A DNA stretch of 64,000 nt, taken from assembly GCA_014905635.1 (NCBI GenBank), contig JABVCE010000013.1, positions 744,001-808,000 on the forward strand, written 5' to 3'. The first letter of the stretch is position 1; each line of letters opens with the position of its first letter. Below the pieces are notes generated by a model. The model did not search any database. It was not told where the DNA came from and saw only the letters and a program-made list of their open reading frames with translations. This document shows, in pieces, positions 1 to 64,000 of the stretch. Made by a program: the position numbers and the translations under genes. The stretch comes from Scenedesmus sp. PABB004. Its lineage: Eukaryota.

Positions 1-3000
1 AGCGTCGGCGACAGCGGCGTCATGGGCAACCAGGTGCGCGCCAGGGTTTAGGGGCCAGGCTGGGCCGGGCGCAGCCGGGCGCGCCGTGGCAGCTGGCGGC
101 GCAGCTGGGCCCGGCCGGCCGCCGGCGGGCTCGCGCGCGGCGGCGCGTAAACCCACGCCCCGCGCGTCGCGCCGCCAGGTCGGCACGTCGATCTTCAACG
201 TCGGCTCCATCAGCGAGGCGGTGGGCATGATGAACACGCAGGTGCGCGGGCGGCAGCAGGGGCGGGTGCAGCAGCGTCAAGGGCGGGCGCAGCAGCAGCG
301 AGGGCGGCGGCGGGGCGAGCGGCGGGCTCACGCCGCCGCGTCGCCGCTGCGCAGGTCGGCACCATCCCCGCGGGCCAGGCGATCGTGCAGGACGCCATGG
401 CGCCGTCGCCATACTACTTCTCTGGTGCGCGGCCGGGGCGGGCGTGCCGCGGCGCAGCGGGGCGCGGCGGCGGCAGCAGGCTGGGCGGGGCGGACGCAGC
501 GGGGCCGGCGGCGGCCGACCGCGCGCCGCGCCCGCGGCCCGCCGCGCAGGCACGACGCAGCAGTCGTACACCACGCAGCTGGCCTGCCCCGACTCGAGCA
601 TCATCACCAACGAGGCGACGCTCACCGCCGCGACGGGGCAGCAGGTCAAGCAGGCCGCGACGGTGCAGAAGCTCTGCTTCGACCTCCAGGTGCGGCCCGC
701 AAGCAGCAGGCGCAGCAGCAGTTTACACCGCGGGCGCTCGCCTGCTGGGTTGCCGCCGCGCGCTGAGCCGCCGCCACCGCCGCCACCGCGCCGCCGCCGC
801 GCAGGTGCGCCTGTCCCAGACGGCGACGCCGTTTGTCGGCAAGTGGGGCTGGTCGGTCACCAAGACCGCGAGCGCGGCCAACATCACGCTCAAGCCGAGC
901 GAGACGAGCTGGGACAAGTTTGTGAAGCAGCAGATGGACCTCGCGATCGCGGGCGGCACCGAGCCGTCCGCCGCGCTCGCGGCGATCACGGGCGGGCAGA
1001 ACTACAGCGCGCTCGCGTCGGCGGCGATGCCGGGGACGACCAACGAGGAGATCACATACACCGTGGCCTTCACGCGCAGCGCGCCCGCGGGCATGGCCGG
1101 CGGCGGCCCCGCGTTCCAGACGACCGGCGACGTGTTCATCACCAACAGCTCCCCGCTCAACGCGCAGCTCAAGGAGGTGCAGGTGTCCATCTCCAACCCC
1201 TTCGGCGGCATGCCCTACACCGGCACCGCCGCGTGCCCGCTGATGACGGTCGCGGCGGGGCAGACGCTCACGTGCCGCTACGTCGCGACGCCGAGCTTTA
1301 ACCCCGTGGGCGCGCAGATCACCGCGAGCGCGGTGTACCTGAACAACCGCAACGGCGTGCCCTCCGGCGCGACCACGGCGTTCGCGTCGGCGCCGCTCAT
1401 CGTCGGCGGCGGCGCGCCCGCCGGCGCGGCCGCGCCGGGCCGCAAGCTCCAGGCCGCGGCCGCGGGCGGCGGCGCCGCCGGCGGCGCGCCCGGCGCGGTC
1501 GAGAACATCGCCCAGGTGCTCGGCGGCCTGCTGCGCCCGCTCGACAGCAGCAGCGACGGCGACAAGGACACCACCACGCTGCCGCCCGTGGTCGGCCGGC
1601 CGAGCGTGTCGCTGCCGGCGATCGCGGTGCCGAGCCTGACCAAGAAGGGCGACGCGCCGGCGTCGGGCGACGAGTCCAACCCGCTCGCGGGCTTTGGCAA
1701 GTTTGTTACCGACATCGCCAAGAAGGTCAACGACAACGCGCCCCAGCTGACGATGAACGTCGTGGACGTCGCCGACATGCTCCCCAAGCTGCCGCCCCTG
1801 CACGGCAAGGGCGGCGCGCCCGCGGCGTCGCCCGCGCCGGAGCCGACCGTCGCCGTCGCGGCCAACCCGAGCGCGCCGCCGACCGTCGCCGCGGCGGCGG
1901 CCAACCCGAGCGCGCCGCCGACGCTGCCGGCCGTCGCGGCGACGCCCGGGCGCCCCGCGCCGACGACGTTCGACCTCAAGGGCCTGCAGCAGGAGTGCGT
2001 GGAGGTGAAGGACCTCTTCGCCAAGGGCGACGGCTACGTGACCGGCATGCTCGTCGCCGGGACCTTCCCGTCCGGCCGCATCTGCGAGTCGACCACCTTC
2101 ACCTACCGCGTGCGCTACGGGCCCTTTGCCGACTGCTTCGACAAGGTCGCCGTCAACCAGGCGACCTGGTCGGCCGCCGACACGGGCGCGTCGGGCAACG
2201 CGTCGACGAGCACCGGCGTCAAGGTCCTCGGCTGCGGCGCCGCCGTCGCGGCCAAGGCCAAGTCGTACGCGGTGTGGGCGAAGCGCAGCTACAGCTGGGC
2301 GGTCAAGAAGAGCGTGTCGCCCGCGACCGTGACCGTCGCGGCGGGCAAGCCGGCCAAGGCGACGTACGCGATCGACTACACGCGCACCGACATCCTGGTC
2401 AACCCCAAGCTCTCGGCGACGCTGCAGTTTGACAACCTCGGCGCGTCGCCGCTGTCGCTGACCTCGTTCGCGTACACGATCCGCTCCGACTGCCCCGCCG
2501 GGCCCAAGACCAAGACGGGCACGTTCAAGTGCGCGGCGAGCACCATCCCCGCCGGCGGCGCGCCGCTGAGCTGCCAGCTCCAGACCGACCTCCCCTGCGT
2601 CGGCCCCGGCGTGCTCATGGCCCAGGCGCAGGCCGCGGGGCAGCTCGTGAGCAGCGTGCCCTTCGAGTTCCCGGCGCCCAAGTCGATCGACACGCTCACC
2701 GACAGCGAGTGCGCGATCGTGGTGGACGAGTTCCAGCCCGGCGAGGGCCTCGTCAACGGCAGCGTCGCGGCGGGCATGCGCCCGTACGGCAAGCTCTGCG
2801 GCAGCAAGGCGTTTGAGTACACCGCGACGTTCGGGCCCTTCACCGACTGCGGCAAGCGCAAGGTGCGCCGGCGCGGGCGCGGCGGCGGCGCCGCCGGGCG
2901 GGGCGGGCCCCTGCCGGGGCGCGGGCGGGGGCGCGTGCAGCGCCGGCCTGGCAGAGCTGGGCTGCGGTGCCTGCCAGCCGCGTGTGCCGCCGTCCTCTCA

Positions 3001-3691
3001 CGCGCCCGCGTCCTGCGCCCCCGCGCAGGCCATCAGCAGCGCGAGCCTGACCACGGGCGAGCCGACCAAGAGCGTGAGCACCGACACCACGCTGCTCATC
3101 GACGTGACCGGCTGCGACGTGTACACGCCCATCGGCGGCGCCGCGGCCGCGCCCGCGCCCGCGGCCGAGGCGGACGGCGAGCCCGAGGTCACCGCCACGA
3201 GCGGCATGCGCCTCGGCGCGCCGGCCAAGGCCGGCGCGACCGCGACCGCGGCGGCCAAGGGCGCGGCGCCGACCAAGTGCGTGAGCTCGGTGTCCTTCTG
3301 GAAGGGCTGCATGGCCTCCGCCACGCCGGCGGGGCGCTGCGCGACGGTGCTCAAGCTGCCCACGGGCCCCGCGACCGCGTTCTTCCCTATGCCGCACGTC
3401 CGCACTGTGCGCACGTACAAGGGCATCATGTCCAAGGGCACCGCGTCGGGCTTCAAGGCCACCGACGCCTGGTACCGCGCGGCCCAGGCGGTCGCGGCGG
3501 CGCAGCTCAACGAGCTCGCCGGCGTGCCGCTGCCGGGCGCGGCGCGCGACGCGCTGAGCCTCGCGGGCGCCGCGGTCAGCGCGGCGACGTCGAGCCCGCC
3601 CGTGCTCGCGAGCGAGCTGCAGGGCGTGGCCAACGCGGTCGCGGCGCTCGAGAAGTTCAGCGCGGGCCAGGCCGGCGTGCCCGCGTGCTGA
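1..3691 (+). CDS. 5'-partial, probably secreted/cell-wall protein with two internal Cys-containing beta-rich repeats
   Basis: Exons joined by GT-AG introns at about 34-178, 242-354, 425-549, 690-804 and 2863-3028; stop TGA 3689-3691. Duplicated blocks WGWSVTKTA..YTVAFTR / YSWAVKKSV..YAIDYTR and ECVEVKDLF..GPFADC / ECAIVVDEF..GPFTDC; Pro/Ala linker; RKLQ motif. Start lies upstream of the window. Confidence 0.75.
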
Positions 3692-4514
3692 GCGCGCGCG
3701 CGCACGCCGCGTGGCGGCGGCGGGCTTCGCCTGACCGCCTCATTTCATTGTGCTGGTTGCGCCGCGCGCGCAGCCGCGGCGGCGGCGGGCCCACGGCCGC
3801 GGCTCGCCGCGCGGCGCCGGGCTGCAGCGCTGCATTGCGGCTGGTGCACCTCAGCAGGGCCCCGGAGGGACCGGGCGGGGAGGGCGGGGAGCGGGCAGCG
3901 ACCTCTAGGAGGATACTTGAGAACCGTGGGCGCCGCGATGCGCCACCGCCGCCGCCGCCGCTGCTGCTGCTGCCGGTGGCCTGCGCTGATTGATTGGCGG
4001 CGGGCCGCGCAGCAGCCGGCGCGCGCGGCGGCATGGTTGACCGCCCACGCTCACACGGCGGCCGATTCAATCAATTGTGACCGCGGGCTGCTCTGGTTTT
4101 GGTTTGGACACTGCGCGCGCGAGCACACGGGTAACCGCCCCACGCGAGGTTTCAGGGCGCCGCGCACGCCCCAAACCCTGCAGTGCCGGCGTTGTTGTGC
4201 GCGCCGGCACCACCGGCTCTCCACACCGCTCCACTTTCTCAGCCCGTGCACCGCTCTTTCGCTCGCGCGCCACCCCCGTCCGCGCCCTGCGTCGACGCAG
4301 CAGCGCCGCGCCGCCGCCGCGCCGGGCCGAGCGGCAGCCGAGCCCAGCCGCCGGAGCGAGCAACGGCCAGCTCTGGCTCCCGGTCCGGGACAGCGGCGGC
4401 CTCCATCCGCGCAGAGGAAGGCAGCTGCTGCTGCGCCATCACTGCCCCCCCCCCCCCCCGCCCGCTGAGCCGCCCGGCGGCCGCCTGATGCGCACGTGAC
4501 GTGAGGAGGGCGCC

Positions 4515-5016
4515 ATGCCGCCCAAGAAGCGCCGGCAGCGCGTGCAGACGGCCAGCGCGGTCGCCAAGGCGCACGTCCAGGACACCACCCGCCTCATCAA
4601 CCAGGCGCTCGCGGACGGCCAGGTGCGGGTCCTGGGCCCGGGAGCCACCGGGGCACCGGCCGGCGGTGCCAGCCGCTGCGACGCCGCCGCAGCGCCGCTG
4701 CTGCCGGCGCGCCCGCTGCGCGCCGCTGCCGGGGGCGCACGCACGCGCAGGCAGCGCGGCGCCCGGCAGGCAGCGCGGCGCCCGGGTGGCAGCCCACCGC
4801 CGGCACGCCCGCAGGACATTGCGCAGCTGCGCAAGCTGGCGGCGGTGCGGGGACTGGTCAGCAACGACCTGCGCGCCAAGCTCTGGCCCTGCCTCCTCGC
4901 GGGCGCGGCACCCGGCGCCGGCGCGCTGGTGCTCCCGCCGCCGCCGTCCGGCGGCAGCGGCGCGGTGCGGCGTGCGAGCGGCAGCGGCGACGGCGGCAGC
5001 GGCAGCGGCAGCAGCA

Positions 5017-5069
<53 letters not shown>

Positions 5070-6687
5070 CCCGCGCACGCGGGCGGGCCGGGGCCGCCCG
5101 ACCCGCAGCGCCTGTACCTCGACTGGGCGGCCGGCAGCCACAAGGACAGCGGCACGGTGCGCGTCGACGTCGAGCGGTCGCTGCACTCCTTTGCCGCGTT
5201 CCTGTCCTGCGAGGAGCGCGCGGCGCGGCGCGTGGAGCTCGAGCGCATGCTGAATGCGGTCGTTGTGCGCCACGAGGGTGCGGGCCGCGGCGAGCGCCGT
5301 GCACGCCGCGCGCGCCGCGGCCGCGCCGCGCCGCGCCGCGCCGCCCCACGCGCCGCGCCCGCGCCGCGCGCCGCGCCGCGCGCCGCCGCCGCCGCCGCCG
5401 CCGCCCCCAGGCGCGGTGCACTACTACCAGGGCCTGCACGACGTCGCGGCCGTGCTGCTGCTCGTGTCGGGCGAGCCCGCCGGCTTTGACCTGCTCTGCC
5501 GCCTCGCGACGGGGCACCTGCGCGACGCGACGCGCGCGAGCCTCGACCCCGTGATCGAGCTGCTGGGCATCATGGCGCCCATCCTGGAGGCGGCCGACCC
5601 CGAGCTCGCCGCGTGCGTGGAGCGGCACGGCCTGCCGCCCTTCTACGCGCTCAGCTGGTTCCTCACCTGGTTCGCGCACGACCTCACCGACTTTGGCGAG
5701 GCACGTGGCCGGTCGCACCCGGCGGCGGCGCTGCACGCGGCGGCGCTGTGCGGCGTCGCGCCCGCCGCGCCCCGTGCTGCGCGCCGCGCCGCCTCACGCC
5801 GCGCGCCGCGTGCCGCGTGCCGCGCACCGCCTCATGCCTCATGCCTCGTGCCGCGCCGCCTCATGCCTCCTGCCGCGCGCCGCACGCCGCGTGCCCGCCC
5901 AGGTGTGCCGCCTGTACGACCTCTTCCTCGCAACCCACCCGCTCATGCCCCTCTACGTCGGCGCCGCCGCGATGCGCAGCCAGCGGCGCGCGCTGCTGGC
6001 GGCCGAGGAGATGCCCGTGCTGCACAGCAAGCTCGTCAACCTCGCCGTCACAAAGCGCGCGACCGCGGACCAGCTCGCCGTGCAGGTCCGGCGCGGGCGA
6101 GCGCGCCTCGCGCCCGCCGCGCCCGCCAGCGCTCCTCGCGCCCGCCGGCCGGCGGCGCGCTCACCTCACCTCGCCGCCGCGCTGTGCGGCCGCGCGTTTT
6201 TCCTGCTGCGTCGTGTTCAGGCGATCGAGCTGTTCAAGCGCGCGCCGCCGTACCAGATCATCGGCGCGCGCGGGCTGCAGCTGCAGCAGTGCATCGCGCC
6301 GCGCGTCGCGCTGCGCGGCGGCGTCTGGCAGTACCCCGAGCCGCGGTCGGTCGGGCCGGGGCTGTGGAGCCAGGCGCGGCTGCAGGCGCTCGTGCAGACG
6401 ATGATCCGCCTGCCGCTGCCGGGTGCGTCGCGCCGCGCCGCCGCCGCCGGCTGCCGCGCGCCGCTCCGCGCGCAGCGCGCCGAGGCCCACCGCCGTGCCG
6501 CCGCCGCCGCCGCCGCCGCCGCCGCGCGCGCGCAGGCACGCTCGCGCAGCGCAAGCGCCTCGTCGTCGCGTCGCTGACGGGCGTGCTCGGCAGCATTTAC
6601 GTCGTTGCCATGTGCGTGTTGATGGCGCGCGGCGGCGGCGGGCCCCACGGCGGAGCGTCGCCGCTGGCGATGCTCTACAAGCTCTGA
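4515..6687 (+). CDS. TBC1D20: TBC-domain Rab GTPase-activating protein, TBC1D20/Gyp8-like, with C-terminal TM anchor
   Basis: Spliced protein has LRAKLWPCLL, VRVDVERSL (Arg finger), YYQGLHDVAAVLL (Gln finger), ALSWFLTWFAHD, RLYDLFLATHPLMPLYV and a hydrophobic tail LVVASLTGVLGSIYVVAMCVLM; 5 introns. Confidence 0.88.
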
Positions 6688-6769
6688 CGCGCGCGCGCGG
6701 GAGGCGCGCATGCGCCTCCCCCTCCGGCCGGCGCCGCGAGGCGCGAGCGCCCTCTGTACCTTCTTTCCC

Positions 6770-6774
6770 TGTAA
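6770..6774 (+). promoter_or_regulatory. TGTAA chlorophyte polyadenylation signal
   Basis: TGTAA about 80 nt downstream of the TBC stop; TGTAA is the established green-algal poly(A) signal. Confidence 0.6.
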
Positions 6775-7147
6775 CGCCGGTGCGCAACGGGCCCACTGAC
6801 AGAGCCGCTGAGGAGCCGCTGAGCGCGGCGAGCGCGCGAGGGCCGCGGCGCGCGGCGGTGCAAGCTATGGCCGCGGCGGCGCAGCGCCGTGCCGCCGCCG
6901 CGCCTGCGTGGCGCCCGGTCGCGCTCCACATCGTGTCACAGCTCCCCTGCGCCCGATTGGCGGTGCTGCTGCAGGCACACCGCGGTCAACCCCGGCCTCG
7001 CTGCTTGTGCCTCCGCACGCACACTCCGACCCGTGACGCGCTGCAGCTCCTAGAGTCGTTGGCGCCTTCCCGCAGCCGCGCAGCCGTGCAGGCGGACCGG
7101 CCGCGCCGCTGCAGGCGGACCCCGCGGACCCCCGCAGCAGCTGCGCC

Positions 7148-7354
7148 ATGGCGCGCCCCTGCGCCATCCGCGCGGCCCTGGGCGTGGCGCTGGGCCTGGC
7201 CCTGCTGGGGGCCGTCGCACAGGCCGCAGTGGACCCCCCGCCGGTCGACGTCTGCCCCGCCGGCAGCCTGTACAAGGCGCGGGATGGCTGGCGCGCCGCG
7301 GCGCGCTCCTGCGCGCGCAGCCGCCGACGCTGAGTCTCCGCCAGCCAGCCCCAC

Positions 7355-7403
<49 letters not shown>

Positions 7404-10400
7404 GGCGCCGCCGCGCGCAGACGCTGCCGTTCCTCAAGGCCGCCACGCCGGGTGCCATCACCGCGCTGCTGACCGACCCCGCCGGCGGCGGCGGCATCCG
7501 GCTTGACATGGCGCGCCTGCGCGTCTTCATCCAGAAGACCATGGTCCCCATGGTGCGTGTTGCCCACGCGCGCGCCCGGGGGCTCACGCCCAGCGCGCCG
7601 CACCGACGCGCCGCACTCGCGCTCGCGCGCTGCGCCGCAGATCGGGGCCAACGTGTTCTTCCTGGCGCTGGCCGCGCTCTTCCTCATAATCTTCCTGCTC
7701 TGGTGGGGCGCCGCCCACCCATCCACAGCGCGCCGCCGCGGCGCCGAGCGCCGCGCGCTGAGCGGCCGGCCCCGCGCCGCCGCCCCTGCCGCCGGCCGGC
7801 CCGCGCAGGCGCTTCCTGCGCTTCTGCTGCTACATGGTGTGCTGCCGCGGCAGCTGCGACGCGCGGCGCGCCAAGCACAACCCCTTCAAGATGCTCTTCA
7901 GCCGCGGCACCAAGGTCCTCAAGGTGCGGCGGCCAACCGGCCGACCGGCGCCCGCCCGCACGAGCGTCGCTGGCGGCGACGAGAGTTGACCGCCCGCCGC
8001 CTGCCGCCGCGCCCCCCGCAGGGCTTCATAGTGCTATTTGGGCTCGTCGCGATCGCGTTTGCGGCGTACGGCATGGCCACGGTGCGCCGCGACGTCGTGG
8101 GCGGCGCGTTTGAGGTCGTCGACTCGCTCGCAAACTACACGAGCCGCGTCGCGGGCACCGTGGACGCGCTGCTGGGGACCATCGACGGCGTCGGCGGCGC
8201 GATTGATGACTTCCAGGCCGTCGTGCGCGGCGACCTTGACGCCGGCGGGCTGGCTGCCAACCTCACGGTGCGCGCGCGCGCGCCGCGCGCGCGCGCGCGC
8301 GCGGCGCTCGCCGGGCGCGCAGCACGCGCGCCGCGTCTCACGCACGCCCCGTGTCGCACACGCCGGGCCCCCGGCGGCGCAGGCGGTCGGCGCCTTCCTG
8401 GACGGCATGCCCGCGCCGGCCGCGCTCGTGGCGCGGTCGGCCGCGCTGTCGGCGGCGTACGCCGGGCTCAAGGCCGCGCCCGCGGGGCCGCTGGAGCAGC
8501 TCAAGGTCGCGACGGCCGCCTTCTCTGCCGACATCACGGCCCTGGACCCGCAGCTCGCGCTGCTTGACACGGCGCCCGCGCCGGGCGCGTTCACCGCGAT
8601 GCGCACGCTTGCCGGCGACGCGCAGACGGCGCGCGGCGCGGTCGACTGGACCTCCGGCACCGCGCCCGCGTGAGCCACGGGTCAAACCCCGCGGCGCGCG
8701 CGCTGGCTCGCGGCCGCGGCGGGGCGCGTGGCGTGCGCCCGGCCCTGACGCGCGCCCGCCCGCCCACCGCGCGTGCGCAGGGCGCCCAAGCTCGCCGACC
8801 TGGACGCCGCGGTGGACGCGCTCATCGCCGCGCGCGCGGGCTTTGTGGCCGACTGCGGCACCGTGATCGGCGCGATTGACTACGTCGCCGCCGCCCAGAC
8901 GCCGACGACCAACCCCTTCTCAAGTGAGCCCTGCCGCGCGCGCCCGGCGGCCCCGCCGCCGCCGGCATCCAGCGGCCTGCCGGCGCCGCCGCTGAGCGCG
9001 CGCATGACCCCCCCCCCCCGCCGCAGAGCTGCGCACCAAGGTGGCGGCCGTGCTGACCGCCGTGGCCAGCATCCAGAGCCAGGCGACGTCGCTCGCGACC
9101 AACATCACCGCCCTGCAGACGCAGGCGCGGCTGCGGCGGCGGCGGGGGAGCCAGCGGGTGGCGCCGCGGGCGGTGGTGCCACGCACCCTGCGGGCCCCGG
9201 CCGACGCCCGCCCGCTCGCCTCCCGCGCGCGCGCGCGCAGCACGCCGGCGTGCAGCCGGTGCTCGCGGGGCTGCTGGCCAAGCTGGACGCGGTCAACGCC
9301 ACTGTCGTCGCCCTCACCACCAGCATGGCCTCCGCGTCGGCCGGCCTCGTCGCGGCCAACACGCAGCTGGTGCGCCGCAGGCCGCGTGCACGCGCCGCGA
9401 ACTGCAGCAGAGCTGCAGTAGCAGCCGACGTCGCCGCCGGCTCCCGCCTGTGCGTCACTGCCGCCGCTCGCTCCACCCCGCAGGACGCCGTGTTTGCCGC
9501 CACGCCCAGCCCCGCGACCTCGGCGGCCGCGCTGACCGCCTTCAGCGGCGCCATGGTCTCCACGGCGCCCGTGTCGGCGCTGGACGCGCTGCTCGTGACC
9601 GGCGAGACGCGCCTCGCCGCGCTCGGCAGCGGCGCGGCGGCGTACCGGGCCTGGGTCCTCGCGGCGCAGTGAGCGCGCGCGCGCGCCACGGCGTGGCGGG
9701 CCCAGGCCTGCGTCGCACTCGCGTGTCCTCACGCGTCCTCACGCGCGCCTCCCTGCCTGCTCCGCCCCCGCGTAGGACCGCCGCCGGCGCGAGCCTGGGC
9801 ACGGCGCTGGCCGACTTCAAGGCCGCGCTCACGACGTCGACCACCGCCCCCAGCGCGGGGCAGTGGGCCACGCTGCGCGCGAGCCCCACACTCACCGCCT
9901 TTTTCGTCGCCCTTGACGCGCTCGGCGCGCCCGCGAGCTCCACCGGCGCGCTCGGCAGCGTCACGCCCGCCGCCGGCGCCGCGGCGCAGGCGACGTCGGC
10001 GCGCGGGGCGTGCGGGCCGGCCGTGACCGCGACGCCGGCGGCGGACGCGTACGCGACGAGCGCGCAGGGCGCGTCGCCGGCGCTGCCCGACCTGAGCGTC
10101 CTGCTCGCCGGCCTGGGCGCGGTGTCGACGACGCTGGCCGGCTTTGGCACCCCGTACAGCGCGGTGCGCGGCCGGCTGCGCGCGGAGCGCGCCGCAGGCG
10201 CCCCTGCCTCCCTGAACGCCCCCTCCCCCCCCCCCCTCCCTCCGCCTGCGCGCAGGTCACCGCCGGCGCGCAGGCCGACCTGGCGACCCTCGAGGCGGCC
10301 GCGATCACGGGCGGCGACGCGGTGAAGGCCCAGATCGCGTCCACGCGCGCGGGCGTGGCGGGCAGCATCGACCAGGTCAGGGCCATGGTCGCCGGCCGCC

Positions 10401-11701
10401 TCGGCAGCCTGCGCGCCGACTACGGGGGCACCGCGCGCGCGGTCGACACCTACCGGTGCGCGCGCGCGGGGCTGGCCACGCGGCTCGGCCGCCTGCCGCG
10501 CACGCACGTGTGCGCGGCCAGTCGTGCGGCCGCTCACCCCTCGTCCCTCGGCCCTCCCTCGGCGCCCCTGGACCTGCCCGCGCGCGCGCAGGTACCAGGC
10601 CTCCATGGCGCTCTACGCCGTGTCGGTGCTCCTCGTCCTCCTCCTACTGTGCGCGGCGGCGCTGCACTACCACTTTGGCGCCAACCTCAGCACGCTGCTG
10701 CTGCTGGCCGTCACGGTGCTGTACCTCCTGCTCGCGCTGCTCATTGCGCTGCTCGTGTCGGGCCTCGCGCTCGGCTGCGGCGAGGTCGAGCCGCTCGTCG
10801 TGCGCCTCGCGCCCGCGGGCTTCACGCCGCTGCTGCGGTGCGCGGCGCGCGACGCGCGCGTGCTGCGCGCCGCGCGTGCTGTGCGCCGCGCGTCCTGCGT
10901 GCCCGGTGAGCCCATGCGACCGCCGTGCCCGCGCCCGCCCGGCGCAGGTACTACTTTTACGGCGAGGGCGCGAGCGTCAAGGCGGTGCTCGCGTCGAGCG
11001 GCGTGGTGGACGTGGACGCCTTGCTCGCGGAGGTCGCGTCGAGCCAGGCCGACGTCGCGGGCAGCCTGGCGAGCGCCTTCACCTTCCGCCCCGGCCCGCT
11101 CGCGGTGATGGGCCGCCTCAACACCAGCGTGTCGGGCGTGGCGACCGGCGTCGACGCGGTGCTGGCGGGCTTTGGGCGCGACGCGGTGCTGCCCGTGTAT
11201 GGCCAGGTCAAGGGCCTCGTCTGCTGCGCCGTGCCCGACACGCTCGCGTCGATGTGGACCGGCCTCACCTTTGCGGGTGGGTCGAGGGCTCGGCTGGGGG
11301 CCGCGGGAGCGCGCGCGCGCGCGGGGCGCCGCGCCGCGCCGCCGACGCGTGCGCGCTGGCGCGCCGCCGACGCGTGCGCGCTGGCCGACCTCCGCCCCCG
11401 CCTGCCGCGCGGCTCAGGCATTTTTGCGTTTGCGCTCATCTTCTGCACCTTCTTCCTCATCGGCAAGCTCGACCAGCTCCCGCGCCGCGACGCGTGCGGG
11501 TGCACGTGCCACACGGCCTCCAAGTACGCCGGCACCGTCTTCCCCGACGCGCTGCCCCAGTTTGCGACGCCCGGCTTTGACGCGCCGCTCGGGCCGTACG
11601 AGGCGCCCGGCGCGCCTGGCGGCGGCGGCGCGTGGGACGGCGGCGAGGCGGCAGCGCACGTCACGGTCAACGCGCCCGGCGGCAAGGGCGGCGGCTACTG
11701 A
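7148..11701 (+). CDS. Signal peptide plus 5-TM membrane protein with prominin/tweety-like topology
   Basis: About 15 exons. Signal peptide MARPCAIRAALGVALGLALLGAVAQA; TM1 followed by a Cys cluster RFCCYMVCCRGSC; TM2; long Ala/Leu helical ectodomain; TM3-TM4 ending LALGC; second loop with LVCC; TM5; cytosolic tail; stop TGA 11699-11701. Confidence 0.7.
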
Positions 11702-11984
11702 GCGCCGCGCTCGAGCGCGCCGCCGTGCACGCGTGGGGGCCTTTCGGGGGCGGGGACGGCGTGGGGGGGGGGGGGCTTTGCACTCTGCATGCGGGGCGGG
11801 GCTTTGGAGGGCCCGAGCCCTGGCGTCACGACGCTCGCGTGCCGTGCCGCACCGCTCCACCGGGCGCATGCGGCAGCCCCGACTGCAGCAACAGCCGGCA
11901 CCGCCGCCGCCGCAGCCGCGCGCCGCCGCTCGCCAGCGTGCGGAGCGCCGCAGCCACAGCCGCAGCCGCCGCCGCCGTGCCGCG

Positions 11985-13278
11985 ATGCCGCCGCTGGCGT
12001 TCCAGCCACGACCAGCAGCGCGCCATGTCTGCAGCGGCTCCGCGGCTGGCGCCGGGCGGGCGGGCGGGCAGCAGGTGAGCAGCGGCGGCGGCGCGCAGGA
12101 GCCGCGGCTCAGCCCGGCGCGGCCTGGCGAGCGGCCTGGCTCGCGCGGCTGCTGATGTGCGGTCACGGCTCCGAACCGGGCCGCCCGCCAGACCGCCGCG
12201 CTCCGCCATGCCGCCGCTGGCGGGGCCGTCGCTGCTGCCGACGGCGCCACCGCCGCCGCCGCGCAGGTGCCAGCAGCGCGGCCGCAGCTGCGGCAGCGGG
12301 CGGTGCAGCAGCAGCATCTGCAGCTGCTCCAGCAACGGCAGCAGCAGCACGCGCGGCAGCGGCGGCAGCGGTGCGCCGCGGCGGGCGGAGCCAACGGCGA
12401 CGGCGGCGCGCCTGCCCCGCGGTCCTTTGACGACGACGCCGACAGCGGGCTGGGCAAGCTGCGCTTCAACAAGCGCGAGAGCGAGCTCCCCAAGGAGCTG
12501 CAGGGTGCGCGTGCGGGGGCGCGGCGCGGCGGCGCGCCGGGCTCGCGGTGCGCCGGGCTCGCGCTGCCGCGCCGCGCGAGCCGCGCCCGCCGCCGCGCCC
12601 CAGGCCTGGAGATCAGCGAAGAGGGCGACCTGGTTGACACGCGGACGGGCAAGGTGATCAACGAGTTTGGCGCGACGCGCTTCGACGTCGCGGTGCGCGC
12701 GCTGCGCGGCGAGCTCGACCCCGCGCCGTGGGTCGAGAACACGGAGCGCAACCCCGGCGTGCTCATGAGCAAGCTCGTGAGCTTTCCCACGCCCTACACC
12801 TTCCAGGCGCGCGCGCGCGTGGCGGGCAGGGGCAGGGGCGAGGGGAGCGGCCTCACGATAGGCCGCGCGCCGCCGCGTTGGCGCGCGCCGACGCCGGCCG
12901 CGCGGGCCGGCGCCGGCCGCGCAGGTGGTCGGCAAGCCCGGCGGCGCGCCCAAGGAGGCGTTCGTGGCCGACATGGTCGCCGCGGTGTCGCGCGCGTGCG
13001 AGGCGGCGGTGCGGGACGAGGACGTGACCGTGCGGGTGCGGCGCGCCGCGCAGCGCGCGGTCGCAGCACGCGGTTGACGCGCCGCCGCCGGCGCGGGCGC
13101 GCGGCCGAGCGGGAGCGCGTCGCCACCCTGCCCCCTCTGCCCCCGGGGCGCCGCGCAGGAGCGGCTGGGCGGCAAGTACGTGAGCGTCGGCATCACGGTC
13201 AGCGTGCGCGCGCCCGAGGTCATCGCGGCCGCGTTTGACGCCATCGGGCGCGACGAGCGCGTGACCATGAAGTTTTGA
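11985..13278 (+). CDS. DUF493 (YbeD-like ferredoxin-fold) protein, probably plastid-targeted
   Basis: ATG 11985 exon splices in phase (12074/12267) to ...GDLVDTRTGKVINEFGATRFDVAVRALRG...LVSFPTPYTFQ|VVGK...ERLGGKYVSVGITVSV..IGRDERVTMKF*. The start exon is inferred. Confidence 0.75.
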
Positions 13279-13685
13279 GCAGCCGTGCTGCTGCTGCTGG
13301 GCAGCTGGGGGCTGCCGCAGGGCCGCACGGCCGGCGGCGACGGGTGCCGCCGGAGCGCGGCGGCGGGCGCGCGCCGGGCGCGCGCGTGGACGCCGGCGCG
13401 ACCGCGCGTGTGACGCCGACGTCGCGACGTCGCGACGCCGCGCTCGTGGTCGCCCCCGCTCGCGCGTTCGCCGACGCGGGCCGCGACTTCCCAAGCCCGC
13501 GCTGCGTTGTGTCCTGCCGCTCGCCCGCTGCCGCCTCTGGGCCCTCGCCCGCTCCGCCGTCGCCCTCCTCGCGCCGCCACGCACCCGCCCACCGCCCCGC
13601 ACCACGCGCGCACGCGGCCCGCGCGCGGCGCTGCCGGGCAACAGCAGCCCCCAGGAGGCGCGCGATCGGGCGGCGGACCGGCACC

Positions 13686-15221
13686 ATGTTCCTGGTCAAC
13701 TGGTGCGGCCACGGCGCGCCCCGTCGCGCCCCGGGGCACGGCGGCGCCCCCTGACGCCGGTTGCTGCTGCGCCAACAGGATTTACAGCGCGCTGAACGCT
13801 CTAGGACTGTACAACAAGAACGCTAAGATTCTCTTCCTGGTGAGCAGCGCGGCGCGCGCCTCCGGGCGAGCGCGCGGGGCCGCGGCGCGCCCACGCGCGC
13901 CGGGGCGGCCCGGGGGCGCATGCAGAGCCATCTGCGACCCGCCCGCAGGGCCTGGACAATGCGGGCAAGACCACGCTCATGCACATGCTCAAGGACGAGC
14001 GCCTGGTGACGCTGCAGCCCACGCAGATGCCCACCTCGGAGGTGCGGGGTCGGCGCGGCGCGGCGCGGCGCGGCGTGCGCCGCTGCACGGCGCCGCGGGC
14101 GGCGGCGGCGGCAGCCGGCGCGCGCGCTCGCGCGCCCGCGGCAGGCGAGCCCCCTGTCGCAGCAGGCGGCTGGCGCGCCTGCAGCCGGGGAGGCGCGGCA
14201 CGCACCGCAGCGCACCCCACAGCGCGCGCCGCCGACGGGCGCGCCCGCGCCGCGCCGCCGCGCGCGCAGGAGCTGCAAATAGCGGGCGTCAACTTCAAGG
14301 CGTTTGACCTGGGCGGCCACGAGATCGCGCGCAAAGTCTGGAAGGACTACTACGCCAAGGCGCGGCGCGGCGCGGCCCTCGCTGCCGCGCGCCCCCGCGA
14401 GCGGCGGCGGCGGCAGCGCGCGCTGCTTCAAACAGCACCGCGTGCGCACGCGCCCGCGCGCGCCGCCGTGCCGCCACTTAACCCACCCGCCACCTCACGC
14501 AACGCGGCGGGGGCGCAGGTGGACGCGATCGTGTACCTCGTCGACGCGGCCGACCGCGAGCGCTTCCCCGAGAGCCAGCGCGAGCTCATCGGCCTGCTCA
14601 GCGACGACGGCCTCGCAGGCGTGCCCTTCCTGGTGCTGGGCAACAAGATCGACCTCCCCTACGCCGGTGAGCAGCAGGCACAGACGCACGCAGCGGACGC
14701 AGACGCGCGCAGGGGCGGGCGGCGGCAGCGGCGGCGGCGGCAGCAGCGGCGGCGGTGGACGGCGGCAGCAGCGCAGGGGGGCGGCAGAGTGGTGGCGGGG
14801 CGGGGAAGCAGGAGCAAGCGGCCCCAGGGGGGTGCCGCAGCGGCGCGGACCGCGGGGCGCGGCGTGACCCTTGCGCCGCGCCGCGCCGCAGTCGGCGAGG
14901 AGGAGCTGCGGCACAGCCTCGGCCTCGCGGCGCACACGACGGGCAAGGGCAAGGTGGTGCTCGACCCCAACACGCGGCCGATCGAGGTCTACATGTGCAG
15001 CGTGGTGCGCGGCGCGCGCGTGCACGCGGCAGGCCTGCCCGGCGGCAGGGGCGCAGCACCGCCGCGACGGGCCGCGCGGGGACGGCGCGGCGCGCCGCCG
15101 CCCGCCGCCGGCCCCGCCGACGCCGCCGCGCTGCACGCGCCGCGCGCCGCGCGCCGCCGCGCAGGCCAAGCGCATGGGCTACGGCGACGGGTTCCGCTGG
15201 ATGTCGCAGTACATCAAGTAG
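13686..15221 (+). CDS. SAR1: SAR1 small GTPase (COPII initiation)
   Basis: MFLVNW|IYSALNALGLYNKNAKILFL|GLDNAGKTTLMHMLK..PTSE|ELQIAGVNFKAFDLGGH..KDYYAK|VDAIVYLVD..GNKIDLP..RPIEVYMCSV|..GYGDGFRWMSQYIK*; 6 introns. Confidence 0.97.
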
Positions 15222-15325
15222 CGGCGGCCGGGCGGCGCAGCGGGCGGCAACCCGGGGGGCGGCGCGCCAGCAGCAGCTGGGCGGCGGAGCGGAGCAGAGC
15301 AGCAGCGCGGCGCGGGCGGCGCGGC

Positions 15326-15362
<37 letters not shown>

Positions 15363-15976
15363 GCAGCAGCGGCTGCGGCGCGGCCGGCGCCCGGCGCCTG
15401 GCGCGCGACGCGGCGCGCGTGTGCATGGGCGGGCGGGCGGGCGGGCGGGCGGGCGGGCGGCCGGGCGGGCGGGCGGCCGGCGGGGGCAGGGGCGTCCCGT
15501 GGCGGGCGCGGCGGGTCCGGGCGCAGAGGGCTGTTTGTACAGGCAGCACGGCGGTGCCCGCCTGGCTGCGCAGCCTGCAGGCATCGCCCGTTGAGCAGGG
15601 GGCCGTCAGATTGCTTGCAGTCGGGGGCGGGCTCGCGGCCTCGCAGCGGCCTCGCGGCCACTCGCGCAGCCGGCGGCCGGCCCGCGCGGCGCGGCTGGCG
15701 GCGCGCCTGTTCGCCGAGTGGGACGTGGAGCGAGTCACTGAGCGAGCGTCGCGTGCGTGCGCGCGCGCAGGCCGCGCCCCCGGGCGGCTCGCCGCGCCGC
15801 GCGCGCGGCCTGCAGGGTGGCGGCCGGCGCACGCGCGGCGCCCCGGCGGCGGCCGGGGCACCGGCCGCCGCGGCCCGCGCCGGTGCTGGAACAAGCAGCG
15901 GCGGTCGCACGGGGGCGTGGCATGAGCTGCACGTCGGTGGTGGTGGTATTGCCTGACCGCGCCGCCCCCGCGCGCG

Positions 15977-15981
15977 TGTAA
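15977..15981 (+). promoter_or_regulatory. TGTAA polyadenylation signal (probable SAR1 3' end)
   Basis: TGTAA about 760 nt downstream of the SAR1 stop and before the convergent next gene. Confidence 0.5.
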
Positions 15982-16161
15982 GGCAACGGCCTGGCGCCTG
16001 CCGCAGAGTCAACGCGGGGTCAACCTGCACGGGTCGCCAGACGGCCTGGTTCCAGCCTGCGCTCTGTCCGGGCCAGCCTGCCGGTTACCCCCCAGCCGCT
16101 CTCTCACTACTACTCTCGCTGCACTGCAGACTCAGGCGTGCAGTGCGGCAGGCCCCGCCCG

Positions 16162-17489
16162 TCACACCTGCACCGCGCGCAGCGCCTCGAGCTCGCTGGG
16201 GGTGCGCAGGGCGCACGACGTGAGGCTGCCGCTGCGCAGCCGGCGGAGCGCGGCCTCAAAGGGGCTGGTGCCGCTCGCGACGCGCCACGCGTCTGCCGCG
16301 GCCGCGTCGCACATGTAGGCAAACGCGCTGCCGCCGTGCACGGCGTGGTCGACGGACCCGGCGCCGCTCGTGCGGCCGGCCGTGGGCGCGCGGCCGAGCG
16401 AGAGCGCGGCCACGAGCGACGAGAGCGGCGGCGCGCCGGTCGACGCCGCGGGCGCGGCGGCGGCGGCCGCGGCGTTGCCGACCAGCGCGCCCTCGGGCGC
16501 AGACAGCAGCCGCTCCTCGGCCGCGCGCTGCGGGGCGCCGCTGCAGCTGGCGGCGCCCCACTCGTCGTCGAGGGGCGCGGACGCCTCAAGCCAGTGGTCC
16601 TCCACTTGAAAGCGCGCCGCCGCGGGGGCGCCGCCGCAGAGCGCGCTGAGCACGGCGGCGACGGCGAGGCGGCTCATCGGTGTGGAGGGGAAGGCCACGA
16701 CGCTGACGGGGCCCGTCACGCCGCGCACGTCGACCCCCGCGGCGCCGCGCGCGCGCGTGGACCATGGCAGCGTCTGCGGCGCGGGCGGCGGCGCGGCGGG
16801 GGGCGGGTCGGGGCGGCGCGCGGCGCGCGGCGCGCGGCGCGGGCAGGGCAGGCCGCGCGGCGGGCGCGGCGGGGCCTGGCGGCGGCGGGCAGGGCATGCG
16901 CGCGCACCTCGGCGGCGGCGTAGGTGAGCCCCGCGGCGAACGCCGCCTCGCAGCGCGCGCCGAGCGCGCGGCGCAGGCGCAGGAGGTCGAGCGCGCCGGC
17001 GCCGGGCATGATGACGAGGAGCTGGCTGCGCAGGTGGGGCGCGAGTCCGGGGGCAGCGCCACGATCACCACGTCCGCGCCGGGCACGACCGAGCCCGCGT
17101 CGCACGTGACCGCTGCGACGCGGCCCAGCACCGGGGCGCCCCCGGCGCCGCCGGCCGCGTGCGCCGCGAGGCCGCCGCGCGCGGCGATGGCGGCCGAGAG
17201 CTCGGCCGCGCGCGCGCGGTGGCGCGGAGTGTCGCTGAGCAGCACGGCGGTGTGCGCGCCGACGGCGCCCGCCGCCGCGGCGGCCGCCTTGGCTGCGGGG
17301 CCGGGCGGCGCGGCGCGGGGTGAGGGGCAGCGGCTGCAGCCGTGGTGGAGGCGGGCCCGCGATCGGCCTCGAGCGCGCCGGCCGGGCCCGGCGGCGGCGC
17401 AGCGTTGACCCGGCGGCGCGGCGCTCACCGCCGTGCCCGCCGCCGCACACGACCACGCGGAGGTCGGAGAGCGCCCTGTGGTAGTCCAT
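16162..17489 (-). pseudogene. Opine (octopine/tauropine) dehydrogenase-like gene, frameshifted and lacking the C-terminal domain
   Basis: Rossmann start VVVCGGGHG|AKAAAA, ADVVIVALP, then a frame change near 17045 to LAPHLRSQLLVIMPGAG, and AAAE|TLPWSTR..GVDVRG. The expected downstream helical catalytic domain is not recognisable. Confidence 0.65.
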
Positions 17490-18117
17490 TGCGCGTCGCG
17501 GGGCGGGTGCTGTCGGCGCGAGAACGGCTGCGAGTGAGACTGCAAGTGAAATCGAGCTGCCGTGGAGCGCGCGCGTCACTGGCTCTTTCATGGCCTCGCA
17601 GACGCCGTGCTCGTTTAAGAGCGCGGCCCCGCGTCAAACTTCGGCGGGAGGGGCACCGCACACGATTGACAAATACGGCAAAAAACCAGCAGCTACACGC
17701 ATTCGTGGCGCGCTGGGCCCGAATCCCCAGCACTATCTCAGACGGCAGCCGCCCCCCTGTCGCGCCGGGGGCAGCGGCTCCGGCGGCAGCGGGGCGGCAC
17801 CGGCGAGGTCCGTCGGCGGCGGCCGCCGCGCACGGCCGCGCGGGCGCCGCCAGCTCTGACGCGCTGTCTACGATCGTACCACGAGCTGGTGGGACCTGCC
17901 CGCGTGCCCGGTGGCGCGCCCCGACCGGCGGGCTGCCCGCCACCGAGCCGGCGCGGCTGCGGCCTGGCGGGCGGGCGCGCCCAGCACGCGCGCCGCGGCG
18001 TCGTTGGATCAAGGCCTCGCCCGAGAACACGCCGCGCCAGCGCGCAGTGGACGCGCGGCCGCACGCCACCCGCCCCTCCCCGCCCGGTCGCGCACGCCGC
18101 TCCGCACGCCACCCACG

Positions 18118-19249
18118 ATGCGGTTGGCGACGTCGGCAGTGCTGCTGGTGCTGCTGGCGGGCGCCCAGGCGCGGCGCGCGCGGCGCGCGGCGGGCTCGGC
18201 CGGCCCCATGGCGGGAGCGCGCCGCACGCGCCCGCGGCCGGCGCGCGTGCGTCGCGGCGCGGCGTGCCAGCTGGAGCCTGACACGGCGCGTCGTTTGCAC
18301 ACGCGCAGGCCGCGAGCGCGGGTCCGCTGCTCAAGGGCAAGCTGCTGCTGGGCGGCGCGCTCGCGAACAAGACCGCCGGCCTGCTGGACGCCCTCAGCGA
18401 CGCGGCGGGTGCGGCGGGCGCGCGCACGCGGCGCCGGAAGCTCCCGGACCAGCTGCCAGGGCAGCGGCGGCCCGCCGCGGCGGCGGCGGCGCGCCGACGC
18501 CCGCCGCGCTGCCGGCGCTCTGCGCACCCGCGCGCCGCGCCGCGCCGCCGCCGCCGCCGCCGCCGCAGCCGGCACGGAGCTCTGCTACCCCAAGTGGAAC
18601 TCGCCGGACGTGTCGCTGCCGATGAAGGCCTGCCCCGAGGGCTTCAGCGCCAACGGCACCGCGCTGTGCGTCAAGTCCACGCAGAGCACCGCGACGACGT
18701 GCGTGCGCGCCACGGCCTGCCCCGCGGGCATGGCGAGCGTGGAGCACGAGAAGCTCTGGTGCGGCGGGCGGCCGGGGCGCGTGCGTGCGTGGTGGGAGCT
18801 GGCCGGCAGCAGCAGCCAGGCCGGCGCGCCGGCGGCCCGCCGGCCGGAGCCGCCGCCCGCCGCCCGCCGCCGCCGCCGCGCCCGCCAGCCTGGCGCCGGA
18901 GGCGCGCAGCTGCCTGGTGGGCGTGCTGGTGGCGGCCAAGGTCAACGCGCGCCTGCCGCTCATGATCCTGCCGGCGCTGAAGCAGGGCCTCGCCGCCGCG
19001 GCGGAGGCCAAGGCCGCGCTGAAGCGCGTCAACCTCAGCCTGCCTGCCTTCACGCCGGCGGCCAACATCAGCCTCCCGGAGGTCACGCTCACGCTCGGGC
19101 CGAAGCAGCACCCCCTCGACACCAACCTCAGCGCCGCGCTTGACACGTCCGGCTGGGTCGACCCGCTCCTGTCGGCGACGCAGGAGGTGCGGCGGGCGCG
19201 CAGCCGCCGCAACGCGCGCGCGCGTCCGCGGGCGCCGCGCCGCGCCACG

Positions 19250-19284
<35 letters not shown>

Positions 19285-19911
19285 TGCCGGCCGCAGTTCA
19301 ACCTGGCAGTGACGGGCAGCGACGACGTCATGGCCGTGCTGAGCAAGGCCATGGCCCTGGTCAACGTGACGGAGCTGATGAACATCATGCCAGCGGTGAG
19401 TCAGCCAGCCACACAGCGGCGGCGGCGGCGGCGCCTGGCCGGCCGGCCGGCCGGCCGGCGGCCACGGCGGCGGCGCCCGCGCGACGGCCCCGCCGCTCAG
19501 GCGCCCGCGCTGACGCCGCGAGCGCCGCGCCCGCCCCGCCGCGCGCCTCCGCAGCTGGACGCGTGGGTGTCGAAGCACGTGGAGAACGTGACCAACGTCA
19601 ACGAGATCACCGCCCAGGTGTCGGCGGGCTTCCCGACCTGCCTGCACAAGTGCTGCCGCGACGAGGCCCGCGCCGGCACCACGCTCGCGCTGCCCAGCGC
19701 GGCCTGCCCCGCCGGCAAGACGCTGCACGCGGTGCTCAAGGTCTGCGTGAGCGACGCGACTGGCTACGAGGCCTGCCCCGCGGGCAGCACGCGCTGCACG
19801 CTGCCGCCCGGCCTGCCCGCGTGCGTCGGCGGCAACGCGACGCTGCACGGCCTCGACGCCTGCAAGACCGCGGCGCTGCTGCAGGCCAAGCTGCCCAAGC
19901 GCCAGTGCTGA
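18118..19911 (+). CDS. Secreted Cys-rich protein of unknown function
   Basis: Signal peptide MRLATSAVLLVLLAGAQ|A; 5 in-phase introns; repeated ACPxG..C motifs near both ends; several N-x-S/T sequons; stop TGA 19909-19911. Confidence 0.7.
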
Positions 19912-20057
19912 CCGGCGGCGCGGGGCGGCGGCTGGGCTGCGACACGCCCTGGCCGGCGACGGCGGCGCTCCTGAGAAAAGGAGCTCTCTTTGGACGCGCG
20001 CGACGGTGCCGCCCGCGTTTATGAGCTGCTGGTTCCGGTTACCGGCCAACAGCCGCG

Positions 20058-22172
20058 CTATGCCGGCGGCGGCGCCCGCCGCACGCTGCGCCAGAACCCC
20101 GCCGCCACGCGCGACCTGGCGCGCGCCAGCCGCTGCCACACCCGCGCCCACGCGCCCCGCCGGCCACCTGCTGGGGCGGGGGCCGCCCCCGGCTGCTGCC
20201 TGCCAGTGCCGCTGCCCCCCTGCCGGGGCTGGCCCCCCGGCGCCGCCCGCCGCCGCTCCTGCCCGCCCGCCGCCGCCGCCGCCGCCGCCGCGCGGCGCTG
20301 CTGCCAGCGCTCGCGCTGCGCGCGGCGCCGCGCGAGCGCGAGCAGGCGGCGCCCGATCGGCGTGCCGGGCGCGACCGCGGCCGTCGCCTGGCCCGTCTGC
20401 TGCAGGTCCCAGCTCCAGCGCGGATAGACGGGGCCGCCTTGGGGCTGTAGCGCGTCAGGGATGGAGCCGTCCGGGATGATGGGGCACAGCGGCCCCAGCC
20501 GCCCCGCGGTGAGGGCGCAGGTGCTCGGGCACTGCGCCGCGCCAGCCGCGCACACCACGTACGAGGTGCTCGCGTTCAGGCTCGCCACAAAGCCGGGCTG
20601 GCACACGCAGCCCGCAAAGGTGCCGGGGCAGGGCTGGTTGCCCGCGCGGCACGCGCAGCGCGTGACCGGCCGCGTCACGTTGGTGCTGGCGTTGAACAGG
20701 CGCTGCACGATCGGCTCGCAGCCGGGCGAGCACACGTAGCGAACCGGCTCGACCACGGTGCGGCAGAACGCGGCGGCGGCGATCACGTTGGTCGTGTCCA
20801 GCTTGCCCTCGCAGTCGATGCGCGCGCTGGCGGCGCGGCGCGGGGCGTCGGGCGGGGGCGGCGCGCGGGCGCGGGTCTCGCGGAGCGCCAGGGCCGCGCG
20901 GCGCGGCGGGCGCGGCGCCGCGCACGCGGCGGCGCGCTGCGAGCGCGCGGCGCACCAGACGGGCTCGCCCTCCCACTTTGTGAGGTTGCTGCCCGGGTTG
21001 CAGGCCATGCCGGTGACGTTGACCACCACGAACGACTGCCGCGGCACGCAGTAGCCTGCCGGGCGGCGCACGCAGCGCCACGGTCAGAGCGGGGCGCGAG
21101 CCGGCGGGCGCGCGCGCGCCGCGCGGCCCCCCGCACGGGCCCTCACCCGAGTCAAACGCCGTCGCGGGCACCGTCGTGACGGGCGGCCCGGGCTGGGTGA
21201 TGGCCGGCAGCGTGCCGCCCGCTGTGCCTGCCGCTGTGGCGCCTGCCTGGCCGGCGGCGGCGCCTGTGCCGCCCTGCTGCTGCTGCTGCTGCGGCTGCTG
21301 CGGCTGCTGCTGCTGCTGCGGCTGCTGCAGCTGCTGCTGCGGCTGCTGCTGCGGCTGCTGCGGCTGCTGCTGCAGCGGCTGCTGCTGCTGCTGCAGCGGC
21401 TGCTGCTGCGGCTGCTGCTGCTGCATCGGCGCAGCAGCCCCAGCGCTCGCGCCTGCCAGCCCGCTCGGCGCGGCGCCAGCACCAGCCTGCTGCGCGCCGC
21501 CCTGCACGACGCCCTGGCTGCTGCCACCGCTGCTGCTCCAGCTGCCAGGCGGCAGCGCGCCGCCCAGGGCAGCGCCGCCCGCCGCCTGGCCGTCCGCGGC
21601 GGCTGCCTCGAGGCCTGGCGGCGGCACGTATCGCCAGCTGCCTCCCCAGCCCGCAAACCTGTTTGTCTTGTCTATGGGGTTGAACTGGCCGTAGGGCAGC
21701 GGCAAGGGCAGCGACCGCGGCCCTGCGCCGCCCCACTGCCGCTGCGTCCAGCGCTCAGGCTGCGGCTGCTGCGGCTGCTGCTGTTGCTGCTGCGGCTGCT
21801 GCTGCGGCTGCTGCTGCCCCTGCTGTAGCACTGCGGCATCCTGCTGCAGCTTTCGGCGCAGCTGCAGCGGCGGCGGGCCGCCGCCGCGGGCCTGCGGGCG
21901 GCGGGCGGGGCCAGGCAGGTGGCTGTTGGCAGCCGGCGCATCGCGGGCTGCGGTGCTGGCGTAAGACGCGGCGTATACGGGAGAGCTGCCTGGCTGGCCG
22001 GCCACGCGCGGCGACGCTGCAGCGCTGCGCAGCGCACCTCGAGGCCGACCGCGCCATGCCGCCCCCGTCCCCGGTTCGCCTGGGCGCCCGTGAGCTCGCT
22101 CGGCAGCGCCAAGACGATGGAAAGAACAAAGACGATGCAGAGACGGCACCTCGCCCGCGCGGCCGCGGCCAT
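20058..22172 (-). CDS. Secreted protein with polyQ/QP N-region and Cys-rich C-terminal domain
   Basis: Signal-like LCIVFVLSIVLALP; introns at about 22037-21892, 21146-21057 and one further intron; RRKLQQ and GRRLL motifs; Cys-rich CACRAGNQPCPGTFAGCVCQPGF. The exact C-terminus is uncertain. Confidence 0.65.
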
Positions 22173-22309
22173 CCAGGCCTCGCTGCCCGGCGGCGGGCGC
22201 AGGCTGCTTCTGGTGGCGCCGCTCGCAGCTCGCCGCTGCCCGCTGCACGGCGGGTCAATCCGTGGGTCGCACGCCGGCTGGTCAGTCAGCCAGCGTCCGG
22301 GCAGGTTTG

Positions 22310-22314
22310 TTACA
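22310..22314 (-). promoter_or_regulatory. TGTAA polyadenylation signal for the DUF1997 gene
   Basis: TTACA on + strand about 390 nt past the DUF1997 stop. Confidence 0.5.
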
Positions 22315-22683
22315 CACGCGGAGGCGCATGCGCGCCGCCGCCGCCGCCAATGACAGAGCGCTCCAGCGACACACGCCTGCTACTCCTCTCCCTGAGCAAC
22401 GCACTCTCACGCACGCGGAAGCAACATCCTGCGCCGCCACCGCAATCGCGGCGGCCGCCGGCGCACGACACGGGCGTCGCGCGCGGCAAAGCGAGCGAGC
22501 AAACAAGGCCAGCAACGCACTCAATCTAAGGCACAAGGCAGCAAGATGAGGAGCGTGGGGGCGTTCTTCACACACTGCGCGGGAGAGGGCGCCGCCCCAT
22601 GAGCGGGGGCGCCAGCCCGCCTGCCTGCCCGTCTGCGTGCCGCGCAGCCCGCAGAGACCCTACTGCTGCTGCCGCTGCTGCTT

Positions 22684-22701
<18 letters not shown>

Positions 22702-22715
<14 letters not shown>

Positions 22716-24004
22716 GCTCCGCCGCCGCGGCGGCGGCGGCGCGCGCGGCCTTGGCGGCCGTGCGCGCGCGCCGCGCCGCGCGGTACTCCGGCTCGGCCGC
22801 CCACTTGGCGTAGTCGGCCGCGAGCTGGCGCATGAACCACGGCAGCAGCGAGCTCGTGAGGCCGCTGATGACGGCGTTGCAGCTGCGCACGAGCACCTCG
22901 CGCGGCATGAGCTGGAACGGCGGCACCACCTCGCACCACACCTGCACGTGCGACGCGCCGGTGATGCTCGCGCCGGCGGCGCCGCCGCTGCCGCTGCCGC
23001 TGCCGCTGCCGCCGCTGGCGCTGCCGCCGCTGGGCCAGCCGACGCCGTCCCTGAGCTTGTTCCAGCCCGTGCGCAGCTGCGCGCGCGTGCCGGGCGGGCG
23101 CGCCGCCGCCGCGGGCGCCGCGGGCGCGGGCGCCGCGGGCGCCGCCGCCGCGGATCCGGCCCAGGTGAGCCGCGTCTCAAACTCCATCGCGAAGCGGTCG
23201 TCGAGGCCGCCCATGACGCCGGCCGCGTTGAGCTGGCAGTCGGTCGCGCGCAGCACGACCGCGTCGGCCTCGGCGCGCACGCGCACCTCTATGACCGGCT
23301 GGAGGCTCGCGCCGAGCAGCGACAGCCGCGGCACGCGCAGCACGAAGCGGTCGTCGCAGCCCGCCACAAACTGGATCTGGGCGGGGTCGAGGCAGTAGTA
23401 CTGCTCCACCTGCGGGGCAGCAGCGGCGGCCAGGGCGTCGTGCAGGGCGGCGCGCAGCAGGCTGGTGCTGGCGCCGCGCATCACATGCACGGCCAGCGCC
23501 CGCGGCTCGCTCAGCGCCGCCAGGTTGGGGATGGTGCTGGCGCTCCAGCCGCGCAGGCGCGACAGGCTGAGCCGCGTGAGCGCGCAGGGCAGCGCGTGCG
23601 AGCCAACAAGCAGCGGTGCTCACCGGCAGGCGCATGTACGCGTCGAGCGACACGTCCTCGCCCCCGGCGGCCGGCCGGCTGGCGTCGCGCACGGGCACGC
23701 TCGCCGCGCCGCGCGCGCCGATCTCCGCGGGGTCGCGCAGGCGCTGCCAGCGCGCCGGGCGCGGCGGCGGCCGCAGCGCGGGCTGCGGCGGCGCCGGCGG
23801 CTGCAGCGGCGGCGGTGGCCCGCGCGCCGGGCGCTGCTGCTGCTGCGCGGCTGGCGCCGGCGGCGCCGCCGTGCTGGCGGCCGCGCCGCGCGCGCCGGAC
23901 GCGGGCGCCCGAGCCGTGGGCCGGCGTCCTGGGGCGGCCCGGGCGGCCCTGCAGGCCGTTGCGGGGCGCCCGCCGGCCTGGGGCCGCGCCGCCTGCAGCT
24001 GCAT
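22702..24004 (-). CDS. DUF1997 family protein (plastid/cyanobacterial type)
   Basis: Transit-like Arg/Ala/Pro N-terminus; SLDAYMRLP|VEQYYCLDP..FVLRVPRL..LQPVIEVRV..VWCEVVPPFQLMPREVL..FMRQLAADYAKWA; one intron at 23623-23410. Confidence 0.85.
23410..23623 (-). other. Intron composed of copied fragments of neighbouring genes
   Basis: 23429-23479 is an exact inverted copy of 21468-21518. 23485-23622 is a ~90%-identical direct copy of 25806-25962 with an 18-nt gap. Confidence 0.9.
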
Positions 24005-24361
24005 GGCCGCCCCGCGCCGCTGCTGGTGCTTCCCACAGTGAGAGCACGCCGGGAGCGGCCTGGCGCGGCCGGCAGCGCGGGCCGCGCGAGGCCAGCCGGT
24101 CGATCGCGGGGGCGCACTGCGACTGCTACGGCTGCCGCGGCTGCTGCGGGCGCGCCGAGGGTGTGAGATAGCGATGGGTCGGCGGGGGCAGCGGCAGGGC
24201 GCGCGGACTCAGCGGCGGCGCGCGGCGCGCGGGGCTTGTGCCTGCGCCCTGCCGCCGCTGATCAACTGCTTGCAACTTGGGCCCCAGCCGCAGCCCTTCG
24301 CCATCTGAGCCGCTGGCGCCACCGCTCGCCCGCCGGCGGGCGCCGCCGCACGGCGCTGCCT

Positions 24362-26534
24362 TCACCCCGCCGCCGCGCGGGCCGCCAGCTGCGCGCGCGC
24401 CGCCGCGAGCTGCTGCCGCAGCTCCTCCGCGCGCGCCTCGTGCGCCGCCGTCGCCGCCTCGTGCCGCCGCAGCGCGTCCTGCAGGAACGCTGCGTGCGAG
24501 GGCGCCACCTCCTCGTCAAACTGGTCCCACAGGTCGGGCGGCGAGGCCTGCAACGTGGCGGGCAGCGGCAGCGGTGAGTTGGCCGGCGGCCGCGTGCCAG
24601 GGCGCCCGCGCAGCTCTGCCTGCTCCGGCCCGCACCTCGGACTGCAGGTTGATGTGGGCTGGAAGGTCCACGGGGTCCTCGTGCGCCTCCCACATCTGAA
24701 AAAACAGCGCGTCGGACTCGACGAGCAGCCGGGTCAGCGCGGTCAGCGCCGTGAGCCGCACGATGCCCGCCGGCGACAGCTGCTCCGACGCCAGCACCGA
24801 CAGCTCACGCAGGCCGGTCAGGCGCGCCAGCACGTCGCCCGCCACGCCGTCGTCCACGCTGTCGCCGCCCACCACCAGCGACGTCAGCGCGCTCAGCTGC
24901 AGCAGCGCGCTCAGGCCCGCCCGCTCCTGGGGCTCCAGCGCGCCCAGCAGCGACAGCGCCTGCAGCCCCGGGCAGCAGCCGGCGACGCGCGCCAGCTCCG
25001 CCGCGCCCAGCACGGGCCCTGCCGGGCCGCTCTCTGCCTCATACAGGTCTGTGACATCACCAAAACCGTCCTCAAACGCCTCCTCGTCCACGCCCAGCCT
25101 CAGCACGCGCAGCGCGGCGCACGCAGGCGCGCCGACCGCTGGGAACGCGGCGAGCAGCGCGCCGGCAGGCAGGTCGCAGCCGCGCAGGTCGAGCTCGGTC
25201 AGGTGCGGCGACGCGGTGAGGCCCGCGTGCAGCCCCACATACTCGGCGTGCAGCTGCTCGCCATCGCCGTTGCCCACGCCGTTCAGACCTGCCAGGTCGT
25301 CCGCCGACAGCGGATCAAGCACCGCCCGGCCCAGGCGCAGGTGCCGCAGCTCGCACAGCAGCGGCAGCACACGCAGCAGAGTGCGCGTGTCGCCGTTGGG
25401 CAGGCACGAGCCCTCCCAGTCGCCCAGCCACAGCGAGGTGAGCGCAGAAGCGTGGTGGTGCAGCAGGGCCGGGTCAAACGAAGCAACTCCACACACATCC
25501 AGGCTCTGCAGGCGCGGCAGCTCGCGCAAGCTGCAGTCTGCCGCCAGCTCAAGCTGCCCCCATCCCCGCAGCTCCAGCAGCGTCACGCTGCGCGGCAGCG
25601 GCGGCAGCTCCGGTGCTGTTGCCACGTTGCTCAACCGCAGCTCGCGCAGCTCCTGCAGCTGGCTGACAGGGGCCAGGCCGCGGGCCTCGCCGCTGAGCAA
25701 CACCTCCGAATAGCCACCACCATGCCAGCTGGCCCCCAGGCTGAGCGACGTGAGCGCGCGCATGCCAGTCAAAAAGCGCAGGTCTACCTCTTCGGTATAA
25801 CGCAAATGCACGGCCAGTGCCTGCAGCTCGCTCAGCGCCGCGAGGTTGGGAATGGTGAACCTGCGCGGCTGGTGGCTTGCGCTCCAGCCGCGCAGGTGCG
25901 ACAGGCTGAGCCGCGTGAGCGCGCAGGGCAGCGCGTGCGAGCCAGCCAGCAGCGGTTGCTCAGATTCGAACTTTGTCTCCGCAAGCTCCAGGTCGCGCAG
26001 GGCTGCCAGCCTGCTGAGCTCACACGCCAGCGAGCCACGGCACTCGTGCAGCCGCAAGCTGGTGAGCTGCGGGCCCGCCGGCCGCGCCGCGGCGGCACCG
26101 GCGCACGCCGGGTCTGCCGCTGCGCCGCCCGCTGCTGCCGCCGCGCCGTCTGCCGTCCGCGCGTCCGGCGGCAGCAGCTGCGCCCCGTCCAGGCTGAGGT
26201 GCCGCAGCGCCGGCAGCCGCAGCAGCCGCGGTAGCTCCACCTCCAGCCAGGGGCTAGACACCTCCGCGCGCTCCACGTGGCGGCCGTGCCGGCCCAGCCA
26301 CTCCAAAAGCGCCTTGCCCTTCTGCTTGTCGTTTGTGGTGATCTGCACCTCGCTGATCGCCAGCACCGCCGCCGCGCGCCACGCGCGCGACACGCGCGCC
26401 GCGGCGCCGAGGCGCTCCTGGGTGCTCAGGCGGCGGAGCGCCAGCGTCAGCACCTCCGCCGGCAGCTCCTCCCAGCCGGCAGCTCCTCCCAGCCCTGCCG
26501 GCCCGCTGCTGCGCTTGCTGGCACGCTGACCCAT
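24362..26534 (-). CDS. F-box/LRR protein with C-terminal coiled coil (paralog 1)
   Basis: F-box WEELPAEVLTLALRRLSTQERLGAAARVSRAWRAA; many LxxLxxLxL repeats; one late intron (about 24635-24548); last exon ASPPDLWDQF..EELRQQLAAARAQL. Confidence 0.85.
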
Positions 26535-26667
26535 GGCGCTGGCGCCAGCGAACAGGCCTGCGCGCGGCAGCGGCACGGCCGGCGTGAGCGCGGCGCGCCG
26601 CCCGGTGGTCGCCGGCGCCGCCTGGCTGCCCACGCCACTCGTGACCGCTGCCGCCAGCGGTCCATCC

Positions 26668-26972
26668 ACGCACCGGGGAGGCGGAGGGCGCTGTGGCCGG
26701 CGGCGCGGCGCCGCTGCTGCTGCTGCGCCGCGTGCCGCGGGCGCTGCCGCGGGCCCGGCGGGGGCGCTGGGGCCGCGGGGGCGTCGTCGGTGGGGCGCTG
26801 GAGGGCGCGCCCAGGCGCGCCTGGCGCCTGGCGCCTGGCAGGAGAGGCGGGGGCAGCAGCGGCGGCACGCGCTGCTGCGGGGCGCGCCGCGCGGGCGAGG
26901 CACGGCCGGCTGCTCGCGGCGGCGCGGGCCGTGGCGCCTCCCTGTCTTTGGGGAGCCACCGGAGGGTGCGAC
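26668..26972. repeat. ~300-bp duplicated non-coding block, copy 1 (upstream of F-box/LRR paralog 1)
   Basis: Aligns by eye at roughly 80% identity with 30093-30395, same orientation. Confidence 0.85.
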
Positions 26973-27297
26973 GGCATGCGGGGCGCCACGACGCGGCAGC
27001 CCTGAACAGGGAGAACCGCCAGTTTCCCGCCCGCCGCGCTCGGCAACGGACGCGTCGCGCGTGCGGCAGCGGTGGGCTGAGCAGCGCGCGCGACGGCGGC
27101 GCCTCAACTCGACGCTTGCAACTCGGCGAGCGGGGGGCCGCACGGCAGTGGCCCCCAGACGCAACTGCGCACGCACCACACACACGCACACGCCGCCGTT
27201 GCGCGCGCTCCTGAAACGCCCGCGCCGCCAGCAACCGGCGCGCCCGCCCCACCCCGCGCCCACACCGGCCAGCCGCCCCTGACTCCTCCCCGCCGTC

Positions 27298-29896
27298 TCA
27301 GCCACTTGCCGCTGCGCCCGCTGGCGCGGGCGCCACTGCCTGCCCCGCCGCTCCCGCCGCCGCCAGCAGCTGCCGCTGCACGTCCGCCAGCTCGGCCTCC
27401 AGGGCCAGCACCTTCGCTGCCGCCGCTGCGGCCTGCGCCTTCTCAGCCCCAATCAGCCCCGCCATGACGATCTCAGCGTAAGCTTGCAGCCGCAGTGGCA
27501 CTGGCTTGGGGCGCGCGGGCTGCCCCGCCAGGCCGTGCCGCGCGGCGGAGATCTGCGCGGCCGGCGGCGGCGCGGCGGCGCGGCGGCGTTGGAGCGGCAG
27601 GAGCGGCAGGTGTCGCCATGTGCGCAGCAGCGCGTGGCTGGGCCCCACGCCAGTCGACGCCGCGCTGCCGACGCCCGCTCCGCAGCCGCGCGCGGGCACC
27701 CACCATGACCAGGCCTGGGAGGGCCGCCTTGCGGCCAGTGGGCGTCTGCATGATCGGGTCGTCGCAGTTCTCCTCAAAGTGACGGGGGATGTCGACGACA
27801 TCCAGCAGGCTCTCAAACATCCACTCCTCAACGTGCCCCACGGCGCGGTCCACCTCGCGCGAGTGCGCACGCGCCTGGCACATCACCGCCGTGAGCGCGG
27901 TGAGCGCGGTGAGGTGCAGCACCCCGCGCACCGTCAGCGCCTCCAGCCCCACCAGCGACAGCTCGGCCAGGCCCGGCAGCGCTCCCGCCAGCGCCGCCGC
28001 CAGCGCGTCGCCGGACGCCGCGCCGTGCAGGTTTTCGAGCTGCAGCAGCGTCAGCGCAGACAGCGCACTCAGCTCTGCCAGCGACGGCACGCCGTCGTCC
28101 GCGACACAGCCAAACAGCGACAGCTGCTGCAGCCCGGGGCACGCCGCCACCAGGGCGCCCAGCTCGGCCGTGCCCAGCGTGGGGCTCGCGGCGCGGCGGA
28201 ACCAGCCCTCCCAGCCGCCCCCGACGCCCTCGTCCCTGGCCCACATCACCTTGCTCACGCCGCTCTGCCCCAGCTCCAGCACGCGCAGCGCGCCCAGCTG
28301 GCCCAGCTCAAACATCGACGTCAGCGCGCTCCCCGGCGCCACGTCGCCGAGGCGCTCCAGCAGCTGCAGGCTGGTGAGCTGCGGCGACGCGGCGAGCGCC
28401 GCAAACGCGGCGATCTGCTCGGGGCTGGCCGGCGGCGGCGGCGCGTGGGGCTGCGGCTCCGGCTCCTCGCCGTCGCTGTCGCCGTCGAGGTGGTACCCGC
28501 CACAGAAAGGGCAGGGCTGGAGCTGCAGCGGGTTCTGGTGATGCTGCTGCGCCAGCTTTGGCAGGGCGTCGGGGCCCACCACCAGGCACTGCATGGCCTG
28601 CAGGCCCTGCAGCGCGGTGAGCCCGTCTGCCGACCGCAGCAGCTGGGCGTCGCGCCAGTCCTCGCGTGTGCCCGGGCCCACCAGCTCGCACGAGGTGAGC
28701 GCGGTCAGCGGCGCCAGCCAGGCGGGGTCCAGCTCCGCGACGCGCTCGACACGCAGCTCCTGCAGAGCCGTCAACTGGCCGGCGCCGCCAGGCGTGAGAT
28801 GAAGGTCGAGGCAGAACTCCAGCGCCAGCCGCGTGAGGGCGGGCGGCAGCTGGGGCAGGACCACGCCGCCGCCGCCCCTCAGCTGGAGCTCGCGCAGGCG
28901 CGCCAGGGAGCTGACGGCCGCCAGCCCCGAGGCGCCGCTGGCCGCCTGCGTGCAGCGCGCCAGGCGGCGTGCTCAGGCCGCATCCGGGGGCGTCGAGCGC
29001 GCACGGCGCACCAACCAAGCGCAAAGCACACTCTCCACGCTGCCGGCTCTCATGTGCGTGCGCGTGTGCTCCCTGCCCACGCGTGCACCTGGCCGCACCT
29101 TGAGGAACGTCAGCTGCGCCATGGTGCCCAGGCAGGCCAGGTCCGCGCCGTCGGGGGAGACCTCGTCCAGCTGCAGGTGCTGCAGCTCGCGAAGCGTCAG
29201 CAGGCTGGGAATGGCGGCGGCGCTGAACGCCAGCACCCTGCTCGCGACGTCCAGCCGCGTGAGGCTCGCCGGCAGCGGCCCCAGGGCGGCGGCGGTGGCC
29301 CAGGTCGAGAGCCCCCCAGAGGCGGCCAGCTGCAGGTAGCGCAGGCCGGTGCACGACCGCAGCTCGCACAGCACGCCGGCGAGGGTGTCGCCGCGGGCGA
29401 GGCGGCAGCCCTCCAAGCGCAGGAACGCCAGCGCCGGCAGCTGTGCGGCGCCGGGCGGGGCCGGCTGGCCCGGAGCGTCGCCGGCCGGCGGCTGCAGGTC
29501 GATGCGCGCCAGGTTCAGGCGGCGCAGCTGCCGCATGCGGTGCAGCGGCAGCGACAGCGGCAGGCAGCGGGAGGCGTAGCTTGAGCCGTCCACGTCCAGC
29601 GTCACCACCACGCTGCCGTGCTTGGCGAGCCACGCGGACAGGCCGCGGCCACGCGCCGCGAGCGCACTCTCGCCCCTCCACCAGCCGGCCCTGAAGCTCA
29701 CGGCCAGCTCCGCGCACGCCGCGGTAGCGGCGGCGGCCCAGGCCTTGCTGACGAGCGCCGCCACCTTCATGCGCGTGGCCGCGTCCAGGCGCGCCAGCAC
29801 GGCGGCGAGCAGGTCGCGCGGGAGCGGGCCCTCGTCCTCCTCGCGCGCCGCCTCGCTCGCCGCCGCCTCGCGGCGCGCCATCGCGCGGGTGCGCAT
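27298..29896 (-). CDS. F-box/LRR protein with C-terminal coiled coil (paralog 2)
   Basis: F-box LPRDLLAAVLARLDAATRMKVAALVSKAW; WLAKHG; LRRs; about 2 introns; C-terminal VLALEAELADVQRQL. Confidence 0.82.
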
Positions 29897-30092
29897 GCTT
29901 GCGGCGCGGGCGGGCGAGAAAGCTTCAACGGGCGCCGGCAGCGGCGGGCGCTGCTGCTGGTTGCGCCTGCGCAGCAGGCACAGCAGCAGCGGCCGGCGGA
30001 GCAGGCGTGAGCGAGGCGCGCGCCGGCGGTCGCGCGCGGCGCCGCCCGTCCGCCCAAACTTTTGCTAGCGCTCTTTGGTCACCGAGCCAGCA

Positions 30093-30395
30093 ACGCACCA
30101 GGGAATCGGAGGGGCGTTCTGGCCGGCGGCGCGGCGCCGCTGCTGCTGCTGCGCCGCGCGCCGCGGGCGCTGCTGCTGGCCCGGCGGGGGCACTGGGGCC
30201 GCGGGGGCGTCGGCCGCGGTGCGCTCGCGGGCGCGCCCAGGCGCGCCTGGCGCCTGGCGGGCGGCAGGTGGCGGGGGGCAGCGGCGGCACGCTGCTGCTG
30301 CGGGTGGGCCGCGCTGAACGAGGCACGGCCGGCTGCTCGCGGCGGCGCGGGCGGCGGCGGCGTCTCCCTTTCGAGCGGCCGGCGGAGGGGCGACG
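30093..30395. repeat. ~300-bp duplicated non-coding block, copy 2 (upstream of F-box/LRR paralog 2)
   Basis: Direct repeat of 26668-26972. Confidence 0.85.
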
Positions 30396-30444
30396 CGCGG
30401 CCCAGAACCGCGAGGCGCAAGGATTCACGCCGTGGCCCGCGCGC

Positions 30445-32464
30445 TCACGGCGGCGCGCGCTGCCAGCCGTCCTCCTCGTCGTCGGTGTCCGCGCTCGCCG
30501 CCGGCGCCCACCACACCTCGGCGGAGCTGCGGCAACCGTGTGTGGCCGCCGCCGCCGCGAGCGCCTCGGCGTCGCGCTGCGCGACGCCGTCGCAGCCGCG
30601 CACGCGCAGCGCGGTGAGCTGGCAGCAGCCCGCCAGCACGGCCGCCAGCGCCGCGGGCGCCGCGCCGTCGACGCGCTCGAGCGTGAGCGCGCGCAGCCGC
30701 GGCGCGCCGGCGAGCTGCGCCACGCTGCGCGGAATGTCCACGAGGTCGTGCAGCCCGCCCAGCTGCAGCTCCTCCAGCGCGGAGAACGCGCCAACGCAGG
30801 CGAGGTCGCGCAGCCCGCCGGCACCATACACGGTGAGCCGCGTGAGGCACTCGCCGCCCGGCTGGCGCGCGAGCCGCGCCAGGCCGCCCCCGGTCACGCC
30901 CGCCTGGAAGAGCCGCAGCGCGCGCAGCCGCGGCAGGCCCGCGCCGAGCGCGGCGAGGCCGGCGTCCGTGAGCTCGCTGGCGAGGAGGTCGAGCGACGAG
31001 AGCAGCTTGAAGTGCCGCGCGATGGCCGCCGCGACGTCGTCCGCCTCCGGCATGGAGGTGTAGCCGTACGAGAGGCACCGCAGGCCGGTCAGCGGCGCGA
31101 GCGCGGCCACGCCCTCGTCGGTCACCCTGTGACGGGCGCGCGCGGGTCACCGAGCGGCGGCGGCCGGCTGGCTGGCGGCGCACGCGCGCCGTGCTGCGCC
31201 GCGCAGGGCGCGGGCCGCACCTGTGGCAGTGCTTGAGGTGGAGCTCGGTGAGGCCAGTGAGCGCAAGCAGCGGCGCGAGGCCGTCGTCGCCGACGTTGCA
31301 GCCCTTGAGGCACAGCGCCCGCAGCCGCGGCGCGGCGACCGCGAGGTGCCGCATGCCGCCGTCGCTCACGCGTGTGTACGCGAGGTCCAGGCGCGTCAGC
31401 TGGAGCAGGCACGGACCCCCCGCCGCCGCCCCGGCCGGCGCGCCGGCGCCGTCGGCGGCGCCGCCGCAGCCGCCGGCCCGCAGCGCGGCAGCGAGCGCTG
31501 CGAGCGTGGCGTTGTTGGCCTTGTGGCAGCTGTGCAGCGCCAGCGAGCGCAGGGCCGGGCATAACGCAAGGAAGCGCCAGTCGCCGCCGAGCGCGCCGCA
31601 GCCGCCGAGGTCGAGCGCGCGCAGCGCCGGCCAGGCCGGCGCGCGGCCCGCCCACGCGGCGCCGCCGGGCTCGGCCGCGAGCAGCGCGCGGAGCTGGCGT
31701 CCCTGCAGCTGCTCAGGCTGGCCCTGCCCCTGCTGCCGTGGCTCCGCCTCCACCGAGAGCAGCGCAAGCAGGCCGGCGCTCGCGATCGCGCCGTTGCCGC
31801 GCACCGACAGCTCCAGCAGCGCAGCCGGCCGCTGCGCCGGCAGCGCGAGCGCGGCGCCGCAGGGCCAGTCGCCGCGCGTGGCCAGCGCGGTGAGCGCCGG
31901 GCAGGCCGCGAGCACGTGCGACAGCGCGGCGCCGTCGAGGTCCAGCGCCGCCGGCTCGAGCGCCAGGCGGCGCAGGCGGGCGAGTTGGGGCGCGTGCTCG
32001 CTCGCCACGAAGCACAGCACCTCGCCGTCAGCGCTGCCCAGCTCCCACGCGCCGGCCGTGCCCGGCCAGGCCGCCAGCGCGGCGCACAGGCCGTCGCCGT
32101 CGGCGGACGCGTCGCCGCGCAGCGTGGCGGGGCGGCGCGCGGCGCGCAGGGCGCGGCACGCGAGCGCCGCGCGCGCGCGGTCCGCTGGCGGCGCCGCCGA
32201 GAGCACCGCCGCCAGCACCGGCGGCGGCAGGCTCAGCAGACCGCCCCCGTCCGCGGCTGCCTCTGCTGCTGCTGCTGCCGCTGCTGCTGCTGCCTCTGCT
32301 GCTGGCGCCGGTGCTGCTGCCTCTGCTGCTGCTGTGGCTGCTGCTGCTGCCGGTGCTGCTGCCTCTGCTGCTGGCGCTGGTGCTGCTGCAGCTGGCGCCG
32401 GTGCTGCTGCCGCCGCCGCCGTCGGCGCTGACGCTGTGCTGTGAGATCTTTCGTGCGCCATCAT
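30445..32464 (-). CDS. F-box/LRR (FBXL/AMN1-type LRR) protein
   Basis: Ala-rich N-terminus; F-box LLSLPPPVLAAVLSAAPPADRARAALACRAL; Cys-containing LRRs LDLAYTRVSDGGM, LCLKGCNVGDDGL, LHLKHCHR|VTDEGV; one intron at about 31220-31128. Confidence 0.85.
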
Positions 32465-32712
32465 GTGACCGCGATCGAGCGACTGGGCAGGTTGGACGCG
32501 GCAACAGGGGGCGTCGCGCGGAGTCTCCGCGGCGGAGAGCGGCGGACAGCGGTTTCGTGTCGTCGCGACGGTGTCGCCCCCAACTGCCGCCGCCGACGTC
32601 GCCCCGCCTGGCGCGGCCGGCGGCAGTTACGTGCTCCTGTGCGACCCACGTTTGGCTCTACGTAGCGGCGAAAGGGCGCGGCCGCGACGAGCACGAGCGC
32701 GTTCCACGATAC

Positions 32713-33266
32713 ATGGCCTGCGAGATGGCGCCGCTCATCGTGCGGGTACGGCCCAGTTGAGGGGGAGCTCGGGGCGAGCCCGGCGGGACGCGCTTGGCCC
32801 GCACGTGCCCGCGACGCAACAACATCGCCCAACACCGCTGCGTCGCCTGCTGCCCACCGCAGTTCTTCGGGCGGCGCTCTCTGCAGCACGGCCCCGCCCT
32901 GGCCGTCGCGCGCGAGCTGGACGGTGCGCGCGGCGGCGGCGGCGGCGCGCGGGCCAGCCTGGCAGCCCGCGGCTGAGCTCAACACCGCACCGCAGGCGCG
33001 CCGCCGGCGCGGCCGAGGCCGCTCAACCACTACGTCGCGCACCACGCCGGCCGCCCCGCCGCCGTGGCGCCGGGCCTAACCGACGAGGAGCTGGTCCAGG
33101 CGCGTCCGGCGCAGGGCCGCCGTTGACCGCGCGCGCGCGCGCACTTGCACCGCCCGCCGGCTCAGCCGCCGCGCCGCGCCGCGCTGCGCCACACCCGCCG
33201 TCCGCCACGCAGGCGCTCTTCCGCAAGCTCGACAGGGACCCCGGCCACGGCAGCGCGCCGAACTGA
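32713..33266 (+). CDS. Putative small 4-exon gene (~83 aa), unknown function; possibly a gene remnant
   Basis: In-phase splicing gives MACEMAPLIVR|FFGRRSLQHGPALAVARELD|GAPPARPRPLNHYVAHHAGRPAAVAPGLTDEELVQ|ALFRKLDRDPGHGSAPN*, with typical donors and acceptors. Confidence 0.5.
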
Positions 33267-33995
33267 CAGATTGATGTTGACTGCTGCCGCCCTGTGCGCC
33301 CGGTGCGTGCGTGCGCTGTGAGTGTGCGTGTGTGCGTGTGTGTGCAAGACCGCTGCAGGCGTGCGTTGCTTGCGTGTTTGGCGGCACGGCCGCCTGTACC
33401 AACATGTGCATGCGTACCACCATCACGCACCGCCCGCATCACGGGCCGAGGCCGAGGTGAGCCCCGCCCCCTGCCGTCGGTCAGCCACGCGCGGCTGCAA
33501 TTGCAGCTGGCGTGCGCTGCAGGCCGCGGGGGGCGCAGCGCACGCCCTGCGGCGCGGGCGCTCCGCCCGAGGCGTTGATAAGCACGGCGACGTGCCCGAC
33601 TCAGGTCAGCTCAAAACGTGAACGCATTGCTCCTCCTGCTGGTGTTGTGTGCTGCGCCGGCTGAGCGCAGCCCGACGGCGCGCGCCGCCCTCGCCCGCGG
33701 CCCTCTGTGCGGCGCGAGGGCGGGCGCCCGTGCTGGGCGTGCTGGCGACTGAGCTGCGTGCGTGGTGCGACTGAACTTGCTCTGCGCTGCACGCTGGGGG
33801 TTGGGCTGGCGTGGTCAGGCTGGCATAGAGGCAGCAGACTGCAGGGGGCTCTGGCAGCGATGTGACCCGCTGGCATCTGGCTTGGCAGCGACGGCGGCGG
33901 TGGCGGCGACGACGCAACAACAGCGCGAGTAACAGGGCAGGCCCCCGACGCGCTCAGCGCAACGACAACACGCTGCACAGACAGGCCTCTCACGC

Positions 33996-34171
33996 TCACC
34001 CCTGCGCCGAGAGCGCCGCCGCGACGGAGCGCTGCAGCTCCTGCAGCGCGGCCAGGCCCCCGCCCGCCGCCGCCCCGCTTGCGCCCAGCTCGCGAAGCTG
34101 CTGCACCACGCGCCCGCACGTGCCCAGCAGCTGGTCCTCACCAGCGGCCATGGGCGCTCCCTCGCCGCCCA

Positions 34172-34259
<88 letters not shown>

Positions 34260-34943
34260 GCCGTGTGCCGCCGCCGCCCGCGCATCCGCCCGCGTCATCA
34301 GGCTGCTGCTGCCGCCCGCCGCGCCGTCGACCTGCGCCCGCAGGTGCGCCGCGATGGCCGCCGCGCGCGCCACCACCTGCGGCGGCAGGCCCGCCATCTG
34401 CGGCGGCGGCAGCGCCGCCGACGCGTCGGCGCGCCGTGGCGGGCCTGCAGCGCCCCCCGCGCCGCGCCGCGCTGCTCTGGCGGCCGTGCCGCGCACCTGC
34501 GCCACGTTGAGCCCAAAGCTCGCGCCCGCCGCCCCGGGGGTGAGCTTGTATAGAAACGTGATGGCCGGCGCGGCGGCGCCGCCGCCGTTACCCGGCCCCG
34601 GGCCGTCGCCGCCGTCGCCGTCGCCGTCGTGGCGCAAATAGGCCATGTGATACGCCGCGATGCGCGCCGCGATCTCGCCGCCCTCGCCGCGGCCGCCGCC
34701 CGCCGCTGCCGGCGCCCCTGCCGCGCCCGCGCCCGCCGCCGGCCCCTCCGCCGCGGCGCCGCGGCCCTCCGCCGCCGCCGGCGCCCCTGCCGCGCCCGCG
34801 CCCGCCGCGGCGCCGCCCGCCGCGGCGCCCGCCATGGCAGCGACCTCCGGGTAGTGAGTCACAAAGAGGGTGAGGCACTGGCTGGCCGCCACGAGGTGCG
34901 CCAGCGCCGCCGACGCGATCGCGACGCCGTCGTGCGTGGCTGC

Positions 34944-34974
<31 letters not shown>

Positions 34975-37900
34975 GGCGCGCGCGCGCGTCGGTCGGGCGC
35001 CGCCGCGGCGCGGCGGGGGGCGCGGGACGGGGAGGCGCGGCGCTGGGTGCGGCGCTGGGTGCGGGGGCTGGCCGCCGCACCCGTGCCGCGGCCGAGCTCG
35101 TCCATGATGACCAGCGACCGACGCGTCGCGCCCGCGAGGATGGCCGCCGCGTCGCCGAGCTCCTCTGCGCGCGGGCGCGGCGCGGGCGGGGTCGGGCGGG
35201 GCCAGGGCGCGCCGGCGGGCGGCCGCCGCAGCCCCGGGAGCGCCACACGCGAGCCCCGCGCCGCGCCCCGCGCGCCTGCAAACGTGGAGCGCCCCGCGAG
35301 CAGGCAGTCGCGCGCGCCCATGCGGCTGTGCACGCCATCAAACACAGACAGCTCGCACCGCGCCGCCGGCACCCACGACCCGAGCTGCGGCGCGACGCGG
35401 CGGCGCCGCCGGCGGCGTTAGCCCGACGCCCGCGCGCGCTCGCGCGCGCTCGCACGCGCGCGGGGCCGCGGCGGCGCGACGGCCCTCTCTGCGGCGCGTG
35501 GGCCCGAGCGGCGGCGGCGCACGGGCGGGGCCGCAGCAGCGCAGCGGCCCTCTCGGTGGCGGTGCCGCACCTGGGCAAGAATGACGGTGACCGCCGCCTG
35601 CCGGATCAGCACGCTCTTGCCGCCGGCGTTGGGGCTGCGAGCGCGCGGCGGCGGCGGCAGGCCGCGGTCCAGCTCCGCGCGCGGACGCACGCAAGTGGCC
35701 AGGCGGCCAGGCAGGCAGGGAGGCGGCAGCGCGGCGCGGCGGGGCGCGGCGTGGTGCGCACCCCGTGACGATCGCCGCGCGCACGCCGTCCCATCGCAGC
35801 TCGAGGCTGTTGCCCACGGCGGCGCCGTCGAGCGCCGCGTCGAGCATCGGGTGCTTGCCGGCCTCAATCACGAGGCGCTGCGGCTCGCCCTCGGGCGCAA
35901 ACGCCGGCCGTACGTAGCCGGGCGAGCCCGCGAGCGTCGCGAGCGACTGCAGCGCGTCGAGCGCGGCCGCCGCGCAGACGGCCTCCCGGCACGCCGCGTA
36001 GTGGTCGCCGGCGAAGCGGCGGAGCGCCGCCGCCCACGACGACGCGCACGTCGCGGTCAGCGCCTCCTGCGCGCGCGCGAGCGCGGCGACGCCGGCCTTG
36101 ACCTCTGGCGCTCGGTAGCGGGCGACCTTCTTGGTCGCGCACACCTGGGCGGCAGGGGTGAGGGGCGAGGAACAGCCGGCGGGGCGGCGGGAGGGCGCGT
36201 CGCGGCTCGTCCGGGCGTGCACGGCCTGCGCCGCGCCGCGCAGCGCTGCGCTCGGACCTTCTCCCAGCCCGCCGGCACGGCCGTGCGCGCCGCGGGGAGC
36301 TCGACCAGGTGGGTGCCCTGGTTCTGAATGCTCACATACGCCAGCTGCGCCACGCCCGCCGCGCGCGCGAGTGCCGGCAGCAGGCCGGCGAGGTGCGCCT
36401 CCGCCGCCGCGACGGCCTCGCGCCGCTCAAACACCTGCGCGCGCCGCGGCCGGGAGCGCCCGGGGGCGCGCGAGTGGGGCGCCGGCTGGCGGGCGGCGCG
36501 CGGCGCGAGACGGGGCGCGTGTGCGGCGCGCGCGCGCCTCTGGGAAGCGCTGCCGGCTCTTGAACAGCGCGAGGTAGTCGTTCTTGGCCGCCGCCGCGGC
36601 GTCGAGCCAGCCCAGCGCCTCTGCGCTCGCCGACACCGCGCCCGGCGCGGCCGCGGACGCGAGCAGCTGCGCCAGCAGCCGGCTCGGCAGCGCGGCGGCG
36701 AGCGCGCGCAGGTCAACCTGCCCGCTGCCGGGCTCCAGCGGCAGCTGCAGGCTCTCGGGCAGCTGCGGCCGCCGTCCGCACGCGGGCAGGGGGGTCGTGG
36801 TGAGCGGCGGACCCCGGAGCCCGGCGGCGCGCCTGCGCGGCAGGCGCGCAGCCCCCGCCGCCCGCGCCCGCGCCGCGCCGGCGCGCCGCACCTGCGAGAG
36901 CGCCTGCCACAGCCCCACCGCCTCCGCCGGCGCCGCGGTGCCCGCCGCCACGCGCGACAGCCCCCGCTCCAGGTCCTGCTTCGTCGACTTCAGCCAGGCG
37001 GCGATGCGCTGCAGCAGCCCGCCGCCCCCGCCCGCGCCGCCCGGCGTTGCGGGGCCCTCGCCCGCCGGCGCGCCGCCGCCGCCGCTCGCGGTCAGCAGCG
37101 CCTGCGGCCGGCGGGCGCGGCGGCACGCCGTCGGCGCTGCGCGGGCCGGCACCGCGCCCGCGCCCAGCGCACGACCCCGCGGCGCCGCGGCACGCCCGCC
37201 CGCCCGCCTGCCGGCCCTCCACCTCGCCCCGACCGCCGCCGCACCTGCACCGCGTCCTGGCGGTCCAGGATGAGCCGCCTGTCGGCCAGCGGCGCCGCGA
37301 GCCAGCGGCGCAGCAGCCGCCCGCCCGCCGGCGTGGCGCAGCGGTCCACGAGCGCCAGCAGCGACCCGGCGCGGCTGCCCGCGAGCGGGCCCTCGTCCCC
37401 ACCGGCGGCCAGGATCTCGAGCTGGCGCAGCGCGTTGCCGTCGAGGCGCAGCGCCGCGCCCACGCCGAGCTGCCGGAAGCTCCCCGTCGCGCGCAGGACG
37501 CCGGTGAGGCCAAAGGGCTCCAGGTAGCGCAGCGCGCCGCCGAGCGCGAGCAGCACCGGCTGCGGCAGGGACAGCACGAAGCGCAGCGCCTCGCCGCCGG
37601 CCGCCTCGCCACCGGTGCCGCCGCCACCGGCCGCATCACCGCCGTCACCATAAAAGTCGGTGAGCTGCTGCAGCGTGGCGGCGTCCAGGTACGCGCCGCC
37701 GCCGCCGCTCGCTGCGCCCCCGCCGCCGCCCGGCCGCTGGAGGCGCTCGAGGCGGCAGCGCCGCCCCGCCGTGCCCGCCATGTAGCTGGCCAGCAGCCGG
37801 CTGGTCGCGGCGCTGATCGGCTCCACGACGACGATGTCAGCCGGGCTGAGCGACAGCAGCACGGCCTCCAGCGGCGCCGGCGCCGCCGGGTCGCCGCCCT

Positions 37901-39715
37901 GGCTCGCGCCGGCCTGGCTCGGCGCGGCGGCCGCGGCCTGCGTGGCCCCCGCCACGGCCTGGCTCTGCGCGCTGCCGCGCCGGCGTGGCGCGGCGCCGCC
38001 GCCGGCGATCGCGCTGGCAGCGAGGCCCCAGGCGATGTCGCCGCTGCCCGCATCGACCGCCAGCACGCCCAGCACGCTGCCGCCGCCGCTGCCGCCGCCC
38101 TGCGTGGCGCCCTGCGTGGCGCCGTCGTCGCCGCCGCCGCCGCCTGCGTCTGCCTCGGTCAGCACCATCAGATAGCTGGGCGCGCCGCCGCCGCCGCCGC
38201 GGGCACCGCGGGCGCCGCCGTCGGCGCGGCCCAGCTGGATCTCCAGGCCCTGGCTGACCTCCATCGCCGTCGCCTCGCCTGCGGCGGCGGCGGCGGCGGC
38301 GGCGGCGCCGGCACGGCTCTGACGCGGCGCCGGGCGCGCCCGCTGCCGCGAGCAGCCAGGTGCCAGGCGCGCGCACCGAGCTTGTCTGCCTTCTCCCCTG
38401 CCTCGAGGGTCGCCGCGGTGAACAAGCCCGTGAGCTGGCGTGAGAAGGGGGCGCTGCGGTTGTCGCTCGCTGCCTTGAGCGCCGCCGACTCGACCTGCCG
38501 CACCACGCCGACCTGCGGCGGCGCAGCACGCGTGGCGGCAGCGCGGGGTTTGACGGGGCTGACGGACGCGGCGCGGCATGCGGCGGGCGGCGCGACGCGG
38601 CGCGCGGCGCACCTTGTGCCCCGCCGCGACGAGGCGGCGCACGTGGATGGGCAGGCGCTGCACCGGGAAGGAGCAGGTCAGGAAGCTGTGGTCGGGGTAG
38701 GCGTGCAGGCCGAGCTCCTGCGGCGCCGCGCCGGTGCGGCGCCGCCGCGGGGGCGGGCGGGCGGGCGGGCGGGCGGCGGGCGGGCGGGCCCGTCGGCGGC
38801 CGGCGGGGCGCCGGGGGCGCCGCCTGCCGCTGCCGCTGCGGCTGAAGCGCGCGCACCGTCGCCGCGAGCTGCGCGTCCTCGCCGAAGAAGCGCATCTTGT
38901 AGCCCACCTCAACCACCAGCACCACCTGGGCGGCGCGGCGGCGCTCAGCGCCCGCCCGGCTGCCCCAGCCAAACCGCCGCAACCGCCGCAACCGCCGCAA
39001 CCGCCGCAACCGCCGCAACCGCCGCCACCGCTCGGCGGCGTGGTGCCGCGCGCGCCCGCGTGGCGCGCGCGCGCACCCCCGGGTGGGCCGCCTTGAGCGC
39101 GACCACCTGCTGCTCCAGCGGCGTGTACTTGGGCTCGCCGGCCTGCCCGCTCGCGCCGGCGCCGCGCCCGCCGCGCCCACCGCGCGCGCCCGCCGCCGCG
39201 TCGCCCGCCGCGCCCGCCGCGCCCGCCGCGCCAGGCGGCGGCCCCGGCTCGGCGAGGCTCGCCGCGCCGCGCGCGCCGACGAGCTTGGCCTGCGCCTTGC
39301 TGTGGCGCGCCGCGGAGCGTTCGGCGGGGATGAGCGCTGCTGCGCCGTCCCCGCCCGCTGCTGCCGCTGCCGCTGCTGCCGCCGCCGCTGCCTCGCCCGC
39401 GCCCGCGCCCGCGTCCGCGCCCGCGTCGCCCGCAGCATGCGCCTGGTCCTCCACGACCTCGTCGCCCTCGAGGTCGATCTCCACGACCGGGGGCGCCCCC
39501 GGCAGGGAGCCCTCCCGGCGGCGGCGCTTCGCCTGCTGCTCGCCGGCCGCGCTGCGCTCCGCGCCGGCGCCCGCGGTGGGCTGCCGCTCCGCGAGCGGCT
39601 TTGCGGATGAGGACTTGACCACCTTGGTAGGCGCAAAGAAGGCGCTGATCGAGCGCTGGCCCGGCGGCGCCGCCGCCGCGGCGTCGCCGCCGCCGCTCTT
39701 CCTGCCGCGCTTCAT
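33996..39715 (-). CDS. MSH3: DNA mismatch repair protein MSH3 (MutS-beta subunit)
   Basis: N-terminal PIP box [30 protein letters not shown] (MSH3-type domain I lacking the GxFYE Phe); TG|PNAGGKS Walker [44 protein letters not shown]. Confidence 0.95.
34173..34256 (-). repeat. Uninterrupted (CAG)28 encoding polyglutamine in the MSH3 last exon
   Basis: 84 nt of perfect CTG on + strand, in frame HGE-Q28-LGG. Confidence 0.95.
38972..39026. repeat. Intronic 9-mer tandem repeat (AACCGCCGC)n, ~6 units
   Basis: Seen directly in the first MSH3 intron. Confidence 0.8.
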
Positions 39716-39908
39716 CGTGCCGCGCCCCACGCCCTCCAAGGTGTCGGCAGGTCGGTCACGGACGCGGCTGGCGCGCGAGGCCGGGGTCACAGCGCGGCGA
39801 CGCGTTCGTTTGAAAAACCGCGAGGTTCTGCGGCCGCCCGCGCGCACGCCCCCGCTCGTCGCTCCTGCACAGCGCCGCCGCTGCAGCTCCACCCCCCCCC
39901 CCCCTCTC

Positions 39909-41641
39909 TCACAGCTCTGCCAGCCAGCTGCCCGCCGCCGAGCCGGGCGCGGCGGCGGGCACTCCCTCGCGGATGCCGCCGCCGGGCGCGGCGGCAGCGC
40001 CGCCGCCGGCGAGCGCGGGCGGCGCGGTGCCGTCGAGGCTGGGCCGCAGGCTCGCGACCGCCGCCATCGCGCCGCGCATCGCGAGCCGCTCCGTGCGGCG
40101 CCGCCGCGCGCCCTCGTCGCGCAGCCGCTCCGCCGGCGTCTGGGGGGCGAGCTCAAAGGGAATCGTCGTCGGCGCGCCGCGCTGGTCGACCACCACAAGC
40201 GTCGCAAACGCGTCGGCGCAGTGGAACACGGCGCCGATTGAGGGCGTCTCGGCAAAGACGCTGATCATGACCTCCAGGCTCGAGCTGAAGATCGCCGAGA
40301 CCTGGGCCGAGATGTACAGCACGTCTGCAGGCACACACAATTTCATCGCGCGCGGCCGTGCGCGAGCGGGGCGGCGTGGGGCAGGGCGCGCGCGCGCCTG
40401 CGCGCGCGCGAGCGGAGCAGGCCGGCGGCGGCGGCGCGGGGGCCGCGGGCGCGCGCACCGCCGACGCGCGTGCTCGCCGCAAAGACGACCGAGTCCATGC
40501 CCGCGGTGAGGTGGTGCGGCCCGCGCAGGCGCGACGCGCTGATGTAGGCCGCCTGCTCCATCCACGACAGCACCTGCCCGCCAAACGTGATGCCCTGCGC
40601 TCGCCGCGGCGGGGGCAGCGGCGGCGGCAGCGCGGGTCGGCGGGCCTGCGGCGGGCGGGCCTGCGCGCGTGCGAGCAGCGCGTCGCACTGCGCCGCGCCG
40701 TGCGGCGCACCAGCGTGTTGGCGTGCTGCGGCATCACGCTCTGAGTCATGTAGGCGGTCGTGGCGCTCGGCGGCACGCGCCGCCGCCCGCTGCCGCCGCC
40801 GTCGGCGCCGCCGCCGCCCGGCGCCGCGCCCGCGCCGTCCGCGGGCGGGCCCTGCAGCGTCAGCGCCGGCGGCAGCGTGGGGCAGCCCTCGCGGTGCGTC
40901 ACGGGCTGCAGCCGGCACGCCGCGGCGGCCGCCGCGCGCTGCGGGTCGCTGACGGCCGCGCGCCGCTGCGCGAGGCGCTGCTGCCGCCGCGCCTCGGCCT
41001 GCGCGTGGATGCGCCGCTGCTCGCTGCTGGTGGGCACCACGCGCGGCAGCTGCCGCCGCGGCTGCTGCGCCTGCTGCGCCTGCTGCGCCTGCTGCGCCTG
41101 CTGCGGCGCCGCCACCTGCTGCGCCTGCTGCTGCGCCGCCGCCAGCGGGCGCGGCGGCCGGCTCTTGAGGCTGACAAAGGTGAGGTACGCGCTGCAGCAG
41201 TGCCGCCGCGCGCCGGTCGCCATGTCCTCCGCCTCGACGCGCACGCCGACCTCCATACTGCTGTGGAAGGTGCGGTTGACCATGGCGGCGATGATCACCA
41301 CGTCGCCGCGGCGCGTCGGCCGGAAGAAGTGCACGGCGTCGACGCTGATCGTCACGCACGGCCCCCGCGCGAGCGTCTTGGCCGACAGCCCCGCCGCGAC
41401 GTCGATCCAGGACAGCACCTGGCCGCCAAACGCGATGCCCAACGCGTCGACCTCGGCGGGCGCGACGATCTGCGGCGCCGCGGGGCGGTTGCGGGCGGTA
41501 GGCAACCAGCGGCAGCCGGGCTGGCCGCGCAGCCGGGCGGGCGGGCGGCGGCGCGCCTGGTGCATGACGATGCGCGTCGCGTCCATCGCCACCGCCTCTG
41601 GCAGCTCGGGCTGCTGCTGCGCGGGCTGCTCCGCGGCCGCT

Positions 41642-41674
<33 letters not shown>

Positions 41675-41931
41675 GCGGGCTGCTCCGCGGCCGCTGGCTG
41701 CTGCTGCTGCTGCTGCTGCTGCGCGGGCTGCTCCGCGGCCCCTGGCTGCTGCTGCTGCTGCTGCGCGGGCTGCTCCGCGGCCGCTGGCTGCTGCTCCTGC
41801 TCCTGCAGCTGCGCCGTTGCTAGCAGCGGCACCGCCGCGCCGCCGCCGAGCTGCGCCTCGATCTCCGCCAGGCGAGCCTTGAGGCTGTGCAGCTCCAGGA
41901 GCAGCTCATCGCGCCCCGGCGGCGCCGGCAT
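39909..41931 (-). CDS. Double hotdog-fold acyl-CoA thioesterase (ACOT7/11/12-like, no START domain)
   Basis: IVAPAEVDALGIAFGGQVLSWIDVAA..VNRTFHSSMEVGV and VMPQHANTL|GITFGGQVLSWMEQAA..SSLEVMISV; QQPAAAEQPA repeats in the N-terminus; 3 introns. Confidence 0.9.
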
Positions 41932-42278
41932 CGCCCGGCGGCGACGGTACGCGCGTGGAGCGGCGAGCGCGCGGAGCGGCGACGGCAAGCGCGCGGAGCG
42001 GCGACGGCGGGCTCGGCAGGCTTCCGGAGGCGACGCTGGGCTGTGCGTTCGGCGATGCTGTGGTGGGCGGGCGCCAGTGGGCGGGGCGAGCGGCAGCGAG
42101 CGTCCGCGTGCAGCGACAGCGCCGTCACGAGATTTTCCTGAACCGAACCGCGGGCTCGGCCGGCTCTGGGCGCCGACCGTTCCCTCACGCACCCACACGC
42201 GCTGCGCCCGCGATCGCCGCGGCTGCAGCTCGCGGCGGCGGCGGCGGCAGCGGCGCGCGCTGCTCGCCCGCCCGCAGC

Positions 42279-45200
42279 ATGCGGGCGCTGCTGCTCCTGC
42301 TGCTGGGCCTGCTGCCGGCCGCTGCACAGGAGGCGCAGGATGGTGTCGAGCAGGTGCGCGCGCCGCTCCGCTCCGCGGAACGCGGCCGGCAGCGCCCGCG
42401 ACGCGCGCCGCCCGCTGCCCTGCGCGGGCGTTGTCGCAGGGGCCCGTGGCGGCCGCCGCCCGCCACGAAGACCCAGCCGCGGCGCCGCTGGCCCGGCTGG
42501 ACCTCTCCTCCGGGCCCTGGGCGCTGACGAGCGCCAACGGCAGCGTGCACGTGCGCGCGGCGCGCCTGCCGGCGCACGTCCTCGGCCTGCTCGCCGCGGC
42601 GGGCGTCGTCGCGGCCGACCCGCTCGCCGGGTACGGCGAGCTGACAACGCGCTGGGTGGCGGAGGAGACCTGGAACCTCACGCACACCTGGGCGGGCGCG
42701 CGGCACGGCGGCGTCGCGGCGCACGCGCACGCGCTGCTCGTCCTGCACGGCGTCGACACCTTCGGCACCGCCCTGCTCAACGGCCGGCCCCTGGCCACGA
42801 CGGACAACGCGCACAGGGCGTGGTGGCTGCCGCTCGCGCCCGGCGCGCTGCGCGGCGGCGCCAACACGCTCTCGCTCGTGCTGCGCCCCGCGGCGGCGGC
42901 GGCGCTGGCGGCCAAGGCGGCACACCCCTACGCCATCCCCACCATGGCGGTGCGCGCCGGCGGCGCCATGCCCCGCCACGCAGGGACGCCGCCCGCGCCG
43001 ACGCGTGCGCGCGCGCGCGCGCGCGCGCCGCCCGCAGGTGCCCGGCGGCCTGGGCGCTTACAACTTTGCCCGCAAGCCCGCCTCGGACTTTGGCTGGTGC
43101 GGCAGCCGCACACGCGCGCGTGCGCACGCGCGCCCCCAGTGCCGCCGCCGGGCCGCTCGGCGGCCTCGATGGCAGCCGCCGACCGCCACAAGCGCCGCCC
43201 GCCGCGGCCGGGCCGCTTCCCGCGCAGGGACTGGGGCCCAGCGTTTGTGCCCGCGGGCGTCACCGGCGCGGTCGAGCTGGTGGGCTTCAGCCGCGCCGCG
43301 CTCATCGGTGCGGCGGCGCCCCTGCGCGCCGGCCAGGTGTCCCGCGCCGCGCTGCAACGCTCGCTCGACCCCGCCGCCACTGCCGCCGCCGCCGCCGCCG
43401 CCGCCGCCGCGCGGCGCAGGCGCGCTCGTGCACCAGCAGTCGCTGAACGGCAGCGCCTTCCAGCTCACGGTCACGGGGCAGCTGCTGGTGCCGCAGGCGG
43501 GCGACTGCGGCGAGTTGCGCGCGTCGCTGCCCGGCCTGGGCCTGGAGGCGAGCCGCCGCGTCGCGCTGGCGCCGGGCGAGGTCGGGGGCAACGCGCTGCA
43601 GGCCCTCGCCAGCGTCACGCTCGTCGTGCCCGCCTCGTCGGTGCGGCTGTGGCAGCCCGCGGGCCGCCTGGAGCCCGGGCAGGCCCAGGCGCTGTACACG
43701 GTCGTCGTGACGTTCTGGCCGGGCCACCAGCCCCAGGCCGGCTGCGGCGCCGCGGCGGCAGCGGCGCGGCGCGCGGGCGGCGCCAGCAGCGTGCGGCGCC
43801 GCGTGGGCTTCAGGACGGTGGAGCTGGTGCGCCAGCCGGTGCGCGCAGCGGCGGCGGAGCTGGTCCCCGGCGCGCGGGCCGGCGCCGCCGCCCACAGCGG
43901 CGGCGCCGGCGCGGCGCGGCCGGCCGGCGCCGGCCGCCCGCCGGCGGGCGCCGGCGCGGGGGCGTGCGCGGCGCCGAGTCTGGAGCGGCGGGAGGAGCAG
44001 GCGGCAGGCGAGGAGGACGAGCAGGGTGAGAGCTTTTATTTCAGGGTCAACGGCCAGCCCCTGTTTGCCAAGGGCGCCAACCTCGTCCCGCTCGCGGTGC
44101 TCAGCACCGCCGTGAGCGACGGCGCCGCCGCCGCGGCGGCGCGCGACGCGGCGGCGGCGGGCATGAACATGCTGCGCGTGTGGGGCGGCGGGCTGTACCA
44201 GCGCGACGCGTTTTATGACGCCGCGGACGAGCTGGGGCTGCTCATCTGGCAGGAGGCCATGTTTGCCTGCTCGCCATACCCCCGGTGCGCGCGGCGCGCC
44301 GCCGCGGGCGCCGCTGGCGGCGCACGACACGGGCCGCACGCGCGCGCGACGCGGCCGGCGCGCGCCGCAGGGACCCCGCGTTCGTGGCGAACGTGGAGGC
44401 GGAGCTGGTGCAGCAGGTGCTGCGCCTCGGCGGCCACGCGAGCGTCGCTCTCTGGGGCGGCAACAATGAGGTCGAGGCCTCGCTCGAGTGGTGAGCCCCG
44501 CGCCGCGCCCCGCGCCCCGCGCCCCGCGCCCCGCGCCCTGCGCCGCGCCCCGCGCGGGGACCCTCGCTGCGCCCCGCACCCGCCGCCGACGCGCCCCGCC
44601 GCCGCCCTGTGCAGGTATGACGACACACGGCGCAACCTGGCGCTGTATGCGGTGGACTACAGCGCCCTGTTTGTGGACGCGGCCGGCCGCACAGTCCAGC
44701 AGGTGGCGCGCCGGCGGGCCCTGGGGCCCGCCCGGCCGCCGCGCGCCGGCCGCCGCGCGCCGGCCGCCGAGCGCCGGCCGCCGCGCGCCGGCCGCCGAGC
44801 GCCGGCCGCCGCGCGCCGCGCAGATGCTGCCGGGCGCCGCGTGGGTGGACGGCTCGCCGAGCAACGGCCTCGTCCCCGCGGCGCGCAGCGCCGGCGGCGC
44901 GGGGGTCAAGCGCTGGGGCCCGCCGCAGAGCACGAAGTGGGCCGCGCCGCGCCACCACGCGCTGCCCCGCGCCGCGCCGCGCCGCGCCGCGCCGCGCCGC
45001 GCCGCGCCGCGCCGCCCTCACGCTGTGCTGCCGCCGCCTGGCCTTCAACAAAGGTACGGCGACGTGCACTACTACAACTATGGCGACGACTGCCAGGACT
45101 GGACCACATACCCCGCCGCGCGGTGCGCGCCACGCGCGCCTGCGCCGCCGCGCGCCGCACGCGACCGCGCCGCCCGGCCCCGGCCCCGGTCTCCGCCGCG

Positions 45201-47064
45201 CCGGACCCGTGCCTGTGCCGCGTGCCCTGCGCCGCCCAGGTTTGTCTCCGAGCATGGCTGGCAGTCTTACCCGTCCTGGGCGGCGTACGCCGCGGCCACG
45301 GGCCCCGCAGACTGGCGGCTCGACTCGGCGATGACCGAGTTCCGGTGAGCTGAGCTGAGCTGAGCTGAGCTGAGCTGAGCTGAGCTGAGCTGAGCTGAGC
45401 TGAGAGCAGCTCAGCTCAGCTAGCAGCGCAGCGCAGCGCAGCGAGAGCCGCTGGGCCAGCCCTCGTGGGGGGGGGGGGGGGCATCAACCTAAGCGCCGCG
45501 CCCCGCGCCGCGCCGCGCGCAGGCAGCGCCACCCCAACGGCACGGCGCAGCTGCTCGCGCAGTTGCGCCGCCGCTTCCGGCTGCCACCGGCGTGGCAGCG
45601 GCTGCTGCCGCCGCCTCCGCCCGCCGGCGGCGCCTGGCGGCGCGCGCTCGCGGGCGCGGCGCGCGCGGCGCGCGCCGCGCTGGCGCGGCTGCTGCCAGGC
45701 CGCAGCGCCGCGGCGCGGGCGCGCGCCGCCGCTGGCGCGGGCGGCGGCGCTGGCGGCGGCGCCACCGCCGGCGGCGAGGTGCGTTCCTGGATCTACCTCA
45801 CTCAGCTGCAGCAGGCGCTGTGCTACGAGACCGCGTTTGCGCGCTGGCGCCGGCTGCGCGCCGAGCCGCGCGTGCTGACCATGGGCGTGCTGTACTGGCA
45901 GCTCAACGACGTCTGGGCGGGTGCGCGCCCATATGGTTCAACCTTAAACCCTTACGCCCTAAGTACCCTGCACCTCCCCCCCTGGGGCTCCCGCGCCGGC
46001 GCCGACGTGCGCGGCGCGCGGACGCCGACGCGCGCCGCCCGCGCGCGGCCGGCGACGCGCAGGTGCGAGCTGGAGCACGGTCGACGTCGGTGGCGTGTGG
46101 AAGCCCGCGCATCACGCGGCGGCGGCGGCGTTCAGTGACCTTGCACTGAGCGTGCAGCACAACCTCACAGACGGCGGCGTCGACGTGCGGCGGCGCGCCC
46201 CGCGCCGCAGCGCGGCGCGCCGCGCCGCGGCGCGCCGCCGATGCAGCGCGCCGCCGCCGTCCACGCCCCGGCCCCTGCGCTGCCGCCGCACAGGTGTACG
46301 TCGTGAGCGACCTGCTGGCGCCGGCGGCGGCGACGCTCACCGTGCGGCTGCTCTCCCTGGACGACTCGACCGACGCGTGCGGGCCGGACCCCAGCCCCAG
46401 CGCCGGCGCCAGCGCCGACGCGCCGTGCGCGCCGAGCGCGGGCTGGGCGCGGCACTGCGAGGCCGCCGCCGTCGTCGTGCCGCCTGGCGGCGCCGCGCTG
46501 GCCTGGTCGGGCAGCGCGGCGTCGCTGCTCGCGGCGGCGCGCGGATGCACCGCGCGCACCTGCTACGTGCACGTGCGCCTGGCGTCCCCGGGGCGGCGCG
46601 GCCAGGAGGCCACGGTGTGGCTCGCGCCCTTTGCGGCGCTGCGCCTGCCGCGTCCGGGGCTGGCGCTGTCCGGCTTTCGCCTCGACGCGCGCGGCGGCGA
46701 CCGCGGCGGCGGCGGCCCGTGGGAGCGCGGCGCCGAGGCCGCCGGCGGCGCGGCCGCGGTGGAATTCACCGTGAGCAGCGCGCGCGTGGCCGCCTACGCG
46801 GTGTGGGAGGTGTCGCCCGGCTGGGCGCTGCCGGGGCGCTTCAGCGACAACGCCGCGACCGTGCACCCGTGCGAGCCGCAGCGCGTGCGCTTCGTGCCGC
46901 GCGGCGGCGCCGCGCCGGCCGGCGTGGCCGGCCGGGCCCTGCTCGCGGCGCCGCCCGAGGGCGCCGGCGGCGGCGCCGCCGACGGGGACGCGCTGCGCGC
47001 GCTGCCGCGCGTGCTGGCCGCGGCGCTGTCGGCGAGCTCCCTGTACGACCACCAGCAGTTTTGA
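42279..47064 (+). CDS. MANBA: Beta-mannosidase, glycoside hydrolase family 2, secreted/vacuolar
   Basis: Signal peptide [68 protein letters not shown] (acid/base); [10 protein letters not shown] (nucleophile); [16 protein letters not shown]. Confidence 0.93.
45346..45420. repeat. (TGAGC)11 array starting at an intron donor, followed by inverted (GCTCA)2
   Basis: Donor GTGAGC at 45345 runs into 11 perfect TGAGC units (45346-45400); GCTCAGCTCAGC at 45409-45420. Confidence 0.9.
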
Positions 47065-47071
47065 GTGTGCC

Positions 47072-47076
47072 TGTAA
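47072..47076 (+). promoter_or_regulatory. TGTAA polyadenylation signal
   Basis: 7 nt after the beta-mannosidase stop codon. Confidence 0.5.
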
Positions 47077-47644
47077 GCCGGGCGCTCCCCCGACCCCCAG
47101 CCCGGTCGGGGCCTGCTGGCGCTGCCGCCGCCGCGCGCCGCGGGTCGGCAGCCGTCCGTCACCCGGCGGCAGGGTTTGCACGGCAGCCATCGCTCCAGCC
47201 AGTGCCCCCCGCGCCTTGCCTGACCGGTACCAGCGCGACTCCGCAGAGGCGGCGGCCCCGGGACCGGGAAGCCAGGCGCCGGGGCCGGCCAATCAATCCG
47301 GGCCACGATTTGCACGGCTTGGTTTGCCGTCCGCAGCTGCCGCCGAGCCGGAAGGTCGATCCCAGGTGCGTGTTGAGGCAGCTTGGCGGCGTCAGGCGTG
47401 TGGGCTCTCGATGCCACCGCGCCACCTGCCAGGCCGGCGCCCCGGCGCGAGCCCACAGCCATGAACTCCTCTCCAACTACCTGCTCCCGCGCAGACCAGC
47501 GCGGACCCGCGCAGACCAGCGCGGGCGCGCCAGCCGCGGCGGCGTCACGCCGGCGGCACCGGCGGCCGCTGCTGCTGCGCGGCGCTGGCGGCGGCCGCCC
47601 TGGCGGCGCGGGGCGCGTGCACCGGCGGGCGCGCCGCCGGCACG

Positions 47645-49132
47645 ATGGCGGCGCGCGGCCTGCAGCTGGGCAAGCGCTTCGAGGCCGAGTTCTACACCTC
47701 GCCCTCCGTGTCGCAGCTCGACACGCTGTTCCTCTCCAGCCACCTGCTCATGACGGCGGTGCGCCACGCGGGCGGGCGGGGCCGACGCGCGGAGCCGCGG
47801 TGCCGCGAGCGCGCGCCGCCCGCGCGGCGCCCGCCGACGCGCGCGCGCGCGGGCCGCCAGGTGCACAAGCGCATCCTCGTCACGTCGCGCGAGCAGCGCG
47901 TGTTTGAGGCGGCGATCATGCTGCTCGCCGCGACGCTGCTGCTCAAGGCGTTCTTCGTGCACCGCTTCAACCGCTGGCGCCCGGGCATCGTGCTGTGCAT
48001 GCACCTCGGCTTCACCACGCTGCGCGCGCTGGCGGTGCACACCATGGCCAGCAAGCAGGCGACGCACGTGCGCGTGAGCCTGAGCGGCAACATGGAGTCG
48101 CCGCTCGTGCTGCTCGCGAGCATGCTGGGCGTGCTCGGCGGCCCGTTCAGGCGCGGCGCAGGCGGGCGCTGCGCGCGCGCCCGCACGCGCCCGCGCCCGC
48201 GTTCGCCGCCGCCGACGCGCCTCGCCCGCGCGCCGCCGCCTGCCCGCGCGCCGCAGGGCGTTTGAGATGCTCGGCCTGCGGCAGGGCTTCCCCGCGCACG
48301 CGGTCGTGTCGGCCTACTACCTGCTCCTCCACACCGCGCTCGCGGCGGACGGCTGCCGCATGGCCTACTCCTTCGCGATGTTCTACCTGGTCCACCAGGT
48401 CCACGACGCGATGGCCGGCCTCGTCGACGCGGCGCTCGAGGCGATCGTGCCGCTCCCGGGCGGCGGCCTCGCGACGTGCAGCAGGCGCGCCGCGGGGGGC
48501 CGCCGGCACCGTGCCGCGCCGCGCCGGCCCCGCGGCGCGCCCCGCGCTCAGCGCCCGCCGCCGCCTGCGCGCCCGCCTGCCCGCGCCTGCCTGCCTGTGC
48601 GCTGCCCGCCCCGCCCCGCAGCTGCGCCGGCGTGGTCGTGTACTGCACGCTCATGCTCTTTGGCTCGCTCTGCGTGCCGCTGTACATGGTGCACGTCAAC
48701 GAGCGCGCCGCGCGGCGCCGCTTCGCGCACAGCGTGCGCGCGCAGGCGGCCGCGCAGGCGGCCGCGGCCGCGGCCGCGGCCGGCCAGCCCGTGCTGCGGG
48801 ACTGGCTCGACGAGCGCGGCGCGGGGCAGCTGGAGCAGCAGCAGCGGCCGCCGTGGGAGCTGCTGGCGAGCGAGCAGCAGGGGCAGCAGCAGGAGCAGCA
48901 GCAGCAGGTACAGGGCGGCGGCCTGGCGGTGGCCGACGGCAGAAGCAGCGTCCTAGTCGCCTGGTCGGTGCACGCGCTCATGCTGCTCGCCATGTTCCTG
49001 CTGTCGTGGCTCTGTGCCACCGTGCTGGCGCTGGAGGTCCTGCCGCGCGTGCTCAGCCCCGCCGCGCTCGACCGGTGGTGCCCCAACCGCCCACTCACTC
49101 CGTTCGTCATTGCAGGGCAGGTGCACGGCTGA
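47645..49132 (+). CDS. Multi-pass membrane protein of unknown function
   Basis: 4 exons in phase, with about 6-7 hydrophobic segments (e.g. AAIMLLAATLLLKAFF, GVVVYCTLMLFGSLCVPLYMV, VLVAWSVHALMLLAMFLLSWLCATVLAL). Confidence 0.7.
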
Positions 49133-49706
49133 CGGCCCGGGAGAGCCGGGCCAGGCCGGCCCGGCCGCCGCTGGCACGGGCAACCCGCGGCGCGGCGCGC
49201 GGCCCGGCGCACGCAGGGCCGCACGCCATGCACACACTTGAACACTATTTCCGGCTGCATCAAGGACCCAATTCTTGTGGCACGCAACGCTTGCAGTCTG
49301 AACAGCTTTGCCCCTTGGTGGCGGCCCCTGGCACAAACACGCCGGCGCGCAAGCTTTGCGCGAGAGCCGAGCTGCGGGTGACGCATCTCGCATGTAGGAA
49401 CAACTTTGAATTAACGATGTGGAGGCGCGCGTGTCGAGCGCGTTAGCGCGCGTGTTTGTGTGTGTGCGCGTGTGTATGTACGCCGTTCCGATTGCGTGTG
49501 CAGAATGTGCGACGCGGGCTGACTGGCTGAGCGCAGTCGGCCCGCCGGCTGGACCCCGAATGGCATCGTCGCGCCGTGACCGGCTGCCCCTCGCCATTCC
49601 TCCACATTGCAGCTGGCTCCCTCCATCGCTTCGGACGGCAAGCGCCTGTGGCGGTCACATCGAGTAACGCGCGGCCGGGCGGCGGCCGGGCGTGGCGTCA
49701 CACCCC

Positions 49707-51798
49707 TCACGCCGCCAGCCCCTCAGCCAGGCGCGCCAGCGACGCCTCGAGCTCCGCAAAGCGCGGCCGCCGCGCCGGCGCGGGGTCGAGGCAGCACGCC
49801 ACGAGCGCGCCCAGGCCGCGCGCCGCGCCGCCGTCGCCGTCGCCGCGCAGCCGCGCGGCGATGTCTGCGAGGAGCAGCCCGAACGCGCGGACCTCCATGG
49901 CCTCGAAGAAGCAGCCGGCCGCGGCGCCGTCGTAGGCAAACGCCGCGCCGAAGTCGCACAGGACCGGCACCGCGGTCGCGCCGGGGCCCTCGGCGAGCAT
50001 GATGTTGTGCGCGTATACGTCGCCGTGCGCGAGGCCGCGGGCGTGCAGGTACGCCAGCGCGCCCGCGACGCCCCGCGCGACGGCGAGCGCGCGGCCCGGC
50101 GAAAACACGGCGCCGTCGGCCCACCTGCGGCGGGCGGGCGGGCGCGCACGGCGCGGTGGGCGGCGCGCGCGGGCGCGCCCCCGGCGCGGCGCGGCGCGGC
50201 TCACTTGCAGCGCAGCAGGTGCTCCGACGTGGGCCGCCCCGCGAGCGGCGCGCCGTGCACGAGCTCCAGGACCATGCCCACCACGCCCTCGCCGCCGCCC
50301 CCGCCGCGGTCGCCGCCGCCGTCGCCGCCGCCGTCGCCGCTGGCGTCCCCATCGCCGAGCACAAGCGCGAGCACGCGCGTGAGGTTTGGGTGGTCCACCG
50401 CGGCGTTTATGCCCGTCTCGTCCGCGGTGCTGCCGTCGGGGCTGACGTGTGACAAGAAGATCTTCACCGCGACCTCCCGCCCCGCCCAGCGGCCGACAAA
50501 CACCTGGCGGGCGCGCGGCGCCGCCGGCGGGCGCGGGGTCGCTACTCTCGCGGCGGCGGCCGCGCGCGCGGCGCGGCGCGCGGTGCGTGGCCGGAGCACC
50601 TCGCCGCTCGCGCCCTGGCCGAGCTTGGCGCCGATCTCCAGCTCGGCGCGGCGCACGCGCGGGAGGTGCGCCGGCAGCGCCGGCACGGCGCGCGCGGCCG
50701 GGTTGCGCCCGAGCGAGCACCACGCGAGCTTGGGCAGGCCGCCTGCGGGCGGGCGGGCATGCGAGCGCGTGGGCGCAGGGTGGTCGCCAGCTGCGGCGGC
50801 CGCGCGGCGGCGGCGCCAACGCACCCGCCTCGCCCAGGCCGGCGGGCCACTCGGCCAGGTGCCCCACCGCGAGCCGGAACAGCTCCAGCTCTGGCAGGCC
50901 GAACAGGTCGGCCGGCAGCGACTCAAACGGGTTGAACGACGCCTGCAGCTTCACGAGCGAGCGCAGCTGCCCAAAGCCTGGCGCGCGCGGCGCGCGGGGC
51001 GTGGGCGTGGGCGCGGGCGCGGGCGCGCGCGGGCGCGGGCGCGCCCGTCGCGGCACGCGCGCAGTGCCTGCCGCCGCCCCCGCAGTCCCCGCCGCATTCG
51101 CGCCGCACCCTCGGGCAGCGTCGTGAGGGCGTTGTCAGTGAGGAAGAGCTCAACCAGGCCGGTCAGCTGCGTGAAGCTGCCCGGCAGCGCTGCGAGGCGG
51201 TTGGACTTAAGCCCGAGCCGCGAGAGCCTCGTCAGCGCCCCGAAGTCGGCCGGCAGGTCCGTGAGCTCGTTGCCGTATGCGTTGAGGGCGCGCAAGCCCG
51301 TGAGCCGGCAGAGCGCGCCCGGCAGCGCGCGCAGCGCGTTGCGCCCGACGTCGAGCTCCGTGAGGCTGCCGAGGCTGCCGACCTCGGGCGGCACCGAGGT
51401 GAGCGCGTTGCGCGAGAGGTCGAGCCGACGCAGGGCGGTGAGCGCGGTCACCGACTGAGGCACGAAGGTGAGGGCGCTGCCGGGCAGGGCGCATGACTCG
51501 AGGCGCGTGAAGAGGCTGAGCGCCGGTGGCCAGTGGCCCAGGCCCGCGTCGCGCAGCACGAGCCGGCGCACGTGCGGCGCGGCCGCGCGCCGCGTGCCCG
51601 CATCGGGTGACCTGCGCCGGCAGCAGCGCCGGCGCGGCGGTGTGTGCGGGCCGCTGGGGCAGCCTCTAACCCGGAGAGCAGCGCCGCGCGCACCTGGTGC
51701 AGGGTGGCCACGTCGCTCAGCTCCTCCAGCTCCGCCGGCGCGGGCAGCTCGGCGTCGCCGGCCGGCACCGCCGCTGCTGCGCCCGGCGCTGCTGTCAT
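49707..51798 (-). CDS. Leucine-rich-repeat protein kinase (bacterial-type LRR-kinase family)
   Basis: 23-aa LRRs (LDLSRNALTSVPPEVGSL..); LGQGASGE|VF, VAVKIF..SPDG, HPNL, HGDVYAHN, DFGAA, EVRAFG, RPRF. Confidence 0.88.
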
Positions 51799-52091
51799 TC
51801 TGCGGGCTCGTCGCTCGCTCGCGTGCACTCCCTGCTGGTCAGGGCACACGCCGGGCAGCGCAGCGCGGCGCGCGCGGCGCCGGCGGCGGTTGGGAGGCGC
51901 TGCTGTCGGCGCCGGCAGCGCGGGCTCGAGAAAAGAAAGGGTCGGTGCGAGCCTGGATCGGGGCTCGCCAGGCTGGACGTGACGGCGGCGGCTGAATGGC
52001 GCGCAGCGGCACAAAGCAAGGGCGTCACTCGAAACGCGGTCAACCGCTGCTGCGCGACCCCCTCGGCTGCCACCTGACCCCGACGCCCGGG

Positions 52092-53993
<1,902 letters not shown>

Positions 53994-54335
53994 GCGAGCT
54001 GCGGGCGCGGCGCGTGGCAGCGGCGGCGCGGCGCGGTGCGTGTCGGCGGCGCGGGCGGTCGCGAAGCGGCGACGTGGAGGCGGCGGCGGCGAGGGTGCTG
54101 CTGGCGCTGCGGCGTCGTCGCGGCGTGTGGCGGCGAGCGAGCAGCGCGAGGTTGAGGCTTCAGCCGGGCGACAGAGCACCGGCGGCGGCCCGCCGCGCGC
54201 GTGGATGGAGCCTTCCACCTGCACGATCCAACGCGCCGCCCTGCCGCCCGCGACGCCGCGAGCGCCGCCCGCAGCAGCACCGCCGCTCCTCGGCCTCTCG
54301 CGCGCGGCGCGCCAGGACACACGAGCGGCGCCGCG

Positions 54336-55731
54336 ATGCAGCCCGCTCTGCGCCTGGTGCCCGCCCTGCTGCGTCACTGCAGCGGCGCGGCAGCAGGCGC
54401 GGCGGCAGCGCCGTGGCGGCAGCAGCAGCGGCAGCAGTGCGAGGCGGCGGCGCAGCCGCAGCCGCCGAGCGCGCAGGAGGTGCGCGCCGCGTTCGAGCAC
54501 TGCGCGCAGCTGGTCAGGTGAGTGAGGCCGCGCCGGGTGGCGGCGGCGGGGCAGCGCGCGCGGCGCCGCCTCGCGCCGCGCCGACGCGCGCCGCCTGGGG
54601 ACCGCACGCGGCGCAGGCAGCACGACCCCGAGAACTTTGTGTGGGTGGTGCAGCTGCCCCAGGCGGTGCGGCTGCGCGTGCTCGCGCTGCGCGCGTTCAA
54701 CCTGGAGTCGCTGCTCATTGCAGAGCAGGTTAAGAGCAGGGAGCCGCTGGTGCTGCAGATCAGGCGCGCCGCCGCGCGGCGCGCGCCGCTATGGGCGAGC
54801 GCGCCGGCCGCGCCCGCCGCGCTCTGGTCGCTGCGCGTCGCCGCCCAGCGCGCCGTGCGCCGCGCCGCCGCAGGTACCAGTGGTGGCGCGACGCGGTCGG
54901 TGGCCTCGGCGCCGCCGCGGCGCCGCCGGGGCACCCCGTGCTCACGGCGCTGTGGCACGCGCAGCACGGCGGCGCCGGCGGCGCAGCCGGCGGCGCGGCC
55001 GGCGGCGGCGGCGGCGGCAGCAGCGGCTTCAAGCTGAACCGCTACCAGCTGCGGCGCATCCTGGACGCGCGGGAGCAGGACGCGGTGGCCTTCCAGGCGC
55101 CGCTCACGCTCGCCGAGCTCGAGGCGTACGCAGAGGCCACCGCGTCGCAGCTGCAGTACCTCCAGCTCGCAGCGGCGGGTGCGCGCCGCCCGCCGCCGCG
55201 CCGCCCGCCGCCGCGCCGGCCGCAGCGTCGTGGTCGCCGCTGCGCTGGCCGCCGCCGCCCACCCCGCCGCCCGCGGCCGCGCCGCCGCCGCGCGCAGGCG
55301 TGGCGAGCCACGACGCCGACCACGCGGCGAGCCACCTCGGCAAGGCGGTCGGCCTCGCGCTGCTGCTGCGCGGCGCGGCGTTCCAGGCGGGCCGGCGGCG
55401 CTGCTACCTGCCGCTCGAGCTGCTCGCCGCGCACGGTGTGAGCCAGGAGCAGGTGTACCGCGGCGGCCCCGCGCCCGAGGGCCTGCGCGACGTCGCGCTC
55501 GCGGTCGGCGGCGCCGCGCTCGGCCACCTGCGCGAGGCGCGCCGTCTCGGCGCCGGCCTGCCGCGCGCCGCGGCGGGCGTGATGGCGGGCGGCGTGCTCG
55601 CGGGGCAGTTCCTGGCCGCGCTCGAGCGCGTGGGGTTTGACCTCTTCGAACCCCGCCTCGCCGGCGGCGGCGCGTCGCCGCTGCGGCGCGCGCTCGCGAT
55701 CAAGTGGGCCGCCCTGCGCGGCACGTTCTGA
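54336..55731 (+). CDS. NDUFAF6: Complex I assembly factor 6 (squalene/phytoene synthase fold), mitochondrial
   Basis: AFEHCAQLVR|QHDPENF..ALRAFNLE..QIR|YQWWRDAV..HPV..LEAYAEATASQL..DHAASHLGKAVGL..CYLPLELL..HLREAR. Confidence 0.9.
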
Positions 55732-55825
55732 GCCGGCCGGCCGGCCCCAGCGGCGGCGCATGCCGCCGGCGGGCCCGCGAGTAACACCAAGCGCGGCGAG
55801 CGCCGGCACGCGCGTCGCCGCCGCG

Positions 55826-58261
55826 TCACGAGCTCTGCCCCTCGGCCAGCCCCATCACGAGCTCGGTCAGCGTCGCCGCGCCAAAGCCTGCGGGCGCGGC
55901 GCGCACGGTCAGGTGGTGCGCGCCCCGGGCGTGGTCCCGCAGGCGCAGAACCTCGGCGGCCGCACCCGTCGGCAGGCAGGCCGCGTCGTCCCACGCCGGG
56001 CCCGCCACGTCGAGGTGCGCCCAGGCGGTGCCCTCGGTGATGAATTCTTGCAGGAACAACGCCGCGGTGATGGCGCCGCCCCACCGGCCCGCATAGTTTT
56101 TCAGGTCGGCGATCGGCGACTCGATCTTCTTGCGCAGCCCCTCGTCCAGCGGCAGCCGCCAGAGCTTCTCGCCTGGGCGGCCGGGCCGGCGGTGGATGTG
56201 AGCCGCAGGGGGGCAGGCGCGCGGGCCCGCCGCTGAGAGAGAGAGAGCTTGAGAGCGCCACGCACCCGCGCGCCGGCTCGCGGCGTCGACGTGCGCGGCG
56301 AGGCCGTCGTCGGCGGCGAACAGCGCGCCCGTGCTCTGCCCGAGCGCCACGCCCGCGGCGCCCGTGAGCGTCGCGATGTCGACCACCGTCTGTGCCCCGG
56401 CGGCACGCGGCGCGACGGGCGGGCCGTCACGGCGGACGGGGCCCTCGAGGCGCGGTCGCCTCGGCTGCCGTCGCTGCCGCTGCCGGCCCGAGCTCAGCCG
56501 CACCGCACCGTCGCGCCGGCCTCGCTCTGCGCGTACCACAGCGCGTCGGCGAGCGTGAGGCGGCCCTCGGCATCGGTGTCAAACACCTCGACCGTTTTGC
56601 CCGCCGCGGAGACGTGGATGTCGCTGCGGCCGCCATGGCCGCAGCAGGCGCGCGCGTGAGCCGGGGGCGGGGGGCGGGGCTCCAGAGCGCAGTTCGGCAG
56701 CGGCGCGCCGGCGCCGCGGCGGGCGCGCCGGCGCGCCGCGCACCTCGGGCGCGTGGCCCGTCCGCTGACCAGGTTCTCGCACGCGGCGAGAATGAAGTGA
56801 ACCTGCCGCGCCGGCCCGCGCCTCAGCTGAGCGGGCGGGCTGCGGGCCCGCCCCCGCCAGCCCTTGCGCCGCGCCGCGCCGCGCTGCACCTCGACGCCGG
56901 CCGGCCGCAGCTCTGCAAGGGCGCGCGCCGCGCCGAGCACCGCCGCGCCGCCGGCCATGTCGACCTTCATGGTTTCGATGCCGCCCGCGGTTTTGAGGTT
57001 GTAGCCGCCAGAGTCAAAGCACACCGACTGCGCCGGCCGCGCGGGGTGCGGGGCCCGTCGCACCCCCGCCTGCGAGCCCCAGCCCGCGCCCCAGCGCGCC
57101 GCCGCGCTCCCCCGCGGCGGTGTGGCGCAGCGCACCTTGCCTACGAGCGCGACGCGGTGCGGCGCCGCGGCAGCCTGACCCAAGTAGGTCAGGTGGATGA
57201 GCCGCGGCGGCTCGTCGCTGCCCGCAGCCACGCCCAGGAACAGACCCATGCCCAGCGCGCGGACGGCGGGCTCCTCCAGCACCTGCCGCGCGCGCAGGCG
57301 CGCAGCGCGCAGCGCGCAGCGCGCAGCGTGGCAGGGCGTGGGGCCGCGGGCCGCGGGAGGGCGGGCGGGCGGGGGGCGCCGGCCGGGCGCCGCGGCGCCG
57401 CGCCTTGATGCGGAAGCGTGCGGGGTCCAGCGCCGCGATGTGCGCGGCCGCCGCGGCGAGGTAGCGCGGCGTGCACACGTTGGCGGGCGCCTCGGCGAGG
57501 AGCCGCGTGACGAGCGCGCCGCGCGCGAGCGCCGCGCCGCGCCGCGCCGCCGCGAGCAGCTCGCCGTGCGACGCCTCGGCGTCGCCCTCGGCGGCGACCG
57601 CCAGCCGGATGGCTTCGAGCTTGATCTTGGGTTGGGGCTTGCTCCGGAAGCGGACGTCGCCCTCGTAGAGACCGGCGAGCGCGGACGCGACAAAGCTCGT
57701 CACCGCCGCGCCGCTGGCCGCGCGCGCGTCTAGCCACGTCACCTCCACGCGCGCGGGGCCAAACGCCTTGGCCGCGCCCGCGAGCGCGGCGCCCGCGGCC
57801 TGCGGCGCGGACGGGCGCGGCTCGCCGGCGCGGCTCGCCGGCGCGGCGCGCGAGCGCGGCGCGCGAGCGGCGCGCTGGCCGCGCGGCGCGCGGCGCGGGC
57901 AGCGCACGTGGAAGGCGCTCTGCCCCCAGGCGGCGGGCGAGCTGGGTGCCTTGCCCAGCCCCAGCAGCATGAGCCCGCGCGGCGGCGCGTCGCCGTCGCT
58001 CGGGTCGGGCAGCAGCACCGGCGGGAGCGCCTCGCCCTGGGCGGCCTTGAAGCGGTGCATCGCGACCGCGGCGTCCAGCAGCGCCCGCTGCTGCCCAGGT
58101 GTGTCCAGGGCGCCGACGTGGTCGCCGGCGGCGAGCTGCGCCTCGCTGACCAGCACGCAGCGCAGCGCGTGCTGGTCCGGAGCGCCCGCGCGCTCGGCGG
58201 CGCCGCCCGCCGGGCCCACCGACACCTCCGGCAGCGACGCCGGCTCAAACATCGGCTGCAT
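55826..58261 (-). CDS. Leucyl aminopeptidase, peptidase family M17
   Basis: EAPANVCTP; LGMGLFLGVA; ALVGK|SVCFDSGGYNLK; MKVDMAGGA; ACENL; DTDAEGRLTLAD; DIATLTGA; WRLPL; AITAALFL; WAHLDVAG. The start codon is uncertain (an upstream exon is possible). Confidence 0.92.
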
Positions 58262-58579
58262 CTGCAGCCTGTGGAGGGTGCGCGGTCTGCGGGCGAAAGA
58301 CGCTGCACGCCGCGCGCGGGTGTGACGCGCAGCAGCGGCGGCGCTGCTGGCGCCGCTCGACGCCGCCTTCGTGGACGTTGCCTGTGAGAGGGAGCACGTG
58401 CTCGGCAGCCCCGACGGGGAAAAGAAAGCGACGACGTCGGGAGAGGAACGGGCGCGCGTTCGATGGGGCTCTGCGCTCGGCAGTGCTGGCGCGTGGGGCC
58501 CGCCCGGCCGGCGCGTCTGCACATTCTCGACACGTAAGACGTCTGCGACGCGCGCGCACCACTACAGCTGTCAGGAGCG

Positions 58580-61162
58580 ATGCAGGCGCACGCAGCCACT
58601 CGCCGCTGCGCGGCGGCGGCGGCGGGCGCGGCCGCGCCCGCGCGCCTCGCGCCGCTGCGGGCCGCTACGGATCGGGTCACGGATCGCTCCGCTGGCGCGG
58701 CGCTGTCCGCGACGGATCGGGTCAAGCTCGGCACAAGCGACCTGGAGGTGTCGGGTGCGCTGCCGCTGCTGCCAGCGGGCGGCCCAGCCGCCCGCGCCGC
58801 TCACCCCCCTCCCCCCCGCCGCCGCGGCCTGCGCCGCAGTGGTCTGCCTGGGCACCATGGTGCGCGCCCGCGCGCGCCGGGCCACGCGCCACGCGCCGGG
58901 CCACGCGCCGACGCGCCGCGCCGCCCGGCCGCCGCAGACGTGGGGCAAGCAGAACACCGAGGCGGAGGCGCACGAGCAGCTGAACCACGCGTTTGACGCG
59001 GGCATCAACTTCATGGACACCGCGGGTGCGGTGGCGGGCCGCGGCCCGGGCGACGCAGCGCGGAAGCCCGGCCGCTGCGCGGCGTGGGCGCCGCGAGCGC
59101 CGCGCCGCGCCGTAGCGACGGGACGTGCCGCCGCGCCGCCGCCGCCGCCGCCGCCGCCACCGTCGCCGCGCGCGGTGCGCAGAGATTTACCCCGTCCCGC
59201 CGGAGAAGGGCACGCAGGTGCGGCGCGCGCCGCTGCCGCGCCGCCGCCCCTCCCGCGCGCCGCGCCGACGGCAGCCCCCGATCGCCGCGCCGCGCCGCAG
59301 GGCTCCACCGACCGCTTCATTGGCAGCTGGCTCAAGGGCCGCAAGCGCGGCGACATCGTCCTCGCCACCAAGGCGCGCACGCCCTGCTGGGCTGCTGCAG
59401 CGCTCTGCCGCGACCGCGCTCGTCGCCCTGCCGCCCGCCGCGCCGCCGCGGCGTCCACCAACGCGCCGCCGCGCCGCCCTGCTCCCGCCGGCCAGGTCGC
59501 CGGCTACGGCACACACAACACGTACCTGCGCGACGGCGCCGACGTGGTGCGCGTGACGCGCGCGCAGATCGCTGAGAGCGTGGACAAGAGCCTCGCCCGC
59601 CTGGGCACCGACTATGTCGACCTGCTCCAGATCCACTGGTGCGGCGCCGGCACGCCAGCGCGCCCGCGCCGCGCCCCGCGCATGGCCGGCGGCGTGGCCG
59701 GCCGGCCGGCCGCCCGCCCGCCCCCGCTCGGCCGCGCCGCCGCCGGCGGCGCGGCGCCAGCGCTGGCGCCGGCGTCGAGACGCGCGGCCGCCGCGCGGCG
59801 CCGCGGCACGCAGGCCGGACCGCTACGTGCCGCTGTTTGGCGCGGGCGCGTACGACATCGCGAACGAGCGCCCCGACGACGTGCCGTTTGAGGAGCAGCT
59901 GCGGGGGCTGGAGGACGTGATCAAGGCGGGCAAGGTGCGGCGCGGCGCGCGGCAGCAGGGCAGGGGGAGGCGGGCCCCCGCCGACGCGCGCCGCCGACGC
60001 GCGCCGCCGCCGCCGCGCCGCGCGCGCGCCAGGTGCGCTACGTGGGCGTGTCGAACGAGACGAGCTACGGCGTGAGCTCGTTCGTGCACGCCGCGTCCGC
60101 CGCGGGCCTGCCGCGCATCCAGACCATCCAAAACTGCTACCACCTGCTGCAGCGCAGCAACTACGAGACCGACCTCGCCGAGACGTGCAGGCGCGCGGGG
60201 GGCCCGACTGTCGGCAGCGCCGGCGCCGGGGGCCCGCGACGGCGCGCCGTGCCGCGTGCCGCGCGCCGGCCGGCCTGCCCACGCGTGCGCCGCGCGCCGC
60301 GCCGCACACCGTGCCGCAGGCGGCACGAGGTGTCGCTGCTCGCGTACAGCCCGCTCGCCGGCGGCGCGCTGAGCGGGAAGTACCTGGTCGATGACCCGCC
60401 CAAGACCGCGCGGTCAGCGGCGGCACCGCGTGCCGCACCGCGCCGCGCCGCGCCCCGCGCGGCCCCGCCCGCGCCCGCGCGGCCCGCCGCCCGCGTCGCC
60501 GGCGCGCTCGCGCGCGGGCCGCTGCGGCTCGCGCCGGCGCCGGCTGACGCCGGGCCGCGCCCCTCGCCCCTCGCGCCCGCGCCCGCGTCCGTGTCCGCGT
60601 GCGGTGCGCCGCCAGGTTCAATCTCTTCCCCGGCTACATGGAGCGTTATAACAAGTCCCTCGCGCGCGTCGCGACCGAGGAGTACGTCAAGGTGCGGCGC
60701 GGCGGCGCGGCAGCGCGGCGGCGGCGGCGGCGGCTGCGGCTGCGGCGCGGGCGGCGCGGGGCGGGCAGCGCGGGCGGGCGGGGCCGGGGAGGGGCCGCCA
60801 GCTGGCGCGCGCGCCGGCGGGCGCGCACGCCGACCCGCGGTCGCGCGCCGCAGGTCGCGAACAAGCACGGCCTCACGCCCACGCAGCTGGCGCTGGCGTG
60901 GTGCAGGTGCGGCGGCGGCGCGCGCGCGCGCGCGCGCGCCCGCCTGCCGCCGGAGCGCCCGCCCTGCGCCGCCGCCGCGCTCACGCCACGCCGCCCGCCG
61001 TCCAGGTCGCGCTGGTTTGTGGCGAGCAGCATCATCGGCGCGACGAGCCTGGCGCAGCTGAAGGAGAACCTGGCGGCCTTCAGCGTGCCGCTGAGCCCGG
61101 AGGCGATCGACGACGTCAACGCGGTGTACCGCAAGTTCCGGGACCCGCCGACCTCGGCGTGA
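58580..61162 (+). CDS. tas: Tas-like aldo-keto reductase, probably plastid-targeted
   Basis: KLGTSDLEVS|VVCLGTM|TWGKQNTEAEAHEQL..DTA|EIYPVPP; VLATK|VAG; DLLQIHW|PDRYVP; GVSNETSYG; IQNCY; LAYSPLAGGALSGKY; SSIIGAT. Confidence 0.92.
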
Positions 61163-61796
61163 CGGCGCAGCGCTCGCAGCGAGCGGACCCGGAGCGCACG
61201 GTGTTGGGCCGAGTTAACCGGCGCGCAAGCAGAAGCACAAGCAGAGGCACAAGCGCAAGCAAGCAACCGCGAGCAGAAAGCACCGAATGCGGCGGCAGTC
61301 GCGCGCGCGAGCAGGTCAGTCTTGCCACAAGCTCCGCCGTCTCCGTCGCCGCCGCACGCGCAGGCGGCGCGAGCAGCAACACACACGCACGCATGCACGC
61401 ACACGCTCGGACGTCGCCGCCAGGGGGGCGCGCGGGTGCGCCCGATCGGCGGGCGGGCGGGGTGCAAGCGTGCGCGCCGCGCCGCTGCTGCCGACGCCGC
61501 CCCTGCAAGCGCATGCGCGCTGGGGCTGCGGCCCCGCCCGTCCGCCTCGTCCCCCCTCCCCCCAAACGCCCCGGTCAGTCACGCTGCGCGCCCGGCGGCC
61601 GCCCCGAATCGGCGGCGGCTCGCCCGCCGCGGCCCGGCAACGCTGTCGCTCCTCCTCTGCGCGTGGCCGCGCGCAATACCCGCGGCCGGCCGCGCGGGCC
61701 CGACCCCCGCGCGGCGCGCGCCCCCACGCTCGCGTTGCGCCTCGCCCGCGCTCCGGCCTCGCACGCCGTGCCGCGCCGGGCGCGCGCGCGCGGCAC

Positions 61797-62065
61797 TCAG
61801 GCCGCCGCGAGTCCGATGTTGGCGCCGGTGCTGTCGACGCGGCGGCTGGCCCAGCCGCTGCCCGCCGGCGCAACGGCGCCCGCGCCGGCCTCGGCGTGCG
61901 GCGGCAGCGGCGGCCGCACGCGCGCCGACACCGACCCCGCCGCCGCCGCGCCGGCGAGGTCGCCGAGCGACGCGCGGCGGTCTGGCAGCGGCCGGGCGGG
62001 CGCAGCCTTGCTGCGCTCCGCGGCCGACAGCACCGCCTCGCTCTTGCTGCGCGGGAAGCGCGGGA

Positions 62066-62102
<37 letters not shown>

Positions 62103-62408
62103 TGCGGGCGGGTGCGGCGGGTGCGGCTGCGGCGGCTGCTGCTGCTGCGGCTGCTGCTGGTGCGGCGCCGCCGGCGGCGGCGTCGCCTGCGCCGCGAGGC
62201 CGGGCAGCCAGCCGCTGCTGCCGTAGGTCGGCCGGTAGCCCCAGCCGCCGTACATGAGGCTGGGGTCGTACTGGATGGCCTGCAGCGGCGGCGTCGACGC
62301 GCGCAGCGGCGGGGTTGTCGTGCCGCTGCGCGGCGGCGTCGCCGCGCCGCTGCCGCCCTCCTGCGCCGGCGGATGGCTGGCGCCCAGGCTCAGCCACTCC
62401 AGCACCAT
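61797..62408 (-). CDS. Intronless low-complexity protein of unknown function (203 aa)
   Basis: ATG in CGCCATGG context; coding-like codon bias; QYDPSLMYGGWGYRPTYG; RSKSE and RRVDS phospho-like motifs. Confidence 0.55.
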
Positions 62409-62765
62409 GGCGCCGCGGCGTGCGGGGCACGGGGGGCGCGGGGGAGGGCTGTGCGGGGGCCGCGGCGCGAGCGGGGCGGGTTGTCGCTCAGCCGCGCGGT
62501 GTGGCCTGGCCCTGTTTGTCGCTAAGGGCGATCACGGAACGCGGCTCGCGAGGCCGGAGGAGCAAAGGAGAAGGGAGGAGGTCGGATGCGGAGTTTAGCC
62601 TCCGTTTGCTGACGCGCGCGCTGCGGGGCGGCCGTTGCGGCCGGGGATGAACAGGTCGCGAGCGGCGCGGCCCCTGGAGAGGGCGGGCGGGTTTGCCGAC
62701 GACGCCGCCGCGCTGCACCGCCGCCGCCCGCAGACCTGCCGCCCGCCCGCTCGCCGCCTCGGCGC

Positions 62766-64000
62766 TCACTCGGACGCCATGGCGGCGTCGCCGCCGCCGG
62801 TGATCTTGCTCACCGCCGACCACGGGCCCTCCACCAGGGGCGGCATCCAGAACCACACCTCCGGCGCGCCGTCGAGGCTGCACGCGAGCGTGTTGCCCAT
62901 CGGGTTGAACTCCAGCTGCCACACGGGCGCGGGGTGCTCGCAGCCGCACACCACGCCCGCCGCGAGCGACCCGAGCTCGCCGTGCGCGGCGCCGAGGGCG
63001 TCACCGCCGGCCGGGGCGAGGCGGTAGATCACGGCGAGCGCGCCAAACGCGGCGGCGAGCAGCTCCGACGGCCGCCCGAGCGCGGGCGCCCAGTGCAGCG
63101 CGGCGCAGGGCGTGCCCGCCGCCGCGTGCGGCGGCGAAAACGCGCACACCTCCTGCGGCGCGGGCGCGGCGGGCGCGGCGCGCGGTGAGCGCGAGCGCGC
63201 GCGGGGGGGGGGGGAGGGCGGCAGCGGCAGCGGCAGCGGCGGGGTGGCGGGCCGCGCGCCGCCGCGCACCGCCCAGGCCATGCCGCGCTGCTGGTACGCC
63301 CACACGCTGCCGCCGCCGCGCTCGTGGCCCAGCGCCAGCAGCGGCGGCAGCCCCGCCGCGGCCTCGCGCCAGCAGAGGCAGCGGCAGCTGCCCGCGTCGG
63401 CCGGCACCTGCGGCGGGCGGCGGCGGCGGCGGCGCGGGGCCCGGGTCGGCGCGTGCTGCGAGCCCACGCCCGTGGGCCCAGCCCACCCCCAAGCCCCCAC
63501 CGCGCACCTTGATCCGCCCGAGCTGCGTCCACTCCAGCACGCCCACGGCGGCGGGCGGCGCCTCCCAGAGGACGACCGCGCTCATGCCGGCGAGCTGCGC
63601 TGCCGCTGCAGCGCCCGGCCGCGCGGCGGCGGCGGCGGCGAGGACGAGCCCGTGTTGCCGCGGCGCAAACGCCAGCGCGCTGCGGGCGGCACGCGGGCGG
63701 CATGCGGGCGGGCCGGGGTGAGCGCCCCTGCCCCGGGCAGCGCGACCGCTGCCGCCGCCGCCGCGCGCGCGCGCGCGCGCGCTGACCTGATCGGCCCGCC
63801 GCCGCAGTCAAGCGTGGCGGTCAGCCGCCAGGCGTCGTCGCCGGCGCTGGGGCCCTGCAGCACGAGCACCGTGCCCGCGTCGGTCCCGACCGCCAGGACC
63901 GCCCCGTGCTCGGGGTGCGCCCACGCGAGCTGCGTCGGCTGCGCCCGCCCCGGCAGCTCCTCGGCGTGCAGCAGGTCCCACTCCGGCTCCGTCGCGGCGC
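62766..64000 (-). CDS. SEH1: SEH1/SEC13-family WD40 protein (SEH1-like), 5'-partial
   Basis: LAWAHPEHGAVLAVG; ALAFAPRQHGLVLAA; LHWAPALGRPSELLA; HPAPVWQLEFNPMGNTLACS. These match SEH1 motifs (WAHPEFG, FAPxHxGL, WAPxxGR). Confidence 0.78.

Follow-up and report, generated by a model that had tools for sequence, protein, structure and literature searches.

A putative intron made of copies of both neighbouring genes in a DUF1997 gene of a GC-rich green alga

Where new introns get their sequence has long been asked, and gains by break repair whose source can be traced amount to only a handful. For most new introns the source is unknown (PMC4202315), and excerpts of one review count five unambiguous events of gain by break repair (PMC3443670). 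In the known cases foreign DNA was placed at a break in coding sequence, bounded by GT..AG, with the frame restored and a short repeat at both ends, and it came from mitochondrial DNA, from rRNA or from no known source. The intron described here shares these traits, the short repeat being GTG, but nearly all of its body traces to two flanking nuclear genes and the gain itself is only a candidate. Similar junctions on both sides are also found in gains by tandem duplication, in which AGGT is duplicated (excerpts of PMC3443670), whereas here the body comes from two other genes and not from a duplicate of the adjoining exon. Introners and transposon-derived introns are likewise young introns with recognisable foreign sequence (compare PMC3609843), but in our case the window shows neither a multi-copy family nor element ends, the sources being open frames of host genes. 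In a limited literature search no earlier description of an intron built out of two neighbouring genes came up.

The closest described repair products are those of polymerase theta, which in Chlamydomonas leaves templated insertions, sometimes copied from templates kilobases off and usually 3-30 bp long (according to excerpts of PMC8495919). As in polymerase-theta end joining, or synthesis-dependent MMEJ (excerpts of PMC8495919 and PMC7407515), the templates are here in cis, both direct and inverted, the 5' and internal junctions may lie at short homologies, and what looks like a snap-back scar is found next door in an F-box/LRR gene. Like a templated insertion, the insert is near-identical to nearby direct and inverted sequence. 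It differs in its tracts of ~153 and 51 nt, beyond the typical 3-30 bp, and in having a template on either side at a distance of about 2 kb. A mosaic of mixed orientation, produced when synthesis switches repeatedly from one nearby template to another at microhomologies, is also the mark of MMBIR and FoSTeS. These two are usually called upon to explain copy-number changes of kilobase-to-megabase size, while the present case is a 214-nt insert inside a gene. The lengths of the two tracts appear to fit longer-tract synthesis, of the SDSA or MMBIR type, better than polymerase theta.

The intron and its host gene

The window, that is, the whole 64-kb stretch of DNA that was analysed (78.5% GC), contains a nuclear DUF1997 gene of a very GC-rich green alga related to Sphaeropleales. 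The gene has the following parts:

23624..24004, minus strand: coding exon 1 of the DUF1997 gene, 127 codons from the first ATG of the open frame (predicted start codon)
23410..23623, minus strand: intron, 214 nt, phase 0, with GT at 23623-23622 and AG at 23411-23410
22702..23409, minus strand: coding exon 2 of the DUF1997 gene, 235 codons plus stop
Splice contexts, minus strand, by sequence reading: donor CCG/GTGAGC, with the boundary after CCG; acceptor CCCCGCAG, then exon G

The translation of exon 1 aligns with the N-terminal parts of homologues (DPAEIGARG...SLDAYMRLP), and exon 2 matches the Pfam family PF09366, DUF1997 (E 3e-18, 66.9 bits with a cut-off of 27, profile positions 16-153 of 153). 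In-silico removal of the 214 nt joins SLDAYMRLP to VEQYYCLDP, matching the homologues. This intron is the sole interruption of the gene within the window, and its length (214 = 3x71+1) is such that retention would lead to a frameshift. The word GGTGAGC was found to be enriched in the window (35 observed, 15.0 +/- 3.8 expected), so that the donor of this intron, G/GTGAGC, is the enriched donor-like word of the window. Both the ends, in a usable context, and the restored frame are as expected of a U2-type GT-AG spliceosomal intron.

Almost the whole intron is a mosaic of two pieces in opposite orientations:

23470..23622, minus strand: LRR-derived piece, in the same orientation as the LRR gene
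23470..23479: 10 nt common to both sources (GGCGCCGCGC on the plus strand), putative template-switch microhomology
23429..23479, plus strand: left-derived piece, perfect 51-nt inverted copy of 21468-21518, with an imperfect extension to 23423
23410..23428, minus strand: 19-nt tail with the acceptor, ending ...CGCAG

Altogether 195 of the 214 nt could be traced to the two sources, in agreement with the initial annotation, which had described the intron as nearly all borrowed DNA. Comparison of 23380-23660 with the window by blastn gave three matches (E 3e-34 to 4e-15), namely 23536-23617 with 25875-25956 (82 nt, 95.1%, E 3e-34), 23429-23479 with 21518-21468 in inverted orientation (51 nt, 100%, E 3e-23) and 23485-23536 with 25806-25857 (52 nt, 90.4%, E 4e-15). 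When the whole window was compared with itself (dust on, E<1e-6) all the non-self HSPs (3 of 3) were these intron matches, so that the mosaic is not a product of background repetitiveness, even at such a high GC content. The self-comparison that had been proposed as a check returned the expected matches in their expected places, the perfect 51-nt inverted copy among them, and no other non-trivial repeats. In a repeat search the inverted pair extends to 57 nt at 96% (21468-21524 / 23423-23479). Both sources run on into their native flanks, and the junction between the pieces is found in the intron, which identifies the intron as the recipient.

Global alignment of the intron with the LRR gene, in gene orientation, contains 10 substitutions, one 1-nt indel and one 18-nt indel. 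The direct copy (23485-23622 / 25806-25962) and both indels were thus as first described, the substitutions being 10 where about 9 had been counted, and the similarity, said to reach the donor, runs to the second base of it. A 17-mer match at 26850-26866 was considered as the origin of the 19-nt tail and rejected as insignificant, 17-mers recurring at 4.8% of the window positions (3064/63984).

At the 5' junction the LRR gene reads CTGAGCAACCGC and the intron GTGAGCA-CCGC; the letters that this junction has in common with the LRR gene are TG, or TGAGCA if one gap is allowed. Exon 2 begins with GTGGAGCA, and GTG is present at both ends of the insert. The two junctions are alike, CTGCCG/GTG-AGCA on one side and CCGCAG/GTGGAGCA on the other, with an imperfect likeness over a 14-mer. 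The flanking GTG repeat is a weak signal that partly follows from the splice-site consensus.

The two source segments

The sources lie on either side of the DUF1997 gene:

25806..25962, minus strand: right-hand source segment, within the F-box/LRR gene (open frame 24516-27452, approximately residues 497-549)
21468..21518, minus strand: left source segment, within the open frame 20455-22254, low-complexity and Q-rich

The product of the right-hand gene has an F-box-like domain (25.4 bits, cut-off 24.3) and an LRR_14 match at residues 471-653 that scores 30.2 bits, below the Pfam cut-off of 40. The source piece is located inside this Pfam-matched LRR stretch, with the reading frame kept and a GC3 of 0.91, indicating that copying went from the LRR gene to the intron. 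Among shorter proteins 0 of 2990 candidates matched the LRR source region. For the left neighbour a protein search found no homologue among 1.84 billion representatives, and there was no usable Atlas match and no Pfam family; the codon-usage coding score over 21420-21539 is negative in all six frames. Both sources had initially been taken as coding sequence, which holds for the LRR gene, while the left source is better described as an open frame of ambiguous coding status.

Relative to the frame of the left gene, the left-derived piece would be in antisense in the pre-mRNA, and the intron had been proposed as a possible source of regulatory small RNA. Its fold is unremarkable (z-score +0.73, with 157 of 200 shuffles folding equally well or better) and Rfam has no match inside it, the 21 sub-threshold matches in 21000-26500 being all elsewhere, most of them on CTG repeats. 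Neither a stable hairpin nor a known family, as would be expected of an intronic small-RNA precursor, was found, and the proposal received no support.

A search of sequencing runs for this stretch gave one DNA-type metagenome run (0.07 share of words) and no RNA run. A variant of the LRR source was recovered from relatives in this metagenome, the Logan contigs of which were aligned to the window at 80% likeness. A total of 424 short contigs aligned (69 at least 99% alike, 128 at 95-99%, 80 at 90-95% and 147 below 90%), with relatives at 96-99% identity among their sources. In two of them (depth 14 and 7.4, side 43) the LRR flank runs to 25784 and is followed by 5-6 letters and then by the sequence from 23470 or 23469 onward. 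These LRR-variant contigs have one listed difference from the intron copy (23504 G>A), and all the listed depth at 23504 comes from them. The variant of the relative has 21 nt between the shared flanks, the same length as the reference gene and in frame, placing ATCAC and GGCGCCGCGC within a variant of an LRR gene. It matches the intron copy through ATCAC and ten more bases; within the LRR-derived piece 23485-23622 matches the reference LRR gene and 23470-23484 only the metagenome variant. The five letters ATCAC, first described as a spacer between the two pieces, are unmatched only in the comparison with the reference LRR gene; covered as they are by the variant, they are probably LRR-derived rather than filler. 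The 10-mer that follows is native both in the left gene (21468-21477) and in the LRR variant of the relative, and the two pieces probably overlap in this 10-nt microhomology, a reading that rests on metagenome contigs whose joints carry a caution. In the same run none of the 15 joints listed, out of 26, skipped the 214 nt. In scans of metagenome contigs the 22-nt word across the junction of the two pieces had 0 matches and a DUF1997 alignment gave 32 pattern matches, 0 of them confirmed; two exact words gave 0 and 0 matches in prokaryote genome contigs.

Origin of the insert

From this anatomy we consider it likely, with a probability of roughly 70%, that this is a GT-AG phase-0 spliceosomal intron the body of which was recently written by break repair, copying nearby DNA and switching templates at short homologies, most likely in one event. 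The sequence itself shows the mosaic with its orientations, the words at the splice sites, the restored protein and the uniqueness within the window; that there was a break, which polymerase acted on it, that a single event sufficed and how the steps followed one another are inferences. The steps might have been as follows. A broken 3' end at CCG GTG would have primed, via TG or TGAGCA, on the LRR gene 2.3 kb upstream, and about 153 nt of the LRR coding strand would have been copied. The 10-nt homology (GCGCGGCGCC) would then have let synthesis move over to the left neighbour, 1.9 kb downstream and on the opposite strand, where another 41-51 nt would have been copied before the end was rejoined via the 19-nt tail ending in ...CGCAG. 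Almost every base of the intron can be assigned to one of two donors that are still adjacent, and this, together with the junction homologies, is what makes a repair route readable.

The position of the intron was compared in homologues, 26 of which were found and 23 compared across the site. None of these relatives is close (identity in the conserved block does not exceed 75%), and they were read as proteins, those from jgi and lgn being assumed to be intron-blind ORF calls on genomic contigs. The site is uninterrupted (YM(R/Q/T)LPVEQYY) in 20 of the 23, including P0016, the sister of the window protein in the tree (bootstrap 70), which reads straight across. For nine of the uninterrupted proteins the longest contig exceeds 6 kb (P0007, 174 kb; P0014, 172 kb; P0005, 33 kb; P0002, 15 kb; and P0011, P0025, P0010, P0006 and P0009). 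One of the remaining three, P0012, has unrelated letters before YILDP, and two, the Scenedesmaceae-type P0028 and P0029, start exactly at V/M-EQYY, where an in-frame ATG would sit 4 codons upstream had the exon continued. Their starts suggest an intron at or beside the same site in another family. Short proteins matching the frame of intron plus exon 2 gave 7 matches, all of them distant DUF1997 fragments and 0 with the intron part.

The initial annotation had left a choice between gain and replacement by local templated repair. The local repair part is favoured by two nearby sources that are single-copy in the window, by the microhomology at the 5' junction and by the putative 10-nt overlap at the internal one; as to the choice, creation of the intron and refilling of an older one have roughly even odds if the mechanism is accepted. 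Creation de novo, in a gene that was intronless at the site, is a tentative reading that falls short of an even chance. The relatives that read straight across, among them the sister and the nine proteins on contigs of more than 6 kb, argue for it, as does the absence of any other interruption of the gene within the window, and with 195 of the 214 nt traceable no body of an old intron is left. The copies are nearly undiverged, so that the content is young, and the GTG at both ends, with the intron start GTG-AGCA mirroring the start of exon 2, recalls the short flanking repeats of the gains in Daphnia (excerpts of PMC3443670). But an insert in an exon must be spliced at once, while changes inside an existing intron are neutral and far likelier a priori; P0028, P0029 and P0012 depart from the uninterrupted pattern precisely at or near this place, and the intron-blind nature of the jgi and lgn calls is an assumption. 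With the same tentative standing, a break could have emptied an older intron that templated synthesis then refilled, keeping the donor GTGAGC and the last 19 nt with the acceptor. Neutrality makes such an event likely a priori. No further assumption is needed to account for the consensus splice sites and the 19-nt tail, the 5-6 nt of homology, TGAGC(A), seen at the 5' junction call for no more than one additional change, and the same three proteins may hint at an intron at or near the site in two other lineages. This course of events requires the intron to have been lost several times independently, in the sister and in three or more further clades, as well as a deletion whose end on one side lay no more than about 7 nt from the exon, and it turns the likeness of the intron start to the start of exon 2 into a coincidence. 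Should close relatives prove intronless at the site, nature would here have supplied an unusually clean case of an intron created by templated repair; should they have the intron, the locus would show fast and near-complete overwriting of the content with the position kept, which bears on the dating of introns by sequence. In either case a cheap genome-wide screen is suggested, for introns that match exons within a few kilobases.

Local templated repair fits the anatomy better than any of the other explanations. It is unlikely that an older LRR-derived insertion came first and that the left neighbour donated the other piece very recently, by insertion or gene conversion. Judged by the reference sources, the divergence of the two pieces is 10/138 and 0/51 (P=0.022 if equal), and a piece diverged by 7% next to an identical one would suggest two events if the variant of the relative were left aside. 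Of the 5 sites within 23485-23536 at which intron and reference differ, this variant has the letter of the intron copy at 4, so that most of the divergence is on the side of the reference LRR gene; at its 1/70, zero differences in 51 nt have P=0.48, which removes the apparent mismatch in age, and the two blocks abut in a common 10-mer. It is rather improbable that end joining captured free DNA or cDNA fragments of both neighbouring transcribed genes in place of synthesis on chromosomal templates, even if both sources are in open frames of neighbouring genes and 'filler DNA' at breaks is documented (excerpts of PMC3296678 and PMC1976456). Both sources are in cis at less than 2.5 kb, which fits local template choice, and the putative 10-nt overlap and the TG/TGAGCA homology point to synthesis primed by annealing, although, the source stretches being intronless, DNA and RNA templates would look the same. 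That the intron does not work, either because a recent insertion broke the gene or because the assembly is chimeric, with GT..AG there by coincidence, seems very improbable. Copies this young would leave even an inactivated gene looking intact, but the ends of the insert coincide exactly with GTGAGC...CGCAG, no other placement brings back every conserved codon, and an assembler error would hardly produce a mosaic from two sources bounded by consensus splice sites. Least credible of all is a dispersed repeat or mobile element, introner-like and unrelated to the neighbours, since there are no further copies in the 64 kb, the LRR block falls in frame within an LRR domain, and the insert has no terminal repeats and an ordinary fold.

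Scars in the LRR gene

The donor gene differs from the intron copy in two short segments:

25858..25875, minus strand: 18-nt in-frame segment of the LRR gene, absent from the intron copy in the alignment
25785..25805, minus strand: 21-nt in-frame patch of the reference LRR gene with the lowest GC (0.65)

The low-GC patch is of equal length to the corresponding 21 nt of the variant and of the intron copy but strongly unlike them. Within the other segment 14 nt, 25859-25872, recur on the opposite strand at 25884-25897 with 100% identity, and the segment was accordingly interpreted as a templated insertion that the LRR gene acquired by snap-back. The 18 nt had originally been described as a gap; this inverted repeat makes an insertion in the LRR gene more likely than a deletion from the intron, and the 18 extra bases look like a later event in the reference gene. 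The LRR gene would then bear a second scar of the same type, exactly at the indel of the intron copy. A bolder and rather doubtful reading is that of a working intron born at about 1% divergence, through one multi-template repair at the P/V boundary of a conserved gene without other interruptions, which copied from both flanking genes, gave consensus splice sites at once and scarred the LRR donor (18 nt plus the rewritten 21-nt patch) in the same episode. If this were true, donor and recipient would have been damaged together. Local inverted repeats comparable to that of the 18-nt segment were seen in 5 of 20000 shuffles and in 12 of 798 real tiles of the window.

The intron and its copied blocks

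The DUF1997 gene and both its neighbours lie on the minus strand, with the following features:

20455-22254, minus strand: open frame of the left gene (source of the 51-mer, 21468-21518)
22702-23409, minus strand: exon 2 of the DUF1997 gene
23410-23623, minus strand: the intron
23410-23428: tail of the intron, at the acceptor
23429-23479: 51-mer of the intron, followed by the 5 nt ATCAC
23485-23622: LRR block of the intron
23624-24004, minus strand: exon 1 of the DUF1997 gene
24516-27452, minus strand: frame of the right-hand F-box/LRR gene (source of the LRR block, 25806-25962)

The frame 22702-23409 matched the DUF1997 Pfam profile at 66.9 bits (positions 16-153 of 153). By direct reading the intron (214 nt) starts with GT and finishes with AG, and joining the flanking frames by coordinates gives a 362-residue protein with ...EDVSLDAYMRLP|VEQYYCLDPAQIQF... 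at the splice junction. Twenty of 23 aligned homologues are uninterrupted across this stretch, two start exactly at VEQYY/MEQYY and one has unrelated letters as far as YILDP. The length of the intron is 3x71+1, so that its retention would shift the frame. G|GTGAGC was seen 35 times in the window, about twice the 15.0 +/- 3.8 of composition-matched simulations, and we read it as the preferred donor of this genome. Judging from the sequence, a chimeric assembly seems unlikely, as it would have to end in consensus splice sites at the sole frame-restoring placement. The intron can be read without a stop codon in phase with exon 2, but every frame is open at this G+C (78.5% for the window) and nothing can be concluded from this. 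Third codon positions reach 0.98 G+C in exon 2. Long stretches of the whole window are open in all six frames, and ORF length therefore has no weight here.

The initial annotation had described this intron as a perfect 51-nt inverted copy from the left gene plus a direct copy of the LRR exon reaching the donor. Blastn against the window recovered the former at 51/51 identity (23429-23479 against the reverse complement of 21468-21518, E 3e-23), within an extended inverted pair of 57 nt at 96% found by a repeat search of the window. The latter appeared as two matches, LRR gene 25875-25956 with intron 23536-23617 (82 nt, 95.1%, E 3e-34) and 25806-25857 with 23485-23536 (52 nt, 90.4%, E 4e-15). 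In gene orientation, the global alignment carried the likeness to the second base of the donor, with the 1-nt indel and the 18-nt gap as annotated and 10 substitutions instead of about nine. With the low-complexity filter on, these three were the only non-self matches of the whole-window self-comparison at E<1e-6, which indicates that the repeats are specific to the intron and do not simply reflect the abundance of CTG/CGG runs. Neither blastn nor the self-comparison found further copies of the blocks within the 64-kb window, and this speaks, within the limits of such a stretch, against a mobile element as their origin.

The 51-nt antisense match between the intron and the left gene's frame is real. 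The proposal that the intron might be a source of regulatory small RNA is left without support, since its RNA fold was no better than shuffles (z +0.73) and no Rfam family was found in it. Matches to isrG and several mir families at 21285-21448 and 21773-21874 fell on CTG/CAG repeats far below gathering scores and were rejected as composition artefacts.

Donor genes and a probable variant of the LRR gene

Both sources continue into their own flanks and their junction is present in the intron only, which makes the intron the derived mosaic. Both pieces had been annotated as copies of coding sequence. This holds for the LRR block, whose source falls within the LRR match of the right-hand gene (F-box-like domain above the Pfam cut-off, LRR_14 below it) and whose intron copy keeps the frame and a third-position G+C of 0.91. 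It is uncertain for the left source: a search of 1.84 billion representatives gave no homologue of its 599-residue frame, which has no Pfam family either, and codon-usage scores for all six frames of 21420-21539 are below zero, with weakly positive values in the left gene's frame to both sides. The left neighbour (20058-22254) consists of a Cys-rich frame, for which there was no usable Atlas hit, and a Q-rich low-complexity frame, and is either an orphan or a wrong gene model. Immediately upstream of the F-box/LRR gene, and on its strand, there is a second LRR-type frame (27473-28972, LRR_14 at E 7.5e-7, below cut-off); it has no DNA match to the intron and may belong to a tandem LRR family.

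Contigs of one freshwater metagenome, the sole public run sharing words with the region, were aligned to the window at 80% likeness. Close relatives are represented by pieces such as one of 287 nt (2 differences) and one of 639 nt (20 differences). In two of the contigs, at depths of 14 and 7.4 and with a shorter side of 43 letters, the LRR-gene flank runs as far as 25784 and is followed, after 5-6 letters, by sequence from 23469/23470 onward. The LRR flank is thereby joined to the intron copy, within which a single difference is listed (23504 G>A). Between the shared flanks they have 21 nt, equal in length to 25785-25805 of the reference LRR gene and in frame, translated as V M R G A E L against L R Y T E E V in the reference. 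We hold with moderate confidence that these short contigs, from one metagenome and with a joint of a type that calls for caution, represent a variant of the LRR gene, allele or orthologue. ATCAC and the ten bases GGCGCCGCGC would, with similar confidence, be native in this variant, and the left gene carries GGCGCCGCGC natively at 21468-21477. The two blocks would thus overlap in a 10-nt homology, and ATCAC would not be the 5-nt separator it had been taken for.

Within 23485-23536 there are five sites at which the intron departs from the reference LRR gene. The contigs have no listed difference from the intron at four of these, and have the LRR gene's base at the fifth (23504), indicating that most of the 7% divergence arose on the reference LRR gene's side. 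A 51-mer without differences has P=0.022 at a divergence of 10/138 and P=0.48 at 1/70, so the perfect 51-mer no longer seems younger than the LRR block. The 18 bases 25858-25875, present in the LRR gene and absent from the intron, include a perfect 14-nt inverted copy of 25884-25897, 12 nt further on. Shuffling the region produced a local inverted repeat of this kind 5 times in 20000, and 12 of 798 real window tiles have one; here one of its two arms coincides with the 18-nt indel. This fits an insertion in the LRR gene of the templated snap-back type (reviewed in PMC7407515), after copying or in another allele; a deletion in the intron fits less well. The segment is in frame and adds six residues to an LRR repeat. 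The low-G+C patch 25785-25805 could be a conversion tract or repair patch; it differs from the relative's same-length variant at about 12 of 21 positions, while the flanks agree. Seven of the 10 substituted sites have A/T in the reference LRR gene and G/C in the intron copy. Together, insertion, patch and A/T bias make this part of the reference LRR gene a cluster of changes.

Probable templated repair, with intron gain or refilling

Repair of a break would have drawn on two templates close by, the first copied in direct and the second in inverted orientation, and would have changed template where there was a short homology, as at the shared 10-mer. The 5' junction has a homology of TG (or TGAGCA with one gap) and the insert is flanked by GTG at both ends; together with the two templates and the shared 10-mer, this points to templated break repair. 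In Chlamydomonas, polymerase-theta repair makes templated insertions from templates that can be kilobases away, usually of 3-30 bp (PMC8495919). With about 153 and 51 nt the present tracts exceed this range, so SDSA, MMBIR or a similar longer-tract route is at least as likely. The best match of the 19-nt acceptor tail is an exact 17-mer in the upstream part of the LRR gene (23414-23430 = 26850-26866), which could be a third template, but recurring 17-mers occur at 4.8% of window positions, so the match carries little weight.

Seven proposed routes of intron gain and five unambiguous break-repair cases are described in a 2012 review (PMC3443670), and a survey in Drosophila looked among nuclear and mitochondrial sequences for the origin of gained introns (PMC3296678). 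According to a Daphnia study, a few doubtful hits and those to mitochondrial or rRNA sequence aside, most new introns have no known source (PMC4202315). From comparison with these cases, and with no report of an intron assembled from two neighbouring genes in the literature covered by our search terms, we file this one as a case of templated break repair in which an intron was either altered or created.

Whether the repair created the intron or rewrote the body of an older one is about an even bet, also after the comparison with orthologues proposed in the initial annotation. The relatives were compared as proteins, all distant (75% identity or less in the conserved block), taking the jgi and lgn sets as intron-blind ORF calls. 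The ORF of the sister protein P0016 (bootstrap 70) and nine ORFs on contigs >6 kb cross the site uninterrupted, which argues for gain, as does the fact that the gene has no other intron here, that the donors account for 195 of 214 nt and that the start of exon 2 is mirrored by the start of the intron. On the other hand, two Scenedesmaceae-type ORFs begin exactly at VEQYY, even though a continuing exon would offer an ATG four codons upstream, and the sequence of homologue P0012 hints at an intron a few codons from the site; in a refilled intron, the tail and the consensus splice sites would be remnants of the old one. Changes within an existing intron are neutral, making refilling likelier a priori. 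Fragments of five homologues (P0012, P0018, P0021, P0028 and P0029) begin or become unrelated at differing places (before VEQYY, before YILDP, before DAVILQ or after FAMQ). The intron positions of the DUF1997 gene appear to vary a lot among Sphaeropleales.
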